Assembly: GCA_038046805.1 (NCBI GenBank)
Contig: JBBSVO010000009.1
Location: 1 to 19,600, forward strand
DNA from: Candidatus Micrarchaeota archaeon
GTDB lineage: Archaea; Micrarchaeota; Micrarchaeia; Anstonellales; Bilamarchaeaceae
DNA: 19,600 nucleotides
Direction of reading: 5' to 3'
Below, one piece after another: positions 1-19,600 of the stretch (its first letter is position 1; every line of letters begins with the position of its first letter). The position numbers and the translations under genes are program-made. Below the pieces are notes generated by a model. The model saw nothing but the letters and a program-made list of their open reading frames with translations. It was not told the DNA's origin and did not search any database.

Positions 1-74
1 TCACCGGAATCCCCCCCCCCCCCCATATTTTTCTTGTTTCTGTCATGATGAAATGACGCACGTTTACGCGTGCA

Positions 75-1313
75 TCAAAACCCCAGCAAAAACTCATAAA
101 CCGGTACGAATCGAACGTCTTCGTTTTTTCCTCGTTTATCCTTTGTAACTACTATCGCTTCTCTGCACTTATACTTCTTACAGAACTTTTGCAATCCTTT
201 GTTTTGACTCGGTTGGTTCCTGTATTTTACTTCTACAGGAATTGTTTCCTTCTCCAGCTGAAGTATGATATCAACCTCGTCCTTGTATTTGTCTCTCCAG
301 AAGAATTTAGTATCCGTTGCAAGAACACACGTTGTTTCTATCAACTTGCCCATCCTTTCCTCGCTCTCCTCAGTTAATACGGGGCTAAGAAATGTAGGAT
401 AAAATTTCTTCAATGATTTTTCAGAGGTTAATCGATTTCTAGAAAAATTGTACAATTTTACAACTAAATGCGCCATTTCTAGGTATTCGAAGTATTTTGA
501 AAGCGTTTGCCTGCTTATTCCAAGTTCCTGGGATAATGACGAAAAGTCTACAATCATCCCGGGGTTATCAATAAGAATATCCAGTATCTTTATCAATTGT
601 GCTGTGTTCTCTATCGGGTAGATCTTGGCCATGTCCTTGAACACTATTTTTTCTATTATTGTGGTTTTTATGTAGTGCTTAACAAGTTCTTTGTCTTCCT
701 TTCCTATCAGTTCAGGGAATCCGCCACAAAGAAGATAATTACCTAATTCCATCCTTAGTTCAATATCATATAATCTAGGATTTTTTGCCATTTCTGCCTT
801 TCCAATGAAATTCAAATACTCGCTAAAACTTAGTTTTTTTACCTCAAACTCATAAATCCTTCCAGCCAAGCTTTCTCGCGTTCCTTTGCGTAAGAATAAT
901 GATTCAGAGCCAGATACGAATATCTTGTACTTTTTAGTGTCGTAGAGAATTTTTACCTTCTCAGCCCAATTTGAGATTTTCTGTACTTCGTCAAAAATCA
1001 GGAATTTTGGTTCTTTCTTGTATATCTCCTTAAAGATATCCAGTACGTCGTAAAGTTCGATGTCTCCAAAATCATCGAATGAAAAATAGAGGATAGAGTC
1101 TGGAGGGTTCTCTTTTAGCAGATCGTGGATTACTTTTTGAAGTATCGTCGTTTTCCCTACTCTCCTAAGTCCGCAGAGTGAGACGATCTGAGGTTCTTTT
1201 ATGAATTTCTTTAATTTTCCATAAATCTCTCGATCTTTGTATTCCACTTTGATTGGAGCCTTCCAGAATGGGTTGAATTCCTTTAATGATCTTTCGACCT
1301 TTTCGTTAACCAT
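75..1313 (-). CDS. AAA+ ATPase (AAA_14) with DUF4143 / PD-(D/E)XK-like C-terminus
   Basis: Walker A GLRRVGKT, Walker B LIFDEVQ, VSGS, ESLAGR, GGFPE, an HTH-like segment LSQELGISRQTL and C-terminal EVDIIL..IPVEVKY. ATG at 1313 is preceded by GGTGAT (the ORF track starts at GTG 1322). Confidence 0.9.
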   Translation of the reverse strand: MVNEKVERSLKEFNPFWKAPIKVEYKDREIYGKLKKFIKEPQIVSLCGLRRVGKTTILQKVIHDLLKENPPDSILYFSFDDFGDIELYDVLDIFKEIYKKEPKFLIFDEVQKISNWAEKVKILYDTKKYKIFVSGSESLFLRKGTRESLAGRIYEFEVKKLSFSEYLNFIGKAEMAKNPRLYDIELRMELGNYLLCGGFPELIGKEDKELVKHYIKTTIIEKIVFKDMAKIYPIENTAQLIKILDILIDNPGMIVDFSSLSQELGISRQTLSKYFEYLEMAHLVVKLYNFSRNRLTSEKSLKKFYPTFLSPVLTEESEERMGKLIETTCVLATDTKFFWRDKYKDEVDIILQLEKETIPVEVKYRNQPSQNKGLQKFCKKYKCREAIVVTKDKRGKNEDVRFVPVYEFLLGF

Positions 1314-1368
1314 AATCACCACATAGTAGATTTCACGTTAATCTCATTCATCATTAAGTAGAACTAAG

Positions 1369-1383
1369 TTTATAAAGCTTGCG
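1369..1383 (-). promoter_or_regulatory. BRE-TATA promoter of the ATPase gene
   Basis: Minus strand CGCAAGC-TTTATAAA, about 55 nt upstream of the ATG. Confidence 0.55.
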
Positions 1384-1572
1384 TGTATAACCGCATCACG
1401 CTTACGAGTTTGTTCGCAAGCTTTTGTAGGTATCGGCATTTTTATGTAGGCAGAGAACTGAGTCTAGCTAAGTGGTTACTTCCCCTGCATATAGCATTAT
1501 CGTATCTCATTCTCTACGCCTTCGGCTAGGGATATAACTGTTAGAATCTACGACCTAATTTAACAAAAATCG

Positions 1573-1764
1573 TTATACTTTCTTTACTCCTTTTGCTCTT
1601 GGTCCGCGATCTCCTGCTTCAACTTCGTATTCTACAACATCGCCGACTGCAAGTGCTGCACCGCCTTCAACTGCTGAAGCGTGTACATATACATCTTTGC
1701 CATCGTCGCCTGTTATAAATCCAAAACTCCTTGCAGAGTTAAACATTTTTACCTTTCCTTTCAT
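1573..1764 (-). CDS. csp: Cold-shock domain protein (CspA family)
   Basis: MKGKVKMFN..RSFGFI (RNP1), DVYVHASA (RNP2), GDRGPRA; AGGAGG SD upstream. Confidence 0.95.
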   Translation of the reverse strand: MKGKVKMFNSARSFGFITGDDGKDVYVHASAVEGGAALAVGDVVEYEVEAGDRGPRAKGVKKV

Positions 1765-1867
1765 TGAGAAAACCTCCTAAAACACCTTTAATTCTATTAT
1801 TCTATATAACTATAAGATACATAAGCCATAAAAGTCTAATGGCTGCATCGCTTTTCTTCCTATCTCA

Positions 1868-3670
1868 TCAAATCCCGCTCATCAATCCGACAATCAGCAA
1901 AATGCTTATTATCAAAAGAAGCGGAACGATTATCTTTGCAACTGCAACAATTGAATTAACCGTTGATATAATCTCTATTGATTGCTTTGCTCCAAGGACC
2001 CTTATGTCAAACCATCTCTTTGCCGAATAGAATCTAGCAGGTTGCATATCATCAAGAGCTTCTCCCACAGCTTCCTTTATTGCAGATAGCGTTATTCCTC
2101 CATCTGCCTCTGAAAGCGGATTCAAAACTCCCCGCACGGCATTGAGCTGATGGGTATCTGTAGTAAATAAAATTGGCTGGACGTTTTTCTTTTTAGCCGC
2201 ACCGATTGCCTTTGCCTCAGCAATTATTTTCTCCCGAAATTCCGGGGTTACTCCGTTGGAATCCACAAGGATCATAACTGCAAGCGGGTCTGAGGAAATT
2301 GCTGCAACGCGCACTCCTGCCATTCCTACAAAGTTTGATTTCACGGATTTTATACTCGTACCAATGGAGAGCGGATTCCGATTCCTTTTTCCTGTTTTCT
2401 GTTCCGCTTTCCCAAGCGCGTCTTTTATCGCTTCCATATATTTATATCCAACTTCGCTTGCAGGCTCAAAGCTTGTTACTTCCCCTGTTTCAGCGTTGTG
2501 CTGGTCAATCACCGCTGCCATCCCCGTCTTTTTCTCGGCCTCAGACATAAGCATTGAGCCAAGACCGAAGTTTATGTCCTCGGTAACCTGGGGCGCACGG
2601 CTTACGGAAACAAACGCAGAATCATTGAACAATAACGTCTCGGAGAAACATTCGGACGACCTTCCACCCAGGAGTGATACAGAACATGCAGAATACTTCG
2701 CTCCCCGCATGCAATCATCACACGCTCCAAGAACCGCAGATATTTCATCAGATGAGCTGGGGTTAAGGTCATGGGTTGCGGTTCCATGAAAAATAAATGC
2801 CTGCGTATTATATTTTTGTCCAATAGCGTCAGATAATAATGCAGAAAATTCGCTTCCTCCAAGATTTCCAAATGGTCCAAAATGAACGTACGGAATAACA
2901 AACATTACGTTGTCGTCTTTATTTTTTCCGTTTCCGCGTTCAAACGAAAACACTGCAATAGGCACCTTCGCGTTTTCCCCAACCGCCTCGAATGCACCTT
3001 CAAGTTTTTTATCCTGGTAAAGCCACTGTGCCGTGAACATAGAAAGCGCGTCAGTGCTTGTAAATCCAAAATTCCTTTTCATCGGCGCATTTATTATGCT
3101 TAATATCACGTATATCGCGCCAAGAAGTACAAAAGATGCAACATAAAATTTGATTACCGCGCTTGTTGGTTCAGTTCCGAAATCCATGAATGCGGTGCTC
3201 AATAAGAACGCCAGGTGGAAAAACAACTGAATTATCGCAAAGATAAATGCGCGCCATTTAAGCACGAATACAAGTCGTGCAATTAGATACCATATTACAA
3301 ATACCATTGCTGCGCCAATAATCAGCATTATCTTTGCATAAGTAGGATTGAACGCAAATACAAAAAATCCCGCAGCATATGTTATTGTATATACGAGTTC
3401 CCCGACAAATGTTGCTGCCAGAATTCTGCGGAACAGCATTTTTCTTAGCATGAGCTTTACTGCAACTGCGGAAAGAAGTGCAGGGGCTGCAAGAAGGAAT
3501 ATTCCCTCAAGAGATCCCTTTAGAAGAAGGTCAAATCCAGAATATTTGTTTATTCCGGTTCCAATTCCGAGAAGCACTCCAAGTATAAGTATTCCAACAG
3601 CTATCCATCTTGCCGGTGGAAGGGTCATGAAATATTTTGTAAGACCCACTGCTTTATCTATATTCTTCAT
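1868..3670 (-). CDS. DUF2070 family archaeal membrane protein (putative metallo-hydrolase)
   Basis: About 6 N-terminal TM helices, then HFGPFGNLGGS, HGTATHDLNP, DQHN, DSNG and TTDTH motifs, and a C-terminal TM helix. Confidence 0.85.
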   Translation of the reverse strand: MKNIDKAVGLTKYFMTLPPARWIAVGILILGVLLGIGTGINKYSGFDLLLKGSLEGIFLLAAPALLSAVAVKLMLRKMLFRRILAATFVGELVYTITYAAGFFVFAFNPTYAKIMLIIGAAMVFVIWYLIARLVFVLKWRAFIFAIIQLFFHLAFLLSTAFMDFGTEPTSAVIKFYVASFVLLGAIYVILSIINAPMKRNFGFTSTDALSMFTAQWLYQDKKLEGAFEAVGENAKVPIAVFSFERGNGKNKDDNVMFVIPYVHFGPFGNLGGSEFSALLSDAIGQKYNTQAFIFHGTATHDLNPSSSDEISAVLGACDDCMRGAKYSACSVSLLGGRSSECFSETLLFNDSAFVSVSRAPQVTEDINFGLGSMLMSEAEKKTGMAAVIDQHNAETGEVTSFEPASEVGYKYMEAIKDALGKAEQKTGKRNRNPLSIGTSIKSVKSNFVGMAGVRVAAISSDPLAVMILVDSNGVTPEFREKIIAEAKAIGAAKKKNVQPILFTTDTHQLNAVRGVLNPLSEADGGITLSAIKEAVGEALDDMQPARFYSAKRWFDIRVLGAKQSIEIISTVNSIVAVAKIIVPLLLIISILLIVGLMSGI

Positions 3671-3718
3671 ATTGATCGCTCCAACATCCTTCTCATAACT
3701 CCGTCATCATTCTCCTAT

Positions 3719-3813
3719 TCCGATCCAACTAAAAAAGTCGGATCGAACTATCCAAAACCAAACGGGGTTGGACTAAGAAACCCAAATCGGAATCACTTAG
3801 TTGGTTTTGGATA
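3719..3813 (-). promoter_or_regulatory. Structured putative 5' leader of the DUF2070 gene
   Basis: 13-bp perfect stem 3749-3761/3801-3813 with an inner stem, plus a 12-bp hairpin 3719-3747 that pairs fully (via G-U) only in minus sense. Confidence 0.5.
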
Positions 3814-3863
3814 TGGTTATTAAACCTGCTTCCTTTAAATATTAAAACTCTGGTGGTTTTCTC

Positions 3864-4499
3864 ATGCAGTATTTTATATGTCCAAGATGTGGTGCAAAAA
3901 GCAGTGAAAAAGAGTTTATTGATTCATTTTGCGTTGATTGTTCAGAGGTAAAAATAAAATCACCAAAGGAAAATTATTTCAAGATAGTCCGCTGCAAGCA
4001 ATGCGAAAGGGCGCTTTTGAAAGGGGAATGGCAAAAGGCGTCTCTTTCAGACATAGAAGCATTCATTGCGAGTAAGTTCAGGGGTGAATACGAACGTGCG
4101 GAATACAGCCTTCAGCGCGGAGCGATTACATTCTATGTCAAAAAAGGCGAAAAAATCCATTCATTTGAGAAAAGGTTCAAGGTTGATGTAGGCACCGGAA
4201 CCTGTCCGGATTGCGGAAGAATAAGCGGCGGTTATTACGAGGCAATAGTCCAGGTTCGCAGTGATAACAAAAATCGTATCATCGAATATGCAACCGCTCT
4301 TGAGAAACGCCTTTCTGAAAAAACATTCGTGAGCAAGGTTGATGAAAAAAAGGAGGGGTTAGACCTTTATATCGGAAACTCAAAGACAGTGGTCCAATAT
4401 CTTCATAATGCCGGAATCCGCGCATTGATTACCCGCAAATTATTCGGGAGACGGGAAGGAAAACGCCTTTACAGGACAACGTTTTTGATAAGAATATAG
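3864..4499 (+). CDS. nmd3: NMD3 family protein (short archaeal form)
   Basis: Four CxxC pairs (CPRC, CVDC, CKQC, CPDC) and GGYYEAIVQVR; TATA-like TTTAAATA at ~3834-3841. Confidence 0.88.
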   Translation: MQYFICPRCGAKSSEKEFIDSFCVDCSEVKIKSPKENYFKIVRCKQCERALLKGEWQKASLSDIEAFIASKFRGEYERAEYSLQRGAITFYVKKGEKIHSFEKRFKVDVGTGTCPDCGRISGGYYEAIVQVRSDNKNRIIEYATALEKRLSEKTFVSKVDEKKEGLDLYIGNSKTVVQYLHNAGIRALITRKLFGRREGKRLYRTTFLIRI

Positions 4500-4507
4500 A
4501 TTAGAAC

Positions 4508-5053
4508 ATGGATTATAAACATTCCGCTCCATTATCTATCAACATGCGTAGAATGGTTCGTCCTGCTTTTGCTGATTGCAATCTACGGGTTTCTACTGGT
4601 CAATCATTTGTTTTCACAGAGAGGCCCGAGAGATACGTAAGGCCACCCAGCGGGCGAACAGGAAAAGGGCGCATTTACACTCAAGAAGAAGTTTGGGAAA
4701 GGGCCAAACAGGATCTCAGCAAAGAAAATCCATGGATACTCGGAAACAGGGTGCCCCCCTGCTTTTGGGAGAGCAAGGACAATAGGGTAAGGGCAGTGGG
4801 TATTCTGGTTCAAAAGTCTGGTCGGGAAGGAAAGAGTTTAAGGGACATTACCTATCGGGATTTCTGTCGAATTGGTCTAAACACGCTTATGCGGCAATAC
4901 TATAGAAGCTCTCCTTTTGAGGCATTTCTTGAGGCTGAACTGGTCAGTGAGGACCAAAGAACGTCTTTTTCGGTTGATAAGAGAATGGAATGCCTGAAAC
5001 TCCGCCATGGTGCGCAAACGCCCGCAGATGCAAAACCGGAAACAGGAACATGA
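4508..5053 (+). CDS. Hypothetical protein with a DUF4046-like repeat unit
   Basis: VPPCFWESKDNRVRAV..L..DF...GL..LM..YY.SSPFEA resembles the DUF4046 repeat pattern as I recall it; not searched. Confidence 0.5.
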   Translation: MDYKHSAPLSINMRRMVRPAFADCNLRVSTGQSFVFTERPERYVRPPSGRTGKGRIYTQEEVWERAKQDLSKENPWILGNRVPPCFWESKDNRVRAVGILVQKSGREGKSLRDITYRDFCRIGLNTLMRQYYRSSPFEAFLEAELVSEDQRTSFSVDKRMECLKLRHGAQTPADAKPETGT

Positions 5054-5077
5054 AACTCAGAACTGAAAACTGAAAAC
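5030..5077 (+). repeat. Degenerate heptamer tandem repeat (NNNRAAC)
   Basis: GCAAAAC CGGAAAC AGGAAC ATGAAAC TCAGAAC TGAAAAC TGAAAAC between convergent gene ends. Confidence 0.6.
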
Positions 5078-5081
5078 GCAA

Positions 5082-6074
5082 TCAGTGCCCAATAAATTCA
5101 GAATCCTTCATTTTCTTCATTGTCTTGATTGCTTCTGGAATCGCAATCAAATTAACGAACGTTGTTTTTATCCTTGCGAGGAATACGAATGATGCTGCCT
5201 TTGCAGCGGTTATTCCGAACACGGCCAGTAAAACCGCCCCTCCTCCCTCGCTTAATCCCAATCCTGCGATTGTCGGAGATGGAATGAATTCAAGAAGAGT
5301 TAGCGTTGGCTGAAGGAAATAATAAAATATTGGTTCCGGGAATCCCAACTCCAAATTTATTCCGATTGACTTTGCTACAAAAAACCAGGATATTGCCTTT
5401 CCGCTCCAGGAAAATATCATTAATCCAAGTAATTCAGGCAATTTTTTCACAACCACATCTGAATGTTCCTGGGTCCTAACAAACATGGCGTATATTTTTG
5501 ATGCAATTGGTATCTTTGATGCAAATGAAAACAGCGCAAGAAATTTCTTTGAGAACAGTAAAAGTACCATCACTGCAGTCATTGCAACCATCACAAAGGC
5601 TCCAAGAAAAATAAACCATGTTTCATTCATCTTCAGCACATAGCTTGTCAGGTAAAGAATAGAAATCGTGCCTACAACGACTTTCAAAATGAAATCCAGT
5701 ATCTGCGGTCCGAGAATTGCTACCATTGCCTTTTCCGAAGGTACATTATGGTTATACGAAAGCGATGCCACTGTAGCGAAATACCCGCTTCTGGCAGGAG
5801 TGAAATCCGCCAATAGCATCCCGACAAAATGCGCTCTTGCAATATCAATAAGCTTCGTTGCCCCGGAGCCAATCGCGTTTAATATCAGTTTTATCCGCAG
5901 AACCATTCCCAGATGCATCACACACAGGAAAAGAACGGAAAGGGCGAGATAGAAGTAATTAATATTGGAAAGCTCGGCGAAAATCTTATCCGCGCCTATG
6001 TAATAAAGTATCCCAGCAATAATCACAACGGAGATTATGGCATCTGCTATAAGGAGAAGTTTATTCTTATCCAT
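5082..6074 (-). CDS. Lysylphosphatidylglycerol synthase TM / UPF0104 flippase-like membrane protein
   Basis: Multi-TM protein with DFTPARSG and IPSPTIAGLGLSEGG motifs typical of the family. Confidence 0.8.
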   Translation of the reverse strand: MDKNKLLLIADAIISVVIIAGILYYIGADKIFAELSNINYFYLALSVLFLCVMHLGMVLRIKLILNAIGSGATKLIDIARAHFVGMLLADFTPARSGYFATVASLSYNHNVPSEKAMVAILGPQILDFILKVVVGTISILYLTSYVLKMNETWFIFLGAFVMVAMTAVMVLLLFSKKFLALFSFASKIPIASKIYAMFVRTQEHSDVVVKKLPELLGLMIFSWSGKAISWFFVAKSIGINLELGFPEPIFYYFLQPTLTLLEFIPSPTIAGLGLSEGGGAVLLAVFGITAAKAASFVFLARIKTTFVNLIAIPEAIKTMKKMKDSEFIGH

Positions 6075-6155
6075 GGCCTCTAATCTGTGTCACAATGTTT
6101 AAAAATCAACCCGTAGATATGTAATAATTAATCATTAATTTAGTTGGTTGTGTAT

Positions 6156-6914
6156 ATGCCCGGCATTTCAGATACTTCGGATTCTGGTTTTAATCGTGTT
6201 GTTCAGCATGCAACATTGTTCTATCGTGCGCGCATGCCTCTTCTTGTTTTATTCTCTATTCCGTTTATCCTGGCATTTGCTATAATGATGCTGGTTCCAT
6301 TGCCTACATATATAGCACTTGGCGGGCTTTATGTCCGTTCCGGAAGCATACCAGACATGTCTCAGTTGGATATTGCGATAACTGCCATTGCAGCTCTATT
6401 GTCTATTTTCGTTTTATCCGATACAATTGTAAATCTCAATCTCATAATCAAATCAAAGAGAACTCGTACGGGTATTTCTTCTGAAATTCTTGAAGGAATC
6501 GGTCAGTATGCCACTAAAATATTTCTCATCACGCTGATCTCAATACTCCTTTTATTCGTTTTTCAGTTGCTTACGTTTGATAATCCGTTCCAACCGCTTC
6601 TTTTCTCAGTGTTTTCGCTGGTTCTGTCAATTCTCCTGTTCTTTGCACCAGCTGCCATTGTCATAGATGACCGCAGCACGCTCCATTCTATTACCTCATC
6701 TGTAAAAATGGTTCTTGCAAAGCCTGTCTTTGTTTTGATCTGGATTATAGCCGCATTTGCATTGATTTCGTTTGTCCAGTTGATTGTTTCGGCAATTATT
6801 CCGTCTCAATTTGCTTCAATTCTTGTACTGCTGATAAACTCGCTTTTCATATTCCCGTACCTGATCGTTCTCCAGACACAGATGTACATGGAGAAATATC
6901 CGCTTTCGATTTAA
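6156..6914 (+). CDS. Hypothetical membrane protein (~6 TM)
   Basis: Hydrophobic ORF with FFAPAAIVIDD..SITSS, 10 nt upstream of the fni ATG; ATG 6156 preferred over TTG 6144. Confidence 0.75.
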   Translation: MPGISDTSDSGFNRVVQHATLFYRARMPLLVLFSIPFILAFAIMMLVPLPTYIALGGLYVRSGSIPDMSQLDIAITAIAALLSIFVLSDTIVNLNLIIKSKRTRTGISSEILEGIGQYATKIFLITLISILLLFVFQLLTFDNPFQPLLFSVFSLVLSILLFFAPAAIVIDDRSTLHSITSSVKMVLAKPVFVLIWIIAAFALISFVQLIVSAIIPSQFASILVLLINSLFIFPYLIVLQTQMYMEKYPLSI

Positions 6915-6924
6915 TGTGATCTTA

Positions 6925-7914
6925 ATGGATACTGAAAAAACCGAAAACAGGAAAAAGGAACACGTTGAGGCTGTGTTGCAATATAGCGCGCAATATTCAA
7001 AGAGCACGGGCCTGGAAAAATTCGAATTTCTTCATAACGCACTTCCCGAAGCCGATTATCTGAAGATAGATTTGTCATGTAAATTCCTTGGAAAACCACT
7101 TTCTTATCCTCTTATGATAACTGGCATGACTGGCGGGTATCTGGGTGCAGAGCAAATAAATAAGAGCCTGGCAGAGTTCGCTGAAAAACACGGAATAGCA
7201 TTCGGACTTGGTTCGCAAAGAGCGATGATTGAAAACCCGGCAATGAAAAAAACATATTATGTCCGCGATGTTGCTCCGAAAACGCTTTTGATTGCAAATA
7301 TCGGCGCATGCCAGCTTAGGAAATATTCTTTTGAAAAAATAGAAAAGATGGTTTCAGATGTTGATGCGGATGCGCTGGCAATCCATCTTAATCCTTTGCA
7401 AGAAGTAATCCAGCCAGAAGGCAATACTAATTTTGAAGGAGTTCTTTCGGCTATTTCTAAAATATGTGGGAAACTTTCTGTTCCGGTTATTGTAAAAGAG
7501 ACTGGCGCGGGCATAAGCATGGAAGTTGCAATTAAATTAAAAGATGCTGGAGTACAGGCAATTGATGTATCTGGTTCTGGCGGCACTTCCTGGAGCGCGG
7601 TTGAATATCTTCGTGGAGGGGCAACTCCTGGTTTTGAGAATTGGGGAATTCCAACTGCGGAATCCATAACAATGTGCAGAGGAGTTCTTCCATTGATTGC
7701 AAGCGGGGGAATAAGAAGCGGAATAGATGCGGCAAAGGCAATAGCGCTTGGTGCAGAGATTGTGGGTGCGGCTTATCCATTCCTTCTTGCGCTTAAGAAG
7801 AAGCGTCTTGATGATGAGCTAATCCAATGGGAGAACCAGATGAAGATCTGCGCATTCTTGACTGGCTCGAAGAATCACGCGAGCCTGAAGGCAGCGAAAA
7901 TGCGAGTGTTGTAG
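6925..7914 (+). CDS. fni: Type 2 isopentenyl-diphosphate delta-isomerase (FMN-dependent)
   Basis: RKKEHV, HNALPE, ITGMTGG, GLGSQR, ANIG, HLNPLQE..QPEG, VKETGAG, GGTSW, ASGGIRSG. Confidence 0.97.
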   Translation: MDTEKTENRKKEHVEAVLQYSAQYSKSTGLEKFEFLHNALPEADYLKIDLSCKFLGKPLSYPLMITGMTGGYLGAEQINKSLAEFAEKHGIAFGLGSQRAMIENPAMKKTYYVRDVAPKTLLIANIGACQLRKYSFEKIEKMVSDVDADALAIHLNPLQEVIQPEGNTNFEGVLSAISKICGKLSVPVIVKETGAGISMEVAIKLKDAGVQAIDVSGSGGTSWSAVEYLRGGATPGFENWGIPTAESITMCRGVLPLIASGGIRSGIDAAKAIALGAEIVGAAYPFLLALKKKRLDDELIQWENQMKICAFLTGSKNHASLKAAKMRVL

Positions 7915-7941
7915 ATAAAGATTATAGGCAAAAGTCATAGG

Positions 7942-7949
7942 TTTATAAA
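7942..7949 (+). promoter_or_regulatory. TATA box for the RSH gene (near-leaderless)
   Basis: TTTATAAA ending 26 nt before ATG 7976. Confidence 0.55.
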
Positions 7950-7975
7950 GAGTTTGTGGTTAAAGATATAATGCT

Positions 7976-10000
7976 ATGGCCCATAAATCTAAAACTATAA
8001 CTAGGGCAGATACCCCCATTCGTAATGCACTAGACAAATTAGGGTTTTCCCCTGTTAATAGAAGCCCTGCATATGAAACTGGGTTAGACCTAATCGAGGA
8101 ACGAAGAGCAAAAGCCCTACTCCAGGTAACGAATTTTGTCAGATCGCCTAACAGTCCGGAAGATGTAAAAGACTTTGATAAACATGTTTGTGAGGTTCTG
8201 GTTAAGGCGATTGTACAAGACATACTCTCCCCTGAAAAAATACCCGAAGAATTGCAAAAACGCAACAACTTACGAGAGAATCTGTTGTTGGTTGACCTAA
8301 TGATATGGCATACCTTTTCTGATGCAACCCACGTTGTACCAGTTGACATGTTGGAACTTCCTCTGACTGGTGGATTTGACGGCAGATATATTGCTGCTTT
8401 TAAAAGTGATCAAAAGTTGTTTTGGAGATTGAGAGAACTTGATACGGCCCCCGGATTTACGTTACAAGATTATAAGGATGCAATTTCTTCATGCGATCCA
8501 TCCCAAGTACTTCGTGTACTGAGGGCAAGATGCCTGGATAATTCAACACTGGTAGATGAATCTGCGGTTCCATTATATGCAGGAGTAACTGGTACTGGAT
8601 TTGAAAAACCATCTGCTGTAGACTGGGCGCAAACAAGAACAAATGTTGCAGAGTCTGTGTTGAATTTCTGGGTAAATATTGCAGATTATATTGGCCATCA
8701 TCCATTGGTTGCAGATATGAAGGATTTTGCAGTAAAAACTTTATATCCAGGTATTTGGGATTATGCAAGATACGAATTACATAAATTAGCTAATCAGATA
8801 GATACAACTAAGGATATGATGTCCGAAATGAAACAGGAATTAGAAGACGCGCTTAAGGCCAGAGGTATAGATGCGGAAGTTATAGTACGGGAAAAATCAA
8901 AAGGTAGTTTGGGATTGAAGGTCAGAGAAAGGACAGAATCACTGATAAAAACGGATCTCTACAACTCTATTGGATTACCACGTGAAAACATAGAGGTTCG
9001 CATCACTGACCCGCGAGTAAATGAAATCGTAGAGGGCGAAAAGGGGATTACAATCTCGTTGTGCGGAGTTCCGGCGAAAGTAGAATTGGTAGAAGAAGGT
9101 TTTCGTATAAAATATTCTTTTCCAACAGACGACTGTGGAAGTTTTGAAGCCGGTTCTTGTCATACCAATCAAGTTGGTCACTGGCAGAATGGGCCCAGCA
9201 TATTTCGTCCATCAGTCGAGTTTTTGAACGATCTAATCGCTGGAAAAATTGTGGTCAAATCCATTAAAGGAAACACACGTGAGCAGGATCTTATAAGTTG
9301 GTTATACTCAATAAATGGCGAAGTTCTAGGGCCAATTATATATCGCATATTGAGAGAATATAATATAACTGAATCTCATACGTCAATACACGACTTTTTC
9401 AAACGACCCGATAAAGAGTATGTTTCATTGCATGTAGATACGCGTCATCCACACGGTTTACCCTTACCTTCTTTCGTTCCATTTGAATGGATCCTTCGCA
9501 CAGAAAAAATTGACAGAGAATGCGAACATGGAAAGTATCCCCATATAAGATACAAAGAAGAAGGAAAAGGCAAAGGCGCGCGACCTGATGTCGTAAAGTT
9601 TGTGATGGGACTAGGGGATCGACTTCTTACTAAAGCAAATGCAAAACCAGTTCAGGAAGGTCCGAAAGAAAAGCATTTCAAAGTAAACGTAAATGTAGGA
9701 GGATGCAATCTAGTCTCGGTGAGCGTCAAAGATGGAGAAACATTTCTTGATGCTTTGGCTAAGGCAGTTCAGTTAGGGGGTGTTGCCCGAGTAACTGATA
9801 AATCCGGAACTCCAGTCACATTATCAGTGCCTGTAATACGGGATTGTGAGCTTGTAGTCGTGATGGCAACAACCCAGAATGACGCAATGTTTGTCCAGCA
9901 CAACCTGGCGAGAAGTCTGATTGAGTTTTGTAAAACCCCTGGAGCGCAGAAACAATTAAGGGACATAATGAATGGCGGCAAAGGCCGAGGGAAAAAATAA
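7976..10000 (+). CDS. Divergent long RelA/SpoT homolog: pseudo-HD + (p)ppGpp synthetase-like + TGS + helical segment
   Basis: Collinear RSH motifs: AESVLNFWVNIADYIG..MKDFAVKTLYP; GIDAEVIVREKSKGSLGLK; LNDLIAGKIVV; DFFKRPDKEYVSLH; FEWILRT..ECEHG..HIRYKE; TGS-like KDGETFLDA..GTPVTLS; LIEFCKTPGAQKQLR. Confidence 0.8.
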   Translation: MAHKSKTITRADTPIRNALDKLGFSPVNRSPAYETGLDLIEERRAKALLQVTNFVRSPNSPEDVKDFDKHVCEVLVKAIVQDILSPEKIPEELQKRNNLRENLLLVDLMIWHTFSDATHVVPVDMLELPLTGGFDGRYIAAFKSDQKLFWRLRELDTAPGFTLQDYKDAISSCDPSQVLRVLRARCLDNSTLVDESAVPLYAGVTGTGFEKPSAVDWAQTRTNVAESVLNFWVNIADYIGHHPLVADMKDFAVKTLYPGIWDYARYELHKLANQIDTTKDMMSEMKQELEDALKARGIDAEVIVREKSKGSLGLKVRERTESLIKTDLYNSIGLPRENIEVRITDPRVNEIVEGEKGITISLCGVPAKVELVEEGFRIKYSFPTDDCGSFEAGSCHTNQVGHWQNGPSIFRPSVEFLNDLIAGKIVVKSIKGNTREQDLISWLYSINGEVLGPIIYRILREYNITESHTSIHDFFKRPDKEYVSLHVDTRHPHGLPLPSFVPFEWILRTEKIDRECEHGKYPHIRYKEEGKGKGARPDVVKFVMGLGDRLLTKANAKPVQEGPKEKHFKVNVNVGGCNLVSVSVKDGETFLDALAKAVQLGGVARVTDKSGTPVTLSVPVIRDCELVVVMATTQNDAMFVQHNLARSLIEFCKTPGAQKQLRDIMNGGKGRGKK

Positions 10001-10003
10001 ACC

Positions 10004-10489
10004 TCATATCTCCCTGAACTCAAACGGGTCTTTTACCACATTCAGCACAATGCTTGTGTTCGTTCTTTGAACATGCGGGATTGACAGAATTTTCTTAATA
10101 AGCGCACTGAGTTCGTTTCTGCTTTTGCACAATACTAATGCAAGCGAATCATGATCCCCGGTTACATCATAAACTGCGTAAACCCCGCGCAGTTTGCTTA
10201 TTTTTTCCTGTGCCTCGAGCAGGTGTCCGCTTTCAATTCGTATATCAACCACTCCCATGAATTCATAGCCTATTTTCAGAAAATCCAGGCTTGAAACATG
10301 AGCCTTTATCACCCCGCTTTTTTCAAGACGCTTAACCCGTTCTATAAGACCTGCAGGGCTTATCCCAATCGCTCCGCTCAATTCGCGATATGACCTGCGG
10401 CAGTTTGTGCGGAACTCCAATAATATCCTCCTGTCTGTCTCGTCGAGCTCAACCTGCTCCTCATTCGTTTTCGTTTGTTTGGTTTTCAT
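10004..10489 (-). CDS. Lrp/AsnC family transcriptional regulator
   Basis: LDETDRRIL..RRSYRELSGAIGIS..ERVKRLEKSGVI HTH; VYDVTGDHD and RTNTSIVL RAM domain; GGGGGTGA SD. Confidence 0.95.
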   Translation of the reverse strand: MKTKQTKTNEEQVELDETDRRILLEFRTNCRRSYRELSGAIGISPAGLIERVKRLEKSGVIKAHVSSLDFLKIGYEFMGVVDIRIESGHLLEAQEKISKLRGVYAVYDVTGDHDSLALVLCKSRNELSALIKKILSIPHVQRTNTSIVLNVVKDPFEFREI

Positions 10490-10572
10490 GCGGTTTCACC
10501 CCCATATTCCAAACATTTGGTTACAAAGATTATAAAATCCACCTACATTTGTTCAATAAAGTTACAAAAATA

Positions 10573-10580
10573 TTTATATA
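10573..10580 (+). promoter_or_regulatory. TATA box of glnA
   Basis: TTTATATA preceded by an A-rich BRE-like tract; implies a TSS near 10603 and a leader of about 175 nt. Confidence 0.6.
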
Positions 10581-10612
10581 TAACCAACGGCTTATTTCTG
10601 CAAATTCAAATC

Positions 10613-10743
10613 CAGAGATTCCACTGGTCTTGTGACCAGTGGTACACAAGTAATGCATAATCTAACGGTGGAATCTCTGCCTGTCAAAAACAAGCCAACG
10701 GTCTCTGACCGGTGGTTTTTGACAAGTCCAGTCTTTGGACTTG
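10613..10743 (+). promoter_or_regulatory. Structured glnA 5' leader (cis-regulatory RNA candidate)
   Basis: Perfect stems 10613-24/10668-79 (12 bp), 10621-29/10634-42 (9 bp), 10682-91/10715-24 (10 bp) and 10723-30/10736-43 (8 bp). Confidence 0.6.
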
Positions 10744-10779
10744 ATTGGTTTTGAATTTCAACTTGTTTGGGGTGGGAGC

Positions 10780-12225
10780 ATGGATGAAAAGGAAAAAAAT
10801 GGAAAAACCGGGAGTGATATAACTGTTTTATACAAGAAGGATGGGTTGGAGCTTACGGATATCAAGTTCGTTGACCTTCTTGGGATGTGGCATCATTTTA
10901 CCGTGCCTTCAGACTCGCTGAATTTTGACGGGAACGATGTTTTGCCGTTTGATGGCTCTTCCATAAAGGGATTTCAGGATATCCATGAAAGTGACATGTC
11001 TTTGATACCAGACCTTTCAACTTATTTTGTTGATCCGTTTTCTTCGAGAAGTTTGAGCCTTACTTGCGATGTTTATGATCCGGTAAAAAAGGAATTTTAT
11101 TCAAGAGACCCACGATATGTCGCAAAAAAAGCCGAGAATTACCTAAAAGAAACAGGAGTCGGGGATACAGCCTGTTTTGGTCCAGAACTGGAATTTTTCA
11201 TTTTTGACAGCATGAGATATGACCAGAACGAATATTCTGGGTATTATCATCTTGATTCTGCTGAAGGAATCTGGAATTCCGGCCAGGATGGCGATGGAAA
11301 CGGCGGACGAAACCTTGGCTACAAGCAGAGATTCAAAGAAGGGTATTTTCCGGTTTCCCCGCACGATAGCATCCATGAACTAAGAAATGACATGGTTTTT
11401 CTTATGCGCAAGGTTGGATTAACTGTTGAAAGACACCATCACGAAGTCGCAACCGCGGGCCAGTGCGAAATAGGAATAAAGTATGCCTCGCTGACAAAGG
11501 CTGCTGACAATGTCATGCTCTATAAGTATGCAGTTAAGAACGTTGCGAAAGAGCACGGAAAAGTCGCAACATTCATGCCAAAACCGCTTTTCAATGACAA
11601 CGGCTCTGGAATGCATGTTCATCAAAGCATCTGGAAGGGCGGAAAAAATATTTTTGCTGGAGACGGTTATGCGGGCCTGAGTGAAACCGCACTTTATTAT
11701 ATTGGCGGGCTTATTGAACATGCACCTGCACTTTGCGGGCTTTTGAATCCAACGACAAATTCATACAAGAGGCTTGTGCCGGGATTTGAGGCACCGGTTA
11801 ATCTTGCTTACAGCTATAGAAACCGCAGTGCGGCAATAAGAATCCCAGTAACCGAGGAAAACGGAAGCGGTGCATCAAAACGAATAGAATACCGACCGCC
11901 AGACCCAAGCTGCAATCCCTACCTTGCATTCGCGGCAATGCTGATGGCCGGTATGGACGGGGTAAAGAGAAAACTTCACCCGGGAGAGCCGGTGGACTAT
12001 GATATCTACCATCACAAGGAAAACGGAAGAAAAATAGAAACCCTTCCAGGAAGGCTTGAAGATTCTTTGGATGCACTTGAAAGCGATCATGCGTTTTTGC
12101 TTGAAGGAAATGTGTTTACAAAAGACCTTCTTGAAACCTGGATTGACATACGAAGAAAGCGCGATGTTGATGCGATACGATTAAGGCCGCATCCCTGGGA
12201 GTTTCATCTGTATCACGACGTTTGA
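10780..12225 (+). CDS. glnA: Type I glutamine synthetase
   Basis: FDGSSI, GPELEFFIF, HHHEVATAGQCEI, TFMPKP..DNGSGMHVHQS, NSYKRLVPGFEAP, RNRSAAIRIP, RIEYRPPDPSCNPYL; ATG 10780 follows a GGGGTG SD. Confidence 0.98.
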   Translation: MDEKEKNGKTGSDITVLYKKDGLELTDIKFVDLLGMWHHFTVPSDSLNFDGNDVLPFDGSSIKGFQDIHESDMSLIPDLSTYFVDPFSSRSLSLTCDVYDPVKKEFYSRDPRYVAKKAENYLKETGVGDTACFGPELEFFIFDSMRYDQNEYSGYYHLDSAEGIWNSGQDGDGNGGRNLGYKQRFKEGYFPVSPHDSIHELRNDMVFLMRKVGLTVERHHHEVATAGQCEIGIKYASLTKAADNVMLYKYAVKNVAKEHGKVATFMPKPLFNDNGSGMHVHQSIWKGGKNIFAGDGYAGLSETALYYIGGLIEHAPALCGLLNPTTNSYKRLVPGFEAPVNLAYSYRNRSAAIRIPVTEENGSGASKRIEYRPPDPSCNPYLAFAAMLMAGMDGVKRKLHPGEPVDYDIYHHKENGRKIETLPGRLEDSLDALESDHAFLLEGNVFTKDLLETWIDIRRKRDVDAIRLRPHPWEFHLYHDV

Positions 12226-12248
12226 TTATATAAAGAAAATAAAAAAAT

Positions 12249-12453
12249 CGGGCTCGGGGGGATTTTGAGCGTTGTTTCAGAAGAATCCGAAACTACTCGG
12301 GCAGAGCCCAAGATTTGCAGATGCCATAGAATCACGGAAAGAGAAAAGAGACTTTATCTACTCCGTCATTTTAAGCGGCAATGCTCCACGCTTTTGGACC
12401 CCCGACCTGCGGATTAAAAGTCCGACGCTCTAGCCAAGCTGAGCTACGAGCCC
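12249..12453 (-). tRNA. tRNA-Lys(UUU) with a 130-nt T-loop intron (exons 12453-12393 and 12262-12249)
   Basis: GGGCUCG UA GCUC AGCUUGGCUA GAGC G UCGGA CUUUUAA UCCGC AGGUC GGGGG UCCAAA[intron]U CCCCC CGAGCCC G. TTTAAAT TATA at 12490-12484 and a T-rich tract downstream. Confidence 0.9.
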
Positions 12454-12553
12454 GATAAGTAGGAAGTAAGTGCTCCAGAGGGAATTTAAACATTGGTCTC
12501 GCGTCCAATTTTTGCGTGTTGTGTTCCGTACGTTTAACGTGTCGTCGTGCGGC

Positions 12554-12587
12554 TCAAAACCAAAAACCGAAACAAAGAACCGGAAAT
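12554..12587 (+). repeat. Degenerate heptamer repeat (NNNRAAC)
   Basis: TCAAAAC CAAAAAC CGAAAC AAAGAAC CGGAAAT. Confidence 0.45.
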
Positions 12588-12589
12588 CA

Positions 12590-12634
12590 TGAGGCTGCAG
12601 CCTCAAGCTTTTCAATTCTTCAAGGAATTGAAAA
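12590..12634. repeat. 16-bp perfect palindrome plus adjacent 10-bp inverted repeat
   Basis: TGAGGCTGCAGCCTCA (12590-12605); TTTTCAATTC-N6-GAATTGAAAA (12609-12634). Confidence 0.7.
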
Positions 12635-12676
12635 CCAACCTTTTTAACCTTCAGTGCTCATATTTTTTCTTATTAT

Positions 12677-12886
12677 GCCAGGTTGGCAGATAGGCTATGC
12701 GTCCGCCTGCAGTGGATTACCCAAAAAGAAATGGTTTTGAAGGTAATGTAACTGGAAAGCGGAATAGAGGGGTTCAAACCCATACCCCTTTTCTTTTAAA
12801 AAAGAAAAGGTCTGAGGGCTTCACGCCAAAAGAAAAACGAAACGCGCGACACGAAACTCAGAACGGAACATTTCCTCTACCTGGCT
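12677..12886 (+). tRNA. tRNA-Cys(GCA) with two introns (37/38: 12713-12757; 58/59: 12778-12871)
   Basis: Acceptor GCCAGGU/ACCUGGC with the U73 Cys discriminator, anticodon stem UCCGC/GCGGA around CU GCA G|A, T arm AGGGG UUCAA|UU CCUCU. TTTTTAAC TATA at ~12641 and a poly-T tract after the gene. Confidence 0.92.
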
Positions 12887-12901
12887 TTTTTATTTTTTAG
12901 T

Positions 12902-13279
12902 TCATATTTGGTCTTCCGTGAATTCAGCCACTGTTCGAGGCTTGCTCCGGTCTATTGAAATTTTATATCCTTCGTTCTTTTTCTCCATCGTGACTTTGAT
13001 GTATTCCCCATCATCCGCCTTCAATCCGCCGCGGATTTTCTCGCAAATATTTTTTTCTATTTCCGCGACGAATGCTTTCACTTTTTTCTCATCATTTGTC
13101 GGAACGCGGAACGAATAACCGCTTCCGTTCATAACTCCATTTGCCATGCTGTCGCATACGTTTGGTGGAAACGTGAATCCGAAATTCAGCTTCCGCGCAG
13201 CTTTTTGAAGTTCCACGACTATACCAGCTTCGCTAATCCCTTTCTGTTGCGGTTGCTCGTGTTCTATTGGCTGTGGCAT
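12902..13279 (-). CDS. Hypothetical protein (125 aa)
   Basis: ORF with protein-like composition; ATG 13279 avoids overlap with the divergent hydrogenase gene. Confidence 0.65.
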   Translation of the reverse strand: MPQPIEHEQPQQKGISEAGIVVELQKAARKLNFGFTFPPNVCDSMANGVMNGSGYSFRVPTNDEKKVKAFVAEIEKNICEKIRGGLKADDGEYIKVTMEKKNEGYKISIDRSKPRTVAEFTEDQI

Positions 13280-13331
13280 ATCAATTTTTCCGCAGGCTAT
13301 GTTTTTAATGTTTAGTTCTGATTCAACATGT

Positions 13332-13826
13332 ATGCCTTCAAAAGTAAAAAAGAAAAAGCTCAGAATCGGCTGGTTCACATTTACTTGTTCAGAGGACAGC
13401 TCGATAATACTCCTTGAGCTTCTTAACGAACATTACTTTGAATGGAAAGAAAGAATAGATTTCGCGCATTGCAAGATGCTTAAATCAAAAAACGATTCAA
13501 CAAATCTTGACGTTGCCTTTGTGGAAGGCGCTATTTCAACCGATACGGAAAAGAAAAAACTATCCGAAATCAGAAAAAATGCAAAAAAGCTCGTCGCTGT
13601 TGGCGCCTGCGCCTGCACGGGCATGCCATCGTCTCAGCGGAACAATTTTGATGAGAAAACAAAAAATGAAATAGAAGATTTCCTGCGGCAGCACAGCCTG
13701 TGGTCAAATGTTCTCACAGTAAAGGACGTCGTTAATGCGGATGATTCCCTTCCAGGCTGTCCGATGGATGGAAAAATGTTCGTTTCATTGATTGACAGGT
13801 ATTTTGTAGAGTTCGGGGTTGTATAA
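13332..13826 (+). CDS. [NiFe]-hydrogenase small subunit, proximal-cluster domain only (group 3b delta-like)
   Basis: RIGWFTFTCSED, DVAFVEGAI, LVAVGACACTG, LPGCP; no medial or distal FeS domain. Confidence 0.88.
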   Translation: MPSKVKKKKLRIGWFTFTCSEDSSIILLELLNEHYFEWKERIDFAHCKMLKSKNDSTNLDVAFVEGAISTDTEKKKLSEIRKNAKKLVAVGACACTGMPSSQRNNFDEKTKNEIEDFLRQHSLWSNVLTVKDVVNADDSLPGCPMDGKMFVSLIDRYFVEFGVV

Positions 13827-15119
13827 ATGCACGGACCAGATTTTGATATTACAATAGAAAATCTCAGCAAGATTGAAGGGCATACTTCACTTGATGTGGA
13901 AGTAAAGGATGGCCGAGTCACCAAAGTTCATCTGGAGATAAACGAAAACAAGCGTTTTTTCACCCAGGCAATCCGCGGAAAGCCGGCAATTTCCGCGCCG
14001 CAAACCCTTTCCCGCATTTGTGGAACCTGTAGTATCGCCCATCATATGTGCTGCATCGAGGCTGTGGAAAACGCCTTTGGAGTAACCCCGTCCGACCAGA
14101 CAATGGAATTGCGTCATCTTCTGATGAACGGACTTATGATCCGTGATCATGCGATGCACCTGTATCTTTTCTGCCTGCCGGATGTTTTTGGAAAAGATTC
14201 GATTCTTGATTTCTCAGATAAAGGGGCAGAACACGAACTGATTCACAAGGCATTTGACATAAAATCTGTTGGCAATGACCTCAGCACAATTGTTGGTGGA
14301 AGGGCAGTCCATGCGCCATTTCCTGTTGTTGGCGGATTCCTGAAAATCCCGGAAAAAGAAGCCATGCGCGCACTTCTTCCAAAACTGCGCGCAGTTCGGG
14401 ATGCTGCAATTGAATTTGTTGATATTTTCTTGAATTGCCGATTTTCCCTTGAAAACGATGGCGCGTTTGTTTCACTTATCAATCGGGATTACAATTTCCT
14501 CGGAGATGAGCTTGCGACTTCGCTTGGCATTTGCATTCCAGAACATAGATTCGCGGATTATCTTGCAAAATCAGTTATTCCGTATTCCCAGGCCCCTGGC
14601 TTCAGGTTTGAAGGGATGCCCTATAGTGTCGGTGCACTTGCAAGAATGAATCTTAATGGAAGCAGCTTAAGGCCGGAAACAAAAAAATCTCTTCCAAAGG
14701 CGATTTCTGTTTTTCCATCTAAAAATACGTTTCATAATAATCTTGCGCAGGCCATAGAAGTTGTTCATTGTATAGATGCCAGTATTGAAACTATCGAATC
14801 GCTTGATATCAAACCAGAAACTTCATTGCAGGTAAAGCCAAAGGCAGGAACAGGTGTCGGAGTAATCGAAGCCCCCCGTGGAACGCTTTATTATCATCTT
14901 GATGTTGCGCAGGATGGAAAGGTAAATCGGGCGAATCTTGTTATTCCAACAGCCCAAAACCAGGTTAAAATGGAAAAGGATATAGGTGTGCTCGTAAATC
15001 AGTGCCTTAAGCGCAAGATGCCACGAGATAAAATATCCTTTGAGATAGAAAAACTCATTCGTGCGTATGATCCGTGCATGAGCTGCGCTACACACTTTTT
15101 GAAAGTAAATTGGAGATGA
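13827..15119 (+). CDS. [NiFe]-hydrogenase large subunit (group 3b alpha-like)
   Basis: KIEGH, L1 SRICGTCSIAH, EAPRGTLYY, IPTAQN, L2 RAYDPCMSCATH followed by a short cleavable tail FLKVNWR. Confidence 0.95.
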   Translation: MHGPDFDITIENLSKIEGHTSLDVEVKDGRVTKVHLEINENKRFFTQAIRGKPAISAPQTLSRICGTCSIAHHMCCIEAVENAFGVTPSDQTMELRHLLMNGLMIRDHAMHLYLFCLPDVFGKDSILDFSDKGAEHELIHKAFDIKSVGNDLSTIVGGRAVHAPFPVVGGFLKIPEKEAMRALLPKLRAVRDAAIEFVDIFLNCRFSLENDGAFVSLINRDYNFLGDELATSLGICIPEHRFADYLAKSVIPYSQAPGFRFEGMPYSVGALARMNLNGSSLRPETKKSLPKAISVFPSKNTFHNNLAQAIEVVHCIDASIETIESLDIKPETSLQVKPKAGTGVGVIEAPRGTLYYHLDVAQDGKVNRANLVIPTAQNQVKMEKDIGVLVNQCLKRKMPRDKISFEIEKLIRAYDPCMSCATHFLKVNWR

Positions 15120-15123
15120 TTCT

Positions 15124-15690
15124 ATGATAACCCGGGAAGATGCATTAAAACTTCTGGAAAAATATAATCAGGATAAATCCGATTTCATTCATTACCTCGA
15201 AAGTGAGGTGATAATGGGCGCGCTTGCAAAAAGATTTGGAGAAGATGAAACCTATTGGAAAATGCTGGGTTTGCTCCATGATGTGGACTGGGGCATAACA
15301 AAAGAAGACTCGAAACAACATCTTACAAAAGCCCCGGAAATTCTAAGAAGTGCTGGTTTTGATGAGAAATTTATCAATACTGTTTTATCTCATGGATATG
15401 GCTGGGATTGCGCGGGTTTGAAAGAAAAATGTCGAACCGAAAAAGTGGAATACGCGCTTGCTTGTGCAGAAACCGTTACTGGGTTGGTTCATGCATACGC
15501 CCTAATGCGCAAAAGCTTGGAAGGCATGGAAGTTTCAGGTTTAAAAAAGAAATTCAAGGATAAAAAATTTGCTGCAGGAATTCATCGGGAAATAATTCTA
15601 GAATGCGAAAAACTGGGGTTGACTTTGGAGGAATTTCTGGATCTCGCAATAAAATCAATTCAGTCGATATCAAAAGAAATCGGATTTTGA
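15124..15690 (+). CDS. HD-domain (HDIG) predicted hydrolase, COG2316-like
   Basis: TREDALKLL..H..E.IM.ALA..FGEDETYW..GLLHDVDW..SH..KKFKDKKFAAG. Confidence 0.85.
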   Translation: MITREDALKLLEKYNQDKSDFIHYLESEVIMGALAKRFGEDETYWKMLGLLHDVDWGITKEDSKQHLTKAPEILRSAGFDEKFINTVLSHGYGWDCAGLKEKCRTEKVEYALACAETVTGLVHAYALMRKSLEGMEVSGLKKKFKDKKFAAGIHREIILECEKLGLTLEEFLDLAIKSIQSISKEIGF

Positions 15691-16068
15691 AGTTAATGCC
15701 TCTTTGACTTCCTTCACAGCCCTTTTCTTCTCATACACACTCGGTATTGCAATTATTCTCACGGTTTTTATCTTTCCAATCTTCTTCAGAAGTTTTAGAG
15801 TAACAGCTAAATCAAAATCATGCATCGAATAGGACGGAGATTTTTCCAGTCTGTCCATGTCTGTTAATTCCGTTACTTTTTTTATTCCGCTTGCAACGTC
15901 GAGTATTGTTATGTCTGGTCCTTCATCTTCAAGATTTTCGGCAGTATCAAACTCCACGAACTCAATACCTTTTCCGCGTAATTCTGCATCGTGTTCAAGT
16001 GCATGCGCAACGCTCAATGCAAGCGAATCTTTTTTCACAAGCGCGTTTCCGAAGACGAGAATCTTCAT
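15670..16068 (-). CDS. Hydrogenase maturation protease-like protein (HyaD/HycI fold)
   Basis: MKILVFGNALVKKDS, ITILDV, YSMHDFDL; located next to the hydrogenase genes. Confidence 0.8.
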   Translation of the reverse strand: MKILVFGNALVKKDSLALSVAHALEHDAELRGKGIEFVEFDTAENLEDEGPDITILDVASGIKKVTELTDMDRLEKSPSYSMHDFDLAVTLKLLKKIGKIKTVRIIAIPSVYEKKRAVKEVKEALTSKSDFF

Positions 16069-16751
16069 AAAATCAGCTGAGCCAGTGCCTGGCCCATAAT
16101 AAACGCCCCAATCGTTACACTGAATACTCCGCAGACCACCTGGGCAATACCAATTTTATTCGCTTTTGCCATCATTGATATAGGAATTGCCATAACTGCG
16201 GTTATTGCAGTCATCCCAATCGTAGTTCCAATACCAAATGCGAGGACGTATCCAAGGCCCTCTGTTAGTCCGCTTGCGCTTGATGCTACTATTATCAGCA
16301 TGGCCGCACTTCCCGCAAACCCATGCATAATTCCAACAAGGAACGACCTTTTTTCATGGTTGTGTTCATGTCCTTTTTCAAAAATATGCTGGTGAATATG
16401 GATATGGCCGATTCCGTCGTGAATATGTTCGTGGCTGTGTACTCCCGCACTCATTGCTTTCTTTATGGTCAGTACACCTAGGACCAAAAGCATAACCCCG
16501 ACAAAAGCCTCTGCATTATTTTGTAATACAGCCGGGAATTCGAATCCTATTACAAGCATTCCGATTACTGCCGCAAGAAGGGTTATTGTGTGTCCAAATC
16601 CCCATATAATTCCGAGCGCTGCTGATTCCAGAATCTTTTTCTTTTCGCTTACAATAGTTGAAACTGCAGCAACGTGGTCAGCATCAAGTGCATGGGTTAT
16701 ACCAAGAACAAGTCCTGCAAATGCAAGCGATGCAATTTCTTCCATATACAT
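16065..16751 (-). CDS. Nickel/cobalt transporter (NiCoT/UreH-like)
   Basis: HALDADHVAAV signature, WGFGH, a His-rich loop, VGIMHGFAGSAA; 4-nt overlap with the protease gene. Confidence 0.88.
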   Translation of the reverse strand: MYMEEIASLAFAGLVLGITHALDADHVAAVSTIVSEKKKILESAALGIIWGFGHTITLLAAVIGMLVIGFEFPAVLQNNAEAFVGVMLLVLGVLTIKKAMSAGVHSHEHIHDGIGHIHIHQHIFEKGHEHNHEKRSFLVGIMHGFAGSAAMLIIVASSASGLTEGLGYVLAFGIGTTIGMTAITAVMAIPISMMAKANKIGIAQVVCGVFSVTIGAFIMGQALAQLIL

Positions 16752-16833
16752 CTACTCGAACCATACTTATAAAAATCCTAATTTCCATCTATTTACTTAC
16801 TTTATGATTAGTGTGTAGAATGAAGTGATACTT

Positions 16834-18276
16834 ATGGAACAACCAAAACTCAAAAAGATTGATAACGCAATTTGGATGATGGAGCAGCACGACACCATGA
16901 AAGTGCCTGCATATATTTTTGCGAATGATAACCTAATAGGAAAGATGCAAACTGATAGAACTCTTCTTCAACTTAAGAATGTCGCGAGTCTGGAAGGAAT
17001 CGTTAAAAGTGCAATGGTAATGCCTGATGGTCACGAAGGATATGGCTTCCCTATAGGCGGAGTTGCCGCGTTTGATGCGGAAACTGGTGTAGTAAGTCCT
17101 GGCGGGATTGGCTACGATATCAATTGCGGCGTTCGTCTACTAAAGACCACACTCACCGAAAGCGATGTGCGGCCAAAAATAAAGGAAATCTGTGACAAAC
17201 TTTTCATAAATGTTCCAAGCGGGGTAGGAAGCGAGGGAAGGATTCGCATTTCTCATGACGAACTGGACGATGCAGTTATTCGCGGAGTTGGCTGGGCGAT
17301 TGAAAAGGGATATGGTACAGAAGAAGACAAGCAGCATACTGAAGAATACGGCTGCATTCCGGATGCAAATCCAAAAATAGTTACTCCAACTGCTAAAAAG
17401 CGCGGTAAATCCCAGTTTGGAACTCTTGGCGCAGGTAATCATTTCCTTGAAATCCAGGTTGTAGATAAAATTCTAAATCCCGTGGCTGCAAAGGCGTTTG
17501 GTTTGCACGAAGGACAAATTACAGTTATGATTCACTGTGGTTCTCGTGGTTATGGTCATCAAATTTGCACGGATAATCTTGGTTCAATGCTTGGCCTTGC
17601 GCAGAAAATGAATCTCTGGCTTCCTGACAAAGAGCTTGTTTATGCACCGCTTAATACTCCGGAAGCGAAAAATTACATGGACGGAATGCGTTGTGCAGTT
17701 AATTTTGCATTTACAAACCGCCATATTATCGCGCACTGGACGCGCGAAACGTTCGGGCAGGTTTTCGGAAAATCAGTTGGAGATAATATGCCGCTCCTTT
17801 ACGATGTTGCGCACAACATTGCGAAATTCGAGGAACATAATGTTGATGGCAAGCGAAGGAAATTGATTGTTCATAGAAAAGGTGCAACGAGGGCATTTCC
17901 AGCAGGAAGAGAAGAGTTGCCGCCAGTTTACCGTTCAATTGGACAACCGGTTCTTATTCCTGGCAGCATGGGGACTTCGAGTTATATTCTTGTTGGAAAC
18001 CAGAAAGGTCTTGATGTTTCCTGGGGAACTACCTGTCATGGTGCAGGAAGAGCGATGAGTCGTGGAGACGCAATACGAAAATACATTGGTGCGAATCTTA
18101 CAAAGGACCTGTGGGATAATAAGAGTATTTACATCAGAGCAACTGAGCCAAAGGTTGTTGCTGAAGAGGCGCCTGATGCTTACAAGAACGTGGACGATGT
18201 AGTGGAAAGCGTTGCCTCTGCCGGGATTAGCGATATTGTCGCAAAATTAAGACCGATTGGGGTTGTGAAGGGTTGA
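16834..18276 (+). CDS. rtcB: RNA-splicing ligase RtcB
   Basis: MPDGHEGYGFPIGGV, GYDINCGVR, GTLGAGNHFLE, HCGSRG, AHN, HRKGATRA, PGSMG, HGAGR; ATG 16834 follows GTGAT. Confidence 0.97.
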   Translation: MEQPKLKKIDNAIWMMEQHDTMKVPAYIFANDNLIGKMQTDRTLLQLKNVASLEGIVKSAMVMPDGHEGYGFPIGGVAAFDAETGVVSPGGIGYDINCGVRLLKTTLTESDVRPKIKEICDKLFINVPSGVGSEGRIRISHDELDDAVIRGVGWAIEKGYGTEEDKQHTEEYGCIPDANPKIVTPTAKKRGKSQFGTLGAGNHFLEIQVVDKILNPVAAKAFGLHEGQITVMIHCGSRGYGHQICTDNLGSMLGLAQKMNLWLPDKELVYAPLNTPEAKNYMDGMRCAVNFAFTNRHIIAHWTRETFGQVFGKSVGDNMPLLYDVAHNIAKFEEHNVDGKRRKLIVHRKGATRAFPAGREELPPVYRSIGQPVLIPGSMGTSSYILVGNQKGLDVSWGTTCHGAGRAMSRGDAIRKYIGANLTKDLWDNKSIYIRATEPKVVAEEAPDAYKNVDDVVESVASAGISDIVAKLRPIGVVKG

Positions 18277-18312
18277 ATGTCAATAATTTAAACTACGAAT
18301 TGGTTGAAGACA

Positions 18313-18768
18313 ATGGGTGCTACTTTTTGTTTTACGCGTCAGTTCGTGCGGAATATTACAAACAAATATGTTCCGTCGCGTCTACTCGTTGCGGGTCCGC
18401 TTGCTTTGGCATTAAGTTTATCTTCTGGTTGCGAACAGGAAAGATATGCATTAGCTGATTATGAGCCGCCCTGTGGGATTGTCACAAGCTGCAATATGGA
18501 AGCAGAAGGTACGATAACGCATTCGGAAGCTGTTTACTTGGGGAATGCCTCGGTTTTCATAGCAAAGATAGCCTCAAAAGCCGGCACACTGCAAGTCGTT
18601 CTTGAAATTGTTGACGGTTGTGGCGAGTCTTTTTTTATTGGGCCATTCAAAGATGGGCAAAAAGGAAACGTTACCTTATCTGGAGAAAAATTCAGTTTGA
18701 GTGTTTCTGAAATCACGGAAGATAGCGCTTACGCTAGTATTTCAGTGAGTTGCGAAAATAGAGATTAA
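18313..18768 (+). CDS. Hypothetical exported/lipoprotein-like protein
   Basis: Hydrophobic stretch LLVAGPLALALSLSSGC ending in a lipobox-like motif, followed by a beta-rich domain; start uncertain. Confidence 0.6.
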   Translation: MGATFCFTRQFVRNITNKYVPSRLLVAGPLALALSLSSGCEQERYALADYEPPCGIVTSCNMEAEGTITHSEAVYLGNASVFIAKIASKAGTLQVVLEIVDGCGESFFIGPFKDGQKGNVTLSGEKFSLSVSEITEDSAYASISVSCENRD

Positions 18769-18782
18769 CTCATGCTTCAAGT

Positions 18783-18817
18783 TTTACTCGAGTAAATAAC
18801 TAATACGCGTCTATTAG
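18783..18817. terminator. Palindrome and hairpin between convergent transcripts
   Basis: TTTACTCGAGTAAA (18783-18796) and CTAATA-N6-TATTAG (18800-18817). Confidence 0.35.
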
Positions 18818-19082
18818 CTCCTTTGATTTTCCGCTTTCCAATTTTTCCAATGTGTGTGACAAATTGAAAATTTTGGAGGTGATCTATCCGCAGGTTCCCC
18901 TACGGATACCTTGTTACGACTTAGCCCCCCTCACGTCCCTTCGGTTCGAGCTAGGCAAGAACCTAGGCCTCACCGAAGAAACATTTGGGTGACTTGACGG
19001 GCGGTGTGTGCAAGGAGCGGGGACGCATTCACCGCGAGATGATGGCTCGCGATTACTAGGGATTCCATCTTCATGAGGGTGA

Positions 19083-19119
19083 TTTGCCCAAATCAGTTTC
19101 CTGTTTGAAACTGGATTGT
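19083..19119 (-). other. 16S BHB-like intron (37 nt), about E. coli 1320/1321
   Basis: Removal restores GAGGGUUGCAAC|UCACCCUC; internal hairpin CAGUUUC/GAAACUG. Confidence 0.8.
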
Positions 19120-19188
19120 GTTGCAACCCTCAATCCGAACCACGGGTAGATTTAGAGGATTAGCTTCTCCTTTCGGAGTTGCAGCCCA

Positions 19189-19229
19189 TTCTACCACGCT
19201 CCAGCATTTATAGTTACGCTGTCGCGCGT
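19189..19229 (-). other. 16S BHB-like intron (41 nt), about E. coli 1251/1252
   Basis: Removal restores GGGUAGAACAA|UGGG; closing helix CGCGC/GCGUG, inner CAGCGU/AUGCUG. Confidence 0.8.
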
Positions 19230-19372
19230 TTGTTCTACCCAATGTATGCCGCGTGTAGCCCAAGGGATTCGGACCATACTGACCTACCGTCGCCCACTTC
19301 TTCCTCTCACTTAACGCGAGCAGTCTCTTTAGAGTGCACCTTTCCCGGAGGAAAAGTTAGCAACTAAAAACA

Positions 19373-19404
<32 letters not shown>

Positions 19405-19406
19405 AA

Positions 19407-19441
19407 TTTATGCCAATTTGTTCTCGTGATAGAACAAAATG
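19407..19441 (-). other. 16S BHB intron (35 nt), about E. coli 1081/1082
   Basis: Removal restores GUGUGAA|UUGUCCUGUUAAG; central helix UGUG/CAUA, bulges AA|C and AA|U, hairpin UUUGUUCU/AGAACAAA. Confidence 0.85.
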
Positions 19442-19569
19442 TTCACACCACGAGCTGACGATGGCCATGCAATACCTCTCGGCTTGTTAGGCAAGATCTT
19501 TAGTCTGACCTTCATTCTGCCGTCGCCCTTGGTGATGTTTCCGGCGTTGTATCCAATTGAACCGTAGCA

Positions 19570-19600
<31 letters not shown>

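Follow-up and report, generated by a model that had tools for sequence, protein, structure and literature searches.

In the window, by which is meant the whole 19,600-nucleotide stretch of Micrarchaeota DNA analysed here, a gene for a divergent long RelA/SpoT homologue (RSH; protein P0001) is situated between conserved flanks (Table 1). A TATA box of its own, claimed in the first-pass annotation, is borne out by TTTATAAA: it lies 34 nt from the ATG, within the shoulder, reaching -35, of a TATA-ATG spacing whose mode in the source genome is -29 to -31, and a promoter core of about 21 nt is identical upstream of the allele in the congeneric genome G294. In one run of an aquifer metatranscriptome, contigs extend across positions 8638-9058, 9253-9545 and 9688-9944 at a depth of 2-2.7, like that of the neighbouring genes, a signal in which DNA carry-over is possible.

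Table 1. Features of the RSH locus (positions in the window)
Feature	Position	Strand	Remarks
Type 2 IPP isomerase (IDI-2)	6916..7914	+	Conserved flank, upstream
Exchanged interval	7914..10005	.	DNA homology to congeneric G294 ends at 7913 and resumes at 10006
TATA box TTTATAAA	7942..7949	+	34 nt 5' of ATG
Divergent long RSH ORF, 674 aa (P0001)	7976..10000	+	Pseudo-HD, SYNTH with insert, TGS-like, first AH helices
Pseudo-hydrolase domain (~residues 31-260)	8066..8755	+	H70, H112, D188 kept; HD Asp replaced by T113
Synthetase part 1 (residues 261-317)	8756..8926	+	Syn1 R305, K307, S311, K315
Alpha/beta insert of ~90 aa in catalytic loop, K315 to D419	8927..9220	+	No fold match; most variable folded part
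Synthetase part 2 (residues 416-530)	9221..9565	+	D419, Y482, H486, E504, G519, H523 kept
TGS-like beta-grasp domain	9662..9880	+	Without the tRNA-CCA-reading His
First AH helices, then short basic tail	9881..9979	+	No ZFD or ACT/RRM
Lrp/AsnC regulator	10004..10489	-	Conserved flank, downstream, convergent
Glutamine synthetase GlnA	10735..12225	+	Conserved flank, downstream

The open reading frame is real and encodes a long RSH, with a homology to this family that goes far beyond chance. This had been proposed from motifs alone, and the motifs then quoted map correctly onto the protein (H70, H112-T113, D188, R305/K307/S311/K315, D419, Y482/H486, E504-W-I506, G519/H523/Y526); the profile search and the superposition on Rel structures that had been suggested as checks both match RSH. 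NCBIfam TIGR00691 recognises P0001 with an E-value of 2e-11, Pfam RelA_SpoT with one of only 0.054, and all scores fall below the curated cut-offs (in bits, 42.9 against 499 for TIGR00691, 30.3 against 947 for PRK11092, 12.4 against 728 for PRK10872 and 14.2 against 27 for PF04607). A search of the PDB with the single sequence returned nothing meaningful and a family profile was required, which matched E. coli RelA at E 4.6e-34 as its best PDB sequence match. Alignment of the insert-bearing clade with 22 canonical Rels by HHalign gave a probability of 99.8% across residues 162-666. The AlphaFold model of P0001 (pLDDT 89, pTM 0.81) superposes on the N-terminal domains of B. subtilis Rel with Z 17.5 (rmsd 4.4, 317 aligned) and on Rel residues 391-489, comprising the TGS and the start of the helical domain, with Z 8.6 (rmsd 2.9, 97 aligned). 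The protein terminates after this region, in agreement with the absence of ZFD and ACT noted at first reading. Long RSHs are defined by an HD-type domain followed by a RelA/SpoT SYNTH domain, the C-terminal domains being optional (PMC3153485), and P0001 shows this order.

The hydrolase of P0001 looks dead, as the first-pass annotation had it. Three of the four HD metal ligands are retained, the HD dyad reads H112-T113, and the ExD, Arg and Asn catalytic positions are not conserved; across the family the HD Asp is present in one of 71 sequences and the catalytic ExD is likewise unconserved. The intact HD motif and ExD pair of a bifunctional Rel/SpoT are thus missing. The source genome (G000, 86% complete) encodes a small hydrolase of HD_4 type that is intact and carries the Arg characteristic of (p)ppGpp hydrolases, and neither a second long RSH nor a hydrolase-only long RSH was found in it. 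Matches of HD_4 type, sought with one query, occur in 34 of 91 family genomes and not in G294.

The synthetase, taken in the first-pass annotation to be the one remaining activity, is intact in sequence on its donor and metal side. Essential carboxylates of the synthetase are D264 and E323, the former being ordered by the loop 254-266 (PMC13299517); both are retained in P0001 as D419 and E504, together with the basic residues of Syn1. The Mg/ATP-side residues are all present in P0001, P0003 and P0004 even though the region is only 42-57% identical among them. Among 71 f1 sequences, Lys243, Asp264 and Glu323 are retained in 71 and Lys251 in 70, counts that are somewhat inflated by the gathering of the family with a profile favouring these catalytic residues, against Tyr308 (equivalent to Y329) in 66, His312 in 65, Lys304 in 52, Gln325 in 42 and Asn306 in 30. 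On the guanine/acceptor side of P0001 itself, the Tyr and His contacts are kept and the equivalents of Lys304, Asn306 and Gln325 are changed: the G-loop is one residue shorter, without counterparts of Lys304/Asn306/Gly307 and with fewer of its residues than in the sister clade, Gln325 has become I506, and Arg269 has become K424. The adenine-stacking Arg is a Lys in P0001; in Rel of T. thermophilus, the substitution R277A at this position is damaging. Elsewhere, P0003 and P0004 have lost the Syn5 Tyr, and Trp replaces the Syn3 Tyr in two occupants of the slot in other genomes. The altered specificity suggested by the first-pass annotation is therefore possible in view of the changed Asn306, Lys304 and Gln325 equivalents, but the Gln-to-Ile change noted there is common (22 of 71 family sequences) and the guanosine-type SxH motif of Syn3 is kept. 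The (p)ppApp synthetases Apk1/Tas1 and Apk2 carry RYT in Syn2, GxN in Syn3 and YH in Syn4 (PMC12226406), where P0001 has AGK, SLH and LR; no sequence signature clearly marks the tRNA-targeting toxSAS enzymes (bioRxiv 2021.04.30.441581).

Between Syn1 and Syn2, the loop from K315 to D419 comprises 103 residues in P0001 against 12 in canonical Rel. It measures 12 residues in all 12 canonical Rels examined, with a median of 20 and a maximum of 137 in the compared set. The insert folded alone reaches a pLDDT of 77. Its best hit among 48,161 chains has a Z of 4.6 and is no clear match, Foldseek searches with the insert of the PDB and BFVD returned no match at E 0.001 or better, and all matches in the structure atlas stayed under 0.9; the absence of a fold match does not prove a new fold. 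The insert of about 90 residues and the loss of the TGS His had both been overlooked at first reading, as had the breadth of the family and the exchange of the cassette.

As to the C-terminus, the first-pass annotation was right that the TGS fold and the first AH helices are present, but its view that an uncharged-tRNA-sensing module is kept is unsupported, as the residue that reads the tRNA is absent. In known enzymes the CCA end is read by the TGS His H420/H432 (PMC7797070). This His is missing in P0001 and in every f1 member having a TGS region, and the canonical Rel of the Micrarchaeota family f20 alone retains it; many members have no TGS at all. Since the TGS His, ZFD and ACT are all lacking, ribosome-tRNA input is presumably absent too. 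A RelA-like stringent factor that responds to uncharged tRNA at archaeal ribosomes is accordingly very improbable: the retained TGS fold, the first AH helices and a hydrolase as dead as that of RelA would fit it, but the CCA-reading His, the remainder of the AH and the ZFD and RRM/ACT domains of ribosome-activated factors are gone, and much of the family dispenses with TGS altogether.

The RSH gene is not a one-off but is near-universal at a fixed locus in its Micrarchaeota family, occurring in 84 of 99 genomes (about 85%), mostly between IDI-2 and Lrp/GlnA. Tandem paralogues occur in the combinations A+B, A+T, A+C and B+T, and sequences are only about 20% identical within one genus. The canonical Rels of f20, in contrast, share 60-97% identity with dN/dS of 0.05-0.07 and cluster with canonical sequences (SH-aLRT 99). 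The rarity of long RSHs in archaea, with a few reported in DPANN, which the first-pass annotation had stated, is confirmed in print: RSHs are very rare in archaea and (p)ppGpp was undetected in the two model archaea tested (PMC8646023), while a 2021 account gives frequencies of 69.0% in Diapherotrites, 41.7% in Woesearchaeota, 21.3% in Pacearchaeota and 19.0% in Nanoarchaeota and ascribes these genes to bacterial transfer (PMC8407392). In its passage on the subject, Micrarchaeota are not in the list and neither anatomy nor function is given. A recent bacterial transfer was considered for the present gene and rejected, given the wide, syntenic occurrence of the family and nearest relatives that are themselves from Micrarchaeota. 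No relative was found in IMG/VR, searched with patterns from three close sequences, or among INPHARED phages, searched with P0001, both searches reaching close relatives only. The PADLOC defence candidate PDC-S33 (model PDLC04999), on which no paper was found, matches 6 of 17 relatives (best E 1e-10) and not P0001, and may simply represent RSH synthetases in general. No conserved small gene adjoining the RSH, as a candidate antitoxin or immunity gene, was found at the locus.

Comparison with the congeneric genome G294 reveals that the gene lies in an exchanged interval, inside which homology is limited to two patches of about 250 nt (66-70% identity) and the promoter core. The two RSH alleles are 45.8% identical, against 91-94% for the flanks and a median of 89.6% over 148 orthologue pairs. 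Four-fold synonymous identity of the RSH is 29%, the lowest of 139 genes and close to the random value of 28%, with 50-73% in the immediate flanks. At loci L161 and L162 the flanks are 100% identical to G294, yet the RSH segments have dS of 1.0 and 0.66 with dN/dS of 0.15 and 0.13; the G294 species holds at least two deeply diverged RSH alleles between identical flanks. P0004 shares 85-91% identity with the G294 allele at residues 126-317, dropping to 27% in the insert, and discordance recurs in G419/G341, G286/G109 and G222/G292. Whole or partial alleles have been exchanged between relatives and are under purifying selection, no pairwise dN/dS of the RSH being above 0.38. Site-wise positive selection in place between G000 and G294 was rejected, as synonymous sites are saturated and all pairwise dN/dS are at or below that value. 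In five close genome pairs descent is simply vertical, the synonymous identity of the RSH being much the same as that of the flanks. Assembly chimeras of two alleles may be part of the mosaic pattern and, because tandem paralogues exist, part of the allele diversity may reflect differential loss. Mutual exclusion of B- and T-type alleles failed as a rule, both being in tandem in G414. Mapped on the IDI-2 tree of 20 genomes of genus g5, RSH type requires 7 changes, where shuffles need 8.9 on average; the test is a weak one, 10% of shuffles being as low.

A tentative reading, held with somewhat less than even confidence, is that P0001 is a cytoplasmic, hydrolase-dead and ribosome-independent RSH pyrophosphotransferase, gated by a sensor and under conflict-type diversification, its exchange among near relatives resembling that of immunity or surface genes rather than of a housekeeping gene. 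Transfer of pyrophosphate from ATP would persist, because the Mg/ATP-side residues are invariant in a family only about 20% identical. The acceptor would most likely be GDP or GTP, as the Tyr and SxH are kept, with loosened guanine recognition; tRNA or adenosine acceptors would remain options. The enzyme would be restrained in cis by two parts, the pseudo-HD and the insert, which sits in the loop responsible for positioning the Mg-binding Asp. Activation would follow when a variable cue from outside, most plausibly a protein of a virus or of a host or partner, is bound by the variable insert or by the TGS-like domain, the outcome being growth arrest or dormancy. Turnover of the cue would favour the retention and import of old alleles. 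Consistent with this are the invariant catalytic side beside a more variable acceptor side, allele exchange with saturated synonymous sites between conserved flanks, the enlarged loop, the lack of both ribosome-tRNA input and a fixed hydrolase partner, and the matches of relatives to PDC-S33. On the other hand, activity, trigger and target are all putative; the gene lies among core metabolic genes, outside any defence island, and occurs throughout most of the family, and defence genes are usually patchy in distribution. Vertical descent in the five close pairs, the low dN/dS, the tandem paralogues, possible chimeras, the lack of a PDC-S33 match in P0001 itself, the lack of a viral copy in searches reaching close relatives, the G-loop losses exceeding those of the sister clade and the Lys at the adenine-stacking position also weigh against it.

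A possible but somewhat less likely alternative is a (p)ppGpp synthetase with a housekeeping role in nutrient stress, no longer coupled to the ribosome, paired with a separate small hydrolase and drifting under weak constraint outside the active site, the swapping being ordinary recombination and paralogue sorting. Its near-universal presence at a fixed locus adjoining Lrp and GlnA, its own TATA box, purifying selection, vertical descent in close pairs, the guanosine-type SxH with Tyr and the intact HD_4 hydrolase in the same genome speak for it; yet that hydrolase is sporadic, the canonical f20 Rel is conserved as the present family is not, and relaxed constraint alone yields neither flank-bounded synonymous saturation nor deep alleles within a species.

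It is unlikely that P0001, or its three-member subclade, is a pseudoenzyme or nucleotide-binding scaffold that binds partners through the insert and TGS-like domains without turnover: the shortened G-loop with its losses, the Gln325 and Arg269 replacements, the Syn5 Tyr lost in P0003 and P0004 and the Trp of the two slot occupants would fit such a protein, but the Mg/ATP-side residues are complete in all three members and invariant family-wide, a count somewhat inflated by the profile. Less probable again is an effector sent from the symbiont into a host or prey cell, causing ATP/GTP drain or dormancy in the manner of Tas1 and exported bacterial alarmone synthetases (PMC12691689). Hypervariability and exchange are compatible with host adaptation, and a net charge of at least +4 in the last 12 residues is found in 37% of the 41 members of at least 500 aa against 6% of 749 genome proteins; the tail of P0001, however, has only +3, the basic tail may be a remnant AH helix, the sequence shows neither a hydrophobic signal peptide nor a delivery domain, the bulky regulatory domains are kept and no immunity gene is adjacent.

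The sensor-gated pyrophosphotransferase can be extended into a broader and distinctly speculative hypothesis, according to which a bacterial long RSH was converted in Bilamarchaeaceae-type Micrarchaeota to an immune or partner-recognition switch that serves the whole family from a core locus, an auto-inhibited enzyme whose loop-grafted sensor domain, its fold undescribed, is shuffled among ancient alleles by recombination. Because acceptor-side residues vary, alleles may modify different substrates, such as guanine nucleotides, tRNA or other RNA. If true, an alarmone-type signalling or abortive system would for the first time be known from archaea, and balancing selection would for the first time be known to act on a long RSH; such enzymes are normally conserved and housekeeping, a pattern to which the f20 Rel conforms. 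A cassette-exchanged long RSH with deep alleles and a loop insertion would point to a part in virus or host conflict among DPANN symbionts, for which few such mechanisms are known, and the insert would also represent a new mode of gating RSH catalysis. In any case, P0001, though itself too divergent for curated cut-offs, belongs to a set of proteins encoded by about 85% of the genomes in one archaeal family, and this set offers many testable candidates for alarmone-type chemistry in archaea.

Among known systems, the monofunctional, [hS]-type long RSH E. coli RelA (PDB 5iqr, 5kps) shares with P0001 the order of pseudo-HD, SYNTH and TGS and the dead hydrolase. P0001 differs in lacking the TGS His, ZFD and RRM, and hence ribosome/tRNA sensing, and in having the loop insert, a changed G-loop and Gln325 position, three of four HD metal ligands and exchange between relatives. 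Bifunctional Rels (B. subtilis 8acu/6yxa, S. equisimilis 1vj7, T. thermophilus 6s2u) are the best structural matches, with Z of 16-17.5 and shared Asp264/Glu323; relative to them, including the conserved, canonical-grouping Rels of f20, P0001 has lost the hydrolase chemistry and has a truncated C-terminus, and its family is far more divergent within one genus. The (p)ppApp synthetases Tas1/Apk1 and Apk2 share the SYNTH fold (Z 8.2 to 6ox6), whereas P0001 has none of their GxN, RYT and YH signatures and neither a delivery domain nor an immunity gene next to it. The RSH genes of other DPANN genomes (PMC8407392) are likewise archaeal, and Micrarchaeota are not listed there; neither the catalytic-loop insert nor the allele swapping of the P0001 family is found in that passage of the 2021 account. 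With the fused toxin-antitoxin CapRel (PDB 7ztb, 9erv) and the toxSAS FaRel2 and PhRel, the likeness lies in the proposed logic only; the SYNTH fold gives Z 9.2, and that of P0001 is nearer to Rel than to toxSAS. In CapRel a variable sensor domain auto-inhibits the RSH synthetase in cis until a phage protein frees it. CapRel is a small synthetase with a pseudo-ZBD, patchy and mobile, whereas P0001, a long RSH, occupies a core locus and has its candidate sensor within the SYNTH domain.

The 674-aa product (P0001) of the RSH gene in the window is a genuine long RSH, encoded in a genome of 1.2 Mb that is 86% complete. Among named sequences, its nearest relatives carry the labels Ca. Micrarchaeota and Ca. 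Bilamarchaeaceae (P0011), and P0011 is a gene of G404, a genome from the same family (f1, Bilamarchaeaceae). Pfam RelA_SpoT barely detects P0001 (E 0.054), and TIGR00691 matches it at E 2e-11. A family profile from 17 sequences recovers E. coli RelA with E 4.6e-34; in HHalign, 22 canonical Rels align to residues 162-666 with 99.8% probability. On its AlphaFold model (alignment of 111 sequences; pLDDT 89, pTM 0.81), Rel catalytic regions superpose at Z 16-17.5, and residues 565-673 superpose on Rel 391-489 at Z 8.6. The RSH motifs quoted in the first-pass annotation agree in position, and its RSH assignment is borne out by both profile search and superposition. A TATA box lies 34 nt 5' of the ATG, on the margin of the genome peak (-29 to -31, 496 genes). 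The codon usage of the RSH gene ranks 125 in atypicality, and its GC3 is 0.33 (median 0.40); that of the AAA_14/DUF4143 ATPase is among the genome's most atypical (rank 30 of 600).

Features of the window and of related loci
Feature	Coordinates	Strand	Remarks
AAA_14/DUF4143 ATPase	75-1322	-	
ORF	4508-5053		no Pfam or NCBIfam match
RSH ORF	7976-10000	+	encodes P0001
ORF	12902-13378		no Pfam or NCBIfam match; in patchily aligned stretch
NiFe hydrogenase small and large subunit genes, HD protein, maturation-protease-like gene, NicO-like transporter	13299-16751		
RtcB	16825-18276		3' of hydrogenase group
Archaeal 16S rRNA gene, 3' part	18874-19600	-	cut by contig end
Predicted stand-alone 148-aa HD_4 small alarmone hydrolase	L001:1342-1785 (G000:C3)	-	HD intact; directly after TyrRS
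Intact HD_4 fused to C-terminal region without Pfam match, 360-470 aa	L151:814-1896; L154:625-1863; L160:631-2046		
Divergent slot RSH (G169)	L203:3656-5428	+	missed by family profiles and NCBIfam
Divergent slot RSH (G087)	L205:3409-5061	-	missed by family profiles and NCBIfam

Site counts were based on 104 sequences (118 hits minus 14 duplicate or cut copies), 71 of which belong to f1 and derive from 62 genomes. Canonical hydrolysis by the family is very unlikely, since the Asp of HD is kept in 1/71 f1 sequences and the ExD, Arg and Asn positions show no conservation among these 71, in line with the dead hydrolase proposed at first pass. The remaining metal-ligand positions, which we take to be His53, His77 and Asp144 in Rel numbering, are kept in 54/71, 57/71 and 59/71, and all three in P0001; a residual metal site or a structural site is possible.

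In the synthetase domain, the donor and metal side is invariant in f1 (Lys243, Asp264 and Glu323 71/71, Lys251 70/71) and the acceptor side is variable (Tyr308 66/71, His312 65/71, Lys304 52/71, Gln325 42/71 with Ile in 22, Asn306 30/71), counts somewhat inflated by a profile search that prefers sequences with those residues. The adenine-stacking Arg269 position (n=71) is most often Thr (28) or Arg (27), followed by Lys (10). Residue roles were assigned after the accessible text of PMC13299517 and bioRxiv 10.1101/670703. P0001 retains every donor-side residue, plus Tyr and SxH, with Gln replaced by Ile and Arg by Lys; its G-loop is one residue shorter and lacks Lys, Asn and Gly.

Overlooked at first pass was an insert in the catalytic loop: K315 and D419 of P0001 are separated by 103 residues, against 12 in canonical Rels (12/12). 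An insert of 85-103 residues is common to 12 proteins, which a quick tree joins with one short-loop member into a clade (SH-aLRT 99); across the sequence set, median loop length is 20 residues and the longest loop has 137. The insert folds confidently in predicted models and returned no clear structural match in fold searches. Because in Rel the essential Asp is brought into position when this loop becomes ordered, according to the available text of PMC13299517, the grafted domain would be well placed for gating catalysis.

As a single query, P0001 matches in 16/401 Micrarchaeota genomes, and the family profile in 96/401, including 61/75 other f1 genomes and 0/94, 0/83 and 0/30 genomes of three large Micrarchaeota families. 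A deeper profile reaches 84/99 f1 genomes, although in a small number of them the match is weak or partial. IDI-2 lies within 2.5 kb of the RSH gene in 39/62 f1 genomes and Lrp in 28/62, both counts being constrained by how far flanks and contigs extend; in genera g3, g4, g6 and g16 the gene occupies a different fixed site. When six profile-negative genomes were inspected again at IDI-2, two held an even more divergent RSH in the slot, with Syn3 Tyr replaced by Trp, catalytic Lys/Asp/Glu present and the His lost (L203, L205); in the other four, the IDI-2 context differs and the fetched stretch contains no RSH. In several g5 genomes the gene is present as two tandem copies of deeply different types, the pairs A+B, A+T, A+C and B+T lying between IDI-2 and Lrp (L122-L127, L171, L172, L179).

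The window's genome was compared with 262 kb (about one fifth) of G294, the sole congeneric genome. RSH identity is 45.8%, which ranks fifth from the bottom among 148 pairs with a median of 89.6%; the immediate flanks are 91-94% identical. Four-fold synonymous identity of the RSH gene, measured at 119 sites, is 29% where 28% is random, the lowest among 139 genes with at least 40 sites; the flanks reach 58% (IDI-2), 50% (Lrp) and 58% (GlnA), and 29% versus 58% gives a binomial P of 3e-10. DNA homology ends at 7913 and resumes at 10006, the promoter core being common to both. Saturated synonymous sites and a homology break between conserved flanks indicate that the two alleles predate the genome split. 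The unmatched ORF 5' of the RSH gene is also replaced or highly diverged in the G294-type species (39% aa, 35% four-fold identity).

At L161 and L162, flanking genes are 100% identical to G294, and the RSH diverges from the G294 allele from codon 192 on (dS 1.0, dN/dS 0.15) and at codons 133-181 (dS 0.66, dN/dS 0.13), respectively; counting P0157 and P0158, all four patch combinations exist. The most economical interpretation is a pair of deep alleles within one species, plus recombinants or assembly chimeras between them. Over residues 126-317 the related P0004 shares 85-91% identity with the G294 allele, against 27% in the insert, which is nearer P0001 (41%). In several assemblies contigs stop within or at the RSH gene (L064, L080, L101, L109, L117, L161, L162 and L196), as a mixture of alleles in populations would be predicted to cause. 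P0153-P0156 are frameshifted fragments of P0001 on two other contigs, otherwise identical and possibly reflecting sequencing indels.

Elsewhere, the T-type copy of G419/G341 has diverged further than its flanks (72% vs 88-90%), and the RSH is less diverged than its flanks in G286/G109 (86% vs 60-74%) and G222/G292 (92-95% block vs 48-72%). Five pairs (G276/G341, G129/G160, G185/G037, G062/G257, G299/G289) follow ordinary vertical descent, which on these comparisons counts against the exchange reading; other pairs examined are near saturation and uninformative. Among 39 f1 pairs with IDI-2 identity of 72-78%, median RSH identity is 23%, which partly reflects paralogue sorting. The canonical Rel of family f20 keeps 60-97% identity with dN/dS 0.05-0.07.

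Fold, residue pattern, distribution and exchange are direct observations. For activity, substrate, trigger and outcome we infer, tentatively, a ribosome-independent pyrophosphotransferase that is gated by a sensor and diversifies under conflict. ATP would be the donor and GDP/GTP most likely the acceptor; the pseudo-HD and loop insert would keep the enzyme off until a variable cue, e.g. a viral or partner protein, releases it. A housekeeping (p)ppGpp synthetase, somewhat unlikely, would suit the vertically descending pairs and a separate hydrolase: the 148-aa HD_4 protein carries the Arg typical of (p)ppGpp hydrolases (a criterion in the accessible part of PMC10083569), and G287 has a 60%-identical copy, likewise after TyrRS. 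Its query matched in 34/91 family genomes, many matches being weak or to other HD types, and gave none in G294, a distribution that does not support a constant pairing of synthetase and hydrolase. Intact HD_4 fusions occur in f1 genera g8, g16 and g13 (L151, L154, L160).

A pseudoenzyme, improbable given the invariant donor side, would fit the altered G-loop, and a host-directed effector, less probable still, would fit the diversification. Least probable is a tRNA-sensing stringent factor. P0001 has the TGS fold and the first helices of AH, but it lacks, as do all f1 members having a TGS region, the His that recognises the CCA end of tRNA. Substituting this His abolishes activation (PMC7797070, in the text available), and 6/6 canonical-type Rels of f20 keep it; many family members stop after SYNTH. 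The uncharged-tRNA sensing suggested at first pass is unsupported. The f20 Rels, in six genomes (L072-L079), comprise HD, SYNTH, TGS with His, and ACT, with Arg or Lys at the ExD Glu position; that of G391 has an N-terminal extension of ~250 aa.

An RSH in a DPANN archaeon is already known. In the portions available, PMC3153485 reports only small RSHs in archaea, PMC8646023 did not find (p)ppGpp in two model archaea, and PMC8407392 lists RelA/SpoT for four DPANN phyla, Micrarchaeota not among them. A literature search of main texts, with few subscription papers, found no description of this RSH family, insert or allele exchange; a specialist would be surprised by the catalytic-loop insert, the near-universal yet barely detectable family and the cassette-like exchange. 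Because toxins that target tRNA share no clear signature (bioRxiv 2021.04.30.441581, in the text available), sequence leaves the acceptor undecided; the signatures given for (p)ppApp synthetases in the accessible text of PMC12226406 are absent from P0001. Structurally, small synthetases (Z 9-11), CapRel (Z 9.2) and Tas1 (Z 8.2) all resemble the P0001 model less closely than do Rel catalytic regions.
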